The translations under genes were made by a program, and so were the position numbers. A stretch of 64,000 nucleotides of DNA, taken from contig CM102290.1 of assembly GCA_046563655.1 (NCBI GenBank), positions 3,596,001-3,660,000 on the forward strand. Reading direction: 5' to 3'. A model generated the notes under the pieces. It had not been told where the DNA came from. It did no database searches and saw only the letters and a program-made list of their open reading frames with translations. Positions 1 through 64,000 of the stretch are shown in pieces (position 1 is the first letter of the stretch; each line of letters starts with the position of its first letter). This stretch comes from Yuukianura sp. NJ FZ-2021 (lineage: Eukaryota).

Positions 1-3000
1 GGAGAAATTGAGGGAAGTAGGGACATTGTTGTTAATTATTGGAACAGTCAAGGTGAAAAACACATGCACCAGAAATTAGATCCCACTTATTCTCTTTCCT
101 CGTGGCGTAATTTTCCACTTGACAGGAGAAAGTTAGCAATTACAAAAAAAACAGCAACAGATACTCAACCCACACTTTTTAGTAACTGATAGTTACTCCC
201 TCCACGCAAACACATTTGATCCACATTTATCAAATTTTTTTTTACAATTTCCAATAAGCTCCACATTTTAACTTCAGTCAGAAGTTGATCCAAAAAAGAG
301 AAATTTTTATCATCCATACCCCAAAGGGAGGTTGAAATTTCAATTCCAAGAAAAATGCGTAACAAGACAATCACGCTGCTTTTCAAATTAAAAAAAAATA
401 TTCTCGGCGGCACTTGCGCCAAAAATTTCAATTTCCAATTATACAAAGTATACAAAGTAGCTAGTTACAATGCGGAAATTTTTTTCACTTCGCATTAGTC
501 TAATCTTTTGATCTGCCACAACCAGATCAGTTGCCAAAATTGAGCTCGAGTAGTGTCAATATTTGATCTCAATTTGAATTCTAAATGGCAAAAACTACAA
601 TTGAAACGATTAAAGTTTAAAAAAGAGAAAGAAAAAGTGAGCGTGGGAGACTCTGCTCCATTTTGTGTCCTGCGGTTAAAAAAATCAAAACGTGAACTTT
701 GCAAATTGGACTAAAATGTGCAAATTTTTTTCACATGGTAAAAACAAAAATGAGATTTTGGAATTCTACATGTTTATGCATATGAAATTTATTTTGAAAA
801 AAAAAGTTCATGCGCTAAAAATTGTAATTGCTCAACCCAAAGTGCACTTTGATGATATTCCAACCACTTAGCAAGTGAAGTCAAAATGTTTCAAAGGAAA
901 AGTGGGTTGTTGAACTGACGAAAGCGTTATTTATTGAAGGAAAAGTTGGTCGATTCCTTTTGAACAAGTGTCACTTGAATACCTACACTTGTTGGGTTAC
1001 TTACCGTAAAGATCCAAATACTGTCTTAGGTTCCTATTTTCCAAATACTGGTCAAAAACAATTTTGGCCAACTTTTAGAAGTTTTACGGTAGATTTGAGG
1101 CTCTAGGTTACAGTTTTAAAGAATGTCAGGACAAGGACTTGCTTTGGTTGATTCTAATCTAAACACTTAAGGAAAAATCAATAAGGATTTAGATTTCCCT
1201 TTCATCCGAAATTTGAGCCAAGGCCCCTAGTGCCCTTCAAAGCGTTTGTTTTCACTTTCTAAATTGGAATTCAAAAAAAGCGGAATTTTTTTTTAAGCAA
1301 ACATTCTTTTGAAGAATTGCTTTGAAAAAAGCAAAAATGTATAGAAGTAATTGTGGACTCAAGTTCTCATGCGCAAACTTTTAACTAACAAGTGAAAATT
1401 AATGTGAATTTGTGGAACTCATATAGTTATCAATTAGAAGAGAAATCGTAAAATTTCAAAAACATTTTTTTTTTCGTTTTTGAGAAATTTTTAATTCTCA
1501 AACTAAATATTTTGTTAATTTTCACTTTGAGAGTGTGAAAGTTCGAAATTGAATGTGTAAAGTAACTGTACAGTAGCAGGTAAGTGTAAAACTATTCTAA
1601 ATTTTCGCGCGTGTGCCTAGTAATTAGCACAGGTCTTCACTGTTTTAATTAAGTTTTGAGCTAATTGGGTTTTTAGTTTTACTTTTAAAATAGTTTCAAT
1701 TAGTTTTTGACTGACATTTACATAATTGGAAGTTTAAAAATAAATCCCCCACTAGCATTTAACCTGCAACTGACTTTATGTAGAACACTTTCGTTGAGTG
1801 ACACGTGGAAATTGGCAATTATTGTTTTGGTTCATTTTGTAAACAATTTATTTGTTTTGTAAACAATTGTATTGGCATAGTTGGGCACTTCTATTGTTCT
1901 GGCAGTTGAGTAGAGTTGGGCGTGGCTGCTTGACTTGGTGCCCCTTCTGCCTCACTTTCCTTGTCACTCAGCGTGTGAACTTATGAAATTGTCATACTTC
2001 CAAAAACAATGGCAATGTCTCAATTGACTATAACCTTTGTTTTAAAATACCTCGAATTAAATATAATTCATATAATATAATAATTAATATAATAATTATG
2101 GTTAATTCAGAAGACCTTGCGTACGTGACTAACGAGAGTAGTAAAAGTGAAAGTATTTTGAAAACTTGGTTTTTGTTGAGGTCATTGTTTGCAAAGGAAA
2201 GTCGTAAAATCAGTTTTATTTTTTTGAAACTAGCTTAATTAAATTTAAACGAGGAAAAAAATTTAGTTGTTTTGTTGCTTCAAAGAATGGAATTGTTAAC
2301 AATGTAATTACAAGAATTGGACCAAATTGATTGTGTGTAAAAATTCTGTTGTAATTCCCGCACTACCACTCATTCAAGACTCTCCATACCTCATAAATTT
2401 TAATTGGAGTGAAAATTAAGCTCAAGCTTAAGACATACACTAAAAAGCAACACACCCAAAACAAAACCAAACTTGGTACAGTTATAAATTTTAGAGCTAC
2501 AGTACGTGATCGGAACCAAAATTTTCGAAACTTCAGTTTTCCAAAAAGGAAATAATAAATGGTTTGTCAATTTCTAAATTAAAGAAAAATACAAAAGGAT
2601 TGTGTAAAAGTTCACTCAATGTCCATATAAATTCCAATTTTCCTGTCAACGACAGTGGGGTTGATAGAACTGTACAGTATTTACGCAATGACATTCCTAA
2701 ATTAAATTTTCTTTGTTTGGATTCTTCATTTGACATGCGTACTAAATTTTTGTTATGGTGAGAAGTTCTAATTGGAGTTGACATGAGTTTGCTAAGTGGC
2801 TTGTGCCACTGCTTCTGCGCAAAGTTATTCCCAATCCACGCGTCCAATTTTACGAACAGAGGAGTCATGATTGCCCTGCCGGCGGAATCTGCGCAGAATC
2901 AGCATGAAATGTGCCTGACACCTTTAGAGAATTGGTTTGTCCGTTAATTCCTTGTAGGGTAGACCACTCCTGCAATTCCTCATTAATCAACTGCGCTCAC

Positions 3001-3270
3001 TTTATGTCAACAGTCTGCACACAGATTGACCTCTTTCTGCGACAATACAAAAGTTCCTGTACCGTGAGGCAGTTGCCCAACTTCCTCTGCCTATCCAAGC
3101 ACATGGTTGTAAAACTACTTTCTTCCGCCAGTTTCTTTACTGTCAAATTTATACAGGGTTAACCAGTACCCAGGTTCTGGGTACTAACCCACTGGGCATA
3201 ATGGGCTAACACCCATCGAGCTTTTGTGCCAACCGGTTGTTTAAATTGAACGTTTGAGTGTGTTTTCTTA

Positions 3271-3464
3271 ACAGGTTATACCATAACGCCATTTTTCAAA
3301 TTTTTTGAACCTCACATCTGACGCGACCATTTGACATCAAAACTACGGCTCAGCAACGTGAAAATTAAAAAGTTTCAAAAGATTATTGTGAAAACAAACA
3401 AAATCGGTCCAAAAGTTGTTTTTTCGTGATTTTTAAAAAAAATCGGCGTTATGGCATAACCTGT
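3271..3464. mobile_element. MITE, ~194 bp, TA-flanked
   Basis: Inverted termini ACAGGTTATACCATAACGCC (3271-3290) and GGCGTTATGGCATAACCTGT (ending 3464); TA on both sides; no ORF. Confidence 0.7.
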
Positions 3465-3918
3465 TAGAGCATTTGTAGTAATGGGCGCTATAGCAACATT
3501 GGTGCCAGCGATCGAAGTTTGAAGGCGGCGTGTTTAGGTCAATCGTCAACAGAAAGTTAATCCCCACCGATAAAGGGAGGGTTGAAAGATTTCAGTTAAC
3601 TTGTGCAGAGCCTTATAGGAGTTTCACAATAATGCTCAATAATTCAAGGAACGACGACTGCCTGAGAGTATGTCAGCAGTTCAATTAGTCCATTTCAATT
3701 GTATGACTATAAGACAATGCGAGATTTGTTATGTTTGAGTGATACTCGCAGACGGATTGGTTTGTTGATTCACAAACTAAACAGAACCACTTCAACCACT
3801 TTCTCATCCTAGGCAGTCTGTAAGGTGAGATTAATTGAAAAGAAAATGAGGGAGATTCAAAAAGAGGTAGATGTTGTGCCATTTTGGAAACCGAATGCTA
3901 CCTACACTTGTTCATGTT

Positions 3919-4023
3919 TATATGCTAATGTACACTATGGTTCAGAAGCACAGTGCATGTTAATGAACACCATCTTTCAAACTTAAAGTATATGCTAATG
4001 TACACTATGGTTCAAAAGTACAG
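3919..4023. repeat. Local direct repeat, two ~35-bp copies
   Basis: TATATGCTAATGTACACTATGGTTCA(G/A)AAG(C/T)ACAG at ~3919 and ~3989. Confidence 0.8.
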
Positions 4024-7000
4024 GTTGCAGTGGCACTGTCTCGACTGTTCTTTAACTTTAAGTATTCCCTCAAAACTCTCTCCTCCATTCATTCTAAGTT
4101 TATTAACCACTTTGGACACACCCAACTGGACATGTAGAATAAAATTTAGCAACAAATGGAATTAACCTGAATCGTTTTAATCAAATACGTCACTACGTAA
4201 ACTCGCCTCTTCGAATTTTTGAAAAAAGTTTGTGAAAATTTTTGACTTTGGCAAAACAATTCTTTACAGTTGTGCTAACTACATACCCTGTACAGGGAGA
4301 AAGAATTTGAATTTGCACAAATTAACAAATTGAAAACGCTGGATGGATTTCATATTCATGCATAGATGCAAACATAAGCATTGATCAAAGCTCGAAACTT
4401 TTTTTAATACTTTCTAAAAAATTTTAAATTTTTTTTTTGTAAAGCAAGAAGCAACTTTGAAACTAAATTTTGAATTTTGTTCTCATGCTTCAGAATATCA
4501 CTTGAACCCCGTTGTTCCCAGAATTAAAATGCAACATCAAACATTGCTTTAATCACCTTAATTAATCAAAGAGGAACCAAAATCCTGGAAGCGCAAAACT
4601 TCAAACTGTGTTCCCATACAGTTTTTGAACTTTTTGTCGTTATTATCTTTCTTTTGAAAAGCAGTAATTTGTTCTGTTTTTCTAAATTAATTCTCCTGTA
4701 TTTGCCATTCTTAAAAAATGTATACAGGAAATGGTTCCTCCTCCTTTAAGTGTAACATACACTTAGGAAGGTGTGAAATATGAAACAGCACTTAATTGTT
4801 CTAGATTTATGCTTTCCCGCTTCCATCCATTCGTTTAGTGTTTTGAGAATGGGAGCATGATGATGAATAATGTATGTTCGGAACAAGTAGAGGAAGAGGA
4901 CTTTGAACATAAGGAGAATGTAACCCGGGAAAAACAAAATTACGGCATAGAGCCTTAATTTTCAACTGGGTTGTGTCGTGCTTGGAAAAAAAAAGTTAAT
5001 ACTCACTCCAAAAGTTAAATCGATTTATGAAAATTTAAAAAAAAATTGCAAAATGACAAGCACATTTCGATTATAGTTGTGTTTTATACGTTTGAAATTA
5101 AAAAAAAATGGCGTGGGTGAAGAAGCGAATTGTTGAAATGTGTAAGAAAAAAATATTTACAAAATTTTTTAGTTTGTTCTTGTGAAGAAATAGAGTGAGT
5201 TGTTGATTTTCAGTTCAAAATTTTTCAGGGTGATAAAAATCGAGTAAATTTTTTTCATTCACTGGATGTTTTCATGTTGAGGATGACCTCTGGTTTTCAA
5301 GTTTCGACACTGACTAAAGCCCGTGTTAAAACCAAAGATCATAAACTTATGTCAAGTAGACATTGAGCTTGAACCGTGAAGCAAATACATTAATTCAGAT
5401 GGGTGACTTGGCCCCACCAGGCGGGGCAGACGTTCCATCAAAACAAAAGTTGAGCTTTCTTTAGCATCAACAAGAACATGATCCGCTCTACGTCAAAATT
5501 CACACACCGAACATAAGCTAACCTTCTGTTTTGATCTTGAAGCTTCCAAAATAGAAAATTAAGGATTCTCAAAATAAAAAAGAAACAAGGCTCAAAATTT
5601 TGAAAAGAATGAAGAGAAATTGGCGACAATGAGACAACAAGTTGGGTGCATGTCGTCAATGGAACAAAGGCTATGCTGTTTCTTTTGGACCCTTACAAAA
5701 TAACAATGACTGGCACAAATACCAAAGTTGATTAAATTGAAAAACTCTTTTGTTCAAAGGATTTTGAACTTGAACCACCAACTTTTGGATGCAACAACCA
5801 TAAAACTTTTCACTTTCCAATGTTTTTGTAACTAACTAAAGTAACACAGGAAAAACTACAAAATTCAGGATTAGGATTAACTTTGTCAAATTATAATCAT
5901 CAATTCTAATTTAACTTTAAAATTTCATAAACTATGACATTAACCAAAGCTGAGAAGTTTTCAATAAATTTAAAAAAACTTGCAAGGAATTGAAAAACGA
6001 ACGAACCAAAATAATCTGGATTTGCGTAAGTTTTGTATTTAATTTTTACCACAGCGGTTTTAATCGAATAAAACTCAGATTTACTTCCGGGTGACACTTC
6101 GGTTGAAAAAAAATTCTGACGCTTTTAAAATAGCATAACATCAGCACCCACAAAAAAGTTCATTTATTAAGGTGTTGTATATGTCTGCATGAACAATACT
6201 CCTAATTTCTTAAAGAAGAGCATCAATTTCTCATGTTTGAAGATAGTACTTCCGAGACAGGAGTCCTCCCCACCCCTAAGCATCTTCTCAAAATGGGGGC
6301 GGGGATGAACCTAAACATGGATTTGGCATCAATGATGCAGAAAGAAAACGGAGAACGAATTTACAGCGGCCAAAGACCTCGCGAAATGGACTTTAATTGC
6401 CAAATTCCTAATTTTTTATAGCAGCGTTTCAAAAAGATTCAATTTGCTTCAAAGATAAATTATTTCATGTTAAAAAAACAAAAGTGATAAAAAACGTATA
6501 GTAAGAGGAGATCAGTTTCAAAATTTTAAATTTCAAATATGTTCAAGCAAAATTAAAGGAGATTCATATAACAAAAGTGATGATGAGACGACGTTTATGA
6601 CTTCCGTCGAGATGTTTTTTTGTCAATTTTTTTTTGCAGTCATAAAAAGTATAATCGTCCATTTTTCCAGCTTAATGTTAATGGTGTTTTTAAGAAAAAA
6701 AAATAATGACAAGTTTCCTTTTCCTTGTCATTTTTTTGACAAATTTTGACATAAACTAAAATTTTTGTGTGTATAAATAATGGTTGGATGGGTCTTTTGT
6801 TAAATATTGTGGGATTTGTCTCTTCTAGAAGATTCAGATCTTAAAGTCTCCTTTACGACTCAAGAACAAAATTTTGTAAAGTTTAATAATGCATTAAGAC
6901 ATTTAAATTATTGTTTCCAGGATCAAAGCTGAGGAAGTGGGCAGGGTTAGACGAAACCCCGGAAAAGTTGCAAATTGAAAATCAGCATAACGCAACTTAA

Positions 7001-10000
7001 AAACCAAAATGTTGGTCTAACGTAACCAAAAAGCGTAAAGTAAACTCATTCAACTAAATACAAATTTTTCTCCTCCTTCCAAAAACAGTTTCTTAGGTTA
7101 ACCAAATTCACAATTTAGAAACTATTTGGAAAGTATTTTTAAATTTTTCCGCCTAAAAGTTTAATGAACCGCGAAACGTATCGCGTGGTTTGGCCAGTAG
7201 ACGGGTTAACCTTGTTTCAAAAATTCAACGTCTAACTTTCCAAAACTAGATTCAAAAGTTAGTTTTTTAAAATCTTTCATTACGGATTATGCGCCACCAT
7301 AACAAAACGCTTAGTACCCATAACCAAGGTTCCTTGACAACTGATTTGTATTTCCTACAACAGGTAGTTCAGTGACTCCGGGTTTTCCAAAATCTGGCTT
7401 CAAACAATTTTTGGCACCAATTGAGCACCAATCTCATATTACGTACAAAAATTACCATATGAAGGAAGTTTTGCTGGTTGTAAACAAAATTGAAAACTTC
7501 GAGTTACTGGACAACCTGGTGCAGAAAAAAAACATTTTCTTTGTTTACGAACCTTGCCCATAGCGTGGTTTTAACCCGTGAACGGGTTAACCCTGTTCTC
7601 AAAAACAGTGTTCTGGAACTACGGAAGTACCTCGGATGCCCTTATTGTTCTCGTCAAAAGTTGATGACCTAGAAGATATTTGAACTTCCCTCCAAAATTC
7701 TGTTTAAACATTGCGGAGCCCTTAACATTCCTGTTTAAACTTCAGCGGAAGTATTTTATGAAAATCTGGAAAGAATCTTCCAGCATTTGACTTTTCTATC
7801 TTCAAAGGAACCCAAAAAACTTCTTTTTCCTGAAGCGGGGGATTTGAAAAGTGACTTAAAAATGGAGCTCAAGTCTTTCAGATCATTGAACTGGAAATAT
7901 TCTACGGTCCTTGACATTCCGCCACTTAACTTCTACGTTACGAGGACCCGCTTACTTTTGAATCTGAGTTATAAGTTTCAATTGCTGGAGGGAAATTTCA
8001 AAAAGTCGACATTAATACAAACAAAAGTGAAATAAGGAAATAAGGATGAACGTTTGTAGACAAACAAAAGGATTTTCCTACATTTGTCATTTTAAATCCT
8101 CACAAACTTCTTTTTTTCAAAAAGATTATGTTTTGTATTTCAAAAATTTCGAAAATGAAACCCAACGGAGATAACCGTTTGTTTAAAAAAGAGTTTTGTA
8201 ACGGATGTCCGTCTGTTTAGTTTTTTTTTCTATTGGCATATTTAGTCAAGGTGTGGTAGAGAATTCACACGGTTTTTGAAGGAACGGAAACCTTCATGTT
8301 TTGAAATAATTTTTTGATTCATGTTTTTTTTTTTGAAGAAAAAAGAAAGAGTGAAGATGGAGACGTTAAGTTGGACTTAAGGACAAGGATTTAGGAGCGG
8401 AAAAAAATGAGCAAAGTTTTGGCCAATTTGCAACACAATTTTTCAGTTGAATGAGGGAGCGTCAATGACACTTTTTGAATAACAACAAATTAATAAAGAT
8501 GTTGCTACCAAGTACAACCTTTACTTGATCTTTCCTTGGCTTAAACTTGTGAAAGACTCAGATACTTAATAGTAATTTACACCTTTTCACCTGGACTAAC
8601 TAATTAAAGAGGTTAAATTAATCAGTAGTAGCTAATGGACGAACTATCAAGGTTAAACTGCAACTCAGCTAAAAGAAATTGGAAATTTTCAAGGAAATTT
8701 TAATTTTGTGCTTTCAAAGTCACATAGGTGCTAATTTTTAGACATGGTCTTCGGAATCTTATTGTTGGCAGTTTAGGTACTCCATCAGTTCACAACAATG
8801 TTTTATACAAAATATAATAAAATATTTACAATTAACTAAAATATCAAAATCTACTAAAATTTTTCAGAATTACGGAGGATTTTGGAAATAATTTTGAAAA
8901 TTTTCAAGGATGACAACATTTGAGAAGCAAAAGAGTGAGAAGGTTGAGCCAAAACTAAAATTTTCAACGAAATTTTTGTGTTGTTAATGATCCAGAGTTT
9001 TTAGAACTTTTGAAACAACAATGTATAAAAAAAACACTCAAAATTACGAAATTGTGTAGTAATTTTTTTTGAAAAAGTTTACCTCAGAAGCAGATCCAAT
9101 GTTAGGTTTGGTTTAATGATTGTTCCAAAGTTTAAAATTTCCACAAGTTTTCCACAAACTTTCACCGGGCTAAACTTTCTCCTCGTCAAGTCTTTTTCTG
9201 CCCAAAGTTTTTTTTTTTCGAACCACAACTGCTAAAATTAAAAATTTGAAAACTAATTCTAAAGCCGAAAGTTTTCCAGTAATTTCGAAGCTATGTTATG
9301 TTGTCACTGGTTCGTTTAATGTAAAGTTCAGAGGAATGTTACTGAGGGATTCCAGTTCTGGTGACCCAGTGCCAAAGTGGCAGAGGTGGGCAGTGGTTCT
9401 ATTGTTGCTCAGATGACAACTGGGTAAGAATTCTGGTTCTGCCGGTCTGGTGACTCTGCCTCAGTCGAGCTACAACAATGATCTGCCACCACTACTTCCA
9501 CTACCACCAAACCACCAACAATGAGACGAGAGATGTGTAAGGGACCTCGGGTGGCTCTACAGGTGGAGACGAAGGGATTCAATTCATTTGAAAGGCCCGG
9601 GGGCCCTGGGCAGCCCAGACACCAACTACGTCTAATTCATACCCTCTGCCAAGGTTCAACTTTGGAATTAACACGGTGGTCTCCGCCATGAACCCTCCAT
9701 TGTTCAAGGGCCTCGTGTCCAAACCAACCTCCTATGGCATCACGATCTCCAAGTACCGTAAAGATCCATTGTGAGACCCAACACTTCTGACACAAATTTG
9801 AACCACAAGCTAGTACAAAAGTCTAAATTCATTATTATAAAATTTCAAAATTTATGAAAATTTCATAACATCCAAGAATGTCCAAAACCAGATTTGTCAA
9901 AATTGAATTCATCAGGGAAAAAAATCTTTCGGGGGGGAATAGGCAGGCGTTTATGAAATGCTGGGAAGTTTTTTGGAAATTTACGGTAAGACGGTCGGAT

Positions 10001-13000
10001 CCCTTGAGAATGTTGAGGCTCAAGGGCTACGGGCCCTTGCATTGTGCAAGATGCCTGGAATCCCTGGAGGGTTATTTGGAGTCGGCGAGTTGAAGAATGC
10101 TGAAGGATCCCACTGGCACATCCGAAACAATGGAATTCATCTCTCACGAATCTCATCTTCTTGCATTCTCAAACGTACAAATCACATCTCACCTTCATCT
10201 TCTTCGTCTTCCTCTGCCAGTGTTGTCATTACCCGTAAAAATGTTTAGTATATCGTTAGTTGTGCGCAGGAGACTCAGACAAATGCAGTTCATGCTTGCT
10301 CCAGGGTGTCTCTAAGAACTTGTTACAAACCATGCAAAAAAGTCGTCAAATCACCAACACCTTGTTCTACGTCTCTTTCTGTTGCAAATGCAATGGAATT
10401 GAAAAGAAATTGTTCAATTTCTTTCCACTTTATACTATTTTACAGTTTCTGAATTCAGTTTGAGATTTGAGTGTTATGAAATTTAAATTTTTATTATCAT
10501 GGATGAACAAGAGTCGGACATTTCTGAAAAGTTTTCAACATGGGAGTCATTTACAATTTATTTTACAATTTTGGATTTTTGACAAATTTTTAGCAGTTTT
10601 CTTTTATACGCAACGAGTTTAGCGTAGCTATAAAAAATATTGGCCGCAAAAATATCATTACTCAATTTTTCCATCTTCTTCTCCTTTTTTTTTCAAAAGT
10701 ATTCGAAATTTAGTAAAAAAAAAAAAAATGATGTGCTCTGTGAACTTTTTCTTTTGAAGTGATACTAAAGATGCACTCTTCAGTAACATGAACATTACTG
10801 ATGTAAACATTAGTACAAACATGAGGGAAAGTGTACAAATGGGGAAGGTTAATGTCAAATGTGCACATCAGACGAAGAAAAAAGCGACGACGAAACTGAG
10901 ATTAGAACGAGTGACAAAATTTATCTCTCAAAAATTTAAGTGCTACTCACTTTCTTCGAGAGTGACAAAAGAAATGAACTCTAATTTTTTTTTTTTTTTT
11001 TAGAAATTTTGTTTAGACAGATTCGTTTTTGCATTTTTGCCGCTTATCACTGACTACATAATACGCGAAATGCATCAGGGAATGCCCATTCCCTTTCCTT
11101 ATCATTTATTTTTCCTGTAATACTGCCGCTCACTTTCAAAATTGGTGAATTTTATGGCGGCAAAATTGTTAATGACTAACATTTAACACCGTTTTTTAAA
11201 TTTTTTTTGTAACTAATTTTTGTAACTCCAAGTGAAGTTACACTTTGTACATTTGCAGGAACTGTACATTTGCAGTAATTTGACAGTTGGAAAAAAAAAT
11301 TGACGAAAAAAAATTACCAATTTTTTTTTCAATGGTCATTTCTTATTCAAAAGTTTCTTCCTCTTCGACAAGTATCAATTTGGTTCTTACAAATCATAAC
11401 CTCAATTATACGAATCAGAAGGAGCGAGAAAAAGTGGTTCCTTTTGATCATTTTTTAAAATTTGAATTTTGGCAGACAAGTTTCGAAAGTAAACGGCAGC
11501 GGTGGTAGAAGTAGCGGCTCATAAAAAATATTTTTTTTCGATAAGTCATTGTACATTCCCGTAAGAGGATGAACAAAAAAAATCCGCCTTCTGCACTTCA
11601 AAAATTCAAAATTGCGCGCCAACCTTTCATCGTCATTTGAAATAACAGCGTTCCTAAAAGACTGAGTCGAATTTTAAATAAGGTTAAACCTAACTGCGCA
11701 AACTGCAACCATTCGACTCTTCTTCTTGTTACAAACACAAATTATAGGCTTCATCAATCTAGATCTGCAAAAATATGTACAAGGTGTAACAAAAAAAATT
11801 TTTTTTGCATGTACACCATGTGCCAAAGTGTCTGACCATATCTGGCCTTCTAATCGTTACGTTAATCCATTTAAGGTCGGGCCATTCATTCATTTTTGTT
11901 TCGTTTTTTTGAGAACATAGCGGTAGCATCTTTTAGGTTCAAAATTTTGGATTCCGGCTTTAAAATAAGTTTCAAAGATCATAATTTTACACAAAAGAGC
12001 CAAAGGCCAAGCACGTCTTGACTTGCAAAGTTCAATTCCAAAAAACGAGTGAAAAAAAAACGAAAGACCCAATTCACAATTTGACTTTTTTAAAAAAAAT
12101 TTTGAAGAAAAAGGAAAACAAAAAAAAGTTTAAAATTGACTTTACTGCGACTCACAAAACTTTTGAAAACAAACCAACTAGTGATATTTTTTTTTTATTT
12201 TTGTCACAATTTAGCGTCCTAAGTACTTCATGAATTAGATTTTACATGAATAGCTTATGAATTTTTTTGATCGTTTTGAGTTGATGTATTTCGACATGTT
12301 GATCCGTTTGGAGTTGATTTCTTTGGACTGTTGAACTGTTTTTGAACTTTCGTAAAGTTGACAGGAGGCATCATCTTGACAAGTCAACTTAGGAATAATT
12401 TATAATGTTCAAGATGTAGAAGATGGTTCTGCTGGTCTTATGATGATGCAACCACCATGTTATTGTATTACTTAATTCTTGAGATTAGAGTTGCACAAAC
12501 GATTGTTGCTCCTCATGCAACGTTAAGCATGTGCAACTTGATCTTCTCAAATTCAGATTGTTCCTAATCCCTCCAATGGGAGATTGGCATGAGCCGGATT
12601 CAGCTGAAAAGTTAATTGTTTTGGACAGGTTTGAATTGTATCCAAAGCAAAGAGTGATCAGTTGTAAATTGTTTAACCAAAGGGCAAACACTAATTCCAA
12701 TTAGAATCAATCCTGTTTACTCTACTCAACGGCATGTCATGTTACTCGAACCCAATCAACTCCCAACCAAATCAAAACCGTTTAACTTTCAAAATGATCA
12801 GAAACTCACGAAAGTCTCAGTTTATTCTGAAATGTTAAAATTTTTGGATTGGCAGTCTCACCTACTGACCAATCAACATGAAAATTTGAACCAAAACCCG
12901 TTTTTAGTCAAAAAAAAGTCTGACATTTTGATTGTTTACTAATTCAACTTACACTTTATACACAAACTAACTAACGTAAGTTGAAGTGAGAAAAATTGTT

Positions 13001-13736
13001 TTAATTATGCAATCCAATGAACTAACGTGTGAGTCGTCTCTAGGGAACTTTTTTTTACAACATTTTTTAAGGAAGTCAACTTAACATTTCTCCCATGCCC
13101 TACAATCTCCAGTTCAAATCTCATAAAAATTTTTTACAACACACAACTTTTAGTATTCTACGTTCAGAATGTAAATATTACCAAACGCAATTAAGTCCAA
13201 TTGTTAATTAACTTAAACTCCAAAGGGAAACTAAACAATTTACTTTGTGACTTTCGGAAGTTGTATAGCGGTGGTAGTGCATAACTGTGTTTGATCTCAT
13301 CATAAGTTTCAATCTTATGCACATGTTTAAACAATAGAATTGAGAACTGAGTGTGGTAATGAGTTAGTCAAAAGTTCTGAGGTCATTGACCTCTCTTGTT
13401 CCCACCACTTCACAAAGTTACTAAGTGGGTCACTATTTGGAAAATTACGGTACGGGCCCAAATAATCACCAACAATTGAACTGACACCTTCTCTCTTTTC
13501 TAATCTTTTGTATACCATTATAGGAATCATCTTCTCTGGGAATTGCTCAATCTTGACAGTTTCCTTAATTGTAAACACTTAAGACGTGTGAATTAGTTAA
13601 GTAATTGAGAACCAAACTCGGCATATATGGACTTACAAAGGAACAGAGTTCAACACCACTTTGGCTTTTCTATGAAATATTATAGAGACCGAAGGTGTGA
13701 GTAATTGCTAAAGTTTCCTTTTATGAAAGTATGTTA

Positions 13737-13952
13737 CAGTAGACCCTCTCAAATCGCAATACTTTTTGTCTCACAGCAGAACACTGTAAAACACAAAGTA
13801 ATTGGCGGGACGTCCACTTTAAGCAAAGCAACTGTTCACATTTTGGGTGATGCGCCATTACTTATACATATCAAAAATGATCTGGAAGTTTACCGGTAGG
13901 CGCCAATCAAACCGACCAATCACAGCGAGTTGCCATTTGAGAGGGTTTGCTG
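13737..13952. mobile_element. Tc1/mariner-type MITE (copy A)
   Basis: TIRs CAGTAGACCCTCTCAAAT ... ATTTGAGAGGGTTTGCTG, TA on both sides; related copy at 30462-30741. Confidence 0.75.
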
Positions 13953-15740
13953 TATATTTTAGTGAAAAGGATTTGCAGTTAAGAAGGTAATAACCATATA
14001 GGAGAAAGAGATTTTTGGAAGTAAGAATTTCCTTTAAACCGGCAATTACACTTTAATTAATTGCTGTAACTGAAAATAATTCTTTTTTTCAGTGTAACCA
14101 TTTATACAAAGAGTTACACTCTCATCACGCAACGTCCATTTGAATCTACATTAACCAAAGACTAACAACTTACGAGACTTATGACCACTTGAGCTTAGTA
14201 GTTTATTTCTCAATGACCTCAAATTGCCTCCTTGGAGTAACAAAAATGTTTAACATTTAGTATGTGGGACAAAATGGAAATGTTAAGAAGAGGAAGCAGA
14301 GTAACAACAAGTTAACAAAAATTGTAGACATTAAAATTTCAAGTGTAAAATAAGGTTTAAATGGGACAACTTTTCTTGCAAAAAAAGGGAGTGTAACTGG
14401 ACAAGTGACTCCTCATGTTCAGTATTAACGTTTAACAATTTTGGCATGTTTTGAGAAAATTTATATTATTGGAAAAAAAGAAAGTTCTCAATAAGAAAAA
14501 ACAATGAATGAAAAAGCGGCGTGTTCAACAAATCTAAACAAACAATTTCTCTTTGTCAAAAATCGGTGGAGCAAATGTTGCTTACCATAAAAAATTGTTT
14601 TTGGCTTTCACTTTCTATGTAAGCGGTTTTTATTTAAAAAAAAAAAGAACGAAGGAAAAAATATTTTCAGTAAAAATCTTGTAAAAATCTTGTAATTCAG
14701 AAAAAATTTGTTGAAAGTGACATTTTAAGCTGAATTAGAATGGAATTTGATTTGAACTTTGTTAGTGTTAACTCGACAGGTTAACAAAATAGGTGATGTA
14801 TAAAGTTTTGTGCAAGATTTAAAACTAGGTCAAAGTCAATTGTTACAGACAGTTGCATGACATTACTTTGGCCATTTGGTCACACTTTGTTGACTTCTGT
14901 AACAGAAGTTCTGTTAAGTGTCAGTTCATGTCAATAAGAGAAACAATGCAGCGTCCTTTTCGTATTGCACTTCACGCGGATTTTGAATTTGAATTTCCGC
15001 GCTTTTTTTTTCATTTCTTGACAGAATACAACCTAGGTTGCCAAGGTAACATTTTTTGTGTGGATTTTTTTGTTTTTCCCTCTGGAATTTCCCCTTACCT
15101 CTCTCCTCTCCTCACCTGTCGACACAAATTAATTGAATGGCACTACTTACCTGTTTCCATTGTGTTTTCACGTAAGTACGGAACAAGGTGCTCACATCTT
15201 TCCTTCAATCCTTGTTCAGCCCCCTTTGATCTCATCTTATTCAATTAATTATATCCAGGTGAACTACATTCTCAACGTATTTACGCTGTAGACAACTCCA
15301 TACGAACAGGTATTTATTTACAAATTACCGAGTTGGAACTTGGGGTTCCGGTATCTCCATGTATTTCGTGTCCATCGAATGAGTAAAAAAAGTTGTTGTT
15401 TTTGTTGTAGAGGATGCATTGACCTTACGTTACATCTTACGTGGACGTGGACTCGGACTAAGTTCAATTCTTCGGTTGCCGAATGAGGATTCAAGATACC
15501 TTACTGCATGTTAACTACGTATACTTCGTAACCAAGGGAGACAGGGAAATTGGTAAGTATTGTTGGGTAGACCAAGGAGCTATTGACAACGAACTTGACA
15601 AAACGGAATTGTAACAAACAAACTTTGATTGTTTCAGATCAAGGGAGGGGGAAGGAACAAATTGACACTGGAGTAGGAAGACAATGGAATAGAAAGTTTT
15701 GATAGCCGAGGACTCATAAAATTTCTAAATTGGAATCGAA

Positions 15741-17381
15741 ATGTCGAAGGAAGCTATGAACGGGAATCTCACGGAAATGTTTACCATGAAGCAAGACAGC
15801 AACACGAACACCACCACTCCCAATGGAAAAGTACTTACCGCCCGAGAAAAGAAGCTGCTGGCCTCGAATGGAAGCGAATCAAAGTAAGTGTTCATTGTTA
15901 ATGTTGAACTTTTTTGTTTTAGTTGTCATTGTTTGATGTTTATTATGTCAATTAGGACCTGGGCTAATGGCAATGCGATTGGAAAGTCGGAAGAGTGGCA
16001 GCCAGTTCCAACGGAGATGCTAAGTTTGAAGCAGAGTATCAGTTTTGACTTTAGTAACTCCAGTTCGACGCCAATCAATTTTACTGAAGCTTGGTCCTTT
16101 TTCCAGTCATGTGATATGTCTCCATATAAAGTAAGTTACTTCATTTATCTGATAAACAGTGATTGACTAAGAAGATGCTTTACTGTTAATTTATTGCAGA
16201 AACGTAACGACACAGTCCATCAATCCAAGCCTATACGGCAAAGACTCTTGAGACTGATGGGAATGAGACGTTTGAAAACGACTTTAGTGCCTGAAAAGGA
16301 TCTCATTTGTGCGGTTGCAAATTGTAAGCTTCACTGATTAGAACATCTTTGAGCTTTCGCTTTTCATATTTTCTCTTTTACTAATCAATTTGAGCTGGTA
16401 ATTCATTTGCTTTTTACGTGTTTAGGTCCAATGAATAACGACTACACAGTGCATCGCCGTATTCTTCAAAGTATTTTCGTGTTTATGACAAAGAAGTCAT
16501 CATGTCCGCGCTACGGCCCACATTGGGAGGAGGTTGGATTCCAAGTAAGATTAACTTTGTTTTCGGCAGTTTGCTTCTTTTCTGTTCTGGAATTTTGTTG
16601 ATACAATTCACTCGGCCTGGACATTGAAATCATTGGAGCGTTTACTTTTGATTTCCAGGGACAAGATCCAGCTAGTGATTTGAGAGGAGTTGGAATGCTT
16701 GGAGCACTTCATATTTTGTTCTTGAGCTCATCCCAGGAAACGAAAGATTCGTTGGCTCCTGACATCTACGAACTCTCCAGACACCCAGTGAATCAATTCC
16801 CTTTGGCTGTCCTCAGTCTCAATGTGACACGCATGGCTTTAGATGCACTACGAGATGGATTGCTCAACCAGTAAGCTAGAATTTTTTATCTTAAGCATTC
16901 TTACTTTACTAATATGAACAGTGCTTTACTTTTTTTTTCATGATTTCATGTAGATTTTGTAACAAGAAGAATGACACTGTTGGAGTTTTGAACAGATTTT
17001 ATTTGGCCATCATGTACCGAATCTACAAGAAATGGAAGGAGAATGGCTTGACCATTCACGATTCTTGCTATCTCCTCAAAGGTATTACTCTATCGACTTA
17101 GAATTTTGAATTCTAAGCCATCACTACTGTTTTTCTATCGTTTAGACTAGTATATTGGTTCTATCTTTTGTTGTTGTTTAGATGTTGAGAAATGGTGTCG
17201 AGCACATCCTGGTCGGGCATTTGGTAGACTGGAAGAGTACTTGGCTCAAAACAACGTCATTTGCAATGGGGTGGGGAAGCGTAAGAAGCAAACGAAGAAA
17301 ACTGAAGTTTTAACTGATGAAAGTGCTCAGAGCCTCTCGTGGCTTGATCTCACGAAACCATCCCTTGAAGTCTTCATTTAA
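15741..17381 (+). CDS. ELMOD3: ELMO domain-containing protein 3-like (ARF/ARL-family GAP)
   Basis: Exons 15741-15883, 15956-16130, 16200-16323, 16426-16544, 16659-16870, 16954-17081 and 17182-17381 join in frame through GT-AG introns. Contains the ELMO-domain GAP motif HWEEVGFQGQDPASDLRGVGMLG with the catalytic Arg, plus QFPLAVLSLNVT. Confidence 0.88.
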
Positions 17382-19662
17382 CTTTGGACCGCAGAAGAAA
17401 TTAAGAAACCAAATCTCTCGTTGATGCTCACAGGACTTAGGATTAACACATTCCCCCACCCGTGAGGTAGATCTCGATCTCAGGTTACAGTTAATTGCCA
17501 AACCCAATGCATCAACACTTGCTTTAAAGATATAATTAAGAAAAAATGCTTTTATTATCAGTATCCTGCACAATTTGCTCAGATTTTTTACAAGATCAGT
17601 GACATATATTTTTGGCAATGCTTAGAATTACCTGTTAAGCATTTATACTCTATTATTTCTTGACTGATGACAGGTTTTTATCTAGAAACTGGAATGGCTC
17701 CTGTGAATTAGTTAAGCTGAAACTTGAATTAATCTGAATTGAATCTGAATGTTCCAGCCCAAGGGAAAAGCTTTAGAAACGCTCGTTTAGGAGATTGAAT
17801 TTTTTTTTAGCAAACTGGACCAATGCAAATCACTCAAGTTACTGCTACATTTTGCAGTAATCGGTAAACAATTAAATTATTTTCCATCAATTGATTCTTC
17901 AACATTGTATACTACCTCAAAAAAATCAAACTGATAAAGTTTTTTTGGGCTGGAAACATAGCATATAGCGTTCTGTTTGGAACACACACTTGTGCAACTT
18001 ATTATTCTCATATAGAAATTGTAGTAGTAAGGAAAAATTAGTATTTATACAAGTTATTTAATATATATTTCTCATAAATACTATAAAATGCACATTTTCA
18101 GTTTATTCAAGAACTAGTAAATAAAGAAAAATGGAACATTAGTTACATTCTCTGATTGCAGCACTCTGCAAAGGGGAGAGGGTAGTAGTTCGAGTAACTT
18201 TTTCATTGGTTAGGTATCTGACACGGCTCAGGTTCCGTCGGTACTTTCAATACGGTACGAAAGTTTCAATACCGGTTCGACACTACGTCGGCATTCCACT
18301 GTAATGACCAATGTTAACATTTAATCCATCGTCAAATGCTTAGGAGTGTTAAATTTAACGTTAGTGACGGTAAGTTTCCGAAGTTATTAATAATACTTAT
18401 TAAACTTGTAGACTTGGTCCTTCGATCAACGGGTTGTCTATGGGCTTGACCGTGGCAATTCTTTTATTACTTCGAAGAAATTGTTGAGGATGCCTAAACG
18501 TTTATTTTTCCTACTTTTTATTTGTCAGAAATTAATAAATTTAATAGCCGATACCGAAACCGAAACATCTCTGAAACCGACACGAGTTCGTAAAACCGGA
18601 GGATAACGAGTGAACGAGAGGTATGAGTCACTGAAATAATAATGGAAGCTTGTCTTCTGTATTCCAAGGAAGGAAAATAAAGGATTGCTATTGAAATTAA
18701 GGAATTATGCAATAGCGAATTCGCATTCGGTAAAATCACATTCATCCGCAGTACTAGCTGAGGTAAGGTAAGGGAATTTAAGTGATGTGAATTAGTGATT
18801 TGTATTAGTGATAGACTCGTCTTCCGCAATTTTAAAAAGTCGCCTTCTGAGTCTGACACACACGGTATGGTAAACGTTGGATTTAAGGATGCAATTGCAA
18901 CTAATTCCGAAATGATTTATCAATTACTCCCATCATCATCATATCTCACACTCACTCAATTCCTACCAGACTTCGCATATCATTACTAAATTATAGTACG
19001 AGTCAGATGATTCTTCACCACGTTTCCGGCGAACTATCACTAAAAACTGCAAAGGTTTGCTGGTAAGTACCCTGTATTATTATTATCTTATTAGATTACA
19101 TCTTTGTCGTTTAACAAAGTAAGAGGTCCGTAATCCCGCGTCCCGCCCCCTAAATCTACATGTAATGCTCTGTAACAAGTGATTGATTTCCTAATTTAAA
19201 TGTTTGTAATGTTTTTAAAATTAAATTGCAGTAATTCACACTAACTTCGGCAACTAACTACAAGGATATCTGGCGTATTCTACGGATCACGAATGCCTTT
19301 CATATACTAGGAACTCATCCCCCCTCGCTTCAAAGTCAAGTGCCTATCCTGTTTCTGCTCAATTGACGTCGTGATTAGTCGTACCGGTTGCTATTCCTTT
19401 CAAATTATATAAACGGTATGTATATACTTTTTAATGATCAGGATAATGTCAACAGTATTGAAGGTTTTCCTGGAATGGAACCTAATTGTTTCATTTATTT
19501 TCTAGAAATCGTGTGCTTGCTACGTGCCTTATTTTTGATACTAAATACTAATACAGACTGAGAATATAAGAAGTTAACTCAACGGAAAGACTGGCTCATC
19601 ATTTCATTCACTTCAACTAAATAGCTGCAGTTGACTTCTTCAGACACAGCGAGCTTGACGGG

Positions 19663-32127
<12,465 letters not shown>

Positions 32128-32793
32128 AGACTTAATTTTCTAATCTCAATTTTCAGAATAGTTGCTAGAACGGTACCTTTTTTGTGATGCAGCGCGTTAA
32201 TTAGAGTTTAGTAGTTACGAAGGGGGTTAATGGAATTAGCAGGGCACTGGTAACAAGGCCCAGGGGGATTTCTGGGTCGTCAACCGTCAAGTGTATCCGA
32301 AATCCGTCATTTGACGACCTGGAACTTTGTCAAGTTGAAGAAACAACCGTCGTCATACCAGAGTTGACGTACTAGGTGACAGTTAATGACGTCATTTGTG
32401 TTAGGAGTATCAATTCCAACAACTAGTTTTTAGTTAATGTTTTTGTATAATTTTTCTCATGACAGTTGATTCAGCTAAAATATGGACTAGGTTTCTAACT
32501 AGAACAGAACCTAAGGTTAACGTTACTATAAGAACAACACGAAAGAGCTTTTGGTCCCTACAGGCCTCTACAACCCAGTTAATGACGAGAATAATGTCAA
32601 AACATGATTTGACGACTTTAATTCCATTAGGTTGATGAGGATTTTTAATTAATTTATGCTCTTAGAGATGAATCTAATGTACTAAAATACGAACCCTTAT
32701 ACGTTAACAACATTAAACCTGACCTTTACTGTCAAAATATTCGTGACAAAATGGGATTTTGAAATTGACGAGAAAAATTATTTGAGAAAATCT

Positions 32794-34460
32794 TCAACTA
32801 CTTACGACTTGTTCCGTACCGTTCGGCTGGGGGTCACTTTCTTCTTCAAAATCTTCGTCCTCTTCCTCCATTGTTTCTCTGAGGATCTGGACTTGTCGAA
32901 GATGTTTCTTTGATTTTTCGTGGTTCATAAATCTGGAATTTCGAAAATTTGTACTTGCTTAAAATCATGTAACAGTTCGTCAACTTTTCTAATAAAAGTG
33001 AACGAAACTTACGCCTTGTCTGTTCGAAACGATTTGTTGCAAACTTCGCAATAGAGACAATCCTCTTCCTCCTCTGAGTCGACGTCATTCGTATCACCGA
33101 ATTCATCAGCTATCCATTCCTCCATTTCCTAAACCACATCACTAGGTTATGACACTTAACAACGCTATCAGTTAATTAACTGCACTTAACATGAGTTTAG
33201 CTAACCTTTAGCTGGTCCTTACTCGGATGACCATTGGACACCCCTCCATGCCCATTTTTCACTGCGTCCAGCATCTCCTTTCGTTCCTGCTGTCGCTTGG
33301 CTTTCTCTTCGGCGAATTTCTTTGCTAAACTTTCTTCTTTCTCTTTCATACGTATCTCTTGCTCGGCCTTCCACGCTTGTACCCGCTTGTCCTTACGTTT
33401 GACAAAATCAACCAGGGCTCTTACGCGCTGATTCCAGTCCTTCTTGGCTTCGGCCCTCAGTTTCTTGTTTTCTTTGTCCATCATTCTAGAAACCTGGATT
33501 AAATCACCTGAAAATGAGGAAGTCGTTTTGGGTAATGTAAGCAACGAGTTATAATCACTCACCCGTCGGCTTCCGGCATGTCTGGTATCATACTCGTCAA
33601 ACCAAGCAAAGTTTTTCCGAGTACAGAAAGATTCCCAAAAGGCATAAAAAGGTCCGACTTCCTGTAAATGACCAAAGCACTAATTAATACACTGCTAAAC
33701 AATAACTTGCAACTGTTTTAATGGATACAACTTACTTCATATGATGATAAACCATCACCAAAGGACGGAATTTCGTCATCGGAGCCTTCACGTCCTGCTT
33801 CGACTTCTTCAGCTCCAATTTTTTCAAATAACTTCCTAGAGATCAAACGAAGAACTATGCAATTCCGACAAATGTACGTTGTGGCCTGAGTTAAATTTTG
33901 GAAGAGCCTTACCTGTAAACTGTGTAGAACCCTTCGTCGTCATCGCCAAAACCCTTGTAACACGATGAGCAACAAAAGGCCATTATATCAATACTGTCAT
34001 CATCAAAGTCTTCATTGAGACCTAAATACAGACACAAACATGGTCAATCTAAACCAAAGGAACCGAAAATTGCTTTGCGAATTCGATTGAAACGTGTCTA
34101 ACCCCCTCTTAAAATAGCATGTCGATGTTCGTCATACCAGGCTCGTTCCTGTGGGTTACTCAACACCTCATACGCTTGCTGTAGAACTTGAAACTCCGCT
34201 TTCGCTTCTTCATGTCTCTCCGGATTCTTATCTGCAATTAAAACCGTCAAACATCATCAAATATCGCTGAGAACGTATGACGAGTAATTAATAAATTGTC
34301 CTAATACAAATGCAACACTACTTTGCAATCGTCCGTGTTAATGTAACTCACCCGGATGCAACTGAAGAGCCAGTTTCCGAAACGATTTCTTGATCTCGTC
34401 ATCTGTCGAATTCCTTTCGATACCGAGGACTTCATAGTAGCACTTCTTTAATACTGGCAT
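32794..34460 (-). CDS. DNAJC21: DnaJ homolog subfamily C member 21 (Jjj1-like 60S maturation co-chaperone)
   Basis: Exons 34460-34352, 34231-34103, 34021-33913, 33835-33736, 33661-33563, 33493-33206, 33128-33013 and 32932-32794. J-domain KCYYEVLG...LHPDKN, zuotin-homology region ([23 protein letters not shown]), zinc finger [25 protein letters not shown]. The 3' end is uncertain (possible donor at 32805). Confidence 0.9.
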
Positions 34461-35038
34461 TATGATGCACCTTTAAAAATAATACCTGAAATCAAAAAAA
34501 CAAACAATAATCAACAATTCATAAAATACTCCTTCAATCATAAATTTGAACAGTAAACCTTTACAGGATTAATCTCTTTACCTTATTTGATTTCTTAGTA
34601 AGTAAGTAGTAAGTTCCAAATCCGAGTGAAACAAATTCCTTACCTCGCTGAGCAGTACGGTCCTTTACTTCTACTTCACTAATTCCAAATTTTTACAACA
34701 AATTAATCGAAATTTAGAAAACCGATACTCCCAGTCCCCCAGCCGAAAGCCAATTTTGCATGGAAAAGGAAGTGCAAAAGAGAAAAGAGTTGCAGCAGCG
34801 AATTTCCGACTTGCTAATTTTGTCGCATTTTAGTCGAAATGAATTCAAAGAAAATCCATCCCGCTAGAAGTCAAAGTCTGTAAGAAAACGTCTCATTGCA
34901 CACACAGTAACACGCTGTAATAAATAAAACTCAATTAACAATTTATTTAACAAAATCAATTAAGTTAAATATTAATTTATATACCTATGCCGAGGTGATT
35001 GCTCCTGATAACCGTAATATAAAAGTACTTTTTAACGT

Positions 35039-36437
35039 TTATTCATCAATCTCCATTTCCTTCTCCTTTTCTTCTTCACTGTCATTATCGCTAATATTAG
35101 GCTCAACTTTTGCAATTGGCAACACTTCTGTCCATCCTTTCCGCCGCCGGACGAATTCAAAGATCTTATCCCTGAAACCATCCTTGGGACACGTTGAGGC
35201 AATCGTTTCAAATAATTGTTGAATTTCAACGTTGAGTTTTCTACTTGTCACTTTGAGGTTGGCAATCCACAGCGGAAGAGAATGTTTGTCCGTCATTTCT
35301 TCAGCTACTTCACCAATCCTTCCACCGTGTGTCAAAATAGCAATGATCGTTCGTTGCGTCTTGACCCGCTCAATTAGGAAAGACGAACAGAGAAATTTAA
35401 TAGTTGGTGACTTCTGGGCAATCTTCCAGTCTTCTCTCGTTTTCAGTCCATGGTAAAGAATGTTCAGAATCCAACTACGACTCTCCCTAAACAGAATCAA
35501 AGTTGAAAACCACTGAAGATCCAAATAAGCATCATGCTGAATTGTGAATGTGATTTTCTTACCTTTTTTCATCTCCATCGTTGTAGAATGGAATGAACTG
35601 AGGCAGTATAGTCATTTCGATAGTCGGTTGAGCAAAGAGGGCTGTTGTGACACGTTTGAACATTGAATGTGACGGGAGCCTCAAAACTGACCAAACTCCT
35701 ACCATCCAAGTCGACAAAAGATGAGAAATACGGCATTCACCCAATTCGACAATCCCACGCTTCAACCCGGTAAGCACATGTAAGTAGAGCTTGGCATCCT
35801 TGTTTCGTGCCGTCTGTAGTCAAATCATTGATGAAAAATTCATAAAATTACGCATTCAGTATTTGAAAAAAGTTGGCGTTTGTTTACGCACCTTTGTCTT
35901 CGACCTTTCAAAATTATCCATCAGTCGTTGAAAAGCTAAAAACGACTCAGCCCTTAAAACTTCATCTTCCAGGGCCATTCCACGCAGTATAAAATATACC
36001 CATCCATAGGACACGACTTTCACCCCGTCGCAGACATTTTGTTCGTGTAGAATATGACAAAGAAGCGGTATGAGAAATGTCATGTCGTATGAAGCTGAGG
36101 TTTTGCTTTCTTTAGAAGAATCGTATTGAAAAGCTGTATGATAAGCCTTGGGTTCCTCTATTGTTCCGCTCAGAATTGCGTTGGCCTTGACGGAATGGGC
36201 ATAGAGTGGATTGGATACTGCTGAAGTGGGAGGCTGCGCAGCTTTGGGACCGAACATCACCATCGGTTCAACCGAACGATGTTTCAGAACTTGCAAAATT
36301 TTCCTGTCTGATGGAGATAGAGTGGCTCCATACCATTGCAATAGTTTTTCAGTATCTGTTTTCTCAAGCAGCTCCGTAGTAAGCTCTTCAACATCCGGTA
36401 GGGTTACAAGGTCTGCTTCTTCGTGCTTCCGCTTCAT
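35039..36437 (-). CDS. URB1: URB1/Npa1 C-terminal region only (~414 aa from the first ATG)
   Basis: Exons 36437-35892, 35813-35563 and 35486-35039 are in frame. LLQWYGATLSPSDRKILQVL, YDMTFLIPLL and WILNILYHGLKT correspond to URB1 C-terminal motifs (LLGAYGATLS..DQKIL, YDPxFL, WxxxxLxxG). The true start is uncertain; upstream acceptors lie at 36464/36461. Confidence 0.75.
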
Positions 36438-36745
36438 TCCGAATTCCTTGTCGTAGCAAGACTGCTGCGAGTGAGTGCAAAAAAGTGAAACAAAACATTA
36501 GAACTGAAATTTCTTTTCATGTATCGTCCAAGTTTTAATTGATACACTCACCTTCCAGAAACCGCCGGTACAACCTAAAATTAAACGCCGTCGGCAACTC
36601 CCAATCTGCCAGCATACAATAATGAATTAAATATTTAAATCAATGGTTAATTTCCGCTTGTTACGTTGATTAAGCTTGATTGTTTAGTACAAGTGGTTTG
36701 TTTTTATTTTTTGAGGCAACTCACGAGGTTTATTTGGGTAACGTA

Positions 36746-36951
36746 AGGATTAACGAGCATCGTTGTAGCCACACAGTGTAGCCTCTCCTGCCATTTTTGG
36801 TCACTTAGGTGGATACGCCTTCGTGCAAACTTTTTAGCCCTTTTAATTTAATCCAACCTAAAGTGGCAACATAAGTTACCGCATAATGTAGCCACCCGTT
36901 GTAGCCGCAAAGTGGCTACGCCTCGTGGCTACAACTAGGATCGTTAAACCT
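36746..36951. mobile_element. MITE, ~206 bp, TA-flanked
   Basis: Imperfect TIRs AGGATTAACGAGCATCGTTGTAGCCAC ... GTGGCTACAACTAGGATCGTTAAACCT; internal TGTAGCC repeats. Confidence 0.65.
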
Positions 36952-37364
36952 TAGCCAACAGTATATTTTTGATTAAAAAAAATTCCCGCGTTCAACTCAA
37001 AATACAAAACGCTTTACATCTACCCCCTACAGGAGGGCGTTCCACAAGCACCCTTATAAAAATGAAACAGTGCGTCACAGTACTCACCCTTGCAGATTAA
37101 TTGTTCCAATTTATTAGTTAATTAACATCAATAGTTCCTTAAATGTTAACCAAAATTTAATTTAATTACACCGAAATCCATTGTGTTCATTTGCATTGAC
37201 ATGAACAATGCTTTATCTCTTCCAAAAAAAGAACGGAACTGTGTATCGGCCAAGCGTAAAGGTCAGAGGTCAACCGGAACATTAGTCAAATTATCCGTAC
37301 GATACATTGTATCTTAATGGTGTCTGCAATTCAAATGAATCTTTGGTTTTACTTGTCGCAAATC

Positions 37365-38253
37365 CATAGATGGGCATCCTCAAAGAGGACGTCCTCAAAT
37401 CCTCTATCCTCAATCGATTCCCGATCCTCAAGTACTCTTCTACTCTATCCTCACTCGATTTCTAGTCCTCAAATCTTCAAAACCTCATCCTCATTGGTAT
37501 CCCAATCCTTAAAACCTCAAATCCTCTATCCTCAATCCCAATAATGTCCTCAAATCCTTAAACCTCTATCCTCAATTAAGTGAAAATAACTATAAAGTTT
37601 GGTTCACCAAGTCAATTTTATTTCAGACTAATATTCAATTTAATTAACTTAACCTAACATCGTCAGGAACACCACCAGTAACTTTCTTGTAACGTAGACG
37701 GTTGATAACTTTTGCAGATGACGAAGATTCGATGTCTTGTACTTCCTCGTCATTAATCACGACAGGACCAAACTCGAGTGTTGCCTGTTTTAAGTTCGAC
37801 GACATGTTGTTCACTAACTAATTTAAATTAGATACACACCACTTCAGACTATACTATTGGCAGTGGCAGCTGATGATACAAAAGAATAATAGTGAAGAGA
37901 AGAAATAGGATCAAAGCTCATGCTCAACTTTGAAACAACCGCGGTTGTTAGCGGGATGTCTCATTTGACTCAATTTGCTAGGAATTGCGAAATTGAGGAG
38001 TGCTCAAATACTCAATCCTCAAGTAAATTTGAATCCTCAACTACTCTAATCCTCTATCCTCACTTCATACTGTATCCTTAAATACTCAAAACCTCTATCC
38101 TCATTCAAAGTCCATCCTCAAAACTTCAATCCTCTATACTCTTCCCGGCCATCGGTCCTCAAATCCTCTATACTCAATCCTCATCCAAAATCGTGTCCTC
38201 TTTGAGGATTTCGTCCTCTTTGAGGATTTTTTGAGTGAGGACGCCCATCTATG
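37365..38253. mobile_element. Non-autonomous DNA transposon (P-like or hAT) with 8-bp TSD and subterminal tandem repeats
   Basis: 18-bp TIRs CATAGATGGGC(A/G)TCCTCA; perfect TSD CGCAAATC at 37357-37364 and 38254-38261; CCTCAAATCCTCTATCCTCAA-type repeat arrays at ~37390-37575 and ~38010-38185. Confidence 0.85.
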
Positions 38254-38694
38254 CGCAAATCTAACGGCAAAACTTGTTTTTCTACCTGAATCCAACTCAT
38301 TGCAGAGGGATTCAGACACCCACTACAAGACGTATTCCTTCAACGTTAAGAACTTTTGGTAATTTTGATCACGTTTTGAAGAAAAAAGTAAAATCCCGTA
38401 ATTTGAAAATGTTGCTCCTAATCAGAAAGATTTACAACCTACTTTTGGAAAATCGCAAGTTTTTAAAGTGGTTTGTGTAAAAGTCGTTGATCGTGCAATT
38501 GTCTGGAAATTGATTACCAAATACAAGAAACCACACAATCCGTGTTATGTTTCCAACAAGCACACCTCAATACTTCATTTGCACAAGTTGCAAAAATTGG
38601 AATTTTAGTGAGTGCGTATTGTGTATAGAGTTCAGTAGCCTTTGCAAAAGCAACGCTTTTTAGTTTGAAAAACTTTGGTTTATCTTTAAAAAAG

Positions 38695-41600
38695 ATGAAC
38701 TTTTTAACACTTTTACTTTTTGTTTTGCTAAAATTCACTCTTGGAAATGATTACTTCACGTCTCCTGCTGCAATCCAAAAATTAATCAAAGGTAATCCAA
38801 AAAATTAAGTTCCTAAAAATGTTTCTAAAAATCTTAATTTTTAGTGGAACAGCAATTGCTGTCGGCACTTTCAGACTACGCTTCTATGCTGGAAAGGAGA
38901 ATGGAGAAAGTGAAAGAGTAAAAGTTTGTTTCTAACAAAACTATAAGCATTTTTTAATTCCTTAACATTTTTTTTATAACTTAAGCAGATATCTAAACGA
39001 TTACGAAGAAAGTGTTTTAAGCGGGAGAATTCAAAATAAAGATGTCGAAAACGGACTATGGGATTTGAACAACAATTTTGAACATATGCATGAACTAAGC
39101 GTCGAAGTGTCTTCACATCCTCTTAAGTCGTATCGTCTCATACGACGCTTCGTCGTCCAACTTCAAAATTTAGAACAAGATCTGGCTAATCAAGATGAAA
39201 AAAGTTGAGACACTTTATTTTATGAAAATTTTTAAAACAGCCAGAATTTCATTTTTAAGTTTTTACTTTTTTTTAGAATTACTAAACGTAATGGAAAAAA
39301 TTCGAAGAGGAATTCGATTTCCACAGACGCGGGACTTTGAAGGATCGATTGAAGGGCTCCTCAGAGTTCAAGATGCTTATGACCTCAATATCACCGAAGT
39401 AAAGCTTTTGAAACTAATCAAGTCTTTAATTTTTTTTTTGAAAAGTGTTTCGAAATTTTAAACGAGAGTCAGTTTGTTCTAAATATACTTTTTAAATTAG
39501 TTTACACAAGGAAGATTTCAAGGGCTAGAAACAAACTCTCCGCTAACAGCAAGCGACTGCTACCAAGTTGGAATGTACGCCTACGAAGCTCAGATTCACA
39601 CTCGATCCATTGTTGGTGACTTTTTGAAAAAAAGATTTGATTTTTCTATGTATTTTCAAAATTTCGAAATTCATTTACTCAGGAATGGCTTCAAAGGGCT
39701 TATATTCTTGTAACCCAAGAAAGTGATACAACGATGGACGCAGAAACAATCGGCAAAGCTCTCGAATCGGCCATTACTCAGGTTCATAATTCAAAATTTC
39801 TTTTCAAAAACTGAATTTTCAAAATTTCAAAAAACTGTTTTTGAATTTAGCATGATGAGGTACTAAACGAAGATCCAACTAACATCTACCTCCACCGCCA
39901 CCCTGTTGGTAGCCTTCCAGAACTTTTGTCACGTCCAGACGTTCGTTTAGAAAAAGTGGCTGATCAGCGTCAGTACGTTCTGTACAAAGAACAGGAAAAT
40001 ATCCACGACCTGTACAACTTTGCTGCTCTTTGTTCTGGAAAATCACTCCAGGTAACTTTTAACGAGCCAACTTTTTTGAAAGTTGAAATTCTAAAACGCC
40101 CCGGGGGACTTTTTAGCTCGAAAGTCAAAAGCGGCAGTTGAGCTGCTTTCGTCGGCCGACTGCTGGAGTTCCAATTCTAACCGAGAAAGTGGAAGTGTTG
40201 CACTCGAGTCCAGACGTTATTCAAGTCTACGATGTTCTGAGTGAAGCCACAATTAGCAAAATCCTTGAAGTGGCCACTCCGGTCATGATGAGGTCAAAAG
40301 TTCAAGGGGCAAGTTGGGAAGAGCAGCATTCCAATACTAGAACGTCCACTTCAGCGTGGATCCCGGAAGATGAAGGGCTAAGGGCTCTGTCCAGGAGAAT
40401 CCAAGGGCTCAGTGGCCTTGCCACTCAGGCTCCGAATGCAGCCGAGGATTTACAAATTTCGAGTTATGGCATAGGGGGTCACTACAATCCACATCTTGAT
40501 CTTCTATTCGAAGATGTAAGCCACTTTCAAAAAAAAATCTTACCTAACGTAACCTAGCTTAAAACGGATAGTTATCGCTTCTAATTGCAAGGAAGTAAAA
40601 AAAAATTAAACCTCGTAGTTGAAAAATTCAAAACTGGATTTGAAGATGCATTTGTTAGAGTGATTTTGAAAATTTTAAAATATTTTGTTTCGTGCTTAAA
40701 ATTTTGGGAGTAAAAGTAGGAGTTTAGGTCTTGGGAAAGCGGGTAATCTGAGTAAATACCCGGGTAGGTTTCTAATTAGTTTTGTGTTTTGTTCCAGTAT
40801 GTTCCTGGACCGGAGGAGCGTGTGAAGGGAGACCGAATTGCAACATTCCTGTTCTACGTAAGTTCCTTGTGCAACCTGACCATGGTGAATATCCACTTTG
40901 GATCCAATTAGTGACCTGGAGGGACCCCTCCCTTGGCTTGGATTTCTCATTCTAATAATTTCCTAATAAAGGAACTCTCTATATTAAATTCATAGTTGTC
41001 AGACGTACAGCGTGGAGGGGGAACGGCATTTCCAAGGCTTGGAGTTATTGCACAACCTGTGAAAGGATCAGCCATCTTCTGGTAATAACCAATCAAAAAC
41101 GTATTAGAAACAAAATCGGTTTCGAAAAAACAACTGTTTAAATGACAAAGACGACGAAACTTATGTATGAAATTAAAAATTTTAACAAACAGCACATAGG
41201 TTTGGGGAAAAAATTCGGACGATTTTTTTAATGGGTGAAATTTGAAATGAAAGTGAATGGGTGAAAGCTAAAAGGCTGCTTTTTTGCAGGTACAACTTAA
41301 GGCAGGATGGTACAACGGATCCATTGAGTTTACATGGAGGTAATACAAAACTTAGAAAAAAATTAATAACGACACAAAAATAATTGGCAACTTATCCACA
41401 ATTTGGGATAACTTTGATATTTAGTTACTTTCGGTTCCTTTTTTTCCAGGAAAGAGTCTTAATGACGATATGATATCCATCAACACATATTTAATTTCAA
41501 ATTAAACGAACATTTTTTTTTGAATTTTCAGGATGTCCTGTTCTATATGGAACTAAGCACGGTAATTTACTTGTTTTTTTTTTCAAACGAGAATTTTCAG

Positions 41601-41706
41601 AAATGTTTCAATGGAAAATTTTCGTTTTTGATTTTTAGTGGCAAATAAGTGGATTCGGGCCAATGCTCAATTCAAAACGAGAAAGTGTCCTAGAGATCTG
41701 AAATAA
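38695..41706 (+). CDS. P4HA: Collagen prolyl 4-hydroxylase alpha subunit
   Basis: About 13 exons. Signal peptide MNFLTLLLFVLLKFTLG then NDYFTS; HPLKSYRLIRRF; LLRVQDAYDLNI; catalytic domain AEDLQISSYGIGGHYNPHLD, GDRIATFLFYLSDVQRGGGTAF, KGSAIFWYNL, LHGGCPVLYGTKHVANKWIR (HxD...H triad and 2-oxoglutarate-binding Lys). Confidence 0.92.
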
Positions 41707-42094
41707 ATTGAAAATTGTGAAAAATTGTACTTTCGAAATCGGTGTCTTGTTTACTGTAACTTCAGCAATTGGTGAAAGTTGACGTTTTTTTTTCTTTTTG
41801 GAGAATTTTTTAAAACTGATTTTTCATGAAATTAAAAAACAACAAGTTTTGAAATTTTGTAAGCATCATGGCAACGCATTTGGCTTCTGCGCAGCTCGGC
41901 GTTCTTTGTTTGAACATTTGAAAGAGAAAGTCACACGACAACGACGGATTTCCATTCAGTTCAGTTTTAGGCTCCGACGAGAGCAGACGTCTTTTCACTT
42001 TCCTCTCCAATTTTGTTCTAAACTTTTTGAATTTGAAACTTTTCCAAAATTTACAAGTAAAACTTTTCTGAACCATTTGGAAACTGAATTCAAG

Positions 42095-43167
42095 ATGCCA
42101 CGCAAGTGTCTCTTTGACGTCGTCTCGTCCAACCAAGTCCGGGAAACCATCAACATGGAAGCCAGAGCACGAGAGCACTGGTATTTTTTTCTAAATTTAC
42201 AATTAGTTTAATTAAAATTAAACTAAACTAATTAGTTTTTATACTTTTAGGTTCAAGCACAACAAGGATCTCATCTGGTGCAACAACATTGGTCCGATCC
42301 AAGGTCGAATCATTGCCATTTGCGAGGACAAGCAAGAGTAAGTACATTTATGTTTTGATCCGTGACCTTTGACCTCAACATTTTGTTTTCAGATTGGCTC
42401 GCAAGTTGATGGACAGTCAAGACGAGTACTTCAAGTTCTGCAAACCACCGCCGAAGCAATGTCCAAATCAACTCGTGCTTCAAATTGGCCCTGATCCGTG
42501 TGACGAATGCTACCAAGATCCGACCATCCCAATGCGCACGCCTCCAGACGAACAACGGGCACTTCTCTTCGAAGGTTTGTTCAAAACAAAGTAGTTTTTT
42601 AAATAAAGTGTTTAGAACAAGGACAATAGAGCTGAAGGAATAGAAGTAGAACATCCTATTGATTTTTCATAACTTATATAAGGAATTGAGGTGAAGGGAA
42701 ATCATAATTTTCGACTAATCATCTCGATTGTTCTCTCAGAAAAGTTTTTGTTCCAAAAGTGTCTCCAAAGAGGTTTCCAAACAACCAAAACTTTCTCCTT
42801 TTCATCCATAATTTACCAAAAAACTAAGTTTTCAATTCAAACTTAGTCATTAGCTAACTAACCCAAATTATTTTTGAATGGTTTTGATTCAGTAATTTTC
42901 TTTGAATCTTTAGGACACAGTAGTGAAGGTCGTGGAACCTATGGCTACCTCAAGGATCGCTACAATTGCGGCCTTCCAGAAACGAAATTTTGTCGTCCGC
43001 CAACCACCAACTCCGAATATGCTTGGAAACTACTGGAAACTGTTCGAAACAATACGCCAAGTTGCTGTGCTCCAGGAGCAATCACGCGCAAGAGCACGAT
43101 TGGTTCGTTCTACCGCTCCCGCGGAGTTCTCTGTCAAGCGGACTTTGCTCCTTTCCACTTTCCTTGA
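42095..43167 (+). CDS. SPMIP1/ATP6V1FNB-like sperm microtubule inner protein
   Basis: Exons 42095-42180, 42251-42337, 42393-42574 and 42914-43167. ALLFEGHSSEGRGTYGYLKDR...PETKFCRPPTTNSEYAWKL...SFYRSRG resembles the recalled ATP6V1FNB pattern LLYEGIS..QGRY.YL..R....PE..Y.FP.TTS..YGW.L...SFFRKNG. Confidence 0.7.
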
Positions 43168-44130
43168 ACTTCCGACCTCTTCCGAATCATAACGAACTTC
43201 ATTTCCGAAAAACTACATTTTAAAAATCTCAAAATTTCAAAATATTTCAATACGTATTAGTACACCCACCCTCTCTCTCAAACTACTGCGTCTTTAGCAA
43301 CCTTTGCCGTCTAATTAAATAAATTTACTCGTCAGGTTATGAAAACTTTAGAAATGGTAAGTTTTTGTAATATATTTTAGTTAAAAGTGTTTCAATTGTA
43401 TATTTTTAAGAATACATTTAAAAAGTTTCTAACTTTTTCGAAATTGCTTGCATATTTGAGTTGGGCTACTTTGCAATGTAGTTGAAACGTTCCTTTGAAA
43501 AGTTCCCCTTATCTGCTACCTCCGTCCTTTAAAAAAATCAACGCTGTTTATTGAAAACAACCAAAAGACGTAAGGAATGTAATTATTTTAATTATTATAT
43601 ATATAAATGTTTAAACTTTTGTCGTTTTATGAATAAAATTAAATTGGTAATTGAAAACATTAAAGAAAATAACTTGCCCAGTACAGCATCAATACTCCCG
43701 AGGTGAGAATTGCTATCGTGCGTGAAATTTAGATAAACCAATTGCAATTTTGAATAAGGTGTTAAAACTTAGCGTTGATTGTCGTTAATTCAGACGTAAA
43801 TTAATTGTATACTCGATTGATATTCAGAGTATGTGACATTTGTTCATGACCCCAACTAAAGGTGTTTCCAGGTTTTTGCAATAGTAAGTTAATCACTTAT
43901 TAATCTTTGTCGAATATGATACGTTCGTTTGCTATTTTTTTTTATAGTTCCGGTTCCGGTCCCGGTCGGTATCCACTCCAATTCGGAACACCGGAATCCG
44001 GTTCTGGAAAAGTTGTTCTATTAAGAATGTTTACGCTAGTTTGAATTAAGACTCTTTTTTTACAGGCTCAATTGCGAACGTTAAAGCAATCATCGTCCCC
44101 GTGAGATCCAAATATTCTACACTGCAAATT

Positions 44131-46227
44131 ATGGACAGTACACACGGAGAAGCTGAAGAAATTGTTGCAAATCAGATCCCGGAACCGTCCCAGATTCCGC
44201 AGATTGGCATGCGGAGACCGATGAAGATTAGGCGTAGAAGACAACAGAAACCGGTTATTGACAGGGACAAAATGATTCCAGTTGCTAAGTACAAAGATCA
44301 GCTAATCAACACCAGCGATACTTTACGTCAATTTGACCCTGCCCCACGAAGTAAACGAGCCATGTATCTAACAGCTTATGAAAGTGTGGGCAAGCTGTTC
44401 TCTAGTCCAGGTTAGAAGTGATTTAGTTTTCTACCTGCATGAAACTGCAGTAATCCTCAATTTTTTGCCTATATGATTTATTGTTGAACTTTATTTACTT
44501 CTTTTAGGGCGGAATATTCCAAGTCCCCTGATATCTACGTTTTTCTACCGGTGTTTGACGCTGAAGACGGAGCTTCAACCTGAAGTAGAAATTGACAAAA
44601 ACGGTTTCCTTTACTTGCCTCCTTTAGATCCGGAATTACGTAAGTACTTTAGCATTGTGTCGATTTGGATTTTTGTAAATCATGTCTTTACCTACCTAGG
44701 ATGTACAAACAAGGTTCCGATTTATTCTGAGGAGTCTGTCATCGACATGGACAAACGTAATGACCATTCTATTTCCCTGAATTATAATTTTGAGAACACA
44801 GTATTTATCGTTTTCTTACGCTTCACAGCCTCTACTGTCACCAAACATGCAGATTCGTTTGATAGACTAGTTCATGGGATGTGCAAGCACAGAGTAAGTT
44901 TGTTTTTATATAAGTAGTAGCAGAATTTATGAGGTTTCTTAGCTTGTGCTTTACTAATTTTAATTTTTAGAACAGTAAGGCTGCAGGGCTTACACAAAAA
45001 CGACGTAAGAGTCTCCAGATTGCTCAATCACTTCTAGCTACGCACAGTGCTTCCTGTCCTCCACCTCGTGTAAACGATATTGTGCTGCCTGAAGTATCGG
45101 AACAACTCAAAATTGAAGTTGACCCGGCCGACATAACTCAAGATAATACCACGATAGAATTCAAAATTGAAATTGACTCCGTTTGTATACCCGACGTCAG
45201 CAAACCGGTAGAACCCCAAATCGAAGTTGATCATTGTGATATGTCTCACGATGAGCCACAGCGAGTCTTTGAGCCAGCACCGTTGACTGCGGCTTCCGAA
45301 GTCCACGACCCTCCCATGGCCTCCGATGTTGAATTTCCGGAGCCTCGTGCCTTTCAACAACACTGTCCATCTCAACTGGTAGTTGAACAAAAGCAATCTG
45401 TGATGGAAGATCCAAATTGCACAACCATACAGAAATCTGAATTTTCCATGTCTGAAGAAAACGACCACGACACGTACGATTCAAAAAATGTTTTGCCTAT
45501 GTGCCAAGAAGCAAAAGTAGAACAACTTGCACCAGCACTTGATATGGCCGAAATGCACGAGGGTGAGAATGAGAGCTTATCAGAACAGGAGTTAGTACAA
45601 GACAATTCAGAACAATTTTTTGCTGAAGAAATATTACCAGACGTTCCCAACGACGATCCGTACAGCACAAGCGAGCAAATGTTACCATCTGATTTACATC
45701 ACCGAAGTCCTGCTGAGCAGTACAACCCTACTGAAATGATGACACGAGAGCATCCAGAGAACTTCCTAACTGAAATCTTGTCTTTGTCGCCTGGTCAATC
45801 TCACCAACCTCTATCTGAAGACTACTACGACTGCATCCAGGAACCATTGTCTCACGAAGAAATTTTATCCACCGATGGTGAATCGCTATCAACTGAAGAG
45901 TACTACGAGGTCAACCAGCCTCTCTTGCACCATGGCTTGACAAAAGAAGCGTTCGCAACTGACTTGAACTTCAGTCCGAAACAAGAAGATTCCAGCCAAC
46001 ATTTTGTCAATGGGAAAACTGAGACAGTTCTCATTGGGCATCATGATAATGAAGACGACTCTGTCACTATTTATGACGTTCCTGTTACAAGCGACTCGCT
46101 TCCACGCGGCAGTGTTCTATACTACGCTGCTGCTACCGGTCGTGATGTAACACTGCTCGGCAATACTCCTGGTCCTTCTCGTCCATCTTCTGGTCCTCCT
46201 GGTCAATTTTACGTCTATATACCATGA
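44131..46227 (+). CDS. ~596-aa acidic, low-complexity protein with an N-terminal RAD21-like STAG/SA-binding segment
   Basis: Exons 44131-44410, 44508-44639, 44700-44756, 44829-44893 and 44971-46227 total 597 codons in frame. KPVIDRDKMI..KYKDQLINTSDTLRQFDPAPRSKRAM......VGKLFSSPGRNIPSPLISTFFYRCLT aligns with the RAD21 central motif [35 protein letters not shown]......VEKLFSLPAQPL....LLKLFTRCLT. Confidence 0.75.
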
Positions 46228-47048
46228 AGTTACGTCATAAGTAGTTTCGTTAGTTGAGTTCTTATTCAACATTTTAGAATGAAAAAGTTAAAATACGATC
46301 AGAGTATTTTAGCTAACCTAACATTTTTCAAAGAAGTTTGCGCCGCAGAAGGTAAATGAGCAATCCATCCAATTTATTGGTAGCTGAACAGAGTTAACAG
46401 TTCCATTTTAGTTAATTGTTTAAGTATTAAACTAGTTAGCCACCTTCCTTTACCGTAAACTCAGAATTTTTTGTAAGTTCTTTGGAACAGTTTTAAATCT
46501 ATTAGATTAAGAAGTCCTAACAATCTATGCCAACTGTGTTTAGTTAAATGGAATTTTATTTCTATTATAGTTAGTTAAAATTGATGGTGTTATGGACTGC
46601 AGAAAAAGTTCCAGCAGTTAACTTTTAAAGAAATTCTATTTAACCTAAGTTTTTTAATTGATAATCATCAATAAACAACAATATAAATAACAATTAGATA
46701 ACAATTTAGTCGAATATTTCTTTTTGTTCATGTGACCAAAGTTAAATATTACGACCAATGGGCTGGCTTTGTGTGTTAAGTGGTGAACAGTTGCATAAAG
46801 GTATGGATATGGACCTAATTCTTTGTTTTTATCTATAGTTAGTTAATTTGAAACAGGAGATAACGAATATTTTTTTGTCAATTTCAGCTGATGGTGACAA
46901 CAAACGATTTGACAACGTTATATATTTTTGTTTTACAAAAGAATCACACATTTTATCTGGTCTGTGTCAACGGCAAAACAATAACATGGGAAATATGGAT
47001 CGCTGAAATGTTTTTTTCCTTAAAGCGCATAAATTTTTCTGTTTCGCT

Positions 47049-47197
47049 TCATTAGCGCGAAAAGTTGGCAACACTGAATCTTCATTCCAATGAAATCTAA
47101 CCACCCGTTTACAAACCTAACGAAACTCCCATAAGGTTTGCTTCCAATGTTGCCAGCTCGCTGAATTCGCCTTTATTGTTTTCGCGGTAATGACCTA
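47049..47197. repeat. Second, internally deleted copy of the 27126-27298 palindromic element
   Basis: TCATTAGCGCGAAAAGTTGGCAACACTGAA ... GCTGAATTCGCCTTTATTGTTTTCGCGGTAATGACCT. Confidence 0.6.
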
Positions 47198-48169
47198 CGA
47201 AATTTTCTTACTTTTGACTTATATCAGAACGTAAACTTTGTTTTCTGGACAACTTTTTAGAGGAAATGAGGTACGTTAATTTTTTTTTAAACATTCACAA
47301 CTCTAAGTTTAAAAATTTTGAAGATGTTGTTACGAATATTTGCGTCTTATCCTCTTTAGGATAAATACTTTAGGTTTAACTTTGTTTGAAAAGTTTTTGC
47401 TTTGCTAGGGATTGCTAAGTTAAAACCTTTAACGCTGAATTGCTTGGATTTTTTCCGTTCCTTAAACTTATTTTTTTAATACTCGTAAACTGTTTAACTG
47501 CATTACCAATCAGAGTCTGTAATTAAGGCAAAAGGGTTTAGTTAATTAATATAACAAAGTTAAATTGTGCAAAGTAAAATTTTTTGGAGTGAGCATTTTT
47601 TAAAATTCTTGAACTTTATGACAAATACACAATTATTTTTAACTTAGAGGGGGACATGGGGGCGGGGAAAAGAGAAGATGAAGAAGTTTTTGTTGTTAAT
47701 TGTTTTCAAAACAAAAGGATTTAAAATTTCCTTCTCAAAAGTCTTGTTTTAAAGAAGCATTTTTTAATATTGTCATCATTCGTAAGAAATTGTTCAAATG
47801 ATGGCGGGCGAAACGTTTTTTTTTCGTCGAAGCGGGAGAATTAAAGGCTAGCGTTTTTTCATCATTACTGCCGAGAGCGCCTACCTGGGCGAACACTTTT
47901 GCTAGTAATTATTAAATTGACATTAGTTAGCTTTTTTTTTCTTTGTATTAAATAATTTCTTTAAAGAAGAGATGAGAGGTTAAAGGTTAAGACAACATTA
48001 GTTTAGTTATGATATTAGTTTTGAGAAATGTCTAAGAAGTCCAATGTCGCCTGTCTCTTTGTTCCGTTTTTAACATTTTTTCATCTTTGTTTGCAGGTTT
48101 GGAAAAAGCTGACTTGATGGAGTCGATTCTGGTCGGCTTAGTTGGACTTGTCTAGAAATCTCTTAGAAA

Positions 48170-51100
48170 TTAGAACCACGATCCACTTCCAAGTTTTGAA
48201 GTGAGACCGCCTAGCCCTTTGCCGACGACATTTCCGACTTTTCCGACTACGCTCGAAGAAGCTGTCGTTAGTTTGGATACAAAATTGGCACCATCTTCCC
48301 CTACGGCTTCTCTCGCAGTTACTTTTGGCTTCCGATCGGTTTCGTCTTCTCCGCCATCAACATAAGCCCTGAAGGTCAAAAGGTCAACGTTACTTATCAT
48401 AATATTGTTTGTTATTTGTTATAATATGAAAATTGTTGGAATTAGTATCAAGTTACCCGTCGTCGTCTCCTCGAGTACCCATTAGGGAACAGGTCGCTTC
48501 TTCTGTGGTCATTCGATTTGATACGGTTTGATAGGCCTTGCTGTTCAACTTCTCCTCCATGACGCCTTGAAGCTCGAAATCCGAATACAGTTTCTGCCGA
48601 AGTCAAATTGGTGGTGAGTTGAAGTACCCAGGACCCTTAGCTTGACCTAAAGACTTACCCGAACAATATGGACGAGACAAGTACACTGGTAAGGATGCAA
48701 GGAATGGTCCAACCTCTCCGATAACCAACTACATAAACTCTGCATCTGAAGTGTATACCATAACTGCAAAAAAAGGAAGCCAAAAGTTAGTTGAATTCAT
48801 CCTTGTGAAATATGTTTTAAAAATGTTTACCTCAAAAAAGTTTATTATCCACAGGTCGTCCGTGACCTTTGTGCGGATTTGATCCATGCAGTTTCGAGTG
48901 AAGTTGACATAGGCCTGTCCCAACTCCCGTCCAGAACCGGATACGTTTTGCTGAAAACACAAATTCCGAGATTCAACCACTACCCGCGTAAAATTCATAC
49001 GAAGTTAGACCTACCGTGAAGCTTAGGAGTGAACCAATAAGGCTCCCTTCGTCATACCGAGACAACTTGGACAGGGTACTGTCAAGAACGGACATCAACT
49101 TTGACGTCAGTCCCTGCGTCATTCCTGTCAGGGCCTTGTCAATCAGGTCATCAATTTTGGTATGGTACTGATGCTGAAAAACAACATTTCATATGTTAGT
49201 TTTATTATGTAGCGTAAGCTACTTATTGATTTGATCTTGTCTGTCTGTCTGTCCGTCTCCGGCAATTATCTCGGAAACGGCTCTTTCCGAAATCTGTCTT
49301 TGGCGGTGGACACCTAGTAACCCGATGATGCTCACTACTGAATATCATCTCAGTGGGTCAACTCCTTCCAGGTCAAAGGTCAAGGTCAACCGGTTTGATT
49401 GTCGGTAACATAGAAAATGACCTCTTCAAAAATTGTTCGTCTCATAGAGACCAACAACTTTTGCGAAAATCACATGACCCGTAGTGACCTCTTGCGGGTT
49501 CAAGGTAAACTTTTTTTCTTGCGCTACTTTTGTATATTCCGATTTATTCTAAATGAAAACGGAGAGCAGAATTTTGAAAAGAGGGGATTCTTACGACATC
49601 TACTCCGTCAACGGCACAAAGTTTGAGAGACTGGTTCTTGGCGTCGAGAATAACGTTGATCATGGCACACATTTCCGTTGGGATGTTGTAGTCAGTGGAG
49701 ATGAAGGTGACGCCCTTCTTGATCCACTGCTGGTAACTCGTGTCTGTCCTCTGAATGCAGGACTCAATCATATCACAGGCCATTAACTTCAGACGCTGTT
49801 CCAAGTGACAGCCAAACTCGGCACTAGGCCAGTGGAGGTCACGGATAAACGCTTGGAGAGCGTCCAACTTCCAAAACAGGTCATCCGACGTTCCACATCC
49901 ATTGCTACAACGAAACCAAAAGAAAAATTAATGTCTTTTTGAAATTTCCCAGCGTTAACAATGACTCAGAAGGAGGTCACTGGAGCATCCCTTACCCCTT
50001 TAGCTCCCAGCGTTCCTTTTCAAATCCCTTGTGAATGGATTGAGCGATTGAGGATTCCATGAGGTCCACGTATCGTACGACGAGCGGCGCAAAAGTGGAC
50101 TGCAAATGTTGATGAAACCTCCCATTTTTCAAGTTGTCTGGAACATAAACTGATGTGAATCATCCGTGACCTTTGACCTTTGACCTTGACCTTACCGTCA
50201 GTACGAAGGTAGTCGTTGAGGATTTGAAAGAGCGGAAAAGCATCCCATGTGTCTGGCGGTTGTTCGGCTAGAACTTGGTCCATGTCCACGGCAAAAAGTG
50301 ACCAAAAGATTTCAGCATGCTCCACTAGCAGATCACTGAACCATGCGAATGCCTGGAAAGTCAGAGCAGAGCAAAGGTCAAACGGTTAACATTTCCAAAA
50401 AAAATTTAAGCGAATGGCTTTAACTTTCAAAATTTAAAAAAATTTAATAAGAGAGAAAGAGAAAAGAGGCTGCTAAATTTGTTAAACTGCTAAAATTTGT
50501 AATTTCCTGGTCGCTTCCAAGAAAATTTGCAGAATCAATACAAAATTTTGATGCAGTCAAGGTTTCTTTGTTTACGTATTTTCTTGAGGTAGTTTATATA
50601 CATTAATTGATGTAATTAAAGTTGAACTTTTTCATACTTTCATTATGAAAATGTAGTAAACAAAGTGACCACTACGCAATAAAGTAAATATGTCTTAAGA
50701 AACTACACTTCTAAAAAACTGAGACTAGAAATCATTGAATTCTTTGCTTTTACAACTGTCGTGTGATTTAACGTAAAAGAAAGCGGCGCCAGGAAGCCGT
50801 GCTTGTGCGAAGGCCTCTAAAAATCGTAGTTTTTTTTTCATTGTAATTTAAGAAAACAAATTCTCAAAGAATTAGAAAAAACAGAAGCTCGAAAGTCGAA
50901 AAACACTGCATAACAAAACCGCTAGGTTGTAAGGAGTTTAAGGGTGTTAAATTTCATGTGAAAAGTAGTTGATAAATATTGCTCGTAAACGTTTAGTTTC
51001 CAAATTTTCACAACTTTGCTAACTTTCGGATTTTTGAATTTTGGAGCACAGTTTACTAAAAAAACGTATTTTTTTTTACTGTAAATTAGATGAGTTTTTG

Positions 51101-54100
51101 GAAAATAGAAATTTTTTAGATAACATCATTATGTTTAAGTCTCCTGAGAGATCCGGGCGACTTGTCTCCGTTTCTTCGTAACTACAAATTGAAGTTATAC
51201 CGTAAATTGATGCTTAGGACTCCACTAGACATGAATAAATTTAAAAAAAAAGTTGGCAGCAGAAAATATTTGAATGTTGACGGTAACATACTAAGAGAAA
51301 ACGCGTCCTTAGAAAAGTAATATCACTTAAAAGAACTAACTTTTTTTTTGCGCAATTTTTCCGAAAAAAGAAGACGAAAAAAAATTATGGATCTCTTGAG
51401 AACGGAAACTGATTCTTCCGTTTCCTGTTTTCGACGACGGAGATTCGGATAGGGGACGCCAGGATGAAGGTCAAAAGGTCACTGAACATAGACGTTAATG
51501 TTATAGTCTAACAATTTCATTCCAAACGCCTTTAACTTATGCTTCTGGTAGGATTTTCAACCAATCAGATCAAGCAGCCGAAGCACGACAGTAGTGGAAG
51601 CAGTGAACGAAATAAAAAATTTGTTTAGTAGTTCCAACATGACCATAAATTGCTAAAATATTAATGATGTTTTTAGAATAAAAAGCTAAATAAGTGTGTC
51701 ATGTTCGTGCAAGTGTGACCTTGGTTCAAGAAAAACTGAAAAGTCAAAAAAGCAAGTGCTGGGTAAAGGTCATGTCAAACTTGCTTTAAAATTATAAAAA
51801 ACCAAATTCAAAATTCAAATCGGAAACAAAAATTCAAAAAATTTGCGAGAAAAGGGAAAGCAAGGCAAGCACAAAGAGAGAATGGAAAGATGAGAAGCTG
51901 AGTTGCTTGTGTGTTTTTTAATAAAGTGAAAAGAAAAAAATTTTAGAAAGTGAAAGTTACAAAATTTAAAAAAAAACAAATCAAAATCATTTCAAAAATT
52001 GTATTTTTTCTGTTTATTTTTTTTTAGCAGAAAAGAAGGTCAAAGGTCAAACTAAAAACTGAAAGTGTATGCGTGTGTAAATGTGATGATTGACGGAACG
52101 TGACTCACCCCTTTACGAAACTGTTTAGTAATCGACAGAATACAGAGGAGGATGAAGGTGTGTAGTTAGAGATGAGCAGAGCAGAAGAAAGGTGGGAATG
52201 TTTTCAGAAGGAAAACAGTCATTAAAAGCGGCAGAGTTGGATATTTTTTAAATTTTGATTTTTTTTTTTTTAAAAAGATATGTTTTGTTTTGGACACAGC
52301 CAGCACGAGAATGGCGACCACCGAGAGAGACATTTTTTTTAGGAGAGAGAACAGTCAAAGCCACCAAAAACAAACAGAAAACAGAAAAAACACATCAGAC
52401 TCTCACAAAAGTCACAAGAATTGAGTAGGGGAGGGGGGAAATACAAAGTCTGAAGGGGGAGGGGGTTTGGGTTATTGAACTTGTAATATCGAATTTTCCC
52501 GGCAATTTAATTAAGGGGGTGAAATGAGACATATTGAGCACATAATGACTTTTAATGATTTTCTGGAAGAAGTTTCCCTTACCTCAGCATAGTGATCTTC
52601 ATTTTGTTGTAGAAGATCTACACAGAGTTCAGCCAAATGAATCAATTCCTCCAGTCTCTTACTAGGGTTGAGCTCTTGACCTTCTTGACTCAAATCTTCT
52701 GCAAAAGTCACATAAATTTCAAAATTTCCATGAAAAAAACAGTTGAAGTAGTGCATCCAATTTTGAAATTTCAAGTCGATCTTAAGCATTTTTTCTCAAA
52801 TTCTGTTAAATCTTTGTCTCTTTCTATTTTTTGCTAAATTTTTGCCGTCAATGACGTTTTTTTACTAAATTTTTACCATCAATTTTGGCTTCGTTTGAGA
52901 GTTGAGTGTAGTTGACGAGAGCTGCATTTTCCAGGCACTTTTTAATAACAGTCCGCGTTTCCTCTGGGGGAACAGGAGTTACGATGTCCTTCATCAGAAC
53001 CTGCAATGATCAAATAACATTAAATGACCTGAGGGGTCAGAGGTCACGTTGCTAAGAGATGTCAAGGTCAAGGCATCACCAACCCGTTCCAAAAGTGAGA
53101 GCGTAGCTTTAAGAGCCCCTTCAGGCCGTCCAAATGGAAAACAGTATCGGAAGTTGGTGATTTGATTTTCGAGCAGAATCCGGAGTCGTTCCTTGATTTC
53201 CTGGAACCGCTCCTTTTCTTCATGCGTCACCGTCCCCACTCCGTCCGGTCTGTTTTTTTTAGTCAGTACATACATTAGAACATGCGTTATGACAAACGGG
53301 GGGAGGAGGGGTCAAGGTCATAGTCACCATCGAGAGGTCAAAGTTCATCATCATCATCATCAACATCATCATCATCATGAGACTTAGAAGAAGTTAGTCA
53401 ACAAAGCAGGCCCAAGATCCTCTTCATGCTTTTCAGTTCTTTTCTAAATTAGTTTTCTAAAATGACCATTCAGGGGAATCATTACCAACTTTTTTGAAAA
53501 GTTTTTCAAACATGACAACTCCATGCTTTTCTTTAATGCTGGGTCAAAAGTCAACATCCGAAAGCGTCAAAGGGAGGTCAGAGGTCAAGGGTGTGTGTGT
53601 GGAAGTGATGAAAATTTGTGCAGAAACATCAATAAATTTCCAGTCGTTGCCTGAGGACTTGCCCTTGGGCCTGTTTTGTTTGAAAATTGAAAGTTTTGAA
53701 GACATACAGCCAATAGAGAGAGAGGCAGAGAGAGGAGACTTGGTGAAAGCCATATGGACACACTGAGCGTCGCTGGATGCGCAGCGCAGGCGCTGCTTCG
53801 ACGACTTTTTTACGGGATGGCATTCGGTTGGGACAGAGCTTGAAAGATAGAAAAGAGACAGAAGAAAAGGAGTAGCATACATGTCTAACCTGTTGCCATG
53901 GACATGGGAAGCACAGAATGCAAACGAGTAGTGGATCAGCGTTGGGTCAATCATCAGCCCACGCTCAGTTCGATCCAGAAGGTCGGTGAGGTAGACCAAG
54001 TGACGGTAGCATCCGCGGACGCCGTACCGAGCACAGTACTCTTCCAGCACAAAGACTTGACCTGGACTGAACCAGCCCTGGAACAAAAAAAAACAAGAAA

Positions 54101-57100
54101 GCTAAATTTCTGAAATTTCAAATTTTTCTTCCTTCTGGCACTGGAACAAAAAAAAACAAGAAATTTTTCTGAAATTTCAAATTTTTCTTCCTTCTGGCAC
54201 TGGAACAAAAAAAAACAAGAAATTTTTCTGAAAGTTTAAATTTTTGCTTGTTCTGTCGCTGGAAGAAAAAAACTCAAAGACAAACCAACTTGAAATTCGA
54301 AACTTCTCCAAGCAAATAATCCTCAAAATTTTTTTTTGCGCATGCGTGAATCTTACGAGTGAGCAGTAGGGGTCGTTGAGACGAAAGTCGAGTGTTAGGG
54401 TTTGCAAATGGCGAAACATAGAGTGATGATCGAATTTACAGGGATCTGCGGATATGTACTCCTCCATTCCATGTTTCCTGGCTCGATCGGCATCTAAAAC
54501 ATGGGATATTCTTAACAAGTTCAAAATTTTGAAAAAAATTATCACTTTTGGTACGAACCTCCTTGGATTTTTGAAATTGTAGAATTTTTGGCGGCAGGAG
54601 TTAGAGGTGGCGTGGGTTTGTGAGCTTGACCTGTAGCCCTGTACATGGCCATAACCCACAAGTGACTTTCATTTTCATCATCACAGGCGTAGAGGACACT
54701 GTCCCCCTCCTTCACGGCATTGAAAAAGAACCGTCCTCCCTCCAGATCTAACCATTTTAATAACTTATTTTAGCATAAACTAATCAAATATAATATTAAT
54801 AACTTAATCTTTAATATAGGAATTGTTATAAAGTAGTAAAAGTAGTCTTTCAGTTCATACCCATTCCCACCATGAGGTTAGCTTGAAATTTAACATTCAA
54901 ACATATTACAAAATTTCGAGAAAAAAAAACACTTTTTAAATCCATCTGCAAATTTTTTCTTTGTTACAATGTAAAGTTTACGGCAGAGGGAAACTGCAAA
55001 CCTGATTTCAGGTTTTAAATTTACATCTTTAATTTTAATTTGTCTTAAATGCCATTTAGCTTGGTCAGATTTCAAAAATTTTTGGTTCTAAAGCAGATTT
55101 TGAAACTGAAAAAATTTGAACAAAAAATTTTGAAACTTACCGCTGGCTGGTTCAATGTAGTCAACGGTATATCCATCAAGTTGTAGCATCTCCGTAGGTT
55201 CGGACTTCTTTTCCTTGTAAGAGCACATGGCGAAAGTATATTGCGACACTTGGACTAGGATAAAGTAACGCTTCTTCCACTTCTTCCAAACGCCTTTACC
55301 CAAGGCGTACAGGTAGCTACAGATTTCAAAATTTTGAAAAAAAAAAATATTGTAATTGAGTTGGCCTTTCAGTCAAGTTTTGAAAGAAAGCAGAAATCGA
55401 TAGCCAAATCGGAAACGTAGAAAGTAATTTCTAGTTTCCTGGTAACATATTATTTTCTTCTTCTAAAAAACGTCCAATTAGGTATTGATATTTCTACACG
55501 CACATTCCTGCGTTGTGCACACGCAAAATATAGTGTGCACAGTTAACACATCTTTGTGTGTGTGTGTGTGTGTGACCAACCACACACACAAAAAAAAGAA
55601 AAGTGAAAGTGTACTGACCCGCAGTGTTTCATATTGAGTGGCTTGTCCATTCGACATGCAATTTTAATTCTCAAATCCTGATCTGCTGCACTCTTCGGTA
55701 CGTTCATTTTGTGCCACTCGGGAGCCTTAAAATCAATCACAGATCGAAATTATTCCGATTTCCAAAAAAGTGTTAGTTTTTTTTGAAAAGTTAGTTTTTG
55801 GGTGTACTTTATTGGAGAGTGGTGTAGGCCGGAGGACGACTTTGCCCAGTTCCTTGTCCTCTAGAGCCAGCATGGCTGGATTCTCTGTGTACAGTTTCAC
55901 TTTGACAGTAGGAAGTGGGTAGTAAGTGGAAAAATCTCCCTGGGTATCCCACCTACACACAAAATTCATACAAATTTATCAAGTATTCTTACCAATCTCT
56001 AATAAGCCACCATGGATTCCATTCAAAATGAGGGTTCTACCCATCAAAAAATAAAACATAAAGTAAAAACGAAGAACCTAACGTGAAAAACATAATGTGA
56101 AAATGAAGCGGCGGGGGTGGAACTAATCTTATGAGTTTCACAGATTACTTCATTTCCTACTTTCACTTTAGGTGAAACCCACATCTTCTTTTCAAATGAG
56201 CGTAGTACAGCGACCTAAATTCAAATTACATTCAAACTAAACCTAAAATATAGCATTAGCCCGTTACGCAAAAGAATCGATTACCATCGATTATTTAGCA
56301 ATTAGTTTCAACCCAATTAAATTGTTTTTGAAGTCCTATTTTGCATTAGGTAATTTATATTACCAAAACAATTCGTCTAGCTTACTGTTTTCCGTAACAA
56401 CTTTTTTAACATTTTACATTTACTTTCATTGAAACTAAAAACCCAAAGTTTAACGAAAGTTTAAAAGTAAGCTTTGCTTCTATACAAAGTATGCATAGGG
56501 TTATAGAGTGCAACAAGTGACGAATTGGTTTCCTTCAAGATTTTTTTTAAAGTTGTTTAAAATGAGATAAAAATCGATAAAAATGGAACTGATGTGGTAA
56601 AAGTGCAAAAGGTCAATCGGCTGTTACCCGCCAAACCTGATTCCATGTAAATGTTAACCTTTAAAAAAAGACTTTTTCGTGGGCTGTAACATCGAATGAA
56701 CTAGAAATCCTGTGTTTGGGATGCAGGAGAAAGTTGCCGAGGATTCATTTACTTTGCAGTGGTAAGTTAGGATAGATAGAGAAAGTGGAACTTTAGGTTT
56801 AGAAAAAGTGGAATGTGGAAGGCTACAAAGTAGTTGCTGGAGAGTGGAGTGGATGAATGCCTCTTTCCTCCCACTTAACTTAAACGTCTGTTTATCCTGT
56901 CTGTCTTCCAGACTTAAGTCTTTGTGCCCGGCGGCTTTTTTCAAAATAAATGGGAGGGAGGGGGACTTGGCTTGAGCAAGGGCCCCACCTAATTTTGGTG
57001 GGACGAGCACAGATTGCCAGAATACTAAAGAATTACATGGGTTTAGAGGCCTCTGCTTGATCCGTCTGCAGTTTCTCTCCACCCTCGACCTCCATTGTGC

Positions 57101-60100
57101 AGTACACGATGCGATTGGGTGCCAGTGATTTGAGTCCCTTCACTTCCATTACGATGACCTGACAAAAAGAAGTGACAATCAGCCGAATCCAGAAAATACT
57201 GGTCCTGTCTAGACAAAACTGGACTTTTCCGGGTAAAAACTAAACTTCACTTGGCAAAAACAGGACTTTTTTGGACACAACTCGACTTTTCGGGATTATG
57301 CTTCCAAGGACTTTTTTTTTCTGACACACTGCATTAGCGAACTGTCAAGTCAATGTTAATTGATTGACCAGGCCCTTGAAGCGGCTTGAAGCCTATGTCA
57401 AAAGTGGCGGGAGACTTGTGGACGTTCTATTCTGGACCACTCAGGCTCATGGTATGGACGTTATTACAGTCAGTTCTCTCATGTTCGAACGAGCCCTGTT
57501 TGGTTGATGGAAGAGAAAGTCCCTCCCTTGTACCGTAAAATTCCAAACAACCTCACCCGGAAGATACCGTACCAGTTTAGAGCATACAAAACAAGAATAT
57601 GAATTGTGTTAAACGTTTGACATTCTAAGAAAACTAATCTCGTATTTTAAATCTTCAGTTTAAAATGAATAACACAACTGTAATTGTCACAATGTTAATG
57701 TGTTGTGTCAGCTAATCCCTCCAAAAAATTTTTGTCCGTTGAGATTGTTCCGTAAATACTTTACGGTAACCCCCACTCGAGTGAATAGACGCCCATGAGA
57801 GAACTGACTGTATGCTACTTTAGGCTACGTAATTTCAAAAGCATAGTCATCGGTTCGGAAATGTCCGTCCAAGACTTTCCCTCAACGGCGTCATTCTACT
57901 TTTTACACAATTTCAATTCTGTCTAAACTTTCAGTTGGATTCAACTTTTAACTTTTAAACTTTTCAAGTGAAAAAAATTTCATTTTCTCTAAACTTTTCC
58001 TTTGCTCAATCACCTTGCTGAGTTTACCAAAAAAGTTTTATACTACTAAATTTTTTTTATGTTGAAATTTTGAAGAATTTTACTCACCTCAAGTTGAAAG
58101 GTGAGAACGACGTCCATTTTACTCAACTGCGTATCAGAGTCTGTGGCATCTCCTTCCATTTTGGCCAAAGAGGCTTGAGATCTGGACCATCAGGATGAAA
58201 CAAAAACAAAAGTTTTTGAAAAATACTGTGTTCATGGCTTCTTTTTTAATTTAAAATATTTTCGACATTTTCTAAAAAAAAAGTTAGTTTTTTGAAAAAA
58301 AAAGAGATTATAGAAGAAGATAAAGAGAAAAGGAGGAAGAGAAAAGTGTAACAAGTAGATTAATGTAATGCAGCTTCTACAAAAAGTTTAGAACGAGAAA
58401 CTGATTTAAGCTGCATAGGACGACGACCAAGGAGAAAGTTTTTGTTTTCAAGAGAAATTTTCAAGAAAGTGTTTCAAAAACACTCAAGAACAAAGCTCAC
58501 TTTTATCTTGTTCATTTTTCTTTCACGAAAAAAAAACATTCTAAGTTAACCAAAGCAAATCCCTTTCATTTTAACAAAAATATTCAAAATAGTTCATTTC
58601 TTCTCAAAAATCTGTTTTTTGTTAACCCGTTTTTAAAAAAATCTGCGGTTTGAGTTAGTTTTTGACTTTTTAACCTAACTTGTTTTTTGAAAATTTAGCA
58701 AAAACTGAAAGTTGGGAGGACGTATTAGGTAATTACCTTAAAACTGAGCTTCTCCTGAGCGTTGTTAGTTGCAGATATAAGGAAAAAGAGAGAGAAAGAA
58801 GAGTTTTGAATTAGTAGAAGACAGAAGGCAGAAACAGTTGGATATTTTGGATATGACTCAAGAGCAAAAGACTAAAAGAGTTAGTACTAAAAACTAAAAT
58901 TTTGAAAATAATTTTTGAAAAAAGAAAAAGGAAAAGTATGCTCTTGGGAGTCAGAGAAATGGTTCTGGAAGAAGAGATAACTCACAAGTGAGAGATGACA
59001 AGAGAAAGGTGGCCGTACCTATGGTTATACTTTTTTAAAGTTTTAAGGCCATATTTAGAATCTGTTGAGCCTTTGGACACTGGAAGAGACTCAAGGTTAG
59101 CCATGAGCACATTGATTGCAGAGCGACACTCTTCGATATACAGTGACTCCATTTCTTTCAAAACGAACCGCGGCATCAACTTCCGGTTTCGCTCCATATC
59201 CGACACCTTTTGACGACGACCGTCGAGCTCTCTCCGAATTGCTGCCGCTTGCTCATCCGCCGAGTCGAGCTGCGGACATCCAAAATTCAAAATTTCAAAT
59301 TTTGCGCAAACAAATTTTTAGTTCAATTCTGACGATGCTGTCATTCTGGTTCGTACCAGGCTGTGGTGAGCTAAAATTTAGCATAACTTTAAGAGAGGTC
59401 AAAGGTTATGTACCTGGAGGGCATTAAAAAGCAGTTGATGTTCAAATTTTTTGACGCCGAGAATTTGTTGAAACATGTCGTAGAGTTGTTCTTTGGACAA
59501 AATGAGTTCGGAATGAAGCGACTGCTGAAGCCTTGGTCTCTTGCTGTCATCATCTCCCTTGAAAATACAGTCAAATTTGGCCATCCAACTGGCCAGCACC
59601 GTTTCTTTACTCAGTCCATCAATTTCCGGTAAAGATCTGCAAGGTCAAAGTCATTTTCAAATTTTGTTTTTTCAAATTTTGAATTTGGAAACTTACCGAA
59701 CTCTCTTTTCGACATTGTTTTTGAAAACTTCTCGAAAGTCATGGTGAGAGCATGCTCCAGCCTGCACCATCCTCAGCACTCTCTCCGACCTCAGAAAGAC
59801 TTCCGAATAGTTGTGAACAGCATTTTGAAAAGCTTCGTCGGCAGCAATCTGTGTGTCTCCCTTGAGAAAACTCTGAAAAGTTTGGGGCAAAGTGAGACTT
59901 TATTGGTTCGAAGGAGGTTAAGTTTACTGGAACATAACCTAAGTTAGGTTAGGCAAAAGCCAAAAAGCGGGCAACTTACTTGGAACCGTGCCTGGATTGT
60001 ATCCAACTGTGACTTGGTAACTTTAGTGTGGCGCTTCGTCATGTCTGTTGGTTGCTTGGCATTGAATGGATAAGCTACACACCGTGAAATGAAAACATAA

Positions 60101-60993
60101 AGTTGGAGGCGTGTTTTTCGTTGCTCTTCTTCCCGCTCTTGCTTCTCCTGGTCAAATAAGTTACGTTTTGAATAGATTAGTTTTTGGCGGGAGATTTTGA
60201 ATTTAAAAAGTTACGCTTTGCTGTCAAGGGTCAAGAGTAGGGGTTGTACATCCGGATATAAATCCGGTTTTTTGACGGATTCGGATTCTTCCAAATCCGG
60301 ATTTCAAAAAAACTGAATCCGGATTTCACAGATTTTTTGTACTATTTCAGGCTATGAAGAATTGGAAAATTGACGCCGAAAACCGAAAAATTGGGTATAA
60401 AATAAAACATGTTTGCTTAAATTAAGTTAATTAAATAAAAAGGAACCTTCCTGTACCGACGTTTGTTTTAGTAACTTGTTTAGTTGTTCATAATTAAAAA
60501 AAAACAAAAAACAAAACTTATGCGAAATCCTATGTACATATTCTGAAATCCGGACTTAATCAAAATCCGTCAAAATCCGAAATCCGGATTTCTAGAAAGC
60601 GGTGACGGATGCACACCTCTGGTCAACAAGTACCTGGGGATCAATGGAGTTCGGCAGGGCTTTTTCCGAAACAAGTGACGGTGCGGGTGACGTTGGTCTT
60701 GGCAGGTTGGTTCCTCGTGAAGGAGTTCCGCTGAGGGAAGTGTTGGCAGTGCCAGGACTCGAACCAAGGCTCCCTGAAGGGCCCCCACCCGGGGCAAGAG
60801 AGTCCGTGACTGTAGAAGGGACCCCTGGAGAGCTTGACCTCGCATGGTGGGTCGGGTGGGCGTGGTGAGGTACTTCAAGGCTTGGTGGTGCTGGAGGTTC
60901 GGAGTGGAGGTGGGCCCTTGGATGGGCAGCCACGGCCAAGGGCTCTCTCTGCTCATCGTCACTCTCCTCCTCAGATGAACTCGGGTCAATCAT
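48170..60993 (-). CDS. CADPS: Calcium-dependent secretion activator (CAPS/UNC-31)
   Basis: Starts [11 protein letters not shown] at 60993. Core exons: 60993-60634, 60147-59980, 59872-59697, 59636-59414, 59269-59019, 58181-58088, 57158-57037, 55952-55808, 55725-55619, 55316-55141, 54747-54559, 54493-54357, 54077-53890, 53249-53084, 53000-52877, 52698-52583, 50352-50196, 50137-49996, 49904-49595, 49173-49015, 48950-48831, 48763-48659, 48593-48457 and 48368-48170. C2 ([26 protein letters not shown]), PH ([25 protein letters not shown]) and MUN/MHD ([22 protein letters not shown]) motifs are present. Confidence 0.97.
49235..49510. repeat. Possible DINE-1/Helentron-associated-type interspersed repeat in a CADPS intron
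   Basis: (CTGT)n-CCGT microsatellite followed by TATCTCGGAAACGGCT and AGGTCA repeats, an arrangement reminiscent of insect DINE/HINE elements; ends not defined. Confidence 0.35.
52109..52120 (-). CDS. CADPS: CADPS 12-nt microexon (FRKG)
   Basis: Minus strand reads ...tactaaacag|TTTCGTAAAGGG|gtgagt; phase 0-0 between HYAE and AFAWFSDL. Confidence 0.65.
53764..53838 (-). CDS. CADPS: CADPS 75-nt cassette exon candidate
   Basis: ctatctttcaag|CTCTGTCCC...GACGCTCA|gtgtgt; phase 2-2, stop-free ([24 protein letters not shown]), inserted after HVHGN. Confidence 0.5.
54078..54285. repeat. ~59-63-bp tandem repeat (about 3.5 copies) containing the CADPS 3' splice site
   Basis: Unit CTGGAACAAAAAAAAACAAGAAA...TTTCTGAAATTTCAAATTTTTCTTCCTTCTGGCA starts at 54078, 54141, 54200 and (partial) 54259. 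Confidence 0.85.
54861..54881 (-). CDS. CADPS: CADPS 21-nt microexon in the PH domain (ANLMVGM)
   Basis: aatttcaag|CTAACCTCATGGTGGGAATGG|gtatga; phase 1-1 between IEPAS and [10 protein letters not shown]. Confidence 0.75.
57467..57810. mobile_element. Tc1/mariner-type MITE in a CADPS intron
   Basis: Perfect 17-bp TIRs CAGTCAGTTCTCTCATG / CATGAGAGAACTGACTG, TA on both sides. Confidence 0.8.
58737..58754 (-). CDS. CADPS: CADPS 18-nt microexon (RSSVLR)
   Basis: Long pyrimidine tract, then tgcaactaacaacgctcag|GAGAAGCTCAGTTTTAAG|gtaatt; phase 2-2 between YNHR and SQASL. Confidence 0.72.
60238..60592. repeat. ATCCGGA(T)-rich element in the first coding intron of CADPS (probable degenerate MITE)
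   Basis: Clusters of ATCCGG/ATCCGGAT at ~60251-60325 and ~60548-60590 flanking an AT-rich core; termini not resolved. Confidence 0.45.
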
Positions 60994-63221
60994 TCCCTCT
61001 GCGCAAAATGTCAAAGGTCAAAGTTTGTATTTTATAGCTAAAATTCATCTATCAAAACAAATAAGAATCAAAGTTTAAAAATTTAGTTACATCATTTAGG
61101 ATGGAAGTAAATTCTCAAAAAAAATCATTTTGTTTTTCAATTTTGTAAAACCCGGGTCACAAAACTGTATTCACGGTTAAGCAAAATGTCCATTTCAAAA
61201 AAGTTAACTAACTGTTGGTTGGAAGGTTTCAAACGTGTTGGCTTTTCCTTTTTCGAAATTTTGAGAATATAAAACCAGGATCAACTTCAGCAACAAAAAA
61301 AAGCTTTCAAAATAACTTTACCCAAAAATTTTCATTTTTGTTTTTCGAAATTTTTCGTTTTGTCAATGACACAGTTATAGTAAGGAGCAGAAGCAGCTGG
61401 GATTTGGCTGACTATTGATAAAATAGAAAGCGACACATGTGCCTTACTTTCACTCTCTAGCCTTCTATATCTCTGCATTGTTCTACAGATCAATGAGTCC
61501 ATCTAATCTAACTTTCCCAAAAAAAAAAATCAAAATTTTACAAAAACTGACTTTTAGAATGCTAAAAACCGTAAAAATTAGCCCATTTCCAAGCACCTTT
61601 ATGGCTACAATGCAACTCAAAATGAGATTTCAAAACTTACTTTATTTTTTTTACTTTCTCCTCCAGTGAAATTGTGTTGCAAAGTCTTTAGGCATGACCT
61701 TGACCTTTCCGTGTCTTCTGCCTTCCTGGATTGTGAATATCCGTTACCACAACTCTACCATTGTCACTACCAAATCCCAACTGTTTTTGGAGATGAATCT
61801 GATGTTAGATTTGAATTGACCTCCTTTTGTTATACGTTGTGGCACAATGCAGGGAAGTTGTGGATCGAAGGTTATAGGGATGATCAATTAGTGAAACTGG
61901 AGAGTGAGTGGTGGTGGTTGAATGTCAGTTTAGCAGAACAACAACAACGGAAACCGCACAATTTCCAAAAAACCACAAACGGTGGGACATGGGTGACGTG
62001 GGTTATTTGTCCTAACTGGCAGTCTCCAAATCCTGGAGGAATTGAACTTTGGATTTAGTTTTGGTGGAAAAAGTGAGTCTGGTGTAGCCTAACCTAGTAA
62101 GTGGCTTGAGGTGGAGAGTGGCAAGTGGTTCTGGAGGGAGCCAAGAACTGCAAGTGACGGTGTCCTGGTCTCCGTGGACCAAAATGGAGAAAGTGGGGGT
62201 GTTGTACAAGTAGGGGAGACACTCCTCGTGTCCTCCAGTTTCGAAGCTTGAACCAACTTGGCTTCGGGAACGAACGGCTCCTTTTCAATGACTCAGATGG
62301 AGAAAGTAGTGAAAGGTTAGGCTGGATGGACTAAATGGGCGGAGATCCAGGCGCATGACACTACGACGCAAACACACCACGCAAACTTGTGCTCCGGCGC
62401 TCCTTTCTTTCAGTTTTTAACTTTTTCGCCCGCTGGAGTCACTTTTTGAGTTTGGTCTAGAAAGTTTTTTGAGGAACTTGAGAATAAAACTGTTTTGAAT
62501 TTTACGTAGCATTTCCGTTTTGCCATAATTCGTTTCATAATTCAAAATTTTCAAGCCATTTAAAAATAGTTATTTTTATTTATTTATTCTTTTCAAAAAG
62601 AAAAACTTTGCAGTTGCGTTTCGTCCACCGTTATGTTTCCCACCAAAATTCAGACTCATTTGAAACCGGATCAAAATCGATTAAAACATGGTGATGAAAT
62701 ATGATTTTTTAGGTATAGTAGGATTTCTGTAGAACGTATACGGCACAAGAGGAAGATGACGATGGTTCTTGGATCCGAACAGTTGAGTACTATATTGAAC
62801 AAGCGAAGATGGTATTACATGTGGCACTGCCATTCCAACCAAAAATGGAACCTAAACCCACTCAAATCTTTTTTTGAATTTCGAAAATTCCCGCCTTTGC
62901 GTTTCCATGGAACCAAAACCCGATGCGGGGAAACCAAATTTCGAACAAACAAAAGAGTCAATATTTATAGCGCAAGTAGGGGGCGGCATTTGTCAAAAAA
63001 AAATCTGAGCTAACGACACCGCAATACGTGAATTATTATTGTTGCCTCGACACGGTAGTTCGCGACGTGAATTTTTGTCGAGACGCGGTATCACGCCACG
63101 TGAATATTTGTCTGGAACGCTAGTTGAAGACGTCAATTTCCTTCTGGACGCCACTGCACGTTACCATCGTGAATTTTTTTGCTCTCTTCAAACGCTTCCA
63201 ATTAAATTGAAGTTGAAAATA

Positions 63222-63380
63222 ATGTCTGGCGACACAGCGAAAAAAATGTTTGAGATTCAGCGCCAAGCAAATCGTTTTACATCTGAAGTGCAAGACTACG
63301 TTCGAAGCCTGGCTCAATGGACAGAGGAAATGAAGGTGGCGGAAAATTTGAAAATTGAAAATGACAAAACCATCAAGGAG
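63222..63380 (+). CDS. RPAP3: First coding exon of an RPAP3/Spaghetti-like gene (continues toward the window end)
   Basis: MSGDTAKKMFEIQRQANRFTSEVQDYVRSLAQWTEEMK resembles the RPAP3 N-terminal coil (KAIELQLQVKQNAEELQDFMRDLENWEKDIK). Donor after 63380; next acceptor at 63874. No TPR repeats lie inside the window. Confidence 0.55.
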
Positions 63381-64000
63381 GTTCGTTATGTACTTACAAA
63401 GTACCACCATCACTACCTTTGGCCTTAACGTGGAACTCGAAAAAAACAAGTACACTTGGAAAATAATAGGATTTTATTTTCGCAAAAATTCAAAAGGAAT
63501 TTTTCATTCATTTTCCCGCTTTCCCCTGCCATTGTCATCTCCAGTCGCTCAAAATTCAAAGAATTCCTCCCGCTTTTTTTTCTTTGCTGGCATTTCTTTG
63601 TCAAACATTTCTCGAAATTTCTCTGTTCCGTGGAATTTTTTAAAAAAGACTTTTTTGATGCTGTTGGGCGAGAAGTCAAGTTAAATTTTTCATTTCGACG
63701 AATTGCTTTCGTGATTCTAAATCCAAAAATACGCCAAACGAAATTCTTTTTTATAGTTTAAATTAAAATACCCAAAATGGTAATCCATTATCCACAAATC
63801 CATTCTTCTTCGGTCAAATTGTTTTAAATAATTTTTATCGTTAAACTTTAATTTTTGAACTTTTTTTTTTCAGAAAAGTGACGGCGGAACCAAAGCCCAA
63901 AAAATGTCAAACCGAATTCCACTTTGGACTGAAGATGATTGGGAAAATGGAAGAGGGCCCACAGCCTAAAAAAAGCGACATCCCATGCAGTGCTAAAATA

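Follow-up and report, generated by a model that had tools for sequence, protein, structure and literature searches.

The interface between SA-type proteins and RAD21 serves cohesin as a docking platform for CTCF, shugoshin and WAPL, and the two ends of the kleisin contact the SMC subunits, the N-terminal helical domain (PF04825) binding SMC3 and the C-terminal winged helix (PF04824) binding SMC1. To our knowledge, UNO alone among described proteins employs the RAD21 side of the SA-RAD21 interface without the ring. UNO (univalents only, CG8712), present in Drosophila and other Brachycera, is described as an alpha-kleisin derivative in which neither SMC-binding domain is present and the stromalin-binding region, which aligns with human Rad21 320-394, is retained; it binds the stromalin paralog SNM outside cohesin (PMC9767379, PMC7529252). 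Its 417 residues comprise a beta-strand self-association domain, a linker with a separase site, the module and a basic helix (PMC9767379), and Drosophila UNO with SNM is an already published precedent for a ring-free STAG partner (PMC9767379). SOLO (sisters on the loose), a non-canonical cohesion protein of Diptera, binds the SA-like protein SUNN through its middle part; as described, it is without a recognisable kleisin N-end, and its conserved C-end binds SMC1 yet goes unrecognised by ordinary searches (PMC13693663). REC8 is given as not identified in insects (PMC13693663). The solo gene shares the 5' exons of vasa and is nested in a vasa intron.

The gene described here occupies positions 44131-46227 on the + strand of the window, as we call the whole 64-kb stretch of DNA that was analysed. 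It is an intact, insect-type gene of five exons with 596 codons and a TGA stop (1791 nt), and an ortholog was found on a metagenome contig, L001. Its features and those directly upstream are the following.

42862..43164, + strand: final coding exon of an SPMIP1-like gene that lies upstream (Pfam PF22589, E 2e-11)
44064..44065, + strand: putative AG acceptor preceded by a run of T, 66 nt 5' of the ATG
44131..44410, + strand: coding exon 1, starting with the ATG; codons 1-93 and the first base of Gly94; carries the RAD21-like SA-binding core through its first two thirds
44227..44596, + strand: RAD21-type SA/STAG-binding module, residues 33 to ~123, from HMM and PDB matches
44410/44411, + strand: exon 1 donor, CCAG followed by GT; phase-1 intron inside a Gly codon
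44411-44507, + strand: intron 1, which interrupts the SA-binding module
44508..44639, + strand: coding exon 2, with the end of the core and an LYLPPLDPEL motif; kept in L001 at 2652-2780
44700..44756, + strand: coding exon 3, 19 codons, read from the splice sites; weak likeness, by eye only, to L001 ORF 2819-2950
44829..44893, + strand: coding exon 4; kept in L001 at 3023-3085
44971..46227, + strand: coding exon 5, 418 codons, acidic; stop TGA at 46225-46227

The frame is open across all five exons and every intron is GT..AG, which bears out the intact five-exon ORF of ~596 codons proposed in the initial annotation of this DNA. The encoded protein has a leader of ~32 residues, the module (~33-123) and then ~470 acidic residues without a recognised domain; the acidic character of this remainder, also noted at the outset, is evident in residues 126-596 (pI 4.4, 18% D+E). 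In exon 5 there is no recognised domain, and the canonical C-end HMM has no match there at E<=10; scanning the window for Rfam families and tRNAs gave nothing. Upstream of the ATG a further 27 codons remain in open frame, and the AG at 44064..44065, judged from its sequence setting, probably closes a 5'-UTR intron. This upstream open frame and two small ORFs (43629-43702 and 43948-44011) were considered as extra coding exons and rejected as improbable; the splice phases do not fit, and the HMM of the end-less clade described below finds nothing in any of the three at E<1. The SPMIP1-like exon marks the 5' boundary of the locus, and SPMIP1 (sperm microtubule inner protein 1) is the sperm-type neighbour that had been pointed out earlier (E 2e-11 to PF22589). 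The 5 kb upstream are occupied by two other + strand genes, P4Ha_N and SPMIP1, and a MUN-domain gene on the - strand begins 3.3 kb downstream.

When exon 1 alone was compared with the PDB, the best matches came from human RAD21 in complex with SA2 (4pju_B among others; E 0.041 and 17 bits over query residues 33-93), and a profile of window exon 1 and six relatives matched human RAD21 313-399 at E 3e-17. An HMM restricted to the cores of 26 canonical RAD21s matched ORF 44050-44412 at E 1.1e-10, the sole window ORF matched among 8854 six-frame ORFs from the window and 8 related loci; on the spliced protein it gave 51.9 bits over residues 34-114, spanning the exon 1/2 junction, and the clade HMM gave 71.1 bits over residues 30-123. 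Residues 34-114 correspond to human RAD21 ~317-397, the STAG/SA-binding segment, in agreement with the original assignment of residues ~35-110 to the central RAD21 segment, and in the register of the exon 1 PDB alignment the 86-residue core (residues 33-118) equals human RAD21 316-401. The STAG1 contacts of human RAD21 are given as residues 321-345 and 356-395 (PMC10003631), and both stretches fall within the aligned window segment. Of the 13 core columns with a conservation of 90% or more both in canonical RAD21 and in the end-less clade, the window keeps 11/13 and L001 13/13, the two altered in the window being D to N and I to T. A search with exon 1 for longer homologous proteins found none, and a protein atlas search gave no usable match for the same exon and only unrelated clusters for a neighbouring ORF; a search for longer homologues with an alignment as query, confined to proteins of 1057-3015 aa, returned two canonical RAD21s.

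Neither kleisin end was detected beside this segment. Pfam at E<=10 detected neither the N-terminal Rad21/Rec8 domain (PF04825) nor the winged helix (PF04824) on the exons, and at E<=1 it detected no kleisin end in any of the 135 + strand ORFs of at least 28 aa in 36500-49600. Our own canonical N-end and C-end HMMs, run over all ORFs of at least 10 aa on both strands of the 64-kb window, reached best E values of 0.93 and 3.2, respectively, and had no match in 8 related loci; in control runs on left-out canonical RAD21s, the N-end was found in 3/3 at E<=3e-79 and the C-end in 3/3 at E<=6e-36. Among the relatives described below, Pfam kleisin ends were found at E<=1 in 0/9 family members (control: canonical Ischnura RAD21, 4e-42 and 3e-12), and when the family ends were compared with the canonical ends by hhalign, the probability was 0.1%. 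The initial annotation had stated that an N-terminal kleisin domain and a C-terminal winged helix are both missing, and both statements hold by Pfam, by our own HMMs over 64 kb and by profile-profile comparison; of the HMM searches that it had proposed, the one for the central segment matched the spliced protein, and the Pfam kleisin-end profiles matched none of the exons at E<=10. We conclude that the predicted protein lacks the SMC3-binding N-domain and the SMC1-binding winged helix, and that it descends from the cohesin kleisin RAD21, keeping only the central SA/STAG (Scc3)-binding segment.

The module had been regarded as a stand-alone case, and this view has to be given up. A profile search returned 104 matches, among which, beside canonical RAD21s, are annotated end-less proteins from Gryllus, Ischnura, Hetaerina, Ephemera and Neocloeon; the profile matches, the tree and the intron place the window gene in an old family of end-less RAD21 paralogs, which makes a simple recent truncation unlikely. 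The annotated paralogs, called uncharacterized or 'rad21 homolog A-like', are listed here.

Gryllus bimaculatus: GBIM_00941 (P0008), end-less paralog
Ischnura elegans: P0019, end-less paralog
Hetaerina americana: P0020, end-less paralog
Ephemera danica: P0029, end-less paralog
Neocloeon triangulifer: P0038, end-less paralog

In the cricket, damselflies and mayflies these paralogs coexist with a normal RAD21, and the annotated, apparently spliced family members have 351-603 residues and are without both kleisin ends. In a tree from which L002 was left out, the 12 end-less rows, the window included, are separate from the 26 canonical rows with support of 99/97, a grouping that may be partly long-branch attraction because the tree warns that long branches meet. 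No other core in the set is as diverged as that of the window, and its placement in the clade is not given by raw identity, since the ranges for canonical proteins (26-33/86 identical) and clade members (28-33/86) overlap. On the DNA, the window and 8/8 related loci have in common a phase-1 intron, with the donor CCAG followed by GT, that splits the Gly codon of a PG motif (SSPG in the window), and similarity ends at this Gly codon in 9/9 clade-type ORF fragments. Canonical RAD21 differs from the window and the family in the position of the intron at the end of the core, its genomic fragments breaking 10 codons later, after K/R, in 20/26. An L-x-L-P-P-L-D-type motif 3' of the core is, by eye, common to the window and the end-less paralogs, and the Glu that canonical RAD21 has in the VEK motif is replaced by a small residue (G/S) in the end-less type; mayfly end-less members keep the arthropod-type YQRHLTS stretch of canonical RAD21. 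The window gene is thus a member of an end-less RAD21 paralog family of winged insects, and our literature searches found no paper describing such a family.

Outside the core the window protein departs from its relatives. The cricket, damselfly and mayfly paralogs have 160-330 residues with conserved strand-like blocks before the module, whereas the window leader has ~32, and none of these N-terminal blocks could be detected in the window protein. The paralogs also have conserved C-terminal blocks (a strand, an LLAAAE helix and strands), to which the window tail has no significant match; an assignment of the tail to these blocks lacks statistical support, as the clade HMM gives no C-terminal domain, and in a shuffle test of the tail against nine members the best two gave 18 and 19/1000 and the other seven 73-411/1000. 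An AlphaFold2 model of the Ischnura paralog (12 sequences, mean pLDDT 38) has helices only in the SA-binding part and one after it.

On L001, exons 1, 2 and 4 of the ortholog were found by tblastn, and the upstream SPMIP1 is also present, with the same order and strand. The layout is as in the window; in L001 a TGA stop, in frame, separates the candidate 5' acceptor from the ATG, and because it directly precedes the ATG the short N-terminus is real there; the leader before the module has ~35 residues in L001 and ~32 in the window. The last-exon ORF of L001 is intact over 343 codons. Between the two proteins conservation is highest in the core, which has an identity of ~51% as compared with 79% for the neighbouring SPMIP1 exon (L001 548-790), and over its 86 codons pN is 0.33 and pS 0.82 (saturated); by these sequence comparisons the core is under constraint. 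The window tail has no significant C-terminal alignment to L001 (367/1000 shuffles).

Set against the described systems, the window protein has a segment homologous to the central SA-binding segment of canonical RAD21/Scc1/Verthandi, whereas the Rad21_Rec8_N domain and the Rad21_Rec8 winged helix of canonical RAD21 are missing from both the window protein and the family. In UNO the module lies near the C-terminus and is followed by a basic helix, whereas the window module occupies residues 33-123 of 596 and is followed by acidic sequence of pI 4.4; UNO begins with a beta-strand self-association domain, and only ~32 residues precede the module here. As aligned in S2 Fig of PMC9767379, and by eye only, the UNO module is far more diverged from Rad21 than that of the window. 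As candidate separase sites the window protein has only two [DE]xxR matches, at residues 63-66 and 273-276, the latter not seen kept in L001 (by eye). An SMC1-binding C-end like that of SOLO was not seen in the window protein with the C-end HMM, and the gene is not nested in vasa, its neighbours being P4Ha_N, SPMIP1 and the MUN-domain gene, with no helicase domain among the ORFs scanned.

By analogy with UNO-SNM in Drosophila, a precedent that the initial annotation did not cite, the most likely function would be the binding of an SA-type protein outside the SMC ring. The module would wrap onto an SA-type HEAT-repeat protein in the manner of RAD21 321-395, and the resulting SA-bound complex would be unable to close the SMC1-SMC3 ring; it might then act as a ring-independent chromosomal adaptor, like UNO-SNM in Drosophila male meiosis, or, alternatively, the module might compete with RAD21 for SA. 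On balance we lean modestly towards a RAD21-derived, end-less family protein that binds SA outside the SMC ring in one of these two ways, as adaptor or as RAD21 competitor. It is unlikely that the protein is instead a cryptic, highly diverged kleisin that functions within an SMC ring, with its tail binding SMC1 and a separate protein contacting SMC3, an arrangement that has been proposed for SOLO and SSEP in Drosophila; this would make it a meiotic cohesin subunit replacing the REC8 not identified in insects. Such a protein would resemble SOLO, with its SUNN-binding middle and its SMC1-binding C-end hidden from ordinary searches, and the report that no REC8 has been identified in insects agrees with it (PMC13693663), as does a helix-then-strands pattern, by eye only, in the last ~60 window residues and the family C-terminal blocks. 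However, C-end similarity is absent by Pfam, the C-end HMM and hhalign (probability 0.1%), the P0019 model is without a folded C-end (mean pLDDT 38 from 12 sequences, a weak argument), the leader is only ~32 residues here and ~35 in L001, and solo lies in a vasa intron whereas the window gene lies between SPMIP1 and the MUN-domain gene.

The core itself bears on whether SA is still the partner. Its fast evolution (~51% identity to L001 against 79% for the SPMIP1 exon) and the two altered universally conserved columns fit a protein that has lost SA binding and been reused, or that binds another HEAT-repeat partner, its likeness to RAD21 being only historical; with such columns kept at 11/13 in the window and 13/13 in L001, with the core the best conserved part between the two and with pN well under the saturated pS, we regard this as distinctly unlikely. 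An incomplete model, with kleisin-end exons beyond the window or reached by long-range or alternative splicing, would agree with the frame that stays open 5' of the ATG up to a good acceptor, but is very unlikely given that P4Ha_N and SPMIP1 occupy the 5 kb upstream and the - strand MUN-domain gene begins 3.3 kb downstream, that N- and C-end matches are absent from 64 kb and 8 related loci, that an in-frame stop precedes the L001 ATG and that annotated family members of 351-603 residues are also without both ends. Most improbable is a decaying partial duplicate without function: the tail is very diverged and its C-terminal alignment is not significant even to L001, but a frame of 596 codons in five exons with intact splice sites sits in a genome of 37% G+C, the L001 last-exon ORF of 343 codons is intact, the core appears constrained and the family is spread across several insect orders.

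More tentatively, end-less RAD21 paralogs pairing with SA free of the ring might date back to the ancestor of winged insects instead of having arisen in higher flies, and might have provided the material later remodelled into UNO, a proposal that we consider doubtful but worth stating. If so, insects would use the SA-kleisin interface in a second way that does not depend on the ring, perhaps in the germline, and this might be relevant to how they do without a REC8 that can be recognised. A conserved end-less family in crickets, damselflies, mayflies and the window lineage would supply a candidate ancestor of UNO, would mean that SA partners free of the ring occur widely and would make the function of an SA-kleisin-fragment complex accessible to study in tractable species, Gryllus among them.

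A further observation concerns the CES pocket, which is described as lined by RAD21 S334, I337 and L341 (PMC10279526). In the register of the exon 1 PDB alignment, human L341 is kept as window Leu58 and I337 corresponds to Tyr54; by eye, and as leads towards the origin of UNO proposed above, the I337 position is aromatic in the end-less clade and Met in canonical arthropod RAD21, and in the alignment of S2 Fig of PMC9767379, again by eye, it is aromatic also in tephritid UNO and human REC8.

The gene lies on the forward strand at 44131-46227, in the following setting.

Features of the window
33197-35611, minus strand, ZUO1-like (zuotin-like) and NopRA1 (URB1-like) genes, flanking
38966-39458, plus strand, P4Ha_N gene (prolyl 4-hydroxylase alpha), near 39 kb
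42862-43164, plus strand, exon of SPMIP1 (sperm microtubule inner protein 1), directly upstream; that gene ends near 43.2 kb
44064-44065, plus strand, candidate acceptor, AG after a run of T; the next ATG downstream is at 44131
44131-44410, plus strand, coding exon 1
44508-44639, plus strand, coding exon 2
44700-44756, plus strand, coding exon 3
44829-44893, plus strand, coding exon 4
44971-46227, plus strand, coding exon 5, 418 codons
49544-50385, minus strand, MUN-domain (unc-13-like) gene, flanking on the other side

The exons were read from the sequence with GT..AG borders at every intron, and scripted joining gives 1791 nt, that is, 596 codons plus TGA with no internal stop, in agreement with the intact five-exon, ~596-codon ORF of the initial annotation. 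Because the G+C content of the window is 37.4%, the 418-codon last exon is no chance open frame. The remainder of the protein is acidic, as had been noted (pI 4.4 and 18% D+E past residue 125), and the sperm-type neighbor is SPMIP1, on the same strand.

When exon 1 alone (P0001) is compared with every sequence in the PDB, its top matches are chains of human RAD21 from crystals with SA2; the E-value is just 0.041, but the alignment extends to the exon's final residue. A full HMMER search across 1.84 billion representative proteins returned eight matches at E ≤ 0.001, six of them true relatives (best 2e-9) and two repeat proteins, and a profile of exon 1 plus the six relatives matched human RAD21 313-399 in the PDB at E = 3e-17. 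Because this profile includes the window's own sequence, a second, independent test was made with an HMM of the 86-residue core (window residues 33-118) derived only from 26 canonical RAD21 proteins, that is, proteins with both SMC-binding kleisin ends. This HMM matched the ORF at 44050-44412 (E = 1.1e-10), the sole window ORF matched among 8854 six-frame ORFs from the window and eight related metagenome loci, and on the spliced protein it scored 51.9 bits over residues 34-114, a match that runs across the exon 1/2 junction and thereby confirms the splice. The RAD21 likeness of the gene is real and not circular, and the proposed match of residues ~35-110 to central RAD21, for which a non-significant alignment had been named as a refutation, is significant with canonical sequences only.

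In the register of the exon 1 PDB alignment, the core corresponds to human RAD21 316-401, a range that takes in 321-345 and 356-395, the two regions reported to touch STAG1 (PMC10003631). Three RAD21 residues, S334, I337, and L341, are described as lining the CES pocket in which YxF ligands bind (PMC10279526); of these, L341 is kept as Leu58, I337 is replaced by Tyr54, and S334 is replaced by Val51. The I337 position is aromatic in the end-less clade (paralogs without both kleisin ends, see below), in tephritid UNO, and in human REC8 (S2 Fig, PMC9767379), and it is Met in canonical arthropod RAD21.

The initial annotation had seen neither an N-terminal Rad21/Rec8 domain nor a C-terminal winged helix. 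With Pfam, neither Rad21_Rec8_N nor Rad21_Rec8 was found in the gene's exons at E ≤ 10, a search of the kind it had proposed, or in the 135 plus-strand ORFs of at least 28 residues in 36500-49600 at E ≤ 1. Custom HMMs made from 35 canonical RAD21s, one for their first 125 residues and one for their last 95, found neither end in any ORF of at least 10 residues in the window and the eight loci (best E 0.93 and 2.8, respectively); as controls, three of three left-out canonical proteins were recognised at 3e-79 or better for the N-end and 6e-36 or better for the C-end. As far as sequence methods can see, the gene lacks both kleisin ends.

Querying a word index with the alignment produced 104 matches, mostly canonical RAD21s with both Pfam domains, whose core hardly varies among arthropods. 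Another set lacks any Pfam domain and consists of named insect proteins plus a dozen unnamed proteins or exon fragments; database names in this family are "uncharacterized," "hypothetical," or "rad21 homolog A-like."

Named end-less members, none with a Pfam domain
Gryllus bimaculatus GBIM_00941 (P0008), 603 aa
Ischnura elegans "rad21 homolog A-like" (P0019), 447 aa
Hetaerina americana (P0020), 455 aa
Ephemera danica (P0029), 448 aa
Neocloeon triangulifer (P0038), 440 aa

Pfam at E ≤ 1 found no kleisin domain in nine end-less members. The control, canonical Ischnura RAD21 (P0072), gave 4e-42 and 3e-12, and because it carries both kleisin domains, the end-less paralog coexists with a normal RAD21 in Ischnura. 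When the family's N- and C-terminal parts were compared profile to profile with their canonical counterparts, the probabilities were 0.07% and 0.14%. P0019 was modelled with AlphaFold2 from 12 aligned sequences; confidence is low (mean pLDDT 38), and the model has no bearing on a folded end, its helices occurring solely within the SA-binding part (184-243) and as a single long one following it. In the members from mayflies, damselflies, and the cricket, 160-330 residues precede the SA-binding module, and conserved blocks occur at both ends. Eleven of these paralogs (P0008, P0019, P0020, P0023, P0026-P0028, P0029, P0030, P0035, and P0038) have in common N-terminal blocks that look strand-like, a basic patch (KRI[TS]R[KR]R), and C-terminal blocks, among them a helix with LLAAAE and a closing hydrophobic strand; none has a known family. 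After the core, damselfly and cricket members are identical over 19 residues. Mayfly members contain the arthropod-type stretch YQRHLTS, which suggests that the family arose from arthropod RAD21 rather than from REC8.

A tree of 86 core columns and 38 rows (the window, its ortholog L001, 10 end-less and 26 canonical proteins, picked by hand), which excluded short fragments, the near-duplicates P0027 and P0028, and loci L002-L008, separates the 12 end-less rows from the canonical ones at a branch supported at 99/97, a value to be read with the warning that long branches meet there. By plain identity, the window core is no closer to the clade (28-33/86) than to canonical RAD21 (26-33/86), and we therefore examined intron position, which is independent of substitution rate. 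A phase-1 intron in the Gly codon of a ..PG motif (CCAG|GT) is present in the window and in all eight loci, and nine of nine clade-type ORF fragments lose similarity at this point; 20 of 26 canonical-type fragments read 10 codons further and break after K/R at a Val (GT..) codon, and the remaining six continue as spliced sequence. By eye, the window also resembles the clade in that a small residue replaces the Glu of canonical VEK, the I337 position is aromatic, and a motif of LPPLD type follows the core. Judged by such characters, the gene is a member of the end-less RAD21 family. The clade HMM matches the window protein at residues 30-123 only (71 bits). A C-terminal pattern of the family in the window protein was not supported by a shuffle test (best 18 and 19/1000, for two of nine members), which gave 367/1000 for the window against L001. 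The unnamed, mayfly-like P0023, P0026-P0028, P0030, and P0035 have ORFs unbroken across the genomic PG intron point, and their contigs measure 1.6-13 kb. This would be consistent with assemblies made from cDNA and, if so, with transcription of the family there.

The eight loci were found by scanning metagenome contigs with the alignment. L001 (5573 bp), which represents the gene in another species, matches exons 1, 2, and 4 in order and has one ORF resembling exon 3 (by eye) and an acidic last exon of 343 codons; an SPMIP1 exon lies upstream there too (548-790, 79% identical to window 42862-43164), gene order being kept. Both genes have the same 5' layout, a candidate acceptor and then an ATG. 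In L001, an in-frame TGA lies between an acceptor-like site and the ATG 25 nt after it, so the protein starts at that ATG, ~35 residues ahead of a basic stretch, as in the window protein. In the window, the frame is open from the candidate acceptor AG to the ATG, and a coding 5' exon is thus a formal possibility. Within the 86-codon core, 33% of non-synonymous and 82% of synonymous sites differ between the two genes, no ratio being given because synonymous change is saturated; on this comparison the core is constrained. Core identity is about 51%, the best part of the gene, versus 79% for the adjoining SPMIP1, and by this measure the gene evolves fast.

At the level of its sequence, the protein demonstrably carries RAD21's SA-binding segment without the SMC3- and SMC1-binding parts. 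By analogy with RAD21-SA structures and UNO, it would most likely bind an SA-type protein, and the bound complex would be unable to join a closed cohesin ring; the protein may act as an adaptor for an SA partner of its own or compete with RAD21. Drosophila UNO is described as an alpha-kleisin derivative in which just the stromalin-binding region (aligned to Rad21 320-394) and a separase site remain; it binds SNM, a paralog of stromalin, forms multimers through a different domain, and connects homologs during male meiosis. These accounts report it in Brachycera alone, with none in Anopheles, Aedes, or Culex (PMC9767379, PMC7529252). The layout of the window protein is the opposite, with the module first and then a long acidic tail, and its module resembles RAD21 far more than the UNO module does as printed (S2 Fig, PMC9767379). 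The protein may instead be a hidden kleisin of the SOLO kind (PMC13693663), a reading supported by none of the tests made here. Full-text literature searches found UNO and SOLO and no description of an end-less RAD21 family outside Brachycera.

The sole [DE]xxR outside the SA-binding core is EPQR at residues 273-276 (exon 5, about 45730), which is preceded by acidic residues and is a possible separase site; its conservation in L001 was not seen. Four [IVL]-E-[IV]-D motifs occur at residues 120, 226, 244, and 262 (exons 2 and 5), three of them spaced ~18 residues within the acidic tail, and a related P-x-[IV]-D-P/Y motif follows the core in the end-less family. In the 5' flank, past SPMIP1 and ahead of the candidate acceptor, lies a short repeat of GGTYCC type accompanied by a partial copy in inverted orientation (43948-44010, plus strand). 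In L008, another of the eight loci, a P4Ha-like match lies 6 kb from the RAD21-like exon on the opposite strand.
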